64,000 bases of DNA from Octopus vulgaris (Eukaryota), in the NCBI GenBank assembly GCA_951406725.2, contig OX597824.1, positions 47,678,001-47,742,000 on the forward strand. The letters are read 5' to 3'. The notes beneath the pieces are model-generated. The model was not told the origin of the DNA. It did no database searches and worked only from the letters and a program-made list of their open reading frames with translations. This document shows, one piece after another, positions 1 through 64,000 of the stretch (position 1 is its first letter; each line of letters starts with the position of its first letter). A program made the translations under genes and the position numbers.

Positions 1-869
1 AGATACCAAAGAGCATGTAACCACTTTTAAACCTAAACTAGAAACTATAAATCAAAATGCTAGTGAACAAAAAAGTAAATTAAAGGGTGATTTTGAAGAA
101 CCAACCAAAGTATATATTTTACAATTGGAGAAAAAATATTTGGAGACACGTAAAGAAGTGGAACAAATCAGTGTACAACTTTGTGAAAAGGACAAGAGAA
201 TTTGTGAATTAACAAAATCCTTATCAGAGAAATCTTCACTTGTTGAGGAATATCTGAATTCAAATAATGAACTGACAGAAATCGTTACCAGCTTGAAAGA
301 GAACGTTTCTGAGAAAAAAACTGAGACTAATTTACTGAAAAAGGAGTTAGAAGAAAAATCAGGCACCATCAGTGAGAAAGATGCTAAACTTGATGAACTT
401 ACTTCTCTTGTTGGAGAGATGCAACAGAAGATCTCAGAAATTGCTCAGAAACATTTTTCTGAAATTATGACAATGGAAGAAAAACTCAAAAATTTTAAAG
501 ATATCCAGGCTAAGCTTGGTCAAAAGGAAGAAGAATTGGCAAATCAGCAAGCTGAATATTATTCGGTTGCTGCTGCTTCTAATAAAGTCTATGGGCAGTA
601 TGAGGCATCAGTGAAAACCTATCAAGACCTAGTCTCAAAACTTTGTAATAAAGTGGAGAACCAAGATAAACAAATTGTATGCCTTCTGGAACAAATGTCA
701 GATATGAAACTAAAAGCTGAACAAGAATACAATAAAATGAAGAGAGAACTAACTGAAGATAATGAAGAAGTGAAAGTTTCCGAGCAAGAATTGATTAAAA
801 TCCAAAGCGCCTTTGAAGAAACAATTGTGAAGAGTAAATCACTAGAGGAGCATCAAAAAATGTTGGAAG
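1..869 (+). CDS. Coiled-coil gene, large exon copy A (5' end outside the window); paralogous to the exon at 8966-11102
   Basis: Open E/K-rich frame (ORF 125-901 extends upstream). Nt 1-466 are near-identical to 9334-9799. Candidate phase-1 donor GAAG|GTAACC at 869/870 matches the phase-1 acceptor at 7733. Confidence 0.7.
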
Positions 870-1189
870 GTAACCATAATGCTAAAATAATTCTTGAATG
901 AATCTTTCCAATCTGAAAATATATTTTTTAATTTTATTACAGCTTTCTACTTTTTAAGAAAAGACACTAGTACAGATAATTATTTTTACTTTATTTCCAT
1001 ACAGTTAGTGTCTCTACATTCTCACACAGTTTACTATATTATCTACTTGGGTATGATTCTCAATCACATTGAATGCATTGGTTCTTGTCCGATCACCAAA
1101 GTTAAACAACATTGAGCCTAGTTAGTATTGAAATGGGCAACCACTTGGAAAACCTAGGTGCTGTAAGCCTCTCACACTTTTTAAGCACA

Positions 1190-1573
1190 AGTGTTGCTGT
1201 GTGGTACGAAGCTTGCTTCCCAAACACATGGTTCTGGGTTTAGTCCCACTGCATGGCACCTTGGACAAGTGTCTTCTACGATAGCCTCGGGCTGACCAAA
1301 GCCCTGTGAATGGATTTGGTAGATGGAAACTGGAAGAAGCCCATTGTATATGTGTGTATGTGTGTCTTTTTTGTCCCCCACCATTGCTTGATAACTGGTG
1401 TTAATGTATTTACATTCTGTAACTTAGTTGGTTGGCAAATGAGACCAATAGAATAAATGTCTGGTTTAAAGAAAGTAAGTACTAGAGTCAATTCATTTGA
1501 CTAAAAAATTCTTCAAGGCAGTGCTCCAGCATGGCCGCAGTTTAATGACTGAAACAAGTAAAAGATAAAAGAT
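1190..1573 (+). mobile_element. tRNA-derived SINE family A, full length (other copies ~3274-3500, 4150-4320, 14480-14620, 32797-33145, 33368-33525, 39520-39665, 47645-47830)
   Basis: A/B-box-like head, CCTTGG.CAAGTGTCTTCTAC body, GAAACAAGTAAAAGATAAAAGA tail; many dispersed copies. Confidence 0.8.
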
Positions 1574-2513
1574 AGTATTATATAAATATCACATGGTATA
1601 TTTTCTCCAGTCGCTGAATGTCTCAGTCATATTTTTATGGTTAGTTGCTGTAAAGGAAATACTTTCATAAATGACTCAAGCTAAACACATTTTGTTTATT
1701 AGTTTCAGATGTATTATTGCAACCTGAAACTGATGTCATATATAGATATGACGTTATTTCTTAATATTTCAAGAGATGACAATAACTCACAGTACTCAGC
1801 TGCTTTTTTATTTAGAATTATTGTGGCACTGACACAAAATTAAACACAATTTTCTCTTAACTATACTTAGTTGCGGCAACAGGAAGAGAACTTACAAGTA
1901 ACCAGCTCACAGGTCATAAGTTGGTACCAGATTATTTGGGAAAGTTATCAAAGAGAGACAGGATTCCTGTCCAGGAGAAGACTTATCTCTCTTCTTCTTT
2001 CCATAAAACTGTATGTAACTACTTGTACTACTACCAGATAATTGGATAGAGTATAGTTTGTTACCTTTTGTCAAGATTTGGTGGGTGCAATATCAGTGAA
2101 GCATATACATATAAATATATATTTCTTTATTGCCCACAGGGGGCTAAACATAGAGGGGACAAACGAAGGGATTAAGTTGATTACATCAACCCCAGTGCAT
2201 AACTGGTACTTATTTAATCGACCTCGAAAGGATGAAAAGCAAAGTTGACCTTGGTGGAGTTTGAACTCAGAACGTAGCATCAGACGAAATACCACTAAAC
2301 ATTTTGCCCGGCGTGCTCGCCGCCTTATACATATACATATAAATATAGACACAAGCATGGCTATATGGCTGATAAATTCACTTTGGAAGTATACAGTTAG
2401 GGGATCAGTCTCACTGTGTAGACAGTTAGATGGTGTCCTTTATTATATCCATAGGTTAACAAACACCTTGTGATTGAAATTGGCAGGCAGAAACTGAAGA
2501 AACTTATTGAATA

Positions 2514-2885
2514 CTAGCAGTATCGCCCGGCGTTGCTCGGGTTTGTAAGGGAAATAACTATAAAGCATTTTTAGAGAGTTATAGCCAAAAAATGGGAAAA
2601 AAATTATGGTAAATTTTTTTGAGAGTTAAAAAGGTCGAGTTGCGTCCCCTAGACCATCTGTGGTTTGTGTTTCTGATTGTCGACCCCATGTCGAATTTAT
2701 CGATCTTTTTCAGAACTGGGGGAACTTTTCAAAATTTTCGCTGCGTTAGTTTTGAATTATGACATTGGGCTATGTGTGTGTCAAGTTTCATCAGAATCGG
2801 TTGAAAGCCGTGGTCAGGGTGAGGGTACAACCTAACAGACACACAGACACGCACACAGACAAACTGCCGTTTATATATAGAGAGA
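2514..2885 (-). mobile_element. Non-autonomous Helitron-like element
   Basis: Minus strand begins TCTCTCTATATATAAA and ends in hairpin CCCGAGCAACGCCGGG ... CTAG. Inserted between A and T without a TSD, inside a SINE. Confidence 0.75.
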
Positions 2886-2917
2886 TGTATATGTGAAGGT
2901 GATGATCATACACACAT

Positions 2918-2968
<51 letters not shown>

Positions 2969-3764
2969 CAATTGAAGCAGCTTCAAATTAAAAGAGCTAT
3001 GTATTATAATTAATATATATACACCATTGGCAGGCAAGATATTTGCAACTACGTACCTAGATGAAATTTCTCACTTCCAGTATAGGAAACTGAATATATC
3101 TTGTGCTTTTAACACATTTTTATCTCATAAAAATCACAGTCTCTTGCTTGTCAATGTTTTAGATACATTAAGTATAACACATAGGTGACTATTTAAATTT
3201 AATGCTGCTTTGATTGTGCATACCAGATTTTTATTTAGCCCAAGTGACTAATCGCAATATCAGTAAATGTGTTATCTTTTATCTTTTACTTGTTTCAGTC
3301 ATTTTGACTACAGCTATGCTGGGGTACTTCCTTGAAGGGTGTTTTAGTTGAACAAATCGACCCCAGGACTTATTTTTCAAAACCTAGTACTTATTCTATC
3401 AGTCTCTGTTGCTGAACCATTAAGTTACAGAGACATAAACACATTAACATCAGTTGTCAAGCAGTGATGGGGAACAAACAAAGACACAAAGACACACACA
3501 TAGATATATACATATATATATAGAATGGACTAAACACAACAGAGGGAGATGTAGGAAGGAGGGTCACTGAAGAGGTCACAGGTGTGTGATGAAAGATTTC
3601 CAGACAAGGGACATAAAATAAGAACAATAATAAACAAGTTAGGAACGAATGTATAGTGCATGTGTTTATTTGGCAAGATAAAAATGACCATCCTGAAATA
3701 TAACAATATTTGTTTCAACACAGTTTCACATCAAGCATCTTGCAAAACAAATAGATGAACATGA

Positions 3765-4140
3765 AGGTGCATGGTTCAGCAGTTAGAGCATAGAGCTCAC
3801 AATCGAGAGGTTGTGAGTTTGGTTCCTGGACTGAGCTGTGTGTTGTATTCTTGAGCAAGACACTTTATTTCACATTGCTCCAGTTCATTCAGCTATAGAA
3901 ATGAGTGCAACATCACTGGCACCAAGCTGTATTGGGTTTTGCCATTCCCTTGGATTACATCAGCAGCATGGAGAGGGGAGACTGGTAAGCATGGGCGATT
4001 GTTGGTCTTCCATAAACAACCTTGCCTGGACTTGTGCCTCGGAGAGGAACTTTCGAGGTGCAGTTCCATGGGCATTATATAAAGGGTAATGGGTAAAGAC
4101 CCCCTTTGGTCATGACTGAAGTGGGGCTTTACCCTTTACC
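3765..4140 (+). mobile_element. tRNA-derived SINE family C (related copies ~7130-7460 minus, ~11400-11690)
   Basis: tRNA-like head plus CTTGAGCAAGACACTTTATTTCACATTGCTCCAG core; TTTACC repeat tail. Confidence 0.7.
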
Positions 4141-7100
4141 TTTTATACATATATATATTCAACAGGTTTCTTTCAGTTTGCGTCTACTAAATCCACTCAC
4201 AAGGCTTTGGTCAACCCAAGGCTATAGATGAAGATACTTGCTCAAAATGCCATGCAGTGGGATTGAATCCTGAACCACATGATTAGGAAGCAAGCTTCTT
4301 ATCACACAGTTACACAGGTGCTTATATTATTCACTGTTTCCTATATAAGAGGAAACAAATTGTGTCTAGGCATGTGGTTGTGAGTACATGTCATTGACAA
4401 GGCCTGGATGTTGAAATGCATCTGATGTTTTTACTAGCCACTAAATGGGCAATTTTTGTGTTGTTTTTGTCACAGCATGTTTATAAAAGATTTTATCCCA
4501 AATGAAAACTGCAGTATCTTGCATGCCAACATTATATATACATTAACTATGATATATAGATGGCTATATGTACATAGATAAATACATACATACATATGTG
4601 CATATGTACTAGATGCACACATACATGGATATATGCATATGTACATACATGCATACATATTTACATTAGAAATATGATACCATGTTGGCTTGGATAGTGT
4701 TATGTAAGAAGGTTCCAGATATAAGTGTTTACATGGATGTAAAGATAAATATCAGAAGACAATGTTTTTCATGCAAATGGACATCACAATTTATTTCGTG
4801 GTCACACATAAAGTGGTAGGCACACTTTATAGATGGCTATATGTACATCTGTGTTCAAGGCAACAGGGTGTAGTGAGACATAGGTTAATTTCTTAATAAA
4901 CATCAAGGTAGTTGGATTCAGTACTTGGCTGTAAATCTAAAATATCCAATGAGTTTTGTAGTGGTTGTGAGGTGAGGTAAAAATCCCATAGTTGTATGAA
5001 TGCTGTTTTCTGATGTCTTAGGAACTGATTCTTGCCTTTCAAAATTTGTGCTTCACCACTGGGTCATGTGTATTCTTCCATGGCCAGCAGTGATTAGATG
5101 TTTTGGGTGTAGCATGACTGTGCTATGCCACCACAACAAAACGGTGCTAACATGTCTTGCTATACATGCATATGTGCAAAACCATATACATGCATACTTA
5201 TGTATGTATGCATGTATGTACATACATACATGCATGCATATGTGCTTACATACATGCATATGTACTTATGTGCATACATACATGCACACACATACACGCA
5301 CACATACACACGAACATACACACAAAATACCTACATACAAAGTACACTGAAATAGAAATAATTTAACTTGGTTAACTTGAACTAAATGGGATGAAGTTGT
5401 ATGTTTCATCAATTGTTATAACATTTCAGTCTTTCAGTGCTCATTTTAGTTGAAAACTTACAAGAAACAACATAACTCATTACCTATATCTTATATTCGC
5501 ATGAGGTTAATATCGCACAAGAGAAGTCACTGCCATCTTGGATTAAAAATAAATGTAGAAATTAATAAATGGTAGTTGGTCAAAAGAGCCACATGAAAGT
5601 TAGTGAATTTATAGCAGATTGTGGAGACAAATAAAGTCATCCAGTCTATTCTTTTCACACATCTGTCCATTCTAGCATTCATACTTGTGGCTTCTACAGC
5701 ATTCATTGCATAGAGTATTACTGTGAGCAGCTATTACATACTCCTCTACATGTACAGTTTATGGGTATTAACATTAGTGGATAATTGTTATCATTCACCA
5801 TCATCACCATCATCATCATTTAACATCCATTTTCCATGCTGGTATGGATTGGATGGTTTCTCAGGAGCTAGCAAGCCAAGCTTCACTGACTGTTTTGTCA
5901 TGGCTTTTACAACTGGATGCCTTTCTAATGCCAACCTCCTTACACAGTGGATCGAGTGCTTTTTATGTCTCCAGCTCTGGCAAGCTCTGCTTTGGTATGA
6001 TTTTTACACTGGATGCCCTTCCTAATGCCAACCACTTTACAGAGTGACCTGGGTGCTTTTTACATGGCACCAACACTAGCAAATGAATAATAATTAATTG
6101 AATAATAATAGGTTGTGGATAAAATAATGAATGAATTTGTGATCATACTGTTTGCTTTCCTTTTCACACATTCTCCCATTTATATCTTCATCCACTTGAG
6201 TACATTTGTCCTTGGGACACACTTGCATTCACGCTCATATTTATTGGCTGTACACTTGCACAGCATAAGATGGTTAGCATACATATTTCCACTATTTCTA
6301 TAGGGCCTCATGGAGGCAAGGGATGAGGTGGTGATGCACGATCTTTGAATGCTGGGCCTCATAGAGGCATCAAGTGACTGAGACCTTTGGTGATATGCTG
6401 TGCTTGAGAAGACTCAGCAAGCCATGTGAAGTCATAGTTGTGGCCATTGCCACAACTATGAATAAAGAAACAAGTATTCTTTTAATAAAGAAACAAGTTG
6501 TGGCCATTGCCAGTATCATGTAAATGGTACTTCTGAAATCATAGTTGTGACTGTTGCCAATGTCATGTAAATGGTACCCATGCCAGTGGCATATAAAAAG
6601 GATCCATTACACACTTGGAGTGGTTAGCATTAGGAAGGGTATCCAGCCATAAAAACTGTGCCAAATCAGACTGGAACCTGGTGCTGCTCTCTGGCAGTTC
6701 CAATCAAACCAGCATGGTAAGCAGATGTTAAATGATGATGATGATGATGATGGCGATGGTGGTGGTGGTGGTGGTGGTGATGGTGGCGGTGGCGGCAATG
6801 ACAACGATGTAAACATGTATAATAATATATTTTTCCTTCGTTAGTCACTTAAGTGTTCATGCTTGTGTTATAACTGAAACCTTGTTTGTATTCTTGCTCT
6901 TGCTTTTGAAGAGCCTGTGTGTGAGATGTATGGTACCCAAGGAATGTAGGCAGAGTGGGTGTAGTAAAATATGACAAAATAAAATGAATCAATATAAATA
7001 GATAATTGAGATGTGATAAACACAACTGCAAGGGATTTTATGGGGTTATAAAATATTGTTTCATTTGGGGTGGCTTTGAAAGGGGTTGTAGACGTAGGGT

Positions 7101-7732
7101 TATCACAGAGTTCATGAGTTTATTCAAAGTATCAAATAACTGGCACTCTGTTGGTTATGATGTTGAGGGTTCCAGTTAATCCACCCAAGGAATCAGCCTG
7201 CTCATGAAATTAACATGCAAGTGGCTGAGCACACCACAGACACACATACTCTTAACATAGTTCTCAGGGAGATCCAGCATGACACAGAATGTGAGAAGGC
7301 TTGCCCTTTTTTAAAATACAGGTACTACTCATTTTTGCCTACTGGATTGACTGGAGCAATGTGAAATAAAGTGTCTTGCTCAAGGATACAATGCACTGCT
7401 GAGTATAAAACACATGACTTTACGATTGTGAACTAAATACCCTAGCCACTAAACCACACACCAGTAAATGTATAAGTGGATGCTGTAGGTGAATACCTCA
7501 TCTATAAGATGTCTCTAAAGTGCAATGGCTGCACCTGCCATGAGCAGCTACTCTTGTAATCTGTGGTGATTGCATGATCAGGAATAGCATGTAGTGGCAA
7601 AGCCAATGTGTGAATATAGACATTTTAATATACTCACACCCACAGTTCATGTTATAAAGTGGTTGGTGACAGGAGTAATGTAGATGGTGAATGTTAGTTA
7701 ATGAACTATTTTGATTTTTTTTTTAATTTCAG

Positions 7733-7896
7733 AAAAACAACCAACTGGATATAGTATAAGTGTTGTAACAGACAATTTAATGACTGAATTGAAGAGAGAA
7801 TTGGACAACATTAAGACAACATGGATTGCTCCAGATATTCATGAACAGTTAAAAGCTGATTTTTCAAAACTTACATGTGAACAAGACATTTTAGAA
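7733..7896 (+). CDS. Coiled-coil gene internal exon (EKQPTGYS...EQDILE)
   Basis: Polypyrimidine tract plus TTTCAG acceptor, GAA|GTAAGA donor. Phase 1 in, phase 0 out, in frame with the next exon. Confidence 0.85.
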
Positions 7897-7961
7897 GTAA
7901 GATTCTTTCTGAAACACTTCTTGTTGTTGAAAGTGGGTACATTTTATTAATTAGGATTTAA

Positions 7962-8169
7962 CCCTTTAGCATTTAATCCAGTCATATCTACTTGTTTTAT
8001 GTTAAAACTAACCAGATCTAACTGCTCTCACAACTACCCTACAATGTCATTCTAAAAATATACATACACACCACTGAAATCTTGAAGCTACAAGATCATG
8101 TGTAATTAATTCAAAACAATGTGAATAAATAAGCAATACATTTAACAGAATAATCTGAATGCTAAAGGG
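7962..8169. mobile_element. piggyBac-like MITE
   Basis: TTAA|CCCTTTAGCATT ... AATGCTAAAGGG|TTAA. Confidence 0.8.
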
Positions 8170-8965
8170 TTAAACTTAGTTTAGGTAGTTTTACTTAATC
8201 CTATCAAATTAAGGGTTACTAGTAGCATCTGTCATATCTGCTGAGCCTCTGTGACAATTTCAATGTGGTTGCTTGAACTGCTAGATATAGCAACCAAATC
8301 TCCCTTAAATCATATGCTGCTATCTTCAAAAAGAGAGACAATGGATAATGTACTCCAAGATAAACTAAAAGTTTAAAAGATCATAACTGGAATGCCTTTA
8401 ATCATAGGTCTGCTCATTCAGGGTTGATTTGAAGCTATACAATAATATCAACTAGGTGAAGCTACGAAACCATAAATCCTGATCAGTTGGAAAGAAAAGA
8501 GAAGCAATAAACTACATTATGGAAGAGTTTGGTGGGTTGGGGTGTCAATTTGAATTCAAATTATGGTTACAGTTCAACATTTACTCAGTTTTAAATAAAT
8601 GAAAACCAATTTATCCCAAGTTGAAGTGATTTGAAGAACTATATTAAATATATGATGGAATATTATGTTAATTCCCCTTAAAAGTTTATCCAAATTTCTA
8701 AAATTAATCTTGCAGTTGATATGATTCTACTGAAAATAATTTAATCATATCTTTTGTTAGCTATTACTGAAGATATAATGGTCTTGATACTGCTTTAACA
8801 GTATATTCTAGTTTTGTTATTTTGATTAGTGTTACTTCAATTATTTAAATTCACATCTAAACTTCACCTGGAAATATAAACATTTGTGTGTTTATTAAGT
8901 CATAAATTTGTGTAAATTAATTTTATGTATATGTTTTTTTTCATAATTTTTCAATTATATCCTAG

Positions 8966-11102
8966 TCAAAATGGTTGATGTTACATAATGACTTCCTGAG
9001 TCTGAAATCCAACAATGACTTACTTAAGAATGAGATGGAAAAATTGAAAGTTGAATATAATAATGCACAGCACCAAATTCTGGATAAACAGCAGACTATT
9101 GAGATAATGAAAAAAGACCTTGAAAGATCTCCAGTAAAATCTTCTATACAGAACTTTGCTGAGAAAATTGTTCATGCTACTAAGACTAAAATTTCAACAG
9201 AAAATACAGAGTTTGAAAGAGTAAAATTGTTACTGGAAGAAAATGCAGCCATTAAGAAGAAACTGGAAAAACAGTTTAAGGAACTTACACGAGAAAAACA
9301 GGATGTTTTAGAAAAATTAGAGCTAGAAACTGCAGATTCCAAAGAGCTTGTAACTGTTTTAAAACCTAAACTAGAAACTGTAAATCAAAATACCATTGAA
9401 CAAAAAAGTAAATTAAAGGGTGATTTTGAAGAACTAACCAAAGTACATACTTTACTATTGGAAGAAAGATATTTGGAGGCACTTAAAGAAGTGGAACAAA
9501 TCGGTGTACAATTTGGTGAAAAGGACAATAGAATCTGTGAATTAACAAAATCCTTATCAAAGAAATCTTCACTTGTTGAGGAATATCTGAATTCAAATAA
9601 TGAACTGACACAAATTGTTACCAGCTTGAAAGAGGACGTTTCTGAGAAAAAAACTGAGACTAATTTACTGAAAAAGGAGTTAGAAGAAAAATCAGGCACC
9701 ATCAGTGAGAAAGATGCTAAACTTGACAAACTTACTTCTCTTGTTGGAGAGATGCAACAGAAGGTCTCAGAAATCTCTCAGAAACACATTTCTGAAATTG
9801 GAAAATTGCAAGAAAATCTCAAAGTGGAATATGAAGAGAAAATCTCTTCTATTACAAGTGAACATGTGAATAAGATAACCAACAACTATGTGTGTAAGTC
9901 TTTGATGGAAATAAAAGAAAAAGAACATTCAAATGAATTGGAGACTAGTAAAGAAATGTTACATCAAGAATACAATCAGAAGAGTTGCTGCCTTATTGAA
10001 GAATATGAAAAGAAATTAAGATCTGTTTCGGAGGACTTTGAGAAAAAATTATCCTCTGATTATGTTGCAGTTGGTAAGGTTAATGAACAAAATAAAAAAC
10101 ATATCCAAGAAATTATACAAATGAAAGAAAAACTTGAAGAATATGAAGGGAAAATAAAATCCCAGGATGAAGAACATAAAGAAGCTTTGCAAAAAGTAAA
10201 CGTAGAATCTCAGGAAAATATCTCCAAAAATTATATCTCAAAAGAAGTGTTTGAAGCTAAGCTAAAAGATGAGACCAAAGAGTATACACAACTTAAACGA
10301 AAATATGTTGAAGAAGAAGAAAAATTACAGGGAGTGTTGAAAGAACATGAGGAAAAATTAGCTCAAGTTACTTTGAATTATGAAGAGAAAATAGCTACTG
10401 ACTTTGTACCTCGACAAACATTTGAATGTGAACAGGAAAAGCATGTTACAGCTCTTCTGAAACAAGAAACTTTCTATAAAGAGAAGTTAGAGTTACTTGA
10501 TGAAGAGCACAACATTTTCATTAATAATAAAACAATTGAATTTGAAGATAATATTGCAACTAATTATGTGCTGAGATCTGATTTTGACGATGTCCAAGCT
10601 AGGCTAAGTGAGAAGGAAAAAGAGTTCTCTAAACTACAAGCTGGATATGATTTAGATGTTACTGCTTCTGACAGTGTCAAGGAACAGTATGAGACATCAG
10701 TAAAGACATATAAGAAAGAGATCACAGAAATGTGTAACAAAGTTGAGAGCCAAAACAGACAAATTGAATGTCTTCAAGAACAAATTGCAGGGATGACAGA
10801 AAAAGCTGAACAGGAATACAATGAAATGAAGGGAGAGCTGAGCCGAGATCTGAGTAATAAAGATGAAGAAATGAAGACTTCCAGGCAAGAAATGATTAAA
10901 ATACAAAGCGCCTATGAAGATGAGATTACCAAGTGTAAATCATTGGTGGAACAGATAAACAGGTTGAAAGGTAACCATAATAATGTGATAACTTCTTTGA
11001 AAGAATCATTCCAGTCTGAAATAAAGCATATGAAAGAAACTTTTGAAAAAGAGTTTTACAGGAGAGAAGCTATCTACAATACTGACCTCAAAAAACTAAA
11101 TG
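8966..11102 (+). CDS. Coiled-coil gene giant exon (~712 codons) with internal ~57-aa repeats
   Basis: CCTAG acceptor in frame with ORF 8975-11218, AATG|GTAAAC phase-1 donor, heptad E/K/L-rich protein. Confidence 0.9.
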
Positions 11103-11870
11103 GTAAACCTAATTCATCTCTAAATTCTGTTTTTTGTTACATTGTACCATTCTGCTTTTTAAGGAAAGACAACTCTCGCTATTTTACCATTGATAATGGT
11201 GTTGGCTATTTACAATGAACAACATAAATATTTGCTGACTAGGAGAGAGAGAGATTGCTCAGAAATTATAGAAAGCTATTAGTGTGACAATGTGGTCAGC
11301 CCAAAAATATACAAAGTCATTTGCATAAATCTTGATTCTTATAATAGTACTTTTTACTTCCCAGACCTTATTTATATGCATTTACTATTTCTGTGTGAAG
11401 ACACATGGCCTTCGCACTTGACCTAATGGTTAGGCTTGATTCCTGAACTAGGTGGTGCATTGTATCTTCAAGCAAAGTGCTTCATTTCACATTGTTTCAG
11501 TCTACTCAGGTGAAAACACGTACCACCCTAGTTCTGGCACATTCTCTCTTCCTCCCTCCCTCCCTCCCCCCTCTCTCTCTGTCTTCAACTGTTACATCCT
11601 CCATGTTACATTGGGTCAATGGATAAGTGTGTCTATGCTTGCATGTGACTACATAGACACCTAAAGCAACTAGCATGAGTTTGATACATGCTACCAGCCC
11701 ATACTCACTTTCAAGTGACAGCTGTATTTTTTTGACATTTGTACATTTTGGACTAAGTATTTTATCAAAGTAATGTTTTCCCACTGTGAACAATATGATA
11801 TAGAATTAAATTTGAATAGTTGCTTTTAACATTTACTCACCAAAAGTGTATTATGCTTTCTTTGTTACAG

Positions 11871-12061
11871 ATTCCCATTTCCAAGAATTGACTTTATCAC
11901 AAACCAAATGGGAGAAACTTCATCAGACTCAATGTGCCAACATAAGTAACTATGAGAAAATCCTGAGTGAGAAAGAACTTCAGGCTGCAGACATTAAGCA
12001 GCAACTGTTGTCTGAAAAGGAAGCCAGAGCTGAGCTTGAAAAATGTCTTGCTTCAAGCAAG
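11871..12061 (+). CDS. Coiled-coil gene exon (DSHFQEL...LASSK)
   Basis: TTACAG acceptor (phase 1), AAG|GTAAGT donor (phase 0). Confidence 0.9.
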
Positions 12062-12286
12062 GTAAGTTTATTTGGTTCATTATCTCATAAAGAAAGATCC
12101 ATTTGTTTGTTTTCTTTTTGTGTGCAATGAAAGCAAATGGTTTTCAGTGGTTGAAAAGAATGAGGTTTGGATGTGCCATGTTAATATGCTAGAAACGCTT
12201 AGTGGAAGTTGAAAAAGCAGTTGTATGTGTGTATGAGTCTGTATTATCATCTTTATTATTACCAGTGCTAATGTTGTTATCATTAG

Positions 12287-12538
12287 GAAAACCATGAAGA
12301 AGAGATTAAGAAACTAAATAGCATCATAAATGAAGCTAGAGAAGAGTACCAGCAGCTGAAAAAGAAGAATAGTGGCACTGAAGCCTATTTCCACAACAGG
12401 GAACAGAAGATAACCACAGATCATACCAAGACTTTGTCCAAAGTTGAAGAAATGAATACGTCCTTGGCTAGTTGCTTACAGATTTCTCAAAAAGAGTTAG
12501 AGATATTTAAAAAGAAGCATGAAAATATATCTGCTGAG
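12287..12538 (+). CDS. Coiled-coil gene exon (ENHEEEIKK...ENISAE), 84 codons
   Basis: CATTAG acceptor, open frame, GAG|GTAATT donor, phase 0-0. Not in the ORF track. Confidence 0.85.
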
Positions 12539-13301
12539 GTAATTTTCATTTTGAGCTGTAGTTTATGGTTATTATTTTTATTTTTAAAGGAAAGCTTTTA
12601 TGTCAAATGACATAGGATTGAAAGATAAAACAGGATGGTCTATTGCGGTACAAATAAATTTTGCAGACATATATACAAGCATCAAATTGATGATAATAAA
12701 TATATACATAACAATGGCAACCATCATTATCATTTTTCAATTTGTCCCTTCATTAAGCTACATTTCACCTTTTAAAAGGAAATAACCATGTAATCCAGGA
12801 TCTACTACTCAAAAGTGCTATAAAATTTTCAATAATAAGTCTGTCAAAGTTAATTGTAGTTGTTTAAGAAATGTAAGATTCCAGATACAAGGTAGTGTAG
12901 TAGAGTTATCCTCTATTATACTTTTGTAAGTTATTTTTTGGGGTGGAACAAATTTTATTATTTATCATTTTCCCTACATATTTCGTATATGTCAAAATAA
13001 GCATTAACTACTGTGTATCTTTGGCTTCCTAGCCCCTGTATAGTATGACTCTTTTTAGTCAGTAATTTTCTCTTTTTCTCTTATCATCTGATTAATTTGC
13101 TGATGAAGTAGAATATATGAAGAATGAATTTATCTTTAAGATAGTGTTTATCATCACTTTAACATGGGTGTTCTCTGAGAACTGATGATATTGCTATTTT
13201 AAACCCAGGAAAACATCTCCTCCAGCTGGTTATTCAGTGCACTTTCAAACCCAATATTCATTTCAAGCAGGAGAGAACTCCTGCCACCCTAGCTCAGGGA
13301 T

Positions 13302-13346
13302 CACCAGATCACATGATTTTGATCTTATTGGATCACTTTAGTGGTG
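13302..13346 (-). ncRNA. More degenerate second copy of the same hammerhead motif
   Basis: Minus strand reads CACCA-CTAAAGT-GATC CAATAA GATC-AAAA-TCATGTGA-TC-TGGTG. Stems are intact and the core is mutated. Confidence 0.5.
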
Positions 13347-13847
13347 GACACTCATTTGCAAATGAAATCACACTAGTGCCTTCTGTCTCAAACAGAGATT
13401 TTCCAATGAATTTATTTTTATGTTAGCTATATTACATAAGAGCATAGTTCTCACTATAGTTCCCATACAGCTCAACTAACATACATAAGTGAATTAAAAT
13501 TTATTAATTGAGGAATATTTAAATGAAATGCAAAGTAAATGAAATTATATATAATAACAGGCCCGGGTGCTTTTATAATTCTATTTTCTGTTATTCTTGT
13601 TTTGTTATTTTAGTTTTGCTATCAATATATGTATCTTACTGTATTTATCTTGCTTTAACACTGCTGTTCATACTGCCTGTTTGTATCCAGATATACAGGG
13701 TTGTTGAAAGTTAAGTATCTTGGCCTTGTACCTTACCTGCTTAGTGGTTATTACAGTATGTTTTTTGACCCAGCCATCTCTATACCAGTACTGCAAGGAA
13801 ACAAGAACACAATATTTCAACTGTATTTCTTTTTTTTTTATCTTCAG

Positions 13848-13905
13848 ATCGATCATCTCAAAAAACAACTAAAGACAACCAAACAAGAGAGGCTAACTAT
13901 TATTG
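13848..13905 (+). CDS. Coiled-coil gene exon (IDHLKKQLKTTKQERLTII)
   Basis: Strong T-tract plus TTCAG acceptor, G|GTAAAC phase-1 donor. Confidence 0.8.
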
Positions 13906-16562
13906 GTAAACTCCAAGACTATAGAGTGTTTTATGTACTATTTACAGTAATGTTATGTTCCTTCCTCGTGGTGCCTATTTACAGTTAACCAACTGGGCTG
14001 TCTGATAATGACATATCCTGGCCATGATCTGAACATAGTGTTGCTGACAGGATACACATCACCAACTTTGATAGTTCTCTGGTATTTCTATTCATTTTTC
14101 ACTATCTCAACAATACGCATACCAAAGTATAGTTCTGAGTTTGAAACATATACACGTGTGTGTGTGTGTGTTTGCATATCATCATCAATCATCGTTTAGT
14201 GTCTGTATTCCATGCTGGCATGGGTTGGATAGTTTCACAGAATCTTACAGGTCAGAGGACTGTGTTGAGTTCCAATATCTGTTTTAGTATGGCTTCTATG
14301 GCCGAATGCCCTTCCACATGCCCTTCCACAAATGGTTAGAGGTAGGGAATATAGGTATGTAATGCAGTGAACAGCAAACGGGAAGGGGTCATGGTCAAAA
14401 TTGAATATCAGTTTGGAGGAAGACAAAGAAAATAGGAGTGGGTTAGGGGGGAGGGTACGTATGTTTGTGTGTGTATACACAAGGACTGTGTGGTTAAGAA
14501 GTTCACTTCTCACCTCATGGTTTCAGGTTCAGTCCTACTGCATGATTCCTTGGGTTAGTGTTCTCTACTATAGCCCTGGGCTGACTAAAGGCTTGTAAGT
14601 AGATTTGGTAGATGGAAGCTGATATGTATGTATCTATGCATCTATGTATGTATATGGGTGAATGGTTGTATATGTATTTGTACCACTTGGTCTTGACATC
14701 ATATGATGTAAACTAGCATCACCATCATACAGTTACATTGCTTGGAATCAGGTGAGGGTTGGTGGCAGGAAGGGTATCCAGCCTTAGAAAATCTGCCTCA
14801 ACAAATTCTTGCTGATGTATATGAGTATGGAAAAGAAAACTGGATGTTAAAACAATGATAATGATAAACGTGTGTATGTATATGTTTAATGTTTTGTTTT
14901 GTTGTGTAATGAATCTCAGGAGAATATATCCAAAATTCTTGGTAAACTTATCACTAGCAAACTCATCAGTGTAACAATAGGCTTCTGGATCACTTGACAT
15001 GGTTGGAGACTGCTTATTGTTGCTGCTTAATAAGGCAGTGAGCCGGCAGAATCATCAGCATGCCAGGCAAAATGTTTAGCAGTATTTCATCTATCTTTAC
15101 ATTCTGAGTTCAAATTCTACCAAGGTTGATTTTGCCTTTCATCCTTTTGGTGTCGATAAAATAAGTACCTGTTGGTCACTGGAGTCAATGTAATCAACTT
15201 ACCCCCTCCCTCAAAATTACTAGCCTTGTATTAAAATTTGAGACCATTGTTACTACTTAATCTTGTTCTGTGGTAAAAACACAGCTTGTAGCTATGCCTC
15301 CTTCCCTTTAAGGTAAGTAACAGTTTGTATTTAACTGTTAGTTCAAGAGAACTGTTGGCTTCAATAGAATCTGGTGACAGAAAATGATTTATAAACTAGT
15401 GGTGTCCATATTGTTTTGCTGAGAGTTTAAGATAGTCCCCCAACCTCATAAGATTTCTACAGCAAGGTTGCATGTGATTCAGTTGTGCTTTGATACTGAA
15501 TTTATAATTTTCATATATTTGTTATAAGGAGAATGTGTTTAAGTTAAAACTGCAACTTACTCAACACTAAAAAAAAACTTACATTTATGTATTTGTTATG
15601 CAAAATCCTTGATGAAAAAAATTGTGTGTTGAAACAGATATTGTTATACTTGGGGATAGTCAAATATTTGCCAATTAAATGCTGGTTGCCTTTCCTGTCA
15701 CTCACCTGTTTTTTAAGAGAGAGATCTCTTATTCTGCACATCTTCAAAGGTGTGAAGCAAGCAGTGGCAACATTCCCACTTGTAGATCAAGATTTTCATA
15801 GAAGCAGACACAATATAACCAAAGATAGACACACGCACACATTGTGTTCAAACAAATATGGAACAAGCAGTCATTGTGAGATTTAGTCTTAAAGAACAAC
15901 TCCAAATGACACCTGCGGACTGTCAGACTACATTTGTTTCAGTGTACTTGTCTTCTCAGTGATAGATACCACTTCAATCATTTGTATTTTATTTGATCAG
16001 AAACCTTATGGTTAATCCACTAGAAGTCCTTTGAGGAAAGTCCAACCATCATGAAGGTTACCATCAGTGGTAAGGTTGCCATCAGTGTTCTTACCATTAT
16101 ATAGTATGTACACCTTGTGTAGTGAGCTCATTTTACCCAAGAAAAGAGGATTTGATCTCAAAGCTGACAAAACACTGGTCAATTTATACAACACACTGTA
16201 CTTTTACTATAATAGCTATTCATAGTCCTGTGTTTGTTTGGTGATAGTATACAGTTGATTAGTTCTCCATCAATGACAGTCAGATATGGTAAATTCATTA
16301 CAAATTATAAAGTTGAATATTTTTAATGAAACACAAACCAAATAGGTAGTGTGAATGTGTAATTACATTTCTGAAATAAAATATTACTCAATTAATAGAA
16401 ATCCTCTGATATAACAAAGCCGGGACATTTGGAGGTGGTAAGGTATTATATAACTCATGTTGCTATGTAGGAAGTAAAAGTGTTGGCAGTATAACCGTTA
16501 TTAGAATTAATTAGTCATAACATGTTTAGCATTGTTTTGTAAATTTGTCTTTTAAATTCCAG

Positions 16563-16683
16563 ATGAGTCTTTGAAAAGTCCAGGCTTGAGCACAATGAAA
16601 AAAGTTCCTTATGATCTGAGGTGCAGAACTAGTAACACATGGAACAAGATGAAAGTAAAAGATTATAACACATCACCAATAAG
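16563..16683 (+). CDS. Coiled-coil gene exon, basic S/T-P-containing tail (DESLKSPGLS...NTSPI)
   Basis: TTCCAG acceptor in phase 1, open frame, AG|GTTGGT donor (phase 2). Confidence 0.65.
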
Positions 16684-16845
16684 GTTGGTTGTCTAAACAT
16701 TTGATTAGGTCAGGCAAGTTTATTTCTATCTACAAGACCACTCACCACAACAGAAATGAGATCCTAAACCCAAGGTGACATACAAAAAGCATTGATGTGG
16801 TTGTTGGTACCTTGTAAAAAGTACTGGTACTAGTGCCATGTTTAA

Positions 16846-17061
16846 CCCTTTACTGCATTTATTTTGAGATGCTCTGTGTTTCTTTCAATTACTTTAAATA
16901 TAACAATGAGTTTAGTGAAATAACTTAGTTATCATTCAGCTAGTGTTAGGAACATCAATTGTGACTAAGGTTTAGTGGAAGATTTTAATTCAAAACTTAT
17001 GAAAACAAGACATTTCTACTCAGAGCTAGAGCCAGTTTCAGCCAGGTTGGTAACAAAAGGG
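16846..17061. mobile_element. piggyBac-like MITE (second family) nested in an RTE 3'-end repeat
   Basis: TTAA|CCCTTTT ... AAAAGGG|TTAA. Confidence 0.65.
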
Positions 17062-18059
17062 TTAAAAGGGTGATGGTGCTATGTAAAAAGAACCCAGTAT
17101 ACTCTGTGGAGTGGTTGGCATTAGGAAAGGTATCCAGCCTTAGAAACCAAATCAAAACAGACTAAGGGACTTAGTGTGGCCCCTGGCCTTGTCAGTTCCT
17201 GTCAAGCCATCCAACCCATGCCATCATGGAAAATGGATGTTAAATGTTGATGATGACAATGATGATGAATTGGGATTGTATGATATTTCATAGAATTTTC
17301 AAATGTTATTTACAATCCAGCTTGGAATACCTTTTTGCTGCTAATGCTAGGGTACTGAATACTAGTATAATTGATAATACAGCTGACTAAACCAAAATAC
17401 CTTTCAGTATTTATTTATGTTCTAAATTCAAATTCCCATAAGGTTGGTTTTGCCTTCAATTCTTCTGAAGGTAATAAAATAAAGTACCAATCAAGGCTGA
17501 TTTAACTGAATAGAGATGTAGACTTTGTGAGTGAAAACATATCAATTTGAAATCCAAATGATGTGAGCAGACTACCAGACACAGTGTTTTGGCATGGTTT
17601 CATATCTTCAATGATAGACTTCATTTAGAACTAAACTGAAACTTTTGTCTCTATATAGACTTTATGATTTCATCTGCTTGCTCACACCACAGTCTCAGTT
17701 CACAGAACCATGTCAATACCTACAAAGTCACTTCTGCACATATTGCCCAATTCCTTCAATGCAAAACTGCTTTCTCAGCTTCTTTATATTCAATCTTTTA
17801 TGTATGTAATAGACTATAATTAGCCTGTTTCAAACAGAGAAATTGGTTGCAGTTTGGAAAAGATTCAGTTAATATACATTAAAATAAGGATTTTAAAATG
17901 AATTATTTGGTGTTAATAAGTAAGTATGTAATCCTCCCAGCCTGAGACTATGGGATGAGTAAGGATTGATGATAAAAAATAATAGGTGAACAAGCATTAA
18001 GGTACTGCTAGAAATATTGGTTAAAATCTCTTTAGACAGAAAAATGAGATCTAAAGCTA

Positions 18060-18500
18060 TTTATGGCTATATTACATCCACACTTACCATCTGCACCTCC
18101 AGTCTGAAACCTCCATTCTGTCCAGAAACCAATCTACTGAAAGCTGTCCAGAGACATGGAGCTAGATGAAAACCCTCTTTGAATTACTTTCTGCATCTTA
18201 AACACCTTGCTTCTCTAACTTCAATATATAGTAGCTGACTTGATGAAAGCCCATAAGATTATCCACTACCTTTCCAACAATAACTTTAGCTACCATTTTG
18301 AATTCATTATCTCTACCACATGTAGACACACTTATATAATCAAAACATAGCACAGACCTTGTGACTTTCAGAAACTTTTTGTTTTTACAAGCTCAGGATT
18401 GTTGAAGAATGGAACAAACTACCCACATTATTTCTTAGCTGTCAGTACACTATATCCTTCAAAAATTCCATACTTTCCAAAATTTACCAACACTACTCCT
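18060..18500 (+). mobile_element. Highly decayed CR1-like LINE 3' fragment
   Basis: Remnant motifs LKAVQR, DLMKAHKII and RIVEEWNKLP. Confidence 0.5.
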
Positions 18501-19333
18501 GATGTGCCCATACAGCATGTTTTATTCTTTATGGCTCTTTCATTGTTCATTTTTCTGCCTTATTCTTTTATCATATGAACTCTGTTTCTTTACTTGATTT
18601 CTGCTTTCTGTGTTCTTTTACTCTTTTCTGGCAAGATTTAGTGCACCTCAGCAGTATATACTATAAGCTCATTACTATTATTTAGTTTAGCAACATCATT
18701 GAAAAAAAAACATATTCTCAAATTTCTCAATGTTTCAAAATCACAATCCAGAAATCGGCAGTGCTTCTCACAAAGAAAATAATTACAAAGAATACTGCTG
18801 GAGATCCTCACCACATATTAACAGATCCAACTTTTTTCCTTTTACTCTTTTTCAATTGAGGGGTACCCTGTTTTGCTTTACAAGTTACAAGACAACTCCC
18901 AACAGTGGTCACGCCAAAAAAGTATTCAATACATATCAAATGGTTGATAATTGATCTGAATAGCAATAATATAAGGCTGACAATAGCAACAATACAGGCT
19001 GAAAGGTCACATTATTCTTGTAGGTGGCAAAGCAACTTTTATTGTGCTGGTAACACACAAAAAAATACTCTCTGTAAAGTGGATTGTGTCAGAAAGAGAA
19101 TTCAATCATAGAAACCATGCCAAAAAATGAGACATTGGGAGAAGATATAGTCCTCCTATGTGTTGAATCCTGTCAAACCATCCTTCTCATTGCAACTTGG
19201 AAAGCAGGCAAAATGGAATGATGATGAATAGCTTTACTGTCACATACCACTATTACTAGGCTCTTTGAATTCTTGTAATTTTCATTGATTAAATATTTTT
19301 ATTTTTGATGTTAACTTAAAATTCCCATTTCAG

Positions 19334-19358
19334 CAGTTGCCTCATGGGAAGCCCTTGA
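19334..19358 (+). CDS. Possible terminal coding exon of the coiled-coil gene (NAGNAG acceptor)
   Basis: TTTCAGCAG acceptor. Phase-2 splicing gives a short tail SSCLMGSP* followed by AT-rich UTR-like sequence. Other frames are possible if an exon was missed. Confidence 0.35.
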
Positions 19359-20593
19359 GAAGAAATTTTACACAGACTCTTTGATGGTAATTGATGTTGT
19401 GACCTGTGTCATGCTTGTGCCTAAAGTCTATCCTGAGAATTCTGTCATTGATGAATCAATCAAATCTGACAAAGTATTGCTTCTCTATTTTTGTTTTGCT
19501 TATATTCTACATATTTTCTAAGATATTTTTTATTATATATCTCAAATTTCTTTCTAAATTTTCAACAATTTGCTTTTTCTAAATCCAAATAAACTCTTCA
19601 AATTAAACTATTTCTCTGTCCGCTTTTGAATTTTCTTAGAATATTGTGGTTATACATCCAGACAAAATATTTCAAAATTATGTATTTCACTTTTGCATAC
19701 TTCCTCACTAGCTGGCTGTAAGCAGTTATGGACTCATCAGCTCCTATAACTTATTTAGCTATACATTAAAAAAGCATTTGTTAAATAATTAATTTCTTAT
19801 TTCTCAACCAATAAGAATGTCATTTATTTGTTCAGAGTATAACTTTCAAATAAAATCTGCTTTTGATAAAGCAATGCAGATTTGTTGGGCATGTGCAACC
19901 TCAGTTGTTTGATGCACTAAAATGCATCATAAAACAGTCAATGATAATGCAGAAGCAATAGTCTGGCCAAGGGCATGACAATGTCTATAGTGTTTGTATC
20001 ATGATAAAATACCCTCAATTCACTCTGTAAAGTATTAGATGTTAGGAGAAAGAGCATCTAATCATAAGAACCATGCCAGAAATAGAATGTACAAGTGAGA
20101 TTGGTTTTCTAACCATCTTGGAAGGCTGATCAAACACTCACAGAGATTCAAAATCTGGCACAGAATGTGACTCATCAAGCATCATTACTGTCTTCATTTA
20201 ATTGCTGGCAAGGCCACAGTGATTCGTTTTGCAATCATATTATACTATCAAATATATTACAGGTTTACAAGTCAATATCGTGTTTTATGATAAGGTGGCA
20301 AGCTAGCAGAATCATTTAGCACGCTGGGCAAAGTGCTTAGCAGCATTTCATCTTTCTTAATGAGTTCAAATTCTTCTGAGGTTCACTTTGAGTTTCATCC
20401 TTTTGAGGTCAATAAAATAAGTACCAGTTAAGCATCAGGGTCAATCTAATTGAACTATCTCTCCCCCAAAATTGCTGGCCTTGTACCAAAACTTGAAAGC
20501 AATATTGTGTCTTACTATGTATTAGCAGTATGATATTTTCATTTAAGCATAATTAAATCTCAGAATGAGATTGAAACAGTAATCACTCGATAA

Positions 20594-20888
20594 TGTAAAG
20601 TATAGAAGCCATCTTATCATGGCTAGCCACATTGGGGAGGAGGTGTTACTGTAGCTTTATAGCCCCAAGAGATCTTCGTCTCTAGCTGGCTCTAGACACA
20701 ATATCTGTGTCCTGAGCGTATCACTCAGGCTTGCGAGGAAGGGATGGCCTCCCTTTGCAAATACTCCAAGGACACAGATATTGTGTCTAGAGCCAGCTAG
20801 AGACGAAGATCTCTTGGGGCTATAAAGCTACAGTAACACCCCCTCCCCAATGTGGTTAGCCATGATAAGATGGCTTCTATACTTTACA
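20594..20888. mobile_element. Young foldback element, ~120-bp near-perfect inverted arms
   Basis: 20594-20713 is the reverse complement of 20769-20888 with 2 mismatches. 55-bp loop, followed by (TA)n. Confidence 0.9.
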
Positions 20889-22006
20889 ATATATATATAT
20901 ATATATATATACATATATTAGCATTAGGAAGGATATCCAGCTGTAGAAACCATGTCACAACAGACAATTGGAGTCTAGACAGCTCTCCTAGCTGACCAGC
21001 TTTGGTCAAACTGTCCAACCCATGCTAGCATGGAAAACAGACATTAAATGACGATGATGATATATATGTGATAAAGATAGATAGTCAGGTGGTATGAGAT
21101 GAATATATTTATTTTACCACTTGATATCCATAGAGTGACAGTCGGTTTACAGCTAGCATCATGCAAAAATAATTAATTTTAGTGTCTAATAAATTATTTT
21201 GCATGCTTACACTAGTATGTATAAAGTACATAATACTATTGTACATTTTACAAATGAACACAGGTCCAGAAGGCTAGCTCATTAGATCAGCAAAATATCG
21301 TAGTTACATCAATTTTTTTCCAACTACAGTATACACATACAAAAAAATCATCTTCAAAATGTTAATGTATGGAAGACAATAATTAATAAAGAAATTTACT
21401 ATTAAGGGGAGGGGAGGAGACTTACTAAGGTAGTAAAAAGGAAACTGAGTAGTAGTGATGAATGTGAAGATGATATATAATATCAGATAGAAAGAGTCAG
21501 GTAGGTTTTTATCAATAACCTAGAGGTATTAATGATAGAGAGAGAAATGAAAGTGAAAGTTTAAAGGAATGAGAGAAGTTTACAGATATTGTGTTTATGA
21601 AATATAGAGAGTAATATCAAAAAGAAAGAGAAATAAAGTGAAACTAGAATGGGAGAGAGTGGAAGCCAAAGTAAGCACAATAGAATTAGTATGGTAGACT
21701 GGAGGATACTGAGCTATCCTCAGTAAATAAAATGTGGTGAATATTTATCAGAACAGAAAATAGTGAGATAACTAATTTTAGTCTTAAGACATATATAATT
21801 AATAGCATAATACAATTGGTTATATAAAAAATAATGGATAGTTTATGTTAACTGTTAGTATTGAAAATAGGGTTAAAATTAAATTGGTCAGCAGATCCTA
21901 AGTACCTAAGTAGACTAAAAATAATCCAGGAAATAGAAAATAGGTATATATCTATCATCATCATCATCATCGTTTAATGTCTGTCTTCCATGCTGACATG
22001 GGTGTA

Positions 22007-22045
<39 letters not shown>

Positions 22046-22128
22046 GTATATCCATGTACGTATGCAAATATAATATACACAGACACACACACACACACAC
22101 ACATGCATATATATATTGTATATATCTA

Positions 22129-22620
22129 CAGGGGTTGGACGAAATAATGGAAGCATCTTAAAATTTCAAACAAATTTATTTTAATATGGTGTAGGACCAC
22201 CTTTGGCAGTAATTACAGCTTGAATTCTATGAAGTATAGACTCATACAAAATTTGAATTGTTTCCAAAGAAATTTTTGTCCATTCTTCAGCTAAAACAGT
22301 CTTCAGTTCTTGTAGTGATGATGGTGGAGGATATCAACTCCTTACTTGTTTTTTAAAATGCATTATAAATGTTCAGTAATATTGAGATCTTGGGATTGTG
22401 GTGGCCAGATAAGATGTTCAACTTCACTAGTCTGATAGATCTGTCATTTTAATGAATTTTAATTACCTTTTTCTGATGATATCTGAAAAGAAACAGCAAT
22501 TTTAGCAAAACATATTAAGCAAAACTAATAATAAATAAAAAAAATAAACAAGCTTTGAAGGTTTTATAGATATTTCAGAATTATGATGTTAGGTGTTTCC
22601 ATTATTTTGTCCAACCCCTG
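22129..22620 (-). mobile_element. Internally deleted Tc1-like element
   Basis: TA|CAGGGGTTGGACGAAATAATGGAA ... TTCCATTATTTTGTCCAACCCCTG|TA. The minus strand retains WPPQSQDLN (WPxQSPDLN motif). Confidence 0.85.
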
Positions 22621-23325
22621 TACATAGATATATACATTCAGACATAAATTCATTAAGGCAGTGTTTAGAAATATATAATTAATAGTATAAGACAGCTGGA
22701 TATTAAAATTTAACCCTATTTTCGATACTAACAATTATTATAAACCATCTATGAGTATATTTATATATTATCATCGTCATTATCATGCAAGTCTATGTGG
22801 TTAAGTACGTGTGTTTAGCCCAAAAAGCTTCAGAAGTCATGCATCCTTGAGAAAAACAAATGTGATTTTTGAAATCTGCATCCCAAAGATAATGTTGTTC
22901 TTAAATAATAATAAAAAAAATATAATTTGCTACAAGAAATAACTCAACTTTTAAGTTGATAAATCTCCTGCTCTCTATCACCATCAATCTACCTCTCTCT
23001 ATATATATATTTACCATAGTGTTTGACATTCACTCTCTTTCTATGTGTATTAACTCTTATGCATTGCTTTCATTTTGTTTAAAACCTCATCTTCTAAATG
23101 TGTATCATTTTATTTTGTGCAGAAAATGCTTAGCTTTCAAATCCTGTTTTCTGATTGGGTAAAAATGATCAAATTTTAAGCCTCTGTAACACTTTTCTAA
23201 AAAATTTTCTGAAATAAATGAATCACAAACTTGGATTCAGTATGAAAAAATACATTAACAAACCTAATTTGAAATTTTTCATTTAATTTTATAAAATTTC
23301 AAAATCTGCGATAGCAGAAACAACC

Positions 23326-23960
23326 AAAAGCCACAGGGAGCAAGGTTTGGACTGTAGGGAAGGTGACAAACAGTTTTGTTGCCCATCTCTGTCAAGTAGT
23401 TGAATACCAGGATGGAATCATGGATTGGTACATTGTTCTGGTGCAGATGTCACTGACCTGAATGAGAGACCTCTAGACTTTTGTGGTGAAATCTCTTCAT
23501 AGACTCCCTCAAAACCTCCACAAAGTATTCTTTGTTGACTGTCTGGCCAGAGGGAATCCAGTGGATGTTGATGATGTGATGTCTTTGCTGTTGAAAAAAG
23601 GGGATAATCATGAATTTCTGGGTTCTTAGGGAGCCAAGATGCTTCCATTGGGTACTCTGTCTCTTGGTCTCTGGATCATAACAGTAGTTCCAGCTTTCGT
23701 CACAGGTCACCAGAGACTCAAGTACTCTTGGATTGCAGGTAATGAGCTTAACCATATCCCTGCTGTCACTAATGTCTTTTTGTTTGTTACTAAGCACCCT
23801 GGGAACAAACTTTGCACAAATTTTTCACATTTTCAGATCTTCATGAATAAGTCTGTGTACAATTGCCACTTCAACACCAACTATATATTTATTGTCTTTA
23901 TAGACACACTATGGTTTCCATCCAGAAAATTATGAATTTTCTCAATCAGATCTGATGTTC
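23326..23960 (-). mobile_element. mariner transposase remnant
   Basis: VTCDESWNYCYDPETKRQSTQW and PYSPNLAP motifs; frameshifted. Confidence 0.8.
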
Positions 23961-24257
23961 TGACATCTCTCTCCCTCTCACACCTCACCTCATATCTCAC
24001 CTCCTCTCTACCATCCTTGAACCTCTTACGCCAGGGAAAAACATATACATGGCTCATATAAGTTAATCTTTAATCAGGATGAACGTGTTTTGATAGGGTC
24101 AAATGTCATTCTTGGCACCTACTATCTACCAGTATACAACCATGTTCTGCTACTACCAGCCTTTATGAACAATGTTGCCAAGTTGAATGACATCTTTGAA
24201 ATAGGAATGTCTTTAACAACAATAATAATCCTTTCTACTAAAGGCACAAGACCTGAA

Positions 24258-24503
24258 ACTTTGTGGGGAGGAGGATTATCGATTAAGTTGACCTCAGTGC
24301 TTAATTGATAGTTGTTTCATCAACCATGAATGGAGGAAAGGCAAAGTCGAGCTCAACAGAATTGAACTCAGAACATATAGACTTTGTGGGGAGGAGGATT
24401 ATCGATTAAGTTGACCTCAGTGCTTAATTGATAGTTGTTTCATCAACCATGAATGGAGGAAAGGCAAAGTCGAGCTCAACAGAATTGAACTCAGAACATA
24501 TAG
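24258..24503. repeat. Perfect 123-bp tandem duplication inside a SINE
   Basis: 24258-24380 is identical to 24381-24503. Confidence 0.9.
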
Positions 24504-25311
24504 ATGGACAAAATGCCAATAAGCATGTTAATGATTCTGCCAGCTTGCTGCCTTTATTAATAATAATATTGATGATAATAATTACTAATCATATCATCAT
24601 CATCATCATCATCCTTATCAATGTGGCAAGCTGTTAGAATTGTTAATGCCTCAGAGAAAATACTTAGCGGCATTTTTTCAGGTTCTTTACATTTTGGATT
24701 CAAATTCCTCCAAGGTCTACTTTGCCTTTCATCCTTTTGAGGTTGATAAAATAAGTACCAATTGAACACTGGAGCTGATGTAATCAATTTACCTCCACCC
24801 TTAAAACTGATGGTCTTGTGCCAAAATTAGAAAGAATGATGACGATGATGATGGTAATATCATTGTTTATATATTAATATGCTAAGGCTCATAAAATTAG
24901 TTGAAGGGAAAGGCAAAAGGCAAGAGAGAAAGAGGGAGAGAGAAGTGTTAACAAGTGAGAAAAAGAAAACAATCATGATTATGTAGTTAAAAAATTATTT
25001 GAAGGGAGTGATATAGAAAGAGTTAGAAATAGAATGTTTAGCAGTCGTGATCTGGTGGTGAGGTTAAAGAAAGGCAAAGAGAGAGAGGGTGGGAGAAGAG
25101 AGTGTAATGATGTTATTGTCAGCTGATACATTTGGCTGTCATGTGGTTAGTGGATGTGAGAGGTGAAGAAAAAGAGAATGAGAGTAATAACAACATGAAG
25201 AGGATGACACAATTAAAAAGTTTGTTGAAGTTAGAGGTAAAGAGAAAAAGAGAGAGTGAGAGAAATATAAAATGTTTAGCAGATGGAAATTTTAAAAATC
25301 ATATATTATTA

Positions 25312-27135
25312 TAGGCAGTGGTGCAGACATCTAAAATTGCTCTAGTTTTTTGTTTTTGTGACCCCCACATGGCAACTACATGAAATTTTGCACAATGGTC
25401 GAGAAAAATATGAATAACAACCACACAAACTCGTCAAGTGTGGAAAGTGCACATTAATGAGCTATCTTATTTTTAATATTTCATAATTAGTCTGTCGCCC
25501 CTTTGAGTCCAAAATTAGAAACTAGACCAGTGGCGTGTGTATTAGACCGCTTTTTTGTTGTGAAGGAATGATTATGATGTACAGAATGTTGAAACAAATC
25601 TGATTTCAGAATAAAAAAGATTGTGAACTTAAATTTGCATACTATTAGAGGGTCTTTTTCTTGGTTTTTACTTTAAATATTTCCACTTACTAAGACACAT
25701 TTGCAAACCATTTAAATTAAATGGAAATGGGGGAGTGGGGTTATGAAAGGTAAATTTTTTTCTGATCTCTGAAGCATATCAATACATGTAGTAATCTTAA
25801 AAAATAATGAGGAGGAGGAGGAGGAAGACGGCGATGACGACGATAATACTTGTAATAAACAAGACCAAAGAAACTCATCATGTTTCGGAGATCAAGTTTC
25901 CCTACTCCAGCAATAACAACCAAACATTGAAACAGATTGCAATCAGCTTTTATTGTAACTTCTTTGCCTTTTACTTTAGTTGTTGAAGCTTTGTTCATTG
26001 TTGTGAAAGTTTTCCTTTTCTGCTTTTTGAGGACCTTGAACAAGTCTCCATCTCCTTTGCAAATGTTCTTCACAAAATGCCTTGAAAGCATCACCTCCAC
26101 TTGTTTATGCAAAAGTATAGTCATCACAGACATCAGTGGAAGCTATCACTCCTGATGCAATGTACACGAGTTCTTTGGTATTTTTCTGGACATGGCCTCT
26201 ACTGTTTCAACAACTGTACAGATATCTTCATATTTTTCCATGCTGGTCACATTAAGATCTTTTTTTTTTTCTGTGGCTCCGTTGTCTTTCCCTGTCATCT
26301 CCTCACAATGTTTGTTGATAGCACTTTGCTCATGTTGGGAAAGAATCCAGCAGGCAACTGCACCTTTGTTCCTTGTGAATTCAAACATGCCACCTTTTGT
26401 TTTTGTGTCCCTGTTGCATGTTTGCTCTATTGTCTAATCACAAGTAACTCCGCAGAATCCGTGGTCTGTCTGGTGATGGACAACAAACTTCCCTTGCATG
26501 AAGGCCTCATGAATTTGTGTCAGGTAGTTGACTCATCTCATGCCAATAAACTGGAAGATATCTGGCATAATTGGCATGGTCATATGCAAAGAACCAGGGT
26601 AGAAAACTGCGAAGAGAAGAAAGGTGTAATTCCTAGTCTCCTTGCCTTGTAGCCCATAGAAATAAGAGGATGACTTAAATCATCTCAATGTAACTTGACC
26701 ACAGAGCGAATGTTGGATCTTTGGCTGAATGTTGTTCCACAAAAAAATGATAGGAGATGCCACAGCCTGAAATTCTTCTCCCTTTACAAACTCTATGAAA
26801 GAGGAAGAGGGAAATCAGCATGAAGCTTAGCAAGAGTTTCATATGTCAATGCATAGTCCACATCTGAGAGGGAGCTCATGTAGGCTTGCCAATGCAGATG
26901 TTCCATGACTTCCACGACACACTTATAAACTCGGATGTTGTGTTTGTAGTGGTGTCCACTGAGAACACTGTTAATGGAACCTTGTACTATGAGGTTTGAC
27001 TCTGTCATAATGTTCTCCGAACCGTTTCCCAAGACATGCAAGCATAGATAGGACAATATGAAATGCACACAAACGAATGACAATAAAGTTCATTAACCCA
27101 TTGTATCTGCTGAGCCTTTGAATAAAAGGCCTGGT
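25312..27135 (-). mobile_element. Degenerate large DNA-transposon remnant, Academ-like
   Basis: Broken frames GSINSVLSGHHYKHNIRVYK, GAVACWILSQHEQSAI and IKADCNLFQCLVVIA..LDLR resemble Academ-type transposases as I recall them. Candidate TAG terminus at 25312. Confidence 0.5.
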
Positions 27136-27337
27136 CGCAGAATCATCAGCTTGCTGGACAAAATGCTTAGTGGCATTTCATCCGTCTTTGTGTCCTGAGT
27201 TCAAATTCTGCTGAGGTTGACTTTGCCTTTCATCCTCTTGGGATTGATAAAATAAGTACTAGTTGAGTACTGGGGGTCGATGTAATTGATTTATCCCCCT
27301 CCCCTGAAATTAGTGGCCTTGTGCCAAAATCTGAAAC

Positions 27338-27364
<27 letters not shown>

Positions 27365-27369
<5 letters not shown>

Positions 27370-28168
27370 GTTTGAATTTTGCTTTATATTTGTACAAGTT
27401 GGCTCCAAGTCTCACCCAGAGACCTCAAGAGACAACAGGTTGGAAGTTCACGTTGTTGTTATGCCTAGTGTACCATATATTTGGTTGTTTTTTTTTTGTG
27501 TTGTACTAGTGGATGTCTAAAAAAAAAAATGTTTGTTAAAACCTTGAGATTACATAGAAAGTATTTTGCGTAGGATATGAGCAGTTCCCATGAGCACTAT
27601 CTTTTGAATTTCTGCCATTTTGGGGTTTCCTGGTATCTGAGTTAGGTAGCAATCAGCCCCTTTTGCTATCATTCCCAGGGCACCTATGACAACAGGTATT
27701 GTTTTAGTCTTCAGGTTCCACATTTTGCTGATTTCTATTTCAAGATCTTTATATTTGCTCAGTTTTTGGTAGGTCTTGACAGATACGTTTATATCGATTG
27801 GGACAGTCATATCAATGAGGAGGTATGTTTTTTGTCTTTTACTATGATGTCTGGCCTATTCGCATCTATCTTTCTGTCACTTTGAATGGTGAAGTTCCAG
27901 AGGAGTGAGATGTGGTCATTTTCAAGCACTGGAGGTGGTTTGTGTTCCCACCAGTTTTAATCATGGGGCAAGTCCAGGATTCTGCAAATTACCCAGTGAA
28001 TGTATTGTGCAGCTCTATCATGCCTGTTGAGATACTCTGTAGGCACAAGAAGACTGCACTTGGAGACAACATGAGCATTGGTTTCATTTTGTTGTTGCAT
28101 ACACGACATGTTGGGCTACTGCCGTTCTTTAATATGTTGGCCTGGTAGTTCCTTGTAGGTAGGCATTG
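27365..28168 (-). mobile_element. R4/Dong-like RLE non-LTR retrotransposon 3' fragment
   Basis: KLSKYKDLEIEISKMWNLKTKTIPVVIGALG endonuclease domain; ends in (ATT)n. Confidence 0.8.
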
Positions 28169-28174
28169 ATAATT

Positions 28175-28205
<31 letters not shown>

Positions 28206-28213
28206 CCATCACC

Positions 28214-28263
<50 letters not shown>

Positions 28264-28477
28264 CATCATCACTATCACTATTATTGTCTGATCTGAAAAT
28301 GGTGTATATGTGTGTGTAGCAGTAATCAATGAGTTACAACTGAACAGCTGCAAACAAGACATTTCCAATGTATATTATTTGCAAACCAATGGTGTATGAC
28401 CTGTAGCAGGTCATGTTAGTAGTTGACTTTCCTCTATACAAATGTATATCTATATATCTGTATTTTTATATTTTGCA

Positions 28478-28693
28478 ATGGATTCTTGCTCAATGTGTGG
28501 AAAGCCAGTACTGCTCACATTACTTTTTGTTTGTGTCTTTGGGTTGATCAAAATTGAAAATTTAGATGTGAACACTTCTTTTGTCCAGAAAGCAGCTAAT
28601 TATGCTGTTTCTCATATTATTTGTCCATGTGCAATAAAGAATAATGCATATTCATCTCTCCATCTTACATCAGTTGTGGAAGCACAAAAATGG
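28478..28693 (+). CDS. Secreted double-cystatin-like protein, exon 1 (signal peptide + helix VQKAANYAV + VVEAQKW)
   Basis: Hydrophobic N-terminus LLTLLFVCVFG, cystatin-type 'LDVN..VQKAANYAV' helix, TGG|GTCAGT phase-0 donor. Confidence 0.75.
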
Positions 28694-31600
28694 GTCAGTA
28701 TTTTGTTCTTGTTATTCTTTTAGAAGATAACTTTTCCATTTTTGTTTTTGATTGTTTAATTAAGTTTTTTTTACATGGCAAATTTGTTTCTTTTGAATGA
28801 TATTTCAGAGATAAGATGCCACCTTATGTTTTCGTAATGAGTGGTTACTTATAAAAACTTTTATTCCAATGTTACATAGATATGTATGTGTATATATGTT
28901 TCTTTTTAAGTGTTTGTGTGTCCATATGTATGTATATTTGTCTGTCGACTATCTATCTATCTGTCTATCGAACTATTAATCGCTCTCTCTCTCTCTCTCT
29001 CTCTCTTCCTCTCCCTCTCCCCCTCTCTCTCCCTAGTTGTCTGGCTGGCAGGCTGACTCACAAGGCTAACTGGCTGACTGACTGACCAGCTGGCTGGGTC
29101 TGGATTTATCCTTAGAGTTGACTCTCAGTCTTTCTCATGGATGAGTCTGGCCACAAGGTAGCAGAAGTTTCAAATCAGAACTTCTCCTCTCCTAAACGAA
29201 CAGTCTTTCTAATCTGATGGATTTGTTCTGTCCAAAATAATTGTTCATGTTGCAGAGAACACTTTCTCCTGTCAGTAGTAGAAAAGGTAAAGACAAAGAT
29301 AATTTTTGTTATAGCCATCAATCCAGGGCTTGGAATCTTGTGTGTACACACATACACATGCATACACACACACACACATTAAAAGTTACGTTTTCACTTC
29401 TTCACTCATCTGAAGAAGTTTCTGTTTTTGTACATTCCTCAAGGCAATATGTGAGGTTACAATATGTTAGGTTACTAACTCCACAAAATTTTATTCACTT
29501 ACCTAATTTCCTGAAATTAATCAGTGGAAGATTGTACTAATAACCAGTATGATTAAATATATATTTTCACTGAAGGATATTCTTTTACTAATGTTCCTGA
29601 TTATATTTCTTTAATAGTATTGTTACAGTTGGGTTATTAGAAGTTCTTTTAGTGTAGCATAGATCTTCATTTGGTTTTCTTTAAAGATGCTACTTACCAA
29701 GTCTAAAATAGTTAATGGTGCTTATGTTAGTTTTTATGATAACTTTTAGGTTAAACTAGCAAACACACCCATCCTTTGGGCGGTTTAAGTTGCTTTCGTG
29801 ATATTTTTTTCACCAAATAATTGAACTACCGAGAAGGTTTATGTGTAGCATGGCAATCTGTTTCCGATTAACCTAGGAACGGAAAATCAAATTGAAGGCT
29901 GGTTATTGTGGAGGTCATTGCACTTTGATTATCATAGAACATATAAGTTTGCAAGCGATGTAAAGTAGAACTACTGAAGTGTTTGGGGAGTAGATTACGG
30001 ATAATGACTACAAAATATAGTTGTTTTACATGAAAGTGAAATTTCTTGTCAGAAACAGCCACATAAATGGTGTAAGGAAATTGAAGGAAGATGTTGAAAC
30101 TTCCTCTCTGTGAGTTTATTTTTTTCAACAGCAAAGGGAGCTATTTTTTTCGGAGAGAAAAGCTAACAAAAGCCCCTTTATTCTATCTTCCCACATAGCG
30201 TACACATAAACTAACAGTGAATGCTGCATAAAGTTAAATTGGTATGGAGCTTCCTGAAAGATACGGATAGCTTTTGCTAGTGGAAGCAAAGGTTGATTCT
30301 TTGGGATGAATCATATGTGAGTGTTTAAAAAAAGGCTAGAATGACAATGTTAAAACCTATTTGAAACAATGAACAGCAGTCGAAATATCATAATGGCTGG
30401 GTAAAGAAGTATCCTTAAAGTGAAACAACAGTATCAAAGGTTAAAAAAAAAAGGTATCAACAATCAGAAGAGAGGGAAGGGAACATCACTTTTCAAGTAA
30501 CTCAGAATAGGTAAAGGTAAGCTTGCCAAAGTTTAATGCAGTTTCAATATGTAGATTAAAATAGTTTGGTATTGGATATTCATCACGTATAGTTTTCCTA
30601 GTCAACTGAATCACCGTCGTAAGTGGACAGCAGAAATAAATAGACGAAATCCTTTCACTTTTATAAAAAGATTAAATCGAAAATGAGGGCAATGAAAAAT
30701 CATTTCCTAGTAGCTGGAATTTCACGACAAAATGTATGTTTATTAAGCACAACAGCCTGCAGTGCATGCCACTGGGCATTAAAAGCCAACCGCACAAACC
30801 TAGAGGGGATCTGGGCCCTCTTGAATCGATAAAAAAATCACTCTTTTTGCCATAGCAACCACATCTTTATAGCTTGCAAATTTTAACCATTGTGGGTCTC
30901 ATCCTCACCATGCATTTAGTATCCCTGCCAATTAATCATCAAAGCAAAATGTGCATACAATTTTTGTCCAAGGACTGTTTTATAGATATAGATTTCTTTA
31001 ATTCTATTCAATTTTTTTTTTAGTTTTTAAGCTGTAATCATTTATGTAGCTTAAGATTGCAGGCCTGTCATCTATGTATAGTCTAGAGTGCTGAATCTAT
31101 TTCCAGGCATATTCAGGTTCAGCAATTCACCCTTTTAGCCTATATATCAGCAATTGCTTATACTGATAAGAAAATAGCTCATCACCTGACTTTTTTATAC
31201 TCAGAATATCATCAAAGACATGTCATGTCAAGCCTAAAATTTATTCTGTTAGATGTAACAGTTAGTGAGTATTTTCCAAACAGCATACCAAATGAATACC
31301 TTCTCTATCGTCATCGTCCTCCTCCTCTTCTTCTTCTTCTTCTTCTCGTTGTTATCATCATCATCATCATTGTCATCAACATCATCACCACCACCACCAT
31401 CATCATCATCAGACATGTTCCTCATGGAAGATTGGAAACTATTATCATTTTGTTTGATGGTGAAGCTTATTTACAGCCACCATGTGATGTCAAGTGAAAT
31501 CAACTTATAGCCATGAAATCATTCATGAATTGAGGGAGAAACTGTAAAAACAATAGAAAGATAAGAACAAAAAAACAGAAAAAAGAAAAATCACCTTGTT

Positions 31601-32341
31601 CAGTCTCCCCTTAAGTATGATTATACTGTTCAATTAAGATAGAAACTTCCTAATGTTAAAAATAAAAGTATTTCCAGTTCAAACAAATACTGCCAACTGT
31701 TAAACAAAGCAGCATATAAAAGTTGCATCAGAAACATCACTACTTCTGATAGCTCAAACAGATTGAAGTAACCACACACCAAGAGACAAGCCAAACTTAC
31801 CATACAAAAATATTGCCTTCAAACAGTATGGAGGTCATTTTTGTTCCTCCTTGATCAGATCCAGCTGGAACATCTCTCCACTGTCTCTGATATTGCCTTT
31901 AGGGCTTTCATCCTGTTTTTTCCAGAGGTTGAGAGTTGTTTCATTAGATCATAAGCATATTTGTCCATTGATCTGGATGCAACCTCTGTAACAAGAAGTT
32001 GGCTTCCCTTAAGCCTTTTACCTTACAAAAACAATAATCTTGATCTTGACCTATTCTAAATTAAGCCCTAATTTCAAACAGCAACTGGAGTGAAGTTGAG
32101 GTCAGCAGGACATACCTATAAATAACAGCACTCCCACCTTCCACAGAACACTAACAAAAATTTACTTCAGTCAGTTTACTTTGAGGATGACCAAATGGAC
32201 AGACCCTGATGAAGCTGCACGGACAATTTGTAACAGTGAGTAGTCAAATAAAAACACATGTAAGTCATTATAATATGTTGTATATAACTATAAAATAAAT
32301 TTTGTGGATGTACAAGTCTCCATATTCTTTATTATTGATAT

Positions 32342-32373
<32 letters not shown>

Positions 32374-32570
32374 GAGTGGGCTTCTTTGGTGTCCATCACA
32401 CAAACTTCCACACAATGTTTTAGTTGCCCTGGGGCTATAGTAGAAGACACCTGCCCAAGGTCCCATGCAGTGGGACTGGGTCCAAATCATTAAAAATCAA
32501 AAGAAGATTAATATCAAGAAATTTTCTGCCATTATTGTTTATTTAATTTTCTTTTATTTTATATTTTTAG

Positions 32571-32636
32571 CATGGAGAAGAGGAAATGGTACGGATTGTT
32601 TGTCAAGTAGCTTCAAAGAAGGAGATGAAGCTGGAG
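32571..32636 (+). CDS. Double-cystatin-like protein, exon 2 (HGEEEMVRIVCQVASKKEMKLE)
   Basis: Long T-tract TTTTAG acceptor, GAG|GTATGT donor, 66 nt, phase 0-0. Confidence 0.7.
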
Positions 32637-33810
32637 GTATGTATGGGTTCTTTCTGTTGTTAATCTCTCAGAATATTCCAGAGGTAGTGGTATAGTAGAA
32701 ATGGTTGTGCATGAGACCAAATACTTTCGAAGATGCCATTGGTTTATGTTTTACCAACATAACTTTGACTTTCGTCATTTCAAAAGATCAATAAAAATCT
32801 TTTACTTGTTTCAATCATTAGACTACGGCCATACTGGGACATCGCCTTGAGGAATTTTTAGTCAAATGAATCCATTTTTTAAGTCTGGTACTTATTCTAT
32901 CGATCTCTTTTGCCAAACTGCTAAGTTACAGGGATGTAAACACACCAACATTGGTTGTCAAGTGGTGGTGGGGGACAAGTACAGATACAAAGACACATGC
33001 ACACACACATACATGCACTTATATGTGTGTGTGCGTGCGATGGATTTCTTTCAGTTTTCGTCTACCAAATCTACTCACAGGGCTTTGGAACTGAATCCAG
33101 AGCCATGTGGTTGGGAAGCAAGCTTTTTACCATGCAGTCATGCCTACCTATGCCTATAGTAAGCATCAATTATACACAGGAGTCATTTCAATCTAGAAAC
33201 ATTTGTTGCTTTGTGATTTTAAAATAATTCTTTCAGAGAAAACTTTGGTGACCTTTATTCAAGCAATCTATGTAAAAGAGACAACCAGTTAGTGCATTGC
33301 AAGTAACCAATATTCTTGGGTTTACTGTATAGGATATGGTGTACATGTTCTAAAACTAAGATATAAGAGCAGGCACGTCTGTGTGGTTAAGAAGTTTGCT
33401 TTCCAACCATATGGTTTCAAGTTCAGTTCTATTGCGTGCTAGGTGTGCAAGTCTCTCCTATTATAACTCCAGGTTGACCAAAACCTTGTGAGTGGATTTG
33501 GTTGATGGAAACTGAAAGAAATTTGTTTTATAAATAAGCTTGCCCATTCGATGAAGGGATATAATAAATATCCTGGAATCAGCTGTAAGACATTCTATTT
33601 ATAAATGTTCTAAAATCTTCACTGCCTCGATTTTTTATCTCATTCTGAAAAAAAAACATTTTTATATATACACACACTGATATATGACCTACGTTGGACT
33701 CCTTATTTGCATAATCACCAAACCTGGAGCTTAACTATGGTCTATTCATAGCATTTACTCAGCATTACCTGACACCTTTGGGTCTTACTGACACCATTAT
33801 CTCTCATAAC

Positions 33811-33869
<59 letters not shown>

Positions 33870-33879
33870 AATCTTCTCC

Positions 33880-34435
33880 ATGAAAGCTCCTCTGGCACCA
33901 CTGCTCTATCCCCCCAGAAGACAAAGCTCTGCATCTACAATGCATCAGTCCTCTCTATTTTCCTCCATGGAGCAGAAATGTGCCCCCCCCCCCCTGAAGA
34001 CGCTAGCAAAGAGGATTGACAGCTTTGACAACAGAGCCCTGAGAATTATCAAGAACATTGGATGGTATCATCACATTTCCAACTAAGAACTGCATGTGTG
34101 CATGTATCAGTCTGCAGCCTCCCACGTCATAGCTATGTGTTGCATGCACTGGTAAGGACATGTCCTCCATTTCTCGCTAGATCATTCTACTAGGGCTTTA
34201 CTCTCATTTGATACAGCAACTGCAGGATGAGGCCTCATGGTGGGCCTCACACCAGATGGCTGGACATGACTGAGGAAGATTTTCAGAGGCTCAACATTAC
34301 CTTGAAGGATGCAAAGCGGCTGGCACAGGATCGCCAGCAATGGAGAGCACTAGTGGACCTGATTGGCTCTACACATGATGACACCTTTGAGATCACTAAC
34401 TTGGAATGATCCTAGCCCTATCAAACAAGAGCACG
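33880..34435 (+). mobile_element. Decayed RTE-like LINE 3' fragment
   Basis: KRIDSFDNRALRII and GPHTRWLD...AQDRQQWRALV motifs. Confidence 0.7.
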
Positions 34436-34893
34436 AAGCCAGCCTTTTAAATTTTAATTTTGTTTACTATTTACAATTTACATGTATTGGTGGTAAATAT
34501 TTGTTTTTTTTATTATTTACTCATTCATATTTCAAAGTCTTGTTATTGTTGTTGTGATTGTGAATAACAGGCAGTTTATAATAATATAGCATTTAAAAGA
34601 TTTTATAGAATATTTAAATAGAAGACAAAAGACTAAAATTAAAAATAACTGTACATCACTTACACCTCTGTCTTCCCACTTTATCCCTATACCCAAATAA
34701 AATTTTAACCACCCAGCTAGTGGAGAGTCCTGCCCACTTTAAAAAGTACTGGTGCTGATAAATGGAAAACTTAGCTGATCAGGTTAGGATTTGAACTAGA
34801 GAACTATAACTTCTAAACCTGTCCCTGGGAAGTATCTGTATTCATCTACCATGTAATTATATGACCATTAGATTAATATTTTTTTTATTGCAG

Positions 34894-35115
34894 TATGGTC
34901 ATGAATGTACATTCTACCTGAACATCTACAATGAGACTAATTTTACCTTGGAAAAGTACACCTGCTTTAAATATGTAACATCAAAAAGTAAAAAGATTCC
35001 AGCACCTTCCATCAATATCAAACGGCATGAGATACAATCCCTAAAGCCATTCTTGAATATGTCTCTGAAAAAATATGATCGCAGATTGGTTAAAATTCTC
35101 AAGGCTTATAAAAAG
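34894..35115 (+). CDS. Double-cystatin-like protein, exon 3 (YGHECTF...YTC...VKILKAYKK)
   Basis: TTGCAG acceptor, AAG|GTAATC donor, 222 nt, phase 0-0. Encodes the C-terminal disulfide hairpin of domain 1 and the start of domain 2. Confidence 0.75.
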
Positions 35116-35274
35116 GTAATCTTTTACTTATTAAGAACACTTAGGGAAAATATAACCACTACAAATTCCTGTTTCCTTTCCTGTTTATCTATGGTGGTTC
35201 ATGTTTATATAAGAAATCATCTTCATCATTATCATCACCATCAAAATTTTCTATTCCTGCTTAAATATGGATGT

Positions 35275-35613
35275 TCTGTTTGAACAAACATTACTGTGGT
35301 AGATACCATGAGAGAGACTCTAAGATTAGCTTTTGGTGCAAAATGCATTCTTGTTTATATTGCTAGTGAGGAGGTAAACCCCACCAACTCCAGTGCCGAG
35401 ACCATCAGATCATGTGATTTCAACCTCCCTTGGTCTCATCTGTGATGGATGCTTGATCACTAGAGATAGCAATGACTCATCTCCCTACCAGCGATATATA
35501 GAAAAATTATCTCCCTACTTGCGATAAAAACTAGCAGCATATTTTGCACCAAAAGCTTATATGAGAGTTTCTCTCATGGTATCAACCACAGTAAAGTTTG
35601 TTCTAACTGAAGA
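35275..35613. mobile_element. Foldback/MITE-like element with ~95-bp imperfect inverted arms enclosing the hammerhead
   Basis: GAACAAACATTACTGTGGTAGATACCATGAGAGAGACTCT..AGCTTTTGGTGCAAAAT versus ATTTTGCACCAAAAGCT..AGAGTTTCTCTCATGGTATCAACCACAGTAAAGTTTGTTC. Confidence 0.75.
35402..35448 (-). ncRNA. Degenerate minimal type I hammerhead ribozyme motif
   Basis: Minus strand reads CCATCA-CAGATGA-GACC AAGGGA GGTT-GAAA-TCACATGA-TC-TGATGG. This gives stem I, a CUGANGA-like core (one mismatch), stem II, GAAA, a near-palindromic stem III and an AUC cleavage triplet. Confidence 0.7.
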
Positions 35614-36039
35614 TCATCATCATCATCATCATCGTTTAACGTCCGTTCTCCATGCTAGCATGGGTTGGACGGTTTGATCGGGGATCTGGGAAGCCAGAAG
35701 GCTGCACCAGGCTCCGGTCTTATCTGGCAATGTTTCTACAACTGGATGCCCTTCCTAACGCCAAAGATCCATGTTTAAATGGGAATAAATATTATCTCTC
35801 AGTATTAATATTTCCTCTGTTGCTAATATATTTTTCATAAAAATTTTGGGGAAATGCTTTGCTGTTATTATTCCAAATCTTTATAATATGAGTTAAAATC
35901 CTTCTGAAATCAGTTTTGCTTTTCATCCCTTTGGGGTTGATAAGACAAAGCACTGGTCATATATTGTGGTTGATATAATTGACCAACCCTCTCACAAATT
36001 GCTGGTCATATGCCTAAATCAGAAACCATTATTATTATC

Positions 36040-39000
36040 ATCATCATTTTTTCAACTTAGGTTCTGTTGGAACTCCTAGAGTCTTGCATGAGTACTGGGC
36101 AGGCTGCCTACAGTCTACAGTACAATGCTATCTGTTCTCTCTAACTATATTATACTTTCCTGATGATTCTGGCCATGCCAAGAAAGCAAACTTTTTGCAA
36201 CAGTGCAGCTGAGCACTATATTCCTGTTTCCTTTATATTCTTCTTAACATCTCCTGAATTTGTCCTTAAGGCCCCAACAATAATAGGCACTATCTTCACC
36301 TTTTTCATTTTCCACAGTCAAGTTATTTTGTATTTAAGAAGATTGTATATATGTCTATTTTTTTTGCCTTCCTTCTTAACTAATCATGAGTCAAAGAGGT
36401 TTGCAACATCAATTATAGAGCATATATCATTTACCTTGTCCACCACCATTAGGTCCAGCTTGTTTTGCTGAAGTACATAATCCATTTGGATTGGAAAATC
36501 TCTCAGGATTTTGCAGGTCTCTGATTCAACCACTCTCTGGTTTGTGTTTGTATCACATCTTGCCTCTCTCTAATCCTCAGTTTTCAGTTTCCAGTGTAGC
36601 AGTCTCAATGCCCTATCATGTCACCACAACTTATATTGGTCTTGGGCAAATTGAGGCCATTCATTCTCAGTATAAGTAATGGTTTTATCAAATACATTCC
36701 AAATTTGGCACAATGGAGACACTTGCTTATTCCTTAGATTGACCCTCCAATTTGTGGCCAAAGCTTGGTCTTGCATTGCAAGTATAGTACTCTCAGCCAC
36801 TTTTTTATGTGTTCCTTGCTTTAACCAGTCTCACCTATGTTCTCCAGCAGCTTCAGTTGTGACTATGTGGAATTGAGTAGGGCTTCTTCATGTCTTCTTG
36901 TTTTGTTCTTTTTTTTCCCATTCTACAATATGCCCTCCTCTCTAACTGCCACTTTGGGTTAGATATCTCAGCAAGTTCCCATGTTCAATATGCATGCAGT
37001 CTTCCACATTTATCAGTCCCCTTCTTACATTTGTTCTCTTAATATATAGACAATCAATGTCTGCACATGGATGATGGGTTCCAAGCAGGGTTAGGAGCTT
37101 TCTTGTCTTCCTGTCCAACTCCTTTTGCTCATTTTCTGACCACTTCAGAATTCCAGATCCATACTGAACCACTACAACTTCACGTGAGTTTATTGCTGAA
37201 GTTATATTTCTGGCATTCAACTTTAAATTCATATCTTTCTCAATCACCAAAGATACCCTTTCTTTGTCTTTTCTTTCATATCATCATGCTTAATTACATC
37301 TGCCTCAAGTATTTTCAAATATTTATATTTAGATTCAGGTTTAATTGCCTTCATCATTTCACCACTTGATATACATATACCTTCTGTTCTGACAAACTTT
37401 TCTCATCTCATCACAGTTACAGCACATTTTGGAAGTCCAAATTCCAAGTCTTCACAGACTGGACTAGACTGTTCAGTTCTATCTAAGTTTTTGTGAACAA
37501 CCTCAAAACATCCATAAATAGCAGGTCATTAAGCTTTCCTTTACCACTTTCCAGATCATACACCAACTTTGTCTTCCACAGTATTTCACTCAAGGGAATT
37601 ATTCCCAGCACAAAGATCAATGGGGATACACTGTTCCTCTGAAAGATCCCTCTCCTAATTTTCACTTCTCCTTACACCTGATTCTCTGCTGTCAATTCAG
37701 ATCTCCAAAATTTCATACTGTTCCATATACGGTTTCTCATGTCTTCTTTTACTCCATACATTTCCATAGTTCTTGTTATCCAAGAGTATGATATCATATC
37801 ACATCCTTTATGATATTCAGTCCATGCCATGCTCAAATTTGTGTGCCTTCTCTTGCAATTTCTGATGATTAGCTTGTCAATAAATAGCTGATCTTTCATT
37901 CTCTGGCTCTTTTTTTGATACCCATTCTGTTCAATCAGTAGCAGCCCACGTTTTTCAAAGTATCCATACAATTCACTGGCTAAAACACCTGAGAGTAGCT
38001 TCCACATTAGCAGAAGTTGGTTGGAAGTTGGATACTTGAAATATAGCTGAGACCAACAAGATTATTAGGGTTGCAGTAATGAATGGAAACATAAAAATAA
38101 GGCTGGAAAGAACATATATAATAAAAGATAAAGGATATGTTAAGATCTTTGATGCATAACATTGTCTTTCTTTTTGTTATCTAGCTGGGCACTGAGCCTT
38201 CCTGCAAGCACTTATCCATCTATTCTGCTATCCTTTCATGGAGTCCTCCTAGTTTCTTCATCCAATATCCTTGGACACCATCTGGCCTTGGGTTCTTCCA
38301 ATTTGGTATTTTACTTATGTCTTTTTATCATTTCTGTTTTTGTTTTTATGTTGTCTTGACCTATTTTCTTAACCTATTTTGGGTTGCATGCAGTCACTCT
38401 GCATTATCATTATGCTCTACAGGTTGATCCCAGATTCCCCACCACCACCAAAAAGCTTTAGATACCAATGTTGGGTGTAATTGTCCATCTAATTCCTCAA
38501 ACAGTTTTCTCTCATTGGATTCATATAATTTGTTCTGCCTCAATTGTTTTGTTCTATTGTCATATCTTTCCTTTTTTGCCTTGATTACTACTGCTCTTTG
38601 TTTCAATTTTTCCAATATTATGTAAAATCCTTTATTTTTTATTCTATATGTTCTTATTTTTATGTTTTCATTTTTGCTGCAACCCTGATAATCTTGTTGG
38701 TTTCAATTATATTTCCCATCTGAAATTGTCAAACAACAGTATTGTTTTTTTCCCATTTCTGTTTTTAGATTGGGAAGTGTATGATCCTGGCCTTCTCTAA
38801 TATATTGGCATGTTATCCTCACAATATCATGTTGATCATCATCGTATAGCTCTTTCCATTACTTCTGCTTAATTTTCTGGCAATCCATTTACATCTTGCC
38901 CTACATTTTCACAGTCACTGTTCATTTCTCTGTCCTTAGTAGGCACGCTATTTACTGGTGCAGTATTATCTTTGTTTTCTATTTGCCTTTTTATTTCTTC

Positions 39001-39300
39001 AATCTCCATGTCTGTTAACCACCCATTTGTTCTTATTGCTCTTACCTGATTGACTAACTATTGCTCACTAATCTCAAAGAGTACTATTCCATTTTGATTT
39101 CATGCATTTTCAAACCCCCTTCTACTGGGTTCACTTCTGATTCAGCACTCAATTACTGTTCAATTTACCTCCTTGTCCCATCTTTTTCTCTGCTTCTATC
39201 ATTAAGTATAAGCTCTCTCTGAATGACAACCATGCCTGTGCTGCCCAACCACATGACACCTGCTGAGTGAAAGACCTTCACCATTAGTTCCAGCCTCATT
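36040..39300 (-). mobile_element. Degenerate R4/Dong-like LINE
   Basis: Broken RT (GIFQRNSVSPLIF; LLFMDVL), ELDRKTRKLL and RLE remnants. Confidence 0.75.
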
Positions 39301-40285
39301 AACACCAAAATTCAATACATTCGTATTGGACATTTTATTGAACAGAGAATTATTTTAAATCTTCATTCGCTTTCTTTGAAAGTCTACTGCATTTATTTTA
39401 AAAAACAAATAATTGATCGTTCTTCATTTTAATGCTATATACACCAACACAACTAAACCAGTGGGAATAGAGTGGTCATCTGTTGTAGTTGCATAATATT
39501 TCATATACACACAGGTATTAGCTGTTTTGTTAAAAAATTTGCTTCCCAACTGCATGGTTTCAGATTCAGTCTTACTACCAGAAACCTTGGGCAAATGTCT
39601 ACTACTATAGCCACTGGCTGACCAAAACCTTATGAGCAGATTTGGTAGGTGGAAACTGAAAGAATATATATATTGAGCATTGCCAGCATGGACAACAGAT
39701 GTTAAAAATCTATATATATATATATTTTTCACGTAGCAGGTGCTGTTGATAATGCCTGCATTTGTGGTGTAGTACACATTTAGATACCATGATGTCATGA
39801 TGTAGTACACATTTAGTACACTAAATGTAGTACACATTTAGATACCATGATGTCATGATGATGATCATGATCATCATCATCATCATTGTCATCCTTGTTG
39901 CTGCTGTTGTCATCATCATCGTCATCATTATCATCTTATGTCTCCTTTCCCTATTGGCATTTGGAGCCAAAGCTTTCAAAGACTAGGTGCTCATACTTGC
40001 CATTAGGCCTAGTTTCTATGGTTGGATCCCTTTCCTAATGTCAACCAATTTACAGAGTGTACTCTGCATCGACACTAGAAAGCTTGAATAGTCCTCAGTT
40101 AGACAGGTCTAGAGGCACCTATTAATCTACCCTTTCTGTACTTTTTTAGTCAACTATTTTGCAATATGAACAGGCGGTGGGTGGTACCTTTTACACAGTA
40201 AATTTGGAAATGGAACAATGAGGAGAGGAAGGTAATAAATGTTTATTAGAGAGGTGGGGATAAGGGAGTAAAAAAAGGTATAGAA

Positions 40286-40413
40286 TAGGCATGGGCAAGC
40301 TGCATGAGACATGACCCATCATCAGGCAGGCTGCATTACTGAAAATATTCCAGGTAATTTTTCATTGGCATGTAATCCAGAAAGCGCCATGGGCTGCAGT
40401 TTACCCATGACAG
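40286..40413. mobile_element. Short degenerate hAT-like MITE
   Basis: TAGGCATGGGCAAGCTGC ... GCAGTTTACCCATGACAG; degenerate 8-bp flanks GTATAGAA/GTTTAGAG. Confidence 0.5.
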
Positions 40414-40614
40414 GTTTAGAGAGTATTCAGTAAATTAAGGAATGTACATTTGCATAGGTGACCAAGGAGAAAAACTGTAGAAGATGAATAATCATATCAG
40501 AAGGCCCAAGATGGGTCAGAAAATGGAAGAACAAGAGTATTCTATAACTGTCCTCTAAATTTTAAAACATTTATTTTACACTGACGTTTTTTCCTTTTTT
40601 TCCTTTTTTTCCAG

Positions 40615-40683
40615 TATGAAATTGGAGTAATCTATATTGTAAATGTTGAAGTTATAGAGTTGGAATCACCTAGACAAAAACCA
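40615..40683 (+). CDS. Double-cystatin-like protein, exon 4 (YEIGVIYIVNVEVIELESPRQKP)
   Basis: CTGAC branch point, long pyrimidine tract and CCAG acceptor, CCA|GTAAGA donor. GxxY beta-strand typical of cystatins. Confidence 0.75.
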
Positions 40684-40719
40684 GTAAGAGTATTCTCAGT
40701 GTCTCATTTTCCTGTTTGA

Positions 40720-40904
40720 CCCTTTAGCATTTAAACTAGCCATATATGCCAAAATATGCTACCTGTTTTGTTAAAACTAGCCATATCACACCTACCCTAC
40801 AATGTCATATTAAAAGCAAACAATCACATTGTCAAAGGTATTAATTAATTCAAAACAATGTGAATATGTATTACATTTAAAAGGGTAATCTGAATGCTAA
40901 AGGG
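40720..40904. mobile_element. piggyBac-like MITE, same family as 7962-8169
   Basis: Same TIRs and internal sequence; left TSD mutated to TTGA. Confidence 0.8.
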
Positions 40905-41667
40905 TTAAATACCTAATACCTTTTGATCTTGACTATCATCATCATCATTGTCCTCCTCATCATCATCATTATCCTCACCACCACCATCACCACCACTCCT
41001 AGTGGTGGTGATAATGTGTTGAAGGTGGTGGTGTAAGTGATAAACTAACTATTTTAAAAACTATTCATTCTCTAAAGTAAAATAGTCAATAAAACTTTTG
41101 AAATCATAAGTTTTAAAAAATTGATTTTGTTAATGTTTAAATCAATTATTATTTAATCAATTTATTATTGTTGTTGTTGTTGTTGTTGTTCTTCTTCTTC
41201 TTCTTCTTCTTCTTCTTCTTCTTCTTCTTCTTCTTCTTCTTCTTCTTCTTCTCATCATCATCATAATCATCATCATCATTGAATGAGAGAGCAGTACATG
41301 CCATCAAAGTGACACTGGGGTAAAATATACGACGGCCCAGTATACCTATCATGACTCCCTATCTGACAAGGGTACGCCAAGCACTTGCATCACAACCATA
41401 TGTGCATGACAAGGTGATCTCATATCAAAATAAACAACATATGATCTTGCAGATGGGGCCCAGCTAGAATTTTCTTCAGGTCGAGTAGCCCATCCCTCTC
41501 AAAAGGTCCTTGGATAAGGGTTGTTTAAGAATGTTGAACGAAATACTCATGTTTCCAGAAGTTAATTATTCAGACTCCAAAGAATTTCTTTCAACACATG
41601 GCTATAATGCTCCCCTACAACTTCTGCTCACCCCCAAAATTCCTGGCCTTGTGCCAAAACTTGAAAC

Positions 41668-41797
<130 letters not shown>

Positions 41798-42279
41798 AAG
41801 ATGGCAAGCTGGCAGAATCGTTAGCACGCCAGGCAAAATGTTTAGTGACATTTTGTCCATCCTTACGTTCTGAGTTCAAATCCTGCTAATGTTGGGTTTG
41901 CCTGTCATCCTTTTAGGGTTAATAAATTAAGTACTAAGTGAAACACAAGGGTCAATGTAATCAACTAGTCCCCTCCCACCAAATTTCAGGCGTTGTGCCT
42001 TTAGTATAAAAGGATTAGTAGAATTATTATACTGTCAACTTCCCCTTTAAAAAAAAAAAAAAGGTGGCAAGCTGGCAGAATCGTTAGTGGTGTTTCATTT
42101 GTCTTTACATTCTGAGTTCAAATTCCACTGAGGTTAACTTTGCTTTTTATCCTTTTGGGGTCGATAAATTAAGGACCAGTGAAACACTGGGGTCAATGTA
42201 ATTGACTAGGCCCCTCCCCCACAATTTCAGGCCTTGTACCTATAGTAGAAAGGATTATTATTATTATCATTATTATTAT

Positions 42280-42700
42280 TTTGGTTTGCCTCAGGTTTGG
42301 TCTTATTCCTGGTAAGAATTATGTGGATAATAAGTTACTACCTTAGGTATCCACAATTAATCAGCAGCCTTTTAAGTGCTTAGGATACTCCTGATAATCC
42401 TTGCTGTCTCTAAGAGATAAACTTTCTCTAGGAGCTCTACCAGGCATTCTATTTCAGTCTCTTTCTGCCATTTGTTTATATCTTTGCTTACTGTTCTCAA
42501 CACACCTATTATTATAGGGACAACGTTTACTGTTCACATGCTCCAAATTCTTCCTATTTCAGATTTTAAGAGATTGTATTTTTTTGTTTTACTTCCTCTT
42601 TCTTTACAATCCTGGAATCAAACAGGCATGATGGGTCGATAAGTAAGCAACTTCACTTTTCCTTATCTATAATTGTTATGTCTGGTCTATTATTTTCAAA
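42280..42700 (-). mobile_element. R4/Dong-like LINE 3' fragment
   Basis: RLE remnants (NRPDITII; VVPIIIGV) bounded by (ATT)n. Confidence 0.6.
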
Positions 42701-42713
42701 ATTATTATTATTA

Positions 42714-43563
42714 CTAGCTGGCCCCATGTCATCAAAAATGATGGCTAATTGTAGTATTTTATATATAAATAAGGTACAACATAAAGTACATAGTAATCTT
42801 TTCTACTATAGGCACAAGGCCTGAAACTTGGGGGAGGGGGCCAGGCAATTAAATCAACCCCAGTACACAACTGGCACTTAATTTATTGACCCTGAAAGAT
42901 GAAAGGCAAAGTTGATCTCAGCGACATTTGAACTCAGAACGTATAGACAGATGAAATACCAGTAAGCATTTCACCAAAATGTACTAACGATTCTGCCTGC
43001 TCGCCACCTTAATAAGGTACATAATAATCACAGATACAAACATTCACATACTTCCCTTGTACACACACATATATACTCACACAGAGTTGAAATGCTGATT
43101 TATTTTCACCCCTTCCTTTCACATTCATATGTTGTGACAGAGAAAAACAGAAGATACACGACATGCTCTTTGCCACTTCCTTTCTCTCATTGCTGTTATT
43201 TTCTCTCACTCTCTCTAAGTTAGAGCTATTATTCTCACTACTTCTTCACTGAGTTACTATTTTCTCTCCTCTCCCTTCACTTACACTACTCTTTCACTTA
43301 CTCTCTCCTACGTGATTTTGGATAAATATATATATATATATATAAAAGTACAAAGTGAGATTGGGGTTATGAGTGTAACCCACTATGGGATATCATTTAT
43401 CCAATATAATTAATTAATTAGTTAATAAATTATATGAATTGATATTATCTGGAAGTTGATGATTGAAAGGAATCTATTCCTCTATTTTCTTATTTTGTAT
43501 ATATATATATATATACATACATACAAATATATAAAAACACTGTGTTCATTATTATATTAGGAG

Positions 43564-43564
<1 letters not shown>
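42714..43564 (-). mobile_element. Older non-autonomous Helitron-like element with a nested SINE (~42795-43010)
   Basis: CTAG terminus with adjacent hairpin (GTCATC..GATGGC). The other end reads TCTCCTAATATAATAAT on the minus strand. A/T flanks. Confidence 0.5.
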
Positions 43565-43610
<46 letters not shown>

Positions 43611-43614
<4 letters not shown>

Positions 43615-44036
43615 TAGTTTTATTTTTATAGTGTGCTTTCACTTCACTACCGAGCGCAGCTCTGTGTGCCTTGGGTATGTGCTGTGATTTGTTGTGATGC
43701 TCTGATGGTTATTGTATGGAAAGTGTTCTGTGTAGGATGTGTGCAGTGCCTAGTAGTGCAATTTTCTGTATGTTATATGTGTTTGTAAGTCCTGGTGTTT
43801 TTGTTATGTATTTGTCTGAATATTTTTTTATCATGCCTAATGCACCTACTATGATAGGAATTGTTTCTGTTTTTAGATTCCACATTCTGGTTATCTCTAT
43901 TTCCAGGTCTTTTTTCTGTTGTTATTCCATAATGTTGGCATAGCTTCCAGTGTATGTAGGTTCCAACTCTGTCATGTCTGTGAATATATTCCTTCTTAGC
44001 CAGAGATAATATGATTTATTGTTTCTTGTCCATCTC

Positions 44037-44037
<1 letters not shown>
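43611..44037 (-). mobile_element. R4/Dong-like LINE 3' fragment, same family as 44656-46800
   Basis: Near-identical to 44656-44945 and other parts of that copy; flanked by (ATT)n on both sides. Confidence 0.8.
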
Positions 44038-44076
<39 letters not shown>

Positions 44077-44233
44077 AGCAGTGAGCTGGCAGAATCGTTA
44101 GCACACCAGGCAAAATGCTTAGCGGTATTTAATCTGTCTTGAAATACTGCTGAGTACCAGTTGAGCACTGGGGTAGATGTGATTTACTATCCTATTCCAT
44201 TAAATTTCAGGTATTGTGCCTATAGTACAAAGG

Positions 44234-44271
<38 letters not shown>

Positions 44272-44655
44272 AGCGATTCCACCAAGATCGACTTTGCCTT
44301 TCATCCTTTCGGGGTTGATTAAATATGTACCAGTTGTGCACTGGGGTCAATGTGATCAATTTAATCCCTTCCCCCAAATTTGAAGCCTCGTGCTTCCAAT
44401 AGAAAGGCTTATTATTATTAAGGCAAGGTGGCAGAATCGTCAGTGCACCGGACAAAATGCTTAGCAGTATTTTGCCTGTCTCTACATTCTGAGTTCAAAT
44501 TCTGCCGAGGTAGACTTTACCTTTCATCCTTTCAAGGTCAATAAAATAAGTACCACTTGTGTACTAGGGTCGATGTAATCGACAATCCCCTCCCCACCAA
44601 ATTTCAGGCCTTGCACCTACAGAGAAATGATTATCTTTATTATTATTATTATTAT

Positions 44656-46800
44656 TCAGTAGTTTTATTTTCATATTGTGCTTTCACTTCACTACCGAGC
44701 GCAGCTCTGTGTGCCTTGGGTATGTGCTGTGGTTTGTTGTGATGGTTACTGTATTGAAAGTGTTTTGCATAGGATGTGTGCAGTGCCCAGTAGTGCAATT
44801 TTCTGTATGTTATATATATTTGTAAGTCCTGGTGTTTTTGTTATGTATTTGTCTGAATATTTTTTTTATCATACCTAATGCGCCTACTATGATAGGAATT
44901 GTTTGTTTTTAGATTCCACATTCGAGTTACCTCTATTTCCAGGTCTTTGTATTTTGAAAGTTTCTCCATTTCTTTGAGAGAAACGTTGTCATCTGCTGGT
45001 ACTGGCACATCAATTAGAAAGCATTTTTTTTCTTCATGATCTCTGACAACTATATCTGGCCTATTGACCTTAATTTCTCTATCTGTGTGAATTGGCATAT
45101 CCCAAAGTATGGTTGCTTTCTCGTTTTCTGTGACCTTTTTCTGGAGTGTGCCTATATCATCTTTTTTCTTTTGTTATTCCATAGTGTTGGCAGAGCTTCC
45201 AGTGTATGTAAGTCCCAACATAGAAGGCGGCAAGTTGGTAGAAACGTTAGCACGCCGGGCGAAATGCGTAGCTGTATTTCGTCTGCCGTTAAGTTCTGAG
45301 TTCAAATTCTGCTGAGGTCAACTTTGCTTTTCATCCTTTCGGGGTCAATAAATTAAATACCAGTTACACACTGAGGTCGATGTAATCAACTTAATCCATT
45401 TGTCTGTCCTTGTTTGTCCCCTCTGTGTTTAGCCCCTTGTGGGTAGTAAGAAATATGTATGTAGGTCCCAACTCTATCATGTCTGTGAGTATATTCCTTC
45501 TTAGCCAGGACTTGGCAGCCAGAGATAATATGATTTATTGTTTCTTGTCCATCTCCACATATTCTGAAGTTACTTGTTATGTTTCTTTTCATTATATGTT
45601 TTTGGTAATTTCTGGTGGGGAGGCTTTGGTCTTGTGCTGCAATTAAAAATCCCTCCGTCTCTGCTTTGAGTCCTGAGCTTCTCAACCACTGCTGGGATTT
45701 TTCTCTGTCTATTTCTTTTGCATTTAGTTTAGTCCAGTATTTGCCATGAAGGGGCTTTTCTTACCATCGTTTTATCATGGTCCGTTGCTGTTCTAGTTTT
45801 AGTTTGGTTTTCAGTTGTTTTATAGCTTTTGTTGTTTCTTTTTCTTCTTTATATTTGTTAGGTAGTATGATTTCTTGTTTGTATTTGTCAGCTTCCTTAA
45901 ATACTGAGAACAATTTTTTGTTTTGCTTGTGTTTTGTGGCTATTTGTATCAGTTTTCCTTGCTTCTGAAGTAGGTATTTTTGCAGTCCTGTGGTGGTTAT
46001 TTTATAATAGTTTTCCAGCTGTATAAGGCCTCTACCACCTTCTATACGTTGTATATATAGCCTTTATATGTCAGATTTTGGGTGGTGCATCCTATCCTGT
46101 CATTATTTTTCTGGTTTTCCAGTCTATTTTGGTTAGTTCATTTAGTGTCTAGTTAAGGTTATTGTAGCTGTAACTTATAACTAGGACGGCTAAAGTGTTA
46201 ATACCTATTATCTTATTTTTAGCATTGAGCTGTTTTTAGTTTTGATATAACTTGTCTTTAGTATTCTTTCTTTATTTTCTCTTTCATTTGTGTGTGTTGT
46301 ATCATATCTAGTCCATGGATTCCTAAATATTTGTATGTTTGGCTTTGGTCTAATTCTCTTATTTCATTGGCTTTATCTAGTGTGATGTTGTTGCTCTTAA
46401 CTAGTTTTCCTCTTTTCAGGGTTGCTTTGGCGCATTTTTCTAATCCAAATTTCATATCTATTTCTTCAGTAAATCCATCTTCAGTAAATCCATATACTGT
46501 CTGTAGTAGTGTTTCCAGCTGTTTATCATTTGTAGCGTATAGTTTTAGGTCATCCATATATAAAAGGTGGCTGATTGTTTTGCCGTAACATTTGTATCTG
46601 CAATCGGCTCTATTTAGCATATCAGATACAGGTGTCAGTGCCAAGCAGAAAAGGAGTGGAGAGAGTGTGTCTCCCTGGAATATTCCTCTTCTAATGGGGA
46701 TGGCTTTAGTTTTCACGAGTCCCTCTTTTGTTTGGAGCTGTACCACTGTCTGCCATTTATTCATATAGTGTCTTATGTATTTTATAATTATTGGTGCTAC
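44656..46800 (-). mobile_element. 5'-truncated R4/Dong-like LINE (RT, CCHC knuckle, RLE) with nested SINE
   Basis: GIFQGDTLSPLLF, HLLYMDDLKLY, ICG..ETINHIISGC, NRPDIVV..D motifs; (TAA)n at both ends. Confidence 0.9.
45224..45456 (+). mobile_element. tRNA-derived Nin-domain-like SINE family B with 16-bp TSD (other copies ~2122-2325, 15030-15250, 20292-20505, 24230-24835, 27140-27338, 41798-42256, 42795-43010, 44075-44640)
   Basis: GCTTTTCATCCTTTCGGGGTCAATAAATTAAATACCAG central domain; TSD GTATGTA(A/G)GTCCCAAC at 45204-45219 and 45457-45472. Confidence 0.8.
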
Positions 46801-46874
46801 CAATAATAATAATAATAATAATAATTATTATTATTATTATTATTATTATTATTGTCTTTGTATTTTTCAAACAG

Positions 46875-46955
46875 ATACACTGTATGACAGTTATATTATA
46901 TGAACCCTGGCGATACAATCGATACAAACTAATTGATGATGATTGCCACTCACAG
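46875..46955 (+). CDS. Double-cystatin-like protein, exon 5 (IHCMTVILYEPWRYNRYKLIDDDCHSQ)
   Basis: ACAG acceptor and the C-x7-PW-x11-C cystatin C-terminal signature. Ends at CAG|GTAATG or reads on to TAA at 46976. Confidence 0.75.
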
Positions 46956-47244
46956 GTAATGAACTTTTTGTTTTAAACAACCACACAATGTTCTGTCACT
47001 TCTTCATTTTCCTGTGAGGAAATGATTTAATCCCAGCTTTGGTTGATATAACCACTCTTCGGGTTCCTCACTTTATTCAACACTGCAATAAATGTTATTT
47101 GCACCCTTGGTGATGCCCTGTACCCATATTATATCCATGTATGTATATATATATATATAATATATTATTTATTATTTAATTGAATGCGATGTGTCCCTTT
47201 CTAAATAAGTATATATGTATATGTAAAAACTAACACTTCTTTTT

Positions 47245-47313
47245 CCGGGCTGAGATTCGAAACTGAATCTAAAGATTCTCGCTTGTCTGATCCACCACTA
47301 GCTAAACAGGCAC
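47245..47313 (-). pseudogene. tRNA-like sequence (SINE head or tRNA pseudogene)
   Basis: Minus strand GCCTGTTTAGCTAGTGG ... GTTTCGAATCTCAGCCCGG has A- and B-box-like motifs but no clean cloverleaf. Confidence 0.4.
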
Positions 47314-47830
47314 AAAAGAAATTTCTTTGTCCTGTCCAAAAGTGATGGATAGATTTCTCTTTGACCTATGACCTGAAATGAGTCATTTAGGGATCAAATG
47401 GACAGGAGACGACCTACATAGGTAGAAATTACTCCTGTGGTATGTCTGTCCTTCTAGCTATCATGACCATTATAAATACAGTCAGACATATGACAGGAGG
47501 CAGATAGCCATCAATCGGCAATCTGTCAAGGGACTGCAGATAACCATTACAAGGCGAACTCTCAAGAAACAAGCAGATAGCTAGCAGTTAACTTGTGCCA
47601 GTCAGCCAACATAGAACCACATATTCAACATGAACAACCCAACACAGGCGCAGGAGTGGCTGTGTGGCAAGTAGCTTGCTTACCAACCACATGGTTCCAG
47701 GTTCAGTCGCACTGTGTGGCACCTTGGGCAAGTGTCTTCTACTATAGCCTCGGGCCGACCAAAGCCTTGTGAGTGGATTTGGTAGATGGAAACTGAAAGA
47801 AGCCCGTTGTATATATGTATGCATATATAT

Positions 47831-49217
47831 ATCATCATCATCATCATCGTTTAACATCTGCTTTCCATGCTAGCATGGGTTGGACGGTTCAACTGGGGTC
47901 TGGGGAGCCCGAAGGCTGCACCAGGCCAGTCAGATCTGGCAGTGTTTCTACAGCTAGATGCCCTTCCTAACGCCAACCACTCCGAGAGTGTAGTGGGTGA
48001 TTTTATGTGCCACCGACACAGGTGCCAGACGAGGCTGGCGAACGGCCACGCTCGGATGGTGTTTTTTATGTGCCACCGACACAGGTGCCAGACGAGGCTG
48101 GCAGACGGCCACGCTCGGATGGTGTTTTTTATGTGCCACCGACACAGGTGCCAGACGAGGCTGGCGAACGGCCACGATCGGATGGTGTTTGTTACGTGCC
48201 CACAGCATGGAGGCCAGTCGATGCGGTACTGGCTACAGCCACGTTCGGATGGTTTTCTTATGTGCCACCGGCACTGTTACCACAAAGATACAAATTCCAT
48301 TGATGTTCATCTATTTTGATTTGGTTTGATTTGATTTGATTTTTTTTTGATTTTCACTTGCCTCAACAGGTCTTCACAAGTGTCACAAGAAGGAAGGTAT
48401 GCACAGGTGGACTGACTACGTCCCAGGTAGGGGCCACGGGTTATGGCCTCACTAGTCTTGCCGGGTCTTCTCACGCACAGCATACTTCCATAGGTCTCGG
48501 TCTCTAGTCATTTCCTTGGTGAGACCTAAAGTTCGAAGGTCGTGCTTCACCACCTCGTCCCAGGTTTTCCTGGGTCTACCTCTTCCACAGGTTCCCTCAA
48601 CTGCTAGGGTGTAGCACTTTTGCACACAACTATCTTCAGCCATTCTTGTCACATGACCATACCAGTGCAGCCGTCTCTCTTGCACACCACAACTGATGCT
48701 TCTTAGGTTCAACTTTTCTCTCAAGGTACTTACACTCTATCGATTATGAACACTGACATTACACATCCATCGGAGCATACTGGCTTCATTTCTTGCGAGC
48801 TTACGCATATCCTCAGCAGTCACGGCCCATGTTTCACTACCATGTAGCATGGCTGTACGTACACATGCATCATACAGTCTGCCTTTTACTCTGAGCGAGA
48901 GGCCTTTTGTCACCAGCAGGGGTAAGAGCTCTCTAAACTTTGCCCAGGCTATTCTTACTCTAGCCATTACACTTTCAGCACACCCACCCCCGCTACTGAC
49001 TTGGTCACCTAGGTAGCGGAAGCTATCAACTACTTCTAGTTTGTCTCCCTGGAACGTGGTAGAAGTTGATCTCTGCACATTTCCAGTGTTTATTGCTCCT
49101 GAGCATCTGCCACAGAAAAAAACTATTTTCCTAGTTAGCCTTCCTTTGACATTGCTGCACCTCTTATGTGTCCATAGCTTACACTTGGTGCACCTTATAG
49201 AGTTTCTACCTACACCT

Positions 49218-49222
<5 letters not shown>
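47831..49222 (-). mobile_element. 5'-truncated RTE(-X)-like LINE including 3' UTR and (GAT)n tail
   Basis: [25 protein letters not shown] and RGRPRKTW motifs. Inserted in the (TA)n of a SINE whose halves lie at ~47645-47830 and ~49345-49490. Confidence 0.85.
48001..48275. repeat. ~63-64-bp GC-rich tandem repeat in the RTE 3' UTR
   Basis: TTTTATGTGCCACCGACACAGGTGCCAGACGAGGCTGGC.. x3 plus diverged units. Confidence 0.85.
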
Positions 49223-49309
<87 letters not shown>

Positions 49310-50675
49310 TATATATATATATGTGTACATATATATATATGTGTGTGTGTGTCTGTGTTTGTCCTCCCAACATCGCTTGACAACCGATGCTGGTGCGTTT
49401 GCGTCCCCATAAACTTAGCGGTTTGGCAAAAGAGACCGATAGAATAAGTATTAGGCTTACAAAGAATAAGTCGTGGGGTCGATTTGCTCGTGGGGAAAAG
49501 TTTGTAAAATGGCATGTGACTATGTTGTTAGATATAACAGATAGTTCAGGCAGCCGTGTTGTATCCACGTGGGGTATTCAAAATTAGCGTGCATGTGTAG
49601 CTTGAGAAATGGTGTCAAAATGTGTGAAGAAAGACAAAATGGCGATGAGCTGCATGCAAGATCAGTTGACATGTGTAAAAGAGAGAAAAGGAACATTTGG
49701 TTATTTCCCTGCCACCAAATTTTAGTTTTTTTTTAGCCCAACTCAGCTACAAGTTTAAAAGTGAATTATTTTTTTTGACTGTCGACATCCTAGCAACAGA
49801 TTATATATATATATTAAAATGTGTTGGTGTAAGTGCAGTGAGTTTGTAAATGACTTTGGTGGGTGTTTCCTTACTAACTCACATTTTTCTTTGAACAAAG
49901 CATCCAATAACCCATACATATATATGTATATATATATTTTTTATATCGAGGTCACCATTTTATAGTGGCTGTCATTGGCTATTCAAGTGCATGTTATTAA
50001 ATGGAAAAACAGTTAATAAGACATTTTTGTGTATAAATATATTGTTTATTCTGTGTTCACCTTTTGTGGTGGAAGCATGTAGTATGATACAAAAACATGT
50101 GTACTTACATACAAAGAAAGTTTTTACTTTTGCTTTTGCACTGAAAAAAGTAACATATAATATGTGTATTACAGTATGTATGCATGTGTGTAATGAGAAC
50201 AGTCATTTTGAGAATGTGTGTGTGATAAAATATCTTCGTTTACAAACTATATATCTTGTATCGAGGTGAAAAAGCATGTGAATCACACATGAGAGAGTGT
50301 GTGTGGAGCTACAGAGAAGACGTGTCTTTGACCAAAGCCTGGCAGGAACTGAGGCCATTTCTACAGGGTAGCTCAGAACAAGGCTAGTGTCTCAGAATGA
50401 GGCTACTGCATCAAAGCGAGGATAGTGTATCAAAGCAAGCTAGATGCCTCATCAATATATTTTTCTGCTGTGCAAGTTGACTCACATAATATTATGTAAT
50501 ATGCAGCTCTGCTACAGAGACAAATGCCTTGGCTAGCTTTACATAACTATCCTAGTCATGGACTTTAAAAAAACATTAATCTCCCTCAACCTCTAGGCCA
50601 GCCCCCCTCTTAACTCATCCAGCTATGACTCCCATATGACTCACCATAGAACAAACCATGATAGAATCTTTATGC

Positions 50676-50918
50676 AAGTGGTTCTCAATCATTTTTTACC
50701 TCTTGACCCCTTTGATTCCTATTTTACTCTACTTGATCTCCATAGCCATTCAATGTGTATAAAAATACTGTATTTTTATAATCATATAGGAATTAAATAA
50801 AAAATTTTAAATGTTTTGTGTACTGTAGACATATAAACAATTTATTTCACCTAAATTTTAACAACAAAATCTTATGTGGACCCCCAAGGGCCATATGGAC
50901 CCTGGGTGAGAACCACTG
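50676..50918. mobile_element. hAT/Charlie-like MITE
   Basis: AAGTGGTTCTCA ... TGAGAACCACTG with 8-bp TSD CTTTATGC/CTCTATGC. Confidence 0.75.
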
Positions 50919-51799
50919 CTCTATGCAATCATTAGAAATAGTAGCTAAATTTCACATCATATTATCTTAGAAAATGTTACAATGAATATTGTGATCCTTA
51001 CCTTGAAAAGACAAAGTGTTTACAACTAGAATATTTATTTAGGTATGCAGTATATATTTTATTTTATTGATTTTATTGGAAGGATGAAAAGCATATTCAA
51101 TCTTGGTGAAATTTGAAATCAGAATGCAAAAAGCCAGAAATATTGCAAGGTCTCACACCTTGACAATTCTGCTGATTCACCTTCCTAGATTTGAAACAAA
51201 ATGACACCATCAACTCTAGAACTTTATTTATATTATCTGATTGTATTAGTTTGAAAGATTGCTATAATACTACTTGGATATTTATGACATAACTGTGACA
51301 CTATCATAGGTAGGTAGTAGAGTTATCCTAATTAACCACTTTTATTGACTGGGCACAGCTATTATGCAAACAACTTTGCTTAATCAAACAAAGCAAATTA
51401 TAGAAACTGCATATGAGTTAGTGTGACTATTGATTCAGGATTGATTATAATATTGTTACTCATATTATTATTCTATTTGCTTTCTCATTATGAGGGGAAT
51501 AAACATAGCTTTTAATATTGATTTCTTTTGATTAAACTCAAGACCAATCTTATATAGCCAACTAAATCGATGCATTATTGACCCTGTAAGATGAAAGTGT
51601 CAAAATCAACATGTTAGGATTTGAACTCAAAGTAGTGAAATTATAAATTTGAACTCAGACACCTGAATTGAAGTTAATATGAGGAAAAAATGCTCTACTT
51701 ATTTTTTTCTTCAATTGTTGGAGGGGGTTCCCCCAACATACCTACCTTTCCCGTTTTCCTGTTCCTTCTCATTGCACTTATACATAAGGGTTTCGAATT

Positions 51800-53700
51800 T
51801 AGACACAAGACTCGCAGTTATGAAGGGAGGGGGTTAATTCTTGACTGTTCTTTCATTTTATCGACCCCGAAAGGATGTATGGCAACGCAAGTTCGCATCT
51901 TGCTACAGATTAAAGTCAAAGATGACCTCAGCGAGAAACGAATTCCAAGAGTAAAAAGTCGAAAGAAATATCGCAACACATTTTCACCTATGCTCTAACG
52001 ATTCTGCCAATCTACAATCCAAACGAACAGAAGTTATGGTGCATTTACGAATGCCGTATAAATATTTAACGAGAAAAGAGATAACATGTATATTACGTTT
52101 CAATTTGACCACATCTATAACTATAATAAAATTTATAAACTGAAAGAAGTTCGTTCTGCCGCGAAAAAAAAAAAAAGAATAGGAATCGGTAGTTGCCTAG
52201 AAAGGAAATGCTGTATTTACAAAATCTATAAGCTTTATTCATAATACACTCTGAAGTTGTGCTATTATGAGAAATTGTTATTCACTGTTATTATTTTAGT
52301 TGAAGCTCTTTAATAAGCATTCTTATATATTATAGTCATATTGATTAAGACGGAAGGATCTCCACCCTATCCTTCTGGCTGAGATTACGTATTACTACGC
52401 CATAATCCTTTTACACAGTTCGTTATACTGCTTGCAAACATAATAAATTAATTTTGTTTATTTTTTGCCCAAGGTGTTTAATTTACAGAAATAAACGAAA
52501 TAATATTTATAATTTATCCATAAATTTATGAAAAGAAAATTTCCATAATATAATTATGAAGCATTCAGTTGCAAGGAGAACAATAACTGAAACTATTTTT
52601 AATGTATTACAATTTTTTTCTTATGGTGTTTAATTACTTCGAAAATTTACAAAAGTAAATGAAACAGTATTTATAATTTGTATAGAAATTAATGAAAAGC
52701 AATTCATTTTCTTAACATAATTACGAAACATTCCTTTATAAGGAGGCCAATAGGTGAAACTATTTCTTTTAACGTAGAAAAATATGTCCACTGCGGTTTC
52801 AAATCTGTTCCTGTAGATTTCGGAGGCTTTTGAGTTGCTGGGGGAAAGTTGAGACTTTTGACACTTATAAATATAATATTCGGGACCTTGGAAGAAACAA
52901 AACACGAAAATTTTCATAATGTGTAAGAAAGCGACTTGTGATACCTGTGGAAAGACAACGTGGATTGGTGAGAGAAAGTTTCTATAATTTATTTCCAAAT
53001 ACAAAACTTTCTGTCAGAATGTAATTTCTCCATATAGGATGTTATAGCTTTTTTATTTTTTTTTTGTAATGCAGACATTAAGAAAAAAAATTAGTTTATC
53101 TAGCTTAGCCATTATTATTTTTGTATTATTCTGAACCTCATCGAAGCACGATTAATCAAAAGTGAAAGTACATTTTTGTGTTTGAAATTCGAGTCGTTAA
53201 AAGAAACGTAGGGCCATTTCATCGGAATTAATTCCGATTAATTGTATAAGATTTATTCGAATTTTAAGTAACACAAAACAAAATGTAGCATAAAAATAAC
53301 CATTTATTTGATTTTCTATGCATAAAATGACTGTGGAAGCTTGTTTTATGATGAATTAAACTGACAATAGTCAAACCAGGAAGTAAATCGAAGTTAATCT
53401 TGCAATATCAAAACATTTAAAGACTGTTGAAGTTCGATTCCTTTTATATTTTGTTTTTGGTCCCGCTGCGTAGTCAATTTCTTCAAAAAATCTTTGTTGT
53501 AGATAAAATTTGTAAAGCAGTAGTTTTGAATCAAAGCGGTGAATGGACGTTTTTTGTTATTTTCATTATCTATTTCGTGAACCGGCGATTGAGGCAACTG
53601 AATTTTCTTAATTCGCGTAACCCAAGTTATCGTTATTTCAAAGTATATGAAAGTCGATGTTGGGGCTTATGGATGGGCCTATGGATCTTGTTAAGTCTGG
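51800..53700. promoter_or_regulatory. CpG-enriched putative promoter region
   Basis: Visibly more CG dinucleotides than the CpG-depleted flanks, a first exon at 52919, and an ETS-like CAGGAAGT at ~53376. Confidence 0.5.
52919..52967 (+). CDS. First coding exon of a small Cys-rich (zinc-ribbon-like) protein, MCKKATCDTCGKTTWIG
   Basis: ATG in AAT context inside a CpG-enriched region. MCxxxxCxxCGKxTWxG is a motif I recall from a small conserved protein family (continuing GCGxH). G|GTGAG phase-1 donor. Exon 2 not found in the window. Confidence 0.7.
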
Positions 53701-53949
53701 GTAACTGGAAAATATGAATGGGATATGGCAAAACCTCAGTTGATAATTCAAATGATCTTCATGCCAACAGATGATATGTATTGATAATGAAATAGCTTCT
53801 ACCGGGTGGAAGATAAATTAGATGTACATAAGTAATGGACTTGATCATACCAAGCTTGGAGTAAGCTGTCACCTTCTGGCTCTTATAAATCGATATTCAA
53901 ATTATATTTATTCAATTGAGTGGTTTAGAGAAGACAAAAACAAAAAAAA

Positions 53950-55443
53950 ATGACAACCAAGAGGAAAAGAAACGATCTGTCAATCGCTGACCAGTATGAA
54001 GCAGTTATTCTACTGGGGCAGAAGATGTCCCAAACAGAAGTGGCAAAGAAACTGGGATGTTCACAATCCCAGATATCCAGACTGACCGCAAAGAAAGAAG
54101 AAATTATAGCAAACTATCGATCTAATGCCAATCCAAAGAGAAAAAGGCAAAGATCTGGAAAAGATGCTGATGTAGAGGGGGCATTATCTCAATGGTTCAA
54201 CAATGCCAAGTCCAGAGGCATTCCTTTATCAGGACCTATTCTGTCGGAAAAGGCCAAAGATTTAGCAGAGCATCTAAACAGAGCAGAGTTCAATCCTACA
54301 AGTGGATGGTTATCTCGATGGAAAGTAAGACATAACATCAGATTCAAAAAGCTTAATTGTGAGAAGAAAGATGCAGTTGATAACTGGACACGTACAGTAT
54401 TACCTGAGATTCTACAGACTTATAATCCCGATGACATCTACATTGCAGGTGAAACTGGATTGTTCTACAGAGCCCTTCCAGATGTTACGCTTACCTCCAA
54501 GACAGAGACAAAGAGCAGAACCAAAAATTACAAAGATAGAGTTACAATTATGGGGGCATCCAATATGTCAGGAAATGACAAAAGAAAATTATTAGTGATT
54601 GGCAAAAATAAAGACCCCAGAAGCCTCAATGGGAAAACACTTCCGGTGACCTACAAACACAGTAAAAACGCTTTGATGACTGTAGAGATATTTACTACAT
54701 GGCTGAGAGAATTTGACAGAGAGCTGACTCGAAAGAAAAGAAAAATTGTATTACTTGTTGATAGTTGTACTGCCCACCCAGCAATTACAAATCTCAAACA
54801 AGTCAAACTGATGTTTTTTCCATCAAAAATAATAAAAGTAAAACAACCATGCAACCAAGGCATTATAAAAGCTTTGAAATCACTATATAGAAGTGCCTTG
54901 GTCAGAAATCTTATTCTTGACATTAATGGTCATCCAGAGATTAAAGCAAATGCCAAGAAAATCACATTATTGGATGCTTTTCATTTAATTGCAAAATCAT
55001 GGAACAATTTGAAGACTTCTACAATAATCAGTTGTTTCCAGAAAGCTGGTTTTACATGTGTTGACACTCCACCTGCTGAAGAAGATGTGGTAGTCCCTCC
55101 TACTATGTTGACAAAAGAGCAGTTTGAAGAGTATGTAGCCCAAGATGATGATCTGGAGTGTTACAGTATCCCAACATATGAAGAACTGGTTGCCTCATTC
55201 ATGAATGATGATGCAAAATCAACAGATAGTAACAACAGCAATGAAGAAGATGATAAAGATGTGATGCTACCTGTCTCTACAACAGATGTTGGACTTGCTC
55301 TGTCAACGGTGAGAAGATTCTTAGAAGAGAACAATTGTGAAAATTTTGACAGTTTTTATGCTGTTGAAGACTTATGCGAATCCATAGCCGCTCAAAATCA
55401 TAGACAGTCAAAGATCACAGAAGTTATCACCTGGATACCATAA
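53950..55443 (+). CDS. Tigger/pogo transposase-derived protein (TIGD4/6-like), probably domesticated
   Basis: Intact 497-aa intronless ORF with CENP-B-type double HTH (KRKRNDLS; GIPLSGPILSEKA; SGWLSRWKVRHNI), DDE_1-type domain and acidic tail. Catalytic positions altered (AGETGL, QPCNQG). No TIRs seen. AATAAA at 55695. Confidence 0.9.
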   Translation: MTTKRKRNDLSIADQYEAVILLGQKMSQTEVAKKLGCSQSQISRLTAKKEEIIANYRSNANPKRKRQRSGKDADVEGALSQWFNNAKSRGIPLSGPILSEKAKDLAEHLNRAEFNPTSGWLSRWKVRHNIRFKKLNCEKKDAVDNWTRTVLPEILQTYNPDDIYIAGETGLFYRALPDVTLTSKTETKSRTKNYKDRVTIMGASNMSGNDKRKLLVIGKNKDPRSLNGKTLPVTYKHSKNALMTVEIFTTWLREFDRELTRKKRKIVLLVDSCTAHPAITNLKQVKLMFFPSKIIKVKQPCNQGIIKALKSLYRSALVRNLILDINGHPEIKANAKKITLLDAFHLIAKSWNNLKTSTIISCFQKAGFTCVDTPPAEEDVVVPPTMLTKEQFEEYVAQDDDLECYSIPTYEELVASFMNDDAKSTDSNNSNEEDDKDVMLPVSTTDVGLALSTVRRFLEENNCENFDSFYAVEDLCESIAAQNHRQSKITEVITWIP

Positions 55444-58239
55444 TGATGACATTTAAAACCTCATACTTGTGCAAATTACAAATTTATTTTAATTAATCAC
55501 TTGTTGAGTCTTGTACAGGAAATGGATTAAGACATGGATACTTGAACAAATGAAAGTAACATTCTACCTCCAGAAAACATAAGAAATAATTAATTTATTA
55601 GTTTCTTGTTAAAGAAAGTTGTTGTAGATCGGTTAAATATATCATTCGAAGGGTAACAAGGTTGATCTATAATAATTTTCTAATACATTAAACAAATAAA
55701 TATTATTTCCCATTGCTTCAGAAATAACACAAAATATGCTGTAAGTAAAAAAACAAATTCTTGTTTTGTGATCCATTGATGTGTAATGTAGCTACAATAG
55801 TTGAAGGAGCCTCTTTGTGGTTGCTCATCTTGCTAGAAAAAACATTGAAACCTTTCTCAAATCATAACCTCTGTCTTAAAGAAAGGATGCATTGGATGAT
55901 GTAGAGCTCTATATACACTGTCTGTAGAAGTAGTATATCTGAATGGTTTGCTTTAGAACCACAAGTTTTCAGGTTTGAATCCACTATATGGTATTTTGGG
56001 CAAATGTCATTTTCTAACTGCAGGTCAACTTATAATCTGTGAGTAAATATAAGTAGCTGGAAACTGTAGAAGCCTATGTCACACTGATTTTGCCTGAGAA
56101 TTACTTTAAAGATATCCATGTCTGTGGAATGTTCATCCACTTAGCTCGTCAAACAACTGTATCCCTGTCATCATCAGAATTCTACCATTCACCAATATGC
56201 ATTGTCTGTGAAAAGGTAGGATAGTTATAGTTAGAATCATATATCTGTTCAATACTGGCCAACCAAAAGCTAAACAATCGTGGTTGTTCTTCAGTCAGAG
56301 ATAAAGTAATATTCCATTTTCAGAGTTAAAAAAAGAAAATTGTTTTTATATTAACTTTATTGAATTTATTTTTGTAATATTAATAGGTTACACCCTTTCA
56401 GCTGTACTATAGTGTTTAAATTTTGCAAATACTCAACCCAAATAACATTCATTTTTCTAAATATGTTTTGTTAGTTTCAAATAGGGTAGGTGATGGTTGT
56501 TGTTTTTTTTCCGAGAAATTAAGTGTTTTTAATAGTTGTGTGAAATCTTTTGGTGTATCAAAATATTTAGTATTAACAAATACTTGACACCATTTTTATT
56601 GTTTTGTTATTTGCTTTGATCAAGCAGAGTTCTGATGAAAGGCATCAGCCATGACTCTCCGTGCATATATCAAGCATAGTGCATCTAAGATGACTACATT
56701 ATATAATGTGTCCTTCATTTAAGAGAGCAGGGTATAATGTGGAGGAGATTTGGTTGCTATTTTATCAGGTTGAACAACCACATTGAGGCTCACACACAGG
56801 TTTTAATGGAGAAAGCACTATCAATATATTTTACCAACTAAATTGTTTGATTTTTTACAGTTGTTAACTGATTTGACTTTGTTTGTCAACAGTTTGTCTT
56901 GAGAAAAGCATAGCACATAATCTCACATCCTTTTCCTTAGAAATCAATTTTTTTAGCTGCTCTTAAGTAGGATTATTATTTAAAACCTCATCATTGATAT
57001 TACTGTTGTTATGATTCTTAATGCAATGTTTCTTTTGGATAATTGAACTCTTTCCTGTAAATAAAGTATAAGTTTGCATTTTGTTACATATTGTGATATT
57101 GACAATGTGAATAATGAAAAGGAGTAGTATTTGTTTTTTAAAAAGAAATTGCCTTAAATTTAGAATCAGGCAAGTTTTCATTATCACTAATAGACCTCAC
57201 ATCGTGATTGGCATACCTAATACATGATAAGCAGAACATGCAGCATGTTTAAAGTTTTCAGAAATATTTTGAAAGAAATTTTTACAGAACAAGAAAATGC
57301 ATGCATGCATTCTTACACACACACACACACACACACAGATAGATATAGATATGTACTTTCATTTTTCTCTTTTTTCTTTAGTCCATTTTCCAATTTTTAC
57401 CCTTTCTGATACAAGGCCCTATTTCCTTTTCCAAGTGTAAAGGATAACATGTTTTACTGATTTCTAAAAAATGTAAACAAACATACATGCATGCATAATT
57501 CATATACTCACACATGCATACACACATGTATATCTATGCATATCCATAGGTATATATGAATATGAGTATAAATATGTGTGTGTGTGTGTGTGTGTCTGTA
57601 TGCAAGAGAGAGAGAGATATGTCTGTGCATTTATATGTGTATATAAATGTATGTTAATATACTTTGTGGTGGCATCTGTGTGTGTGTATATATATGTATA
57701 TAGGTGTATATATATATACGTGTGTATTTATATGTACATATATATGTATATGTACAGATGTGCGTGTGTGTGTATATTCACACATTATAATCGTATCTGA
57801 TTGTTCAAGTGATTCAATTCTTTGTATGTACATATACTTACTAGATTGCTGACAATTATTAATGGTTTATCTCATATTCTATCATTAATAAAACTCTGCA
57901 TATTTCATGACATATTTCATGGTGTGTGTGTGTGTAAATATACACTGGCGAAAATAAATTTAAGACCGATGATAAAAGTTCTATTTCTTACAAAATATTT
58001 TGTTACTAACACCATACAAATTATTTTTATCTTTTACACCTTATGCAGAATGTATTTCTCTTTTGAATGATGCAGACAATAACTATTTTTATACGACTTG
58101 AAGAATTCTAATGCTAAATTAATATAAATGTTTCAAATTTACCGGCAAAATTAATTTAAGACCATGTAATATGTATGCAAATTTTTTTGCCAAAATGGGT
58201 GATCACACAACTAGCCTAACTGCACTATATAGTGTTATA

Positions 58240-60870
58240 ATTTAATGTTATTATACAATTGATTAATAATGGGAAAACAACGTAGCTTCAGTCCTGTCAT
58301 AAGAGCAAAAATTGTATTGCTCCACCAGCAAAAAGTTTCCTTTACATAAAAATATGTAAAACAAATGATAGACGAACAAAAGACAAAACAAATGAGGTCA
58401 TGAAATGGGATTATGCTCCAACCCCACGAGCCCTGTCCCACCACTGATACTTGTGATAAGGTCTATGGCATGTTCATGAGGTATCTTTCACACTCAGCAC
58501 TCATGCTACATGCTTCCATCTATCTTTGAACATTTTCTCTGACAGGCATTTCCTTTTCAGGTGAGAAGTGAAAAAACTCACTAGCCCCAGACCAGAGATG
58601 AAATTGCCTGTTGCCATTCCTTTCATTCTCAACTTCCATATCACCTCTCTTGTGATTGCTACTACCATGGGAAAACAATTCTTACCTTTTTTTGTTAGAA
58701 AATCAGGTGGGTTAAATTTTATAATTGACTCAGACGACAGCTGTACTCTTCTTGTGTCAGACAACAGGTGTTCTGCATAAGCCCACACTTCTGACACTTC
58801 CGGACATTGAACAATAGTGTGCAGGATGGTTTCCCTATCCTGCTCACATCTTGGACAGGCCGATGGGCTGGGATGACCGTGTCTAGTAAGCTTATCCCAA
58901 ATGGGTAAGGCCCCTCAGTAACATTGCCAGGCCAGAGACTTTTGGAAGTTATCCAATGTCTTCAGCCCAAACATCCATTGGAACAGACTGTCCAGTTGAT
59001 TATTATCGAGACCCAGGGTCTCCTCTAGGGCATCATCACATCAAGACTCTACCAACCTGCTATAAAATTATGTGGTTGTACGAAAACCACTGGCATTGCC
59101 CGAGTGACAGAAAAGCAGGAGAGCCTTACGACACTCCGTGTACCATGTACCCTATTTCGATCTTCGATGGAACCAGTTTTCTTGTCCACCAAAACTAGTG
59201 AACCTGGGAAACATCCGTTTCGTCAGTGGAGACCACACCCATTCACCATCCAGGAGGAGCCAAAGATGCCTCAACCTCAGCACATGTTTGCGCATCAACA
59301 GCCAAGGTATCCCTAGTCCACACTTCAATGGTGTTTGACAGCAGATAGAATGTCTCACAAGTGGAGTCGAGCCTTTCCACAAGAAGTGGAAGATCTGTCT
59401 CTCCAACTTGCCCAACAATAAATCTTATATGATTCCCTTTGAGTCGAATGTTTGCATTTATACATGATTTTTTGACAGTCTTTCCTTTTTTTTTTTTCCT
59501 TATACTGTTCATATTTCACTACAGACGGTGGAGTGTCATGCAACCATATCCTGTCCATCACACTTACCAATCCACCGAATGCATCCACAAATCCATCAAA
59601 CCCCACTGTCCCGCACAAGAACTCCTCTATCATCTCTCTCAGCAGCTTCACTCTCACCAGTCCCTTCCACTCTGCCATTCTTTTCTCCACCTCCACACTC
59701 CTTTTGCAGACCATCAGAATCCCTTTCAATTACATTCCTCTTTCTTTGTTGTTCCTCTTCCTGCTGCTTGCGTACTTTCAAGTTTAGGTTGTTCCTCAAC
59801 CCTTTGTGGCCTCCTCTTGGCTTCTGTTGCTGGTCCCTGTTCTAGCCTTCCTTCCTCTTTTGGGGCCGACAAACCCATCACTCCCCTCCTCGACCTCTTA
59901 CCTCAATTCCTTTCTTCTCCCTTGCATCACTGCCACACTCAATATTGCTCCTGTCCTTCCCTGTTTCAGCTCTCCCATCTCCTTTTCCTGCTCCCCTTCT
60001 CCTACCTTCGAGCATGCTCAAACCTGGGGCACTGTGTCTTCACATGACCCCTCACTCCACATATACAACAATTGGGTTGTCGTCCCTCTACAACAACCTT
60101 CAACACACCTTCCTCTGCTATCTCAATCTGGTAGGGGACTCATCCTATGTCCCCAAACATGGCAAAAATCCATATCTCTACACTGAATCCCCACCAGTTT
60201 AATGTATTTGTCTCTCCCATTGGTCCCAGTTCTGAACTCTCCTCAGTGGCAGCCAGAACAGCCACTACCAACCACTCTGTCTTGATTTCAGGCAGCACTC
60301 TCGCCACTCTGACTCGAACTCTGCACTCTCTCCCGTACATGGGCAACAGTGCTACCCTGCTTGACCACAGAATTGGGGTGAAATGTGAGGCTGCCTCCTC
60401 TTTGGTGACAAATCTCACCTCCACCGTGCCGTATCCTCCTCCTCTGCCAATAAAAGTAGCTTTCCTCATTACGTCTCCCAGACACTCCTCAACATCGTCC
60501 TCCGACAACCTCTCCATCCTGCTGGTGGCGACTGCTTGTGTGCGGTACACTACCGTCCCATCGCTCCCATCCTTCACTGTTTTCTGTGGAGGGACCAGCT
60601 TGATAGTGTCTCCTACCCTCTGCATAAGTTGTTCACCTCTCAAAACCTCCTCCATATCAACCTCCATCTGCCTTGCTTCCAACAGTGCAGCAGTCCTTGC
60701 ATAGCTTTCCATGATAGGAAAAGCTAAGCCTTTTCTCACCCACAATAGGGAGAAAAACAGCAAATAACAAATACACGTAAGTCACTTCAACAGTAATGAT
60801 AATTGTAATAACAACAGCAAGTCTCAAAAACACAATTCTCCTCCATTACACTGTGGTCAGAAATGACTAA
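58240..60870 (-). mobile_element. Tx1/L1-like LINE copy 1, internally deleted
   Basis: ORF1-like 60140-60763 joined to the ORF2 C-terminus (FHFLWKG; CPRC..ETILHTIVQC). No endonuclease or RT core seen. Confidence 0.65.
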
Positions 60871-60900
60871 ACTAGAAAAATGGCTGCCATCATACTTGAT

Positions 60901-62985
60901 TCTTTATTATCCACTAGGGGCCAACATAGATGGGGATAGTACAATCTGAGGGGTCAGATACAACAAAATGAATTTTACAAGAAAATGCAGTTAAAAATTT
61001 ATATATAATACATACAAAAAATGATGACAACACAACAGACAACACAGATGGAGTGGTGTTTGGGTTCAGCTCTGACCCCACGAGCCCCAATTCACCACTG
61101 ATACCTTTAAGACACTTTATGGTATATTCACACAGTTACAACCACTCGCAACACTCATGCTACATATTTCCAGCTTTCGTTAAACACTTTCTCCAACAGA
61201 CACCTCTTCTCTATCTTTGTAAGGCAAGGCCAGAGATGAAGCTGCCTGTCATTACTCCTTTCGGCATTCCTTGACAAAACCAAAACAAACATTCTACTGT
61301 TTCTGTGACAACTCCACAGACCTCCGTGACAGCTGCTAAAATGGGAGGAGGAGAAGAAAGCTAATGGGTTGTGTGTGCGTGCTTTTTCTTGTCTGTGTGT
61401 GTGTGCATGCTTATTCTTGTCTACACACAGACAAGAACAAGCACGCACGCACACACAGACAAGAACAAGCACGCACGCTCACACAGACAAGAACAAGCAC
61501 GCACGCTCACACAGACAAGACCAAGCACACACACACACACACAGACAAGAACAAGCACACACGCACACACAGACAAGAACAAGCATGCACACACAACCCA
61601 TCAGCTTTCTTCTCCTTCTATTTCAGCAACTGTCACGAAATTATTTGAAGTGAATTGTCGAGTTGTCATGGAAACAGTCAAATGTTTGTTTTGGTTTTGT
61701 CAAGTTAAATCGAAGGAACACCTTCCTTTCATTCTTGTCTTCCATACCATCTCTTTCGCTATTGGTACTACAGTGAGAAAGCAATTCTTACCTTCATTTG
61801 ACAGAAAATTAGGCGGGTCAATTTTTATAATTGACTCAGTCGATAGCTGTATTCTTCCTGTACCAGACAACAGATGTTCCGCATAAGTCCACATCTCCGA
61901 TACCTCTGGACACTGAACAAAAGCGTGCAGGACGGTTTCTCTATCCCGCTCACATCTTGCGCAAGTTGGCGTATCACATTGACTGTGTCTTGGAAGCTTA
62001 TCCCAAACCTCTGTAACATTGCCAGGTCAAGGACTTTTGGAAGTTATCCAGTGTCCACAACCCAAACGTACGAAAAAACAGGCTGTCAAGTTGAATATGC
62101 CTGAGACCCTGAGTCTCTACTGTAGTACTGTCACCACTGGCATTATCTGAGCAATGGAATAGCAGGAGGGCTATGTGACACTCCGTATGCCATTCACTCA
62201 ACCTAGATCTACGAAAGCACCAGGCTTCCCATCCACCAAAACTAGCAAATGAGGGATACGTTTGTTTCACCAGCAGAGACCACACCCGTTCACCATCCAG
62301 AAGAATCCATAGATGTCTCAACCTCAGTGTGTGTTTGCGCATCAACAGCCAAGGCATCCCTAGTCTTCCCTTTAACAGTCTTTGACAGCAAATAGAGCGT
62401 TTTACAACTGGCTTTGAGCCCTTCCACACAAAAATGAAAGAGCTGTCTTTCCAACTTGATCAACCATGAATCCAGCAAATAATAATGGTTAGACGGTAGG
62501 CCAATGTGTTCATCACATTGGTCATTACAACCGATGCGAGGAACACATTGGCCACCTCTGCCCGCCCTTTCAGGGACAGCCACTGTCAAGACCAGGTTCT
62601 GACTATGTGAGCCACTCTGCTCGTAACTTCAGCCCAGTTCTTCTCTACATGGAGGTCTTGACCAAACCAGAACCCTAGCAACTTAACCGGGCCCTCTGTC
62701 AAAGTCCTACGACGCTGTCTGAAGGCATCGACTTGCCCCTCCAGGTACCAAGTTGCAAGCCGACCAATTTTTCCAGGTTAATCTTTGCTCCTGCCACCGT
62801 CTCATAAACCTCAATGGCCTTGCCTACCTCCTGTAAGTGTTCCATTTTCGTCATCTGCATAAGCTGAAACCGACTTTCAACATCCTGGCACTCTTGGGAT
62901 GTCACTCAACCTTTTGCAGTAACAGCTCAAGAGCCAAAACATACAAAAGCAATGAGAGTGGACACCCTTGGTGACCGAGTGTTTG
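60901..62985 (-). mobile_element. Tx1/L1-like LINE copy 2 (ORF2 3' half)
   Basis: AGAKINLEK, GRLGMPWLLMRKH and IESIIKIDPP-like segments shared with copy 1. Confidence 0.7.
61255..61720. mobile_element. Palindromic MITE with internal ~28-bp satellite, inserted in Tx1-like copy 2
   Basis: TTGACAAAACCAAAACAAACATT..AGAAGAAAGCTAATGGGTTGTGTG versus CACACAACCCATCAGCTTTCTTCT..AATGTTTGTTTTGGTTTTGTCAA; repeat unit CACACAGACAAGAACAAGCACGCACG. Confidence 0.75.
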
Positions 62986-64000
62986 ATCCAGCGGATCATG
63001 CTAGCTCCATTTCTTTCAAGCCTACGCGTGTCCTCCGCAGTCATGGCCCATGTTTCACTACTGTGAAGCATGGCAGTTCGCACACATGCGTTGTACAATC
63101 TACCTTTCACTCTGAACGAGAGACCCTTTGTTGCCAGTAGAGGAAGAAGCTTTCTAAACTTCGTCCAGGCTATTTCTTATTCTAGTGGTAACACTCGCTG
63201 AGCATCCACCCCAACTAATAACTTGGTCACCTAGGTAGCGGAAGCTATCAACTACTTCTAGTTTTTTCCCCTGGAGTGTGATGGAATCTGTTTTCTGAGT
63301 ATCTGTGGTGTCTATTACCCCTGTGCGTCTGCCGTACAAGAATGCTATCTTCTCGCTTAATTTTTCTTTGATGTTGCTGCACTTCTTATGTGTCCATAGC
63401 TTACACTGGGTACATCTTATGGAGTTTCTACCTACACCTTTTCTACATATTGAGCTGGGCCACCTACCTGAAGGGGTGTGTGATGAGTTCACCTTCCTAC
63501 TTACTAGAACTTTGGTCTTTGCTACATTGACTCTAAGGCCTTTTGATTCTAAACCTAGCTTCCACACCCAAAATTTCTTTTCTAGTTCCGGTAGTGATTC
63601 TGCTATGAGGGCCAGGTCATCAGCATAGAGGAGCTACCAGGGGCAACCTGTCTTGAATTCCTCTGTTATTGTCTGGAGGACTATGATGAATAAAAGAGGA
63701 CTGAGGGCTGAACCTTGGTGGACCCCTATTTCTACCCGGAATTCTTCACTATACTCATTGCCAATCCTAACCTTACTAACGGCCTCTCTGTAAAGGGCCT
63801 CTACAGCCCTTGTTAACCATTCATCAATCTCCAGTTTCCGCATCACCCACCAGATAAGAGATCGGGGGACCCTGTGAAAGGCTTTCTTCAAGTTCACAAA
63901 AGCTTAGTATAGGGGTTTATCTTTAGCTAGGTATTTCTTCTGCAGTTGTTGAACCAGGAATATGGCATCAGTGGTGCTTCTACCCGGCACAAAACCAAAA
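62985..64000 (-). mobile_element. RTE(-X)-like LINE RT fragment, same family as 47831-49222
   Basis: GVHQGSALSPLLF, LLYADDLAL and VDSFRYLG motifs. Confidence 0.85.

Follow-up and report, generated by a model that had tools for sequence, protein, structure and literature searches.

The foldback-like element in the window, i.e. in the whole 64,000-nt stretch of Octopus vulgaris contig OX597824.1 that was analysed, is most probably (about 80% by our estimate) a decayed, 5'-truncated non-LTR retrozyme unit to which part of a second copy is attached in inverted orientation. Its insertion was likely the work of a reverse transcriptase (RT) and endonuclease borrowed from an element of Penelope type.

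Structure of the insertion and its surroundings

The initial annotation placed the element at 35275-35613 and described it as ~95-bp inverted arms around a loop with a hammerhead ribozyme motif. The arms were confirmed (75 nt at 88% without gaps; about 109 nt in a gapped alignment of 35270-35377 with 35506-35615). The whole element spans about 35252-35843, since the right arm resumes past a nested insert. Its parts are as follows.

35252..35506, minus strand: 5'-truncated sense copy of a 354-bp unit (unit 48-303), 256 nt aligned with the family consensus at 90% identity
35350..35498, minus strand: predicted long hairpin extending stem I (unit about 56-111 with 147-200), z = -3.08, 0 of 200 shuffles as stable
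35402..35448, minus strand: type I hammerhead motif of C3-G8 form; changes are U4-to-A (35441), G10.1-U11.1 and a disrupted palindrome in stem III
35448-35443, minus strand: stem I of the hammerhead, 5' strand
35442-35436, minus strand: hammerhead core, A at position 4 being 35441
35435-35432 with 35425-35422, minus strand: stem II, 6-nt loop
35421-35418, minus strand: GAAA
35418-35409, minus strand: stem III
35408/35407, minus strand: predicted cut, after C at 35408
35407-35402, minus strand: stem I, 3' strand
35507..35615, plus strand: part one of the inverted partial copy (unit 178-285), 109 nt matching at 86%
35616..35763, strand not given: 148-bp piece of a very abundant repeat with no relation to the unit, nested in the inverted arm and splitting it
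35764..35843, plus strand: part two of the inverted partial copy (unit 280 to unit end), 84-86% identity, carrying a ~40-bp tail

The inverted copy meets the sense copy 5'-to-5' at 35506/35507 with zero gap, and what had been taken for a loop is that part of the sense copy (unit 48-177) which is missing from the inverted one. The sense copy finishes at a short 3' end, without a tail. The nested fragment lies between the two copies of a 6-bp direct repeat (35610-35615 and 35764-35769). In a run that bears the label of another organism, one contig crosses the inversion junction (35407-35603, 14 differences), so the insertion is likely older than the split from that organism. Elsewhere in the window there is a second pair of inverted arms (33044-33088 and 33478-33522; 45 nt, 87%, with 389 nt between them), and on the minus strand of 36384-39057 broken reading frames are seen which by eye resemble a decayed LINE-type retrotransposon.

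Exon-like frames were found on the plus strand at 28478-28700 (with a hydrophobic N-terminus) and at 34930-35115, the second of them stopping at a GT donor (35115/35116). The proposed position of the element, antisense in an intron of a cystatin-like gene, was supported in its orientation: the ribozyme is antisense to the exon-like frame ending at 35115. The cystatin label found no support, as Pfam gave 0 matches for the 2 candidate exon frames. In a plus-strand host transcript this copy would stay uncut, the ribozyme being a minus-strand feature. The window copy is likely an inactive relic, with no sign of host function.

Hammerhead motif of the window copy

A type I hammerhead descriptor with one core mismatch allowed registered a single site in the 64-kb window and none in each of 20 block-shuffled windows. 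This site is the minus-strand motif that had been claimed at 35402-35448, with the letters as they had been read. An Rfam scan gave no hammerhead family at E<=10; its 8 other matches were all far below the gathering score. The core substitution that had been reported as the only one, U4-to-A, is present and is accompanied by two more departures, namely G10.1-U11.1 in place of G-C and the break in the stem III palindrome, both located at sites of CpG decay. The core of the window copy is, therefore, not intact, and its A at position 4 occurs in only 1 of 113 monomers of the family. A U4-to-A change would cripple the hammerhead core, and this copy of the ribozyme is likely inactive. Stems I and II nevertheless form in the centroid fold, and the outer helix of the long hairpin recurs in the alignment fold of 46 copies.

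A dispersed family of 354-bp units

Searching the 2.8 Gb genome with the window element gave 109 matches from 40 scored candidates. Nearly all of them consisted of query positions 108-339 plus a separate match to one arm, not of the whole foldback, and alignment of the copies revealed a 354-bp unit in head-to-tail repeats. The genome-wide search and consensus that had been suggested for the element thus recovered a dispersed non-coding hammerhead family. Its size was estimated with a 19-place core pattern, which has at least 166 exact matches genome-wide (a lower bound for the family) versus 0 for the reversed control. Among 90 loci, each read 1.5 kb to either side, 45 are longer than one unit, 14 exceed 1.5 units and 5 exceed 2 units; the longest measures 806 nt, or about 2.3 units, and no long tandem array was found. 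Two hammerhead regions are present in 28 loci. Six-frame translation of the unit gave no long open reading frame (ORF), its GC content with CpG restored is 46%, and as regards a Pol III promoter the consensus has neither a B box nor a strict A box. The notion of a small non-coding mobile family with a hammerhead is therefore well founded: there is no ORF, the copies are dispersed, and the family form restores the core.

All copies are old. Outside CpG sites they differ from the consensus by 10% in the median (range 5.5-18%, n=100; 8.6% for the window copy), and the 20 CpG sites of the unit are largely decayed. Three different query copies found no near-identical relatives (best matches 85%, 79% and 89%), and the CpG-intact form of the inferred core pattern has 0 exact matches in the genome. 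With this zero and with best matches of only 79-89%, no young source copy was found, and since the copies are about 10% diverged, the family looks extinct. Contigs of 3 presumed RNA runs (their RNA nature was guessed) contain divergent pieces of the family only, and a raw-read run of 2026 gave no match to it. At two loci, L139 and L140, the same changes at core position 4 and in stem II recur in three copies of the hammerhead, and it is possible that they represent a ribozyme-dead sublineage that still got copied.

Conservation and folding of the ribozyme

The type I core was tested as C3-G8 or U3-A8, U4 G5 A6, A9, G12 A13 A14, A15.1-U16.1 and H17. The family form has this core conserved: among 113 monomers U4 is kept in 106, G5 in 104, A6 in 110, A9 in 111, A13, A14 and A15.1 in 107 each, U16.1 in 95 and C17 in 100. 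Loss of CUGANGA/GAAA from the consensus, named in the initial annotation as an outcome that would speak against the ribozyme, was not observed. Variation at C11.1, G12 and the centre of stem III follows CpG decay. It points to a source element whose closing pair was G-C and whose stem III held a palindrome of 10 nt without any mismatch. According to calculation this palindrome self-pairs at -12.9 kcal/mol and has no fold alone, in line with its supposed suitability for dimer pairing. Helix I has 6 bp, helix II has 4 bp and helix III can form 3 bp, with no extra base after position 9. Minimal hammerheads of Penelope-like elements (PLEs) are described with a 7-8 bp helix II, one additional base following position 9 and a helix III that is tiny or missing (PMC4209133), so the term “minimal” applied earlier to the octopus motif is not appropriate in its published PLE sense.

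Across the alignment the hammerhead structure (three helices, helix I open) pairs 91.9% of 643 cells versus 21-47% when it is slid. Stem covariation, the other safeguard named at the outset, is essentially absent: two-sided changes were registered in 2 of 13 stem pairs, in one sequence each, and decay of the copies has been neutral. Clear two-sided change is limited to the 3-8 core pair (12 two-sided cells). Core and stems passed the intactness filter in 19 of 90 gap-free copies, 9 of which have G10.1-C11.1.

By minimum energy the consensus core prefers an alternative pairing (-11.0 vs -9.1 kcal/mol), and RNAalifold likewise picks a non-hammerhead core. The 5' core strand (unit 108-116, window 35446-35438) resembles the stem III palindrome (unit 136-145, window 35418-35409) and can pair with it; the resulting fold, predicted to be inactive, could damp cleavage within the circle. 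As to the loop 1-loop 2 tertiary contact of type I hammerheads, an internal loop is predicted in the extended stem I, and the consensus circle is predicted to be strongly self-paired (z = -9.3 with CpG restored). The family hammerhead is predicted to cut itself.

Two forms of the 3-8 pair coexist in the family. In a hand tally of the first 100 of at least 166 core-pattern matches, U3 was found in 78 and U3-A8 in 60; in the 46-copy set U3-A8 accounts for 25 copies and C3-G8 for 12, the window copy belonging to the C3-G8 minority. In U3 copies, positions 7-8 are CA in 51 cases and TG in 10, whereas 18 control CpG sites decayed evenly (152 to 142; p = 3e-6). Given this excess of CA and the fact that several U3-A8 copies retain most of their other CpGs, A8 was likely present in a source element. 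A 2x2 test of position 3 against position 8 in the first 100 of the at least 166 matches (60/18/14/8) was not significant (p = 0.27). A set selected on the 3' end gave 11 U3-C7-A8 copies against 8 with U3-U7-G8, and in a third set, which overlaps the earlier ones, the ratio was 13 to 3 among U3 copies and 4 to 7 among C3 copies. The core switch to U3-A8 may be called supported, albeit not clean. U3-A8 is a known active pair of natural hammerheads (PMC3088659; PMC4209133), described for example in Schistosoma Cercyon (PMC4209133). The family offers natural C3-G8 and U3-A8 ribozyme forms for a side-by-side assay.

Inverted copies and the insertion footprint

An inverted partial copy is present at 34 of 116 loci, while 82 have no inversion. 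All 34 opposite-strand junctions are divergent, none is convergent, and they use 34 distinct breakpoint pairs, so that terminal inverted repeats are not a fixed feature of the copies. The initial annotation regarded the long inverted repeats as a part of the element, as in a foldback element or MITE. This view fails, and judged by the junctions the fold-back arms are a by-product of insertion. At the outer ends of the 34 inverted insertions a tail is combined with a short end in 23 cases and with another tail in 1, short ends never occur on both sides, and in 10 cases one end is ambiguous; the tail is one-sided, therefore, in 23 of the 24 insertions with both ends readable. Most 3' ends (94 of 122) fall into two clusters about 40 bp apart, and the 5' ends are scattered. 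No consistent target duplication was found in 51 simple insertions, and inspection by eye of the outer ends, in 15 inverted insertions and in the window copy, gave none of fixed length. Pieces starting within a few bases of the cut site numbered 0 of 131, 4 of 43 (p = 0.07) and 1 of 29 in three sets, and 5 of the 29 pieces of the third set begin at unit 131-149. At three loci (L177:1092-1706, L141 and L159) the inversion junctions lie at or beside the stem III palindrome, which may promote fold-back during reverse transcription.

Insertions of PLEs are described in PMC8557442 as truncated at the 5' end and partially tandem, with a copy inverted on the 5' side and a tail of 30-40 bp that is often confined to one end. 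The octopus family shows this footprint in each of its parts.

Penelope-like elements of the genome

Young PLEs are present in this genome. They encode a 765-aa ORF with RT and GIY-YIG domains, are 98-99% alike and have tandem repeats in both untranslated ends. A young autonomous family with an intact ORF is located at L136:1754-4051 (G000:C4), L134 and L135, and the search returned many 781-codon open frames. In all three PLEs fetched a hammerhead-like motif with U3-A8 lies near the 3' end, and one of the three (L135) has the same 5' inversion as the 354-bp family. The suggested comparison of the element with Penelope sequences, made for the 354-bp unit at the DNA level against 30 GIY-YIG loci and 3 full PLE regions, gave no meaningful similarity. 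An ORF with RT and GIY-YIG adjoining the repeat was found at 0 of 116 loci within 1.5 kb and nowhere in the window; the PLE ORF protein likewise had 0 tblastn matches in these 90+26 = 116 loci within 1.5 kb. The mechanism of insertion looks PLE-type, though the unit resembles no compared PLE of the genome. Other hammerhead-like motifs, not related to the 354-bp unit, were noticed on the minus strand at L092 near 26, L077 near 2571 and L085 near 249 (oriented coordinates); one of them combines a U3-A8 core with a palindromic stem III, and all three probably represent further families.

Proposed cycle and alternative explanations

Extended from the retrozyme model (PMC7229834) for the steps from transcription to reverse transcription of more than one unit, the following cycle is conceivable. 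A source locus with two or more units would be transcribed, and its hammerheads would cut after AUC, probably with help from dimers formed through the stem III palindrome. A host ligase would circularise the released monomer. A PLE enzyme would then prime at the AT-rich unit junction and copy up to about 2.3 turns, often stopping early; a second priming event or a template switch would produce the inverted arm, and staggered resolution would leave the ~40-bp tail at one end. Copies longer than one unit cross the cut site, so either a circle or an uncut multimer was needed as a template, and an uncut linear multimer predicts the same tandem copies as a circle does.

One alternative is that the unit spread from uncut linear read-through RNA in a SINE-like manner with PLE enzymes, the hammerhead being an inert passenger that never made circles. 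For a passenger speak the alternative fold, which competes with the active core, and the 5' ends, which show no exact accumulation at the cut site. Against it, the core is complete in the family form and occurs both as C3-G8 and as U3-A8 (12 and 25 of 46), a sign that catalysis may have been under selection in the source elements, and we consider the passive spread unlikely. Somewhat less credit still can be given to the assumption that the unit is the 3' end (pseudo-LTR, pLTR) of an old autonomous PLE and that its copies are ordinary 5'-truncated PLE insertions. The same footprint would be expected from them (PMC8557442), Xenopus retrozymes are described as derived from pLTRs (bioRxiv 10.64898/2026.07.22.740005), and the copies examined were the best-scoring few dozen of each search. 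Against it, long copies continue upstream into a preceding unit rather than into an ORF, and the PLE protein matches none of the 116 loci. The helix sizes are canonical, unlike those of PLE minimal motifs, and only 6 pairs among 89 5' flanks have junction sequence in common; the three flanks inspected differ in junction position and look like another common repeat.

MITEs and foldback elements have fixed terminal inverted repeats and a fixed-length target duplication. A DNA transposon of this kind, with its terminal repeats around the hammerhead, is suggested by the about 109-bp arms of the window copy, but it was rejected and deserves hardly any credence. Arms are absent from 82 of 116 loci and have different limits in all 34 others; they consist of internal unit sequence, tandem copies are common, and no fixed target duplication was found. 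The initial proposal of a PLE-mobilised foldback or retrozyme-like element survives, therefore, in its retrozyme part and, likely, in mobilisation by PLEs, and is given up as to the foldback. What looks like a MITE in a genome of this kind can be a retro-insertion with an inverted part.

Under the preferred reading, a decayed retrozyme unit inserted with PLE enzymes, the family acquires a broader meaning. In PMC7229834 and bioRxiv 10.64898/2026.07.22.740005 the enzyme that mobilises animal retrozymes is only proposed, and the PLE footprint on a protein-free family, including one-sided tails in 23 of 24 readable inverted insertions, supports PLEs in this role. Tentatively, and with somewhat more doubt than confidence, the family may be viewed as the fossil trace of a rolling reverse transcription in which PLE enzymes copied RNA circles made by hammerheads, in which case the one-sided tail and the variable inversions would be sequence-level evidence for this partnership. 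The same tentative view includes a compensatory switch of the catalytic pair from C3-G8 to U3-A8 within one lineage, possibly via U3-G8, towards the core of the young PLE of this genome.

Comparison with known systems

MITEs and foldback elements share with the family only the superficial likeness of arms around a short non-coding loop; they differ from it in their fixed terminal repeats and fixed target duplication, while the family has truncation of retro-type. Endonuclease-bearing (EN+) PLEs, as described in PMC4209133 and PMC8557442, are similar in 5' truncation, partial tandems, the inverted 5' copy, the 30-40 bp tail at one end and the hammerhead near the 3' end. Unlike them, the family has no RT/GIY-YIG ORF, and its hammerhead lacks the traits of the PLE minimal type.

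The closest likeness is to metazoan non-LTR retrozymes, whose units measure 350-390 bp in mussel and 330/350 bp in axolotl (Cervera and de la Pena 2020, PMC7229834). A non-LTR retrozyme is recognised by tandem units of 150-450 bp, each with a single type I hammerhead, by no protein coding and by GC below 50%, and the 354-bp unit has all these properties. Such retrozymes are further defined by the lack of an LTR, a primer-binding site and a polypurine tract, by expression as linear and circular monomers, and by target duplications that exceed 4 bp where there are any; among the 51 simple insertions of the octopus family no duplication was consistent. By the account given in PMC7229834, the two further share a hammerhead of canonical size, a short palindromic helix III, a self-paired predicted circle and co-occurring PLEs. 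The octopus family differs in that the copies seen reach only about 2.3 units, are dispersed and old, and have U3-A8 cores in their majority. Its frequent 5' inversions with a one-sided tail are absent from the descriptions of retrozymes that we drew on in PMC7229834.

Retrozymes are argued to be non-autonomous PLE derivatives in a recent preprint (Li, Clavereau and Pollet, bioRxiv 10.64898/2026.07.22.740005). Element class and proposed partner are the same as here, and solo decayed monomers and intronic copies are reported there to be common. As far as the preprint describes it, the evidence there is co-occurrence and similarity to pLTRs, mostly in vertebrates, whereas here the link is the insertion footprint and no pLTR relative was found. 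The words “octopus”, “tail”, “mollus” and “cephalopod” have 0 occurrences in its main text. Among the papers listed on octopus retrozymes or on octopus hammerheads and Penelope no description of the 354-bp family was found, although supplements may hold one. The element class as such is already described, and the 354-bp octopus family is its further representative.
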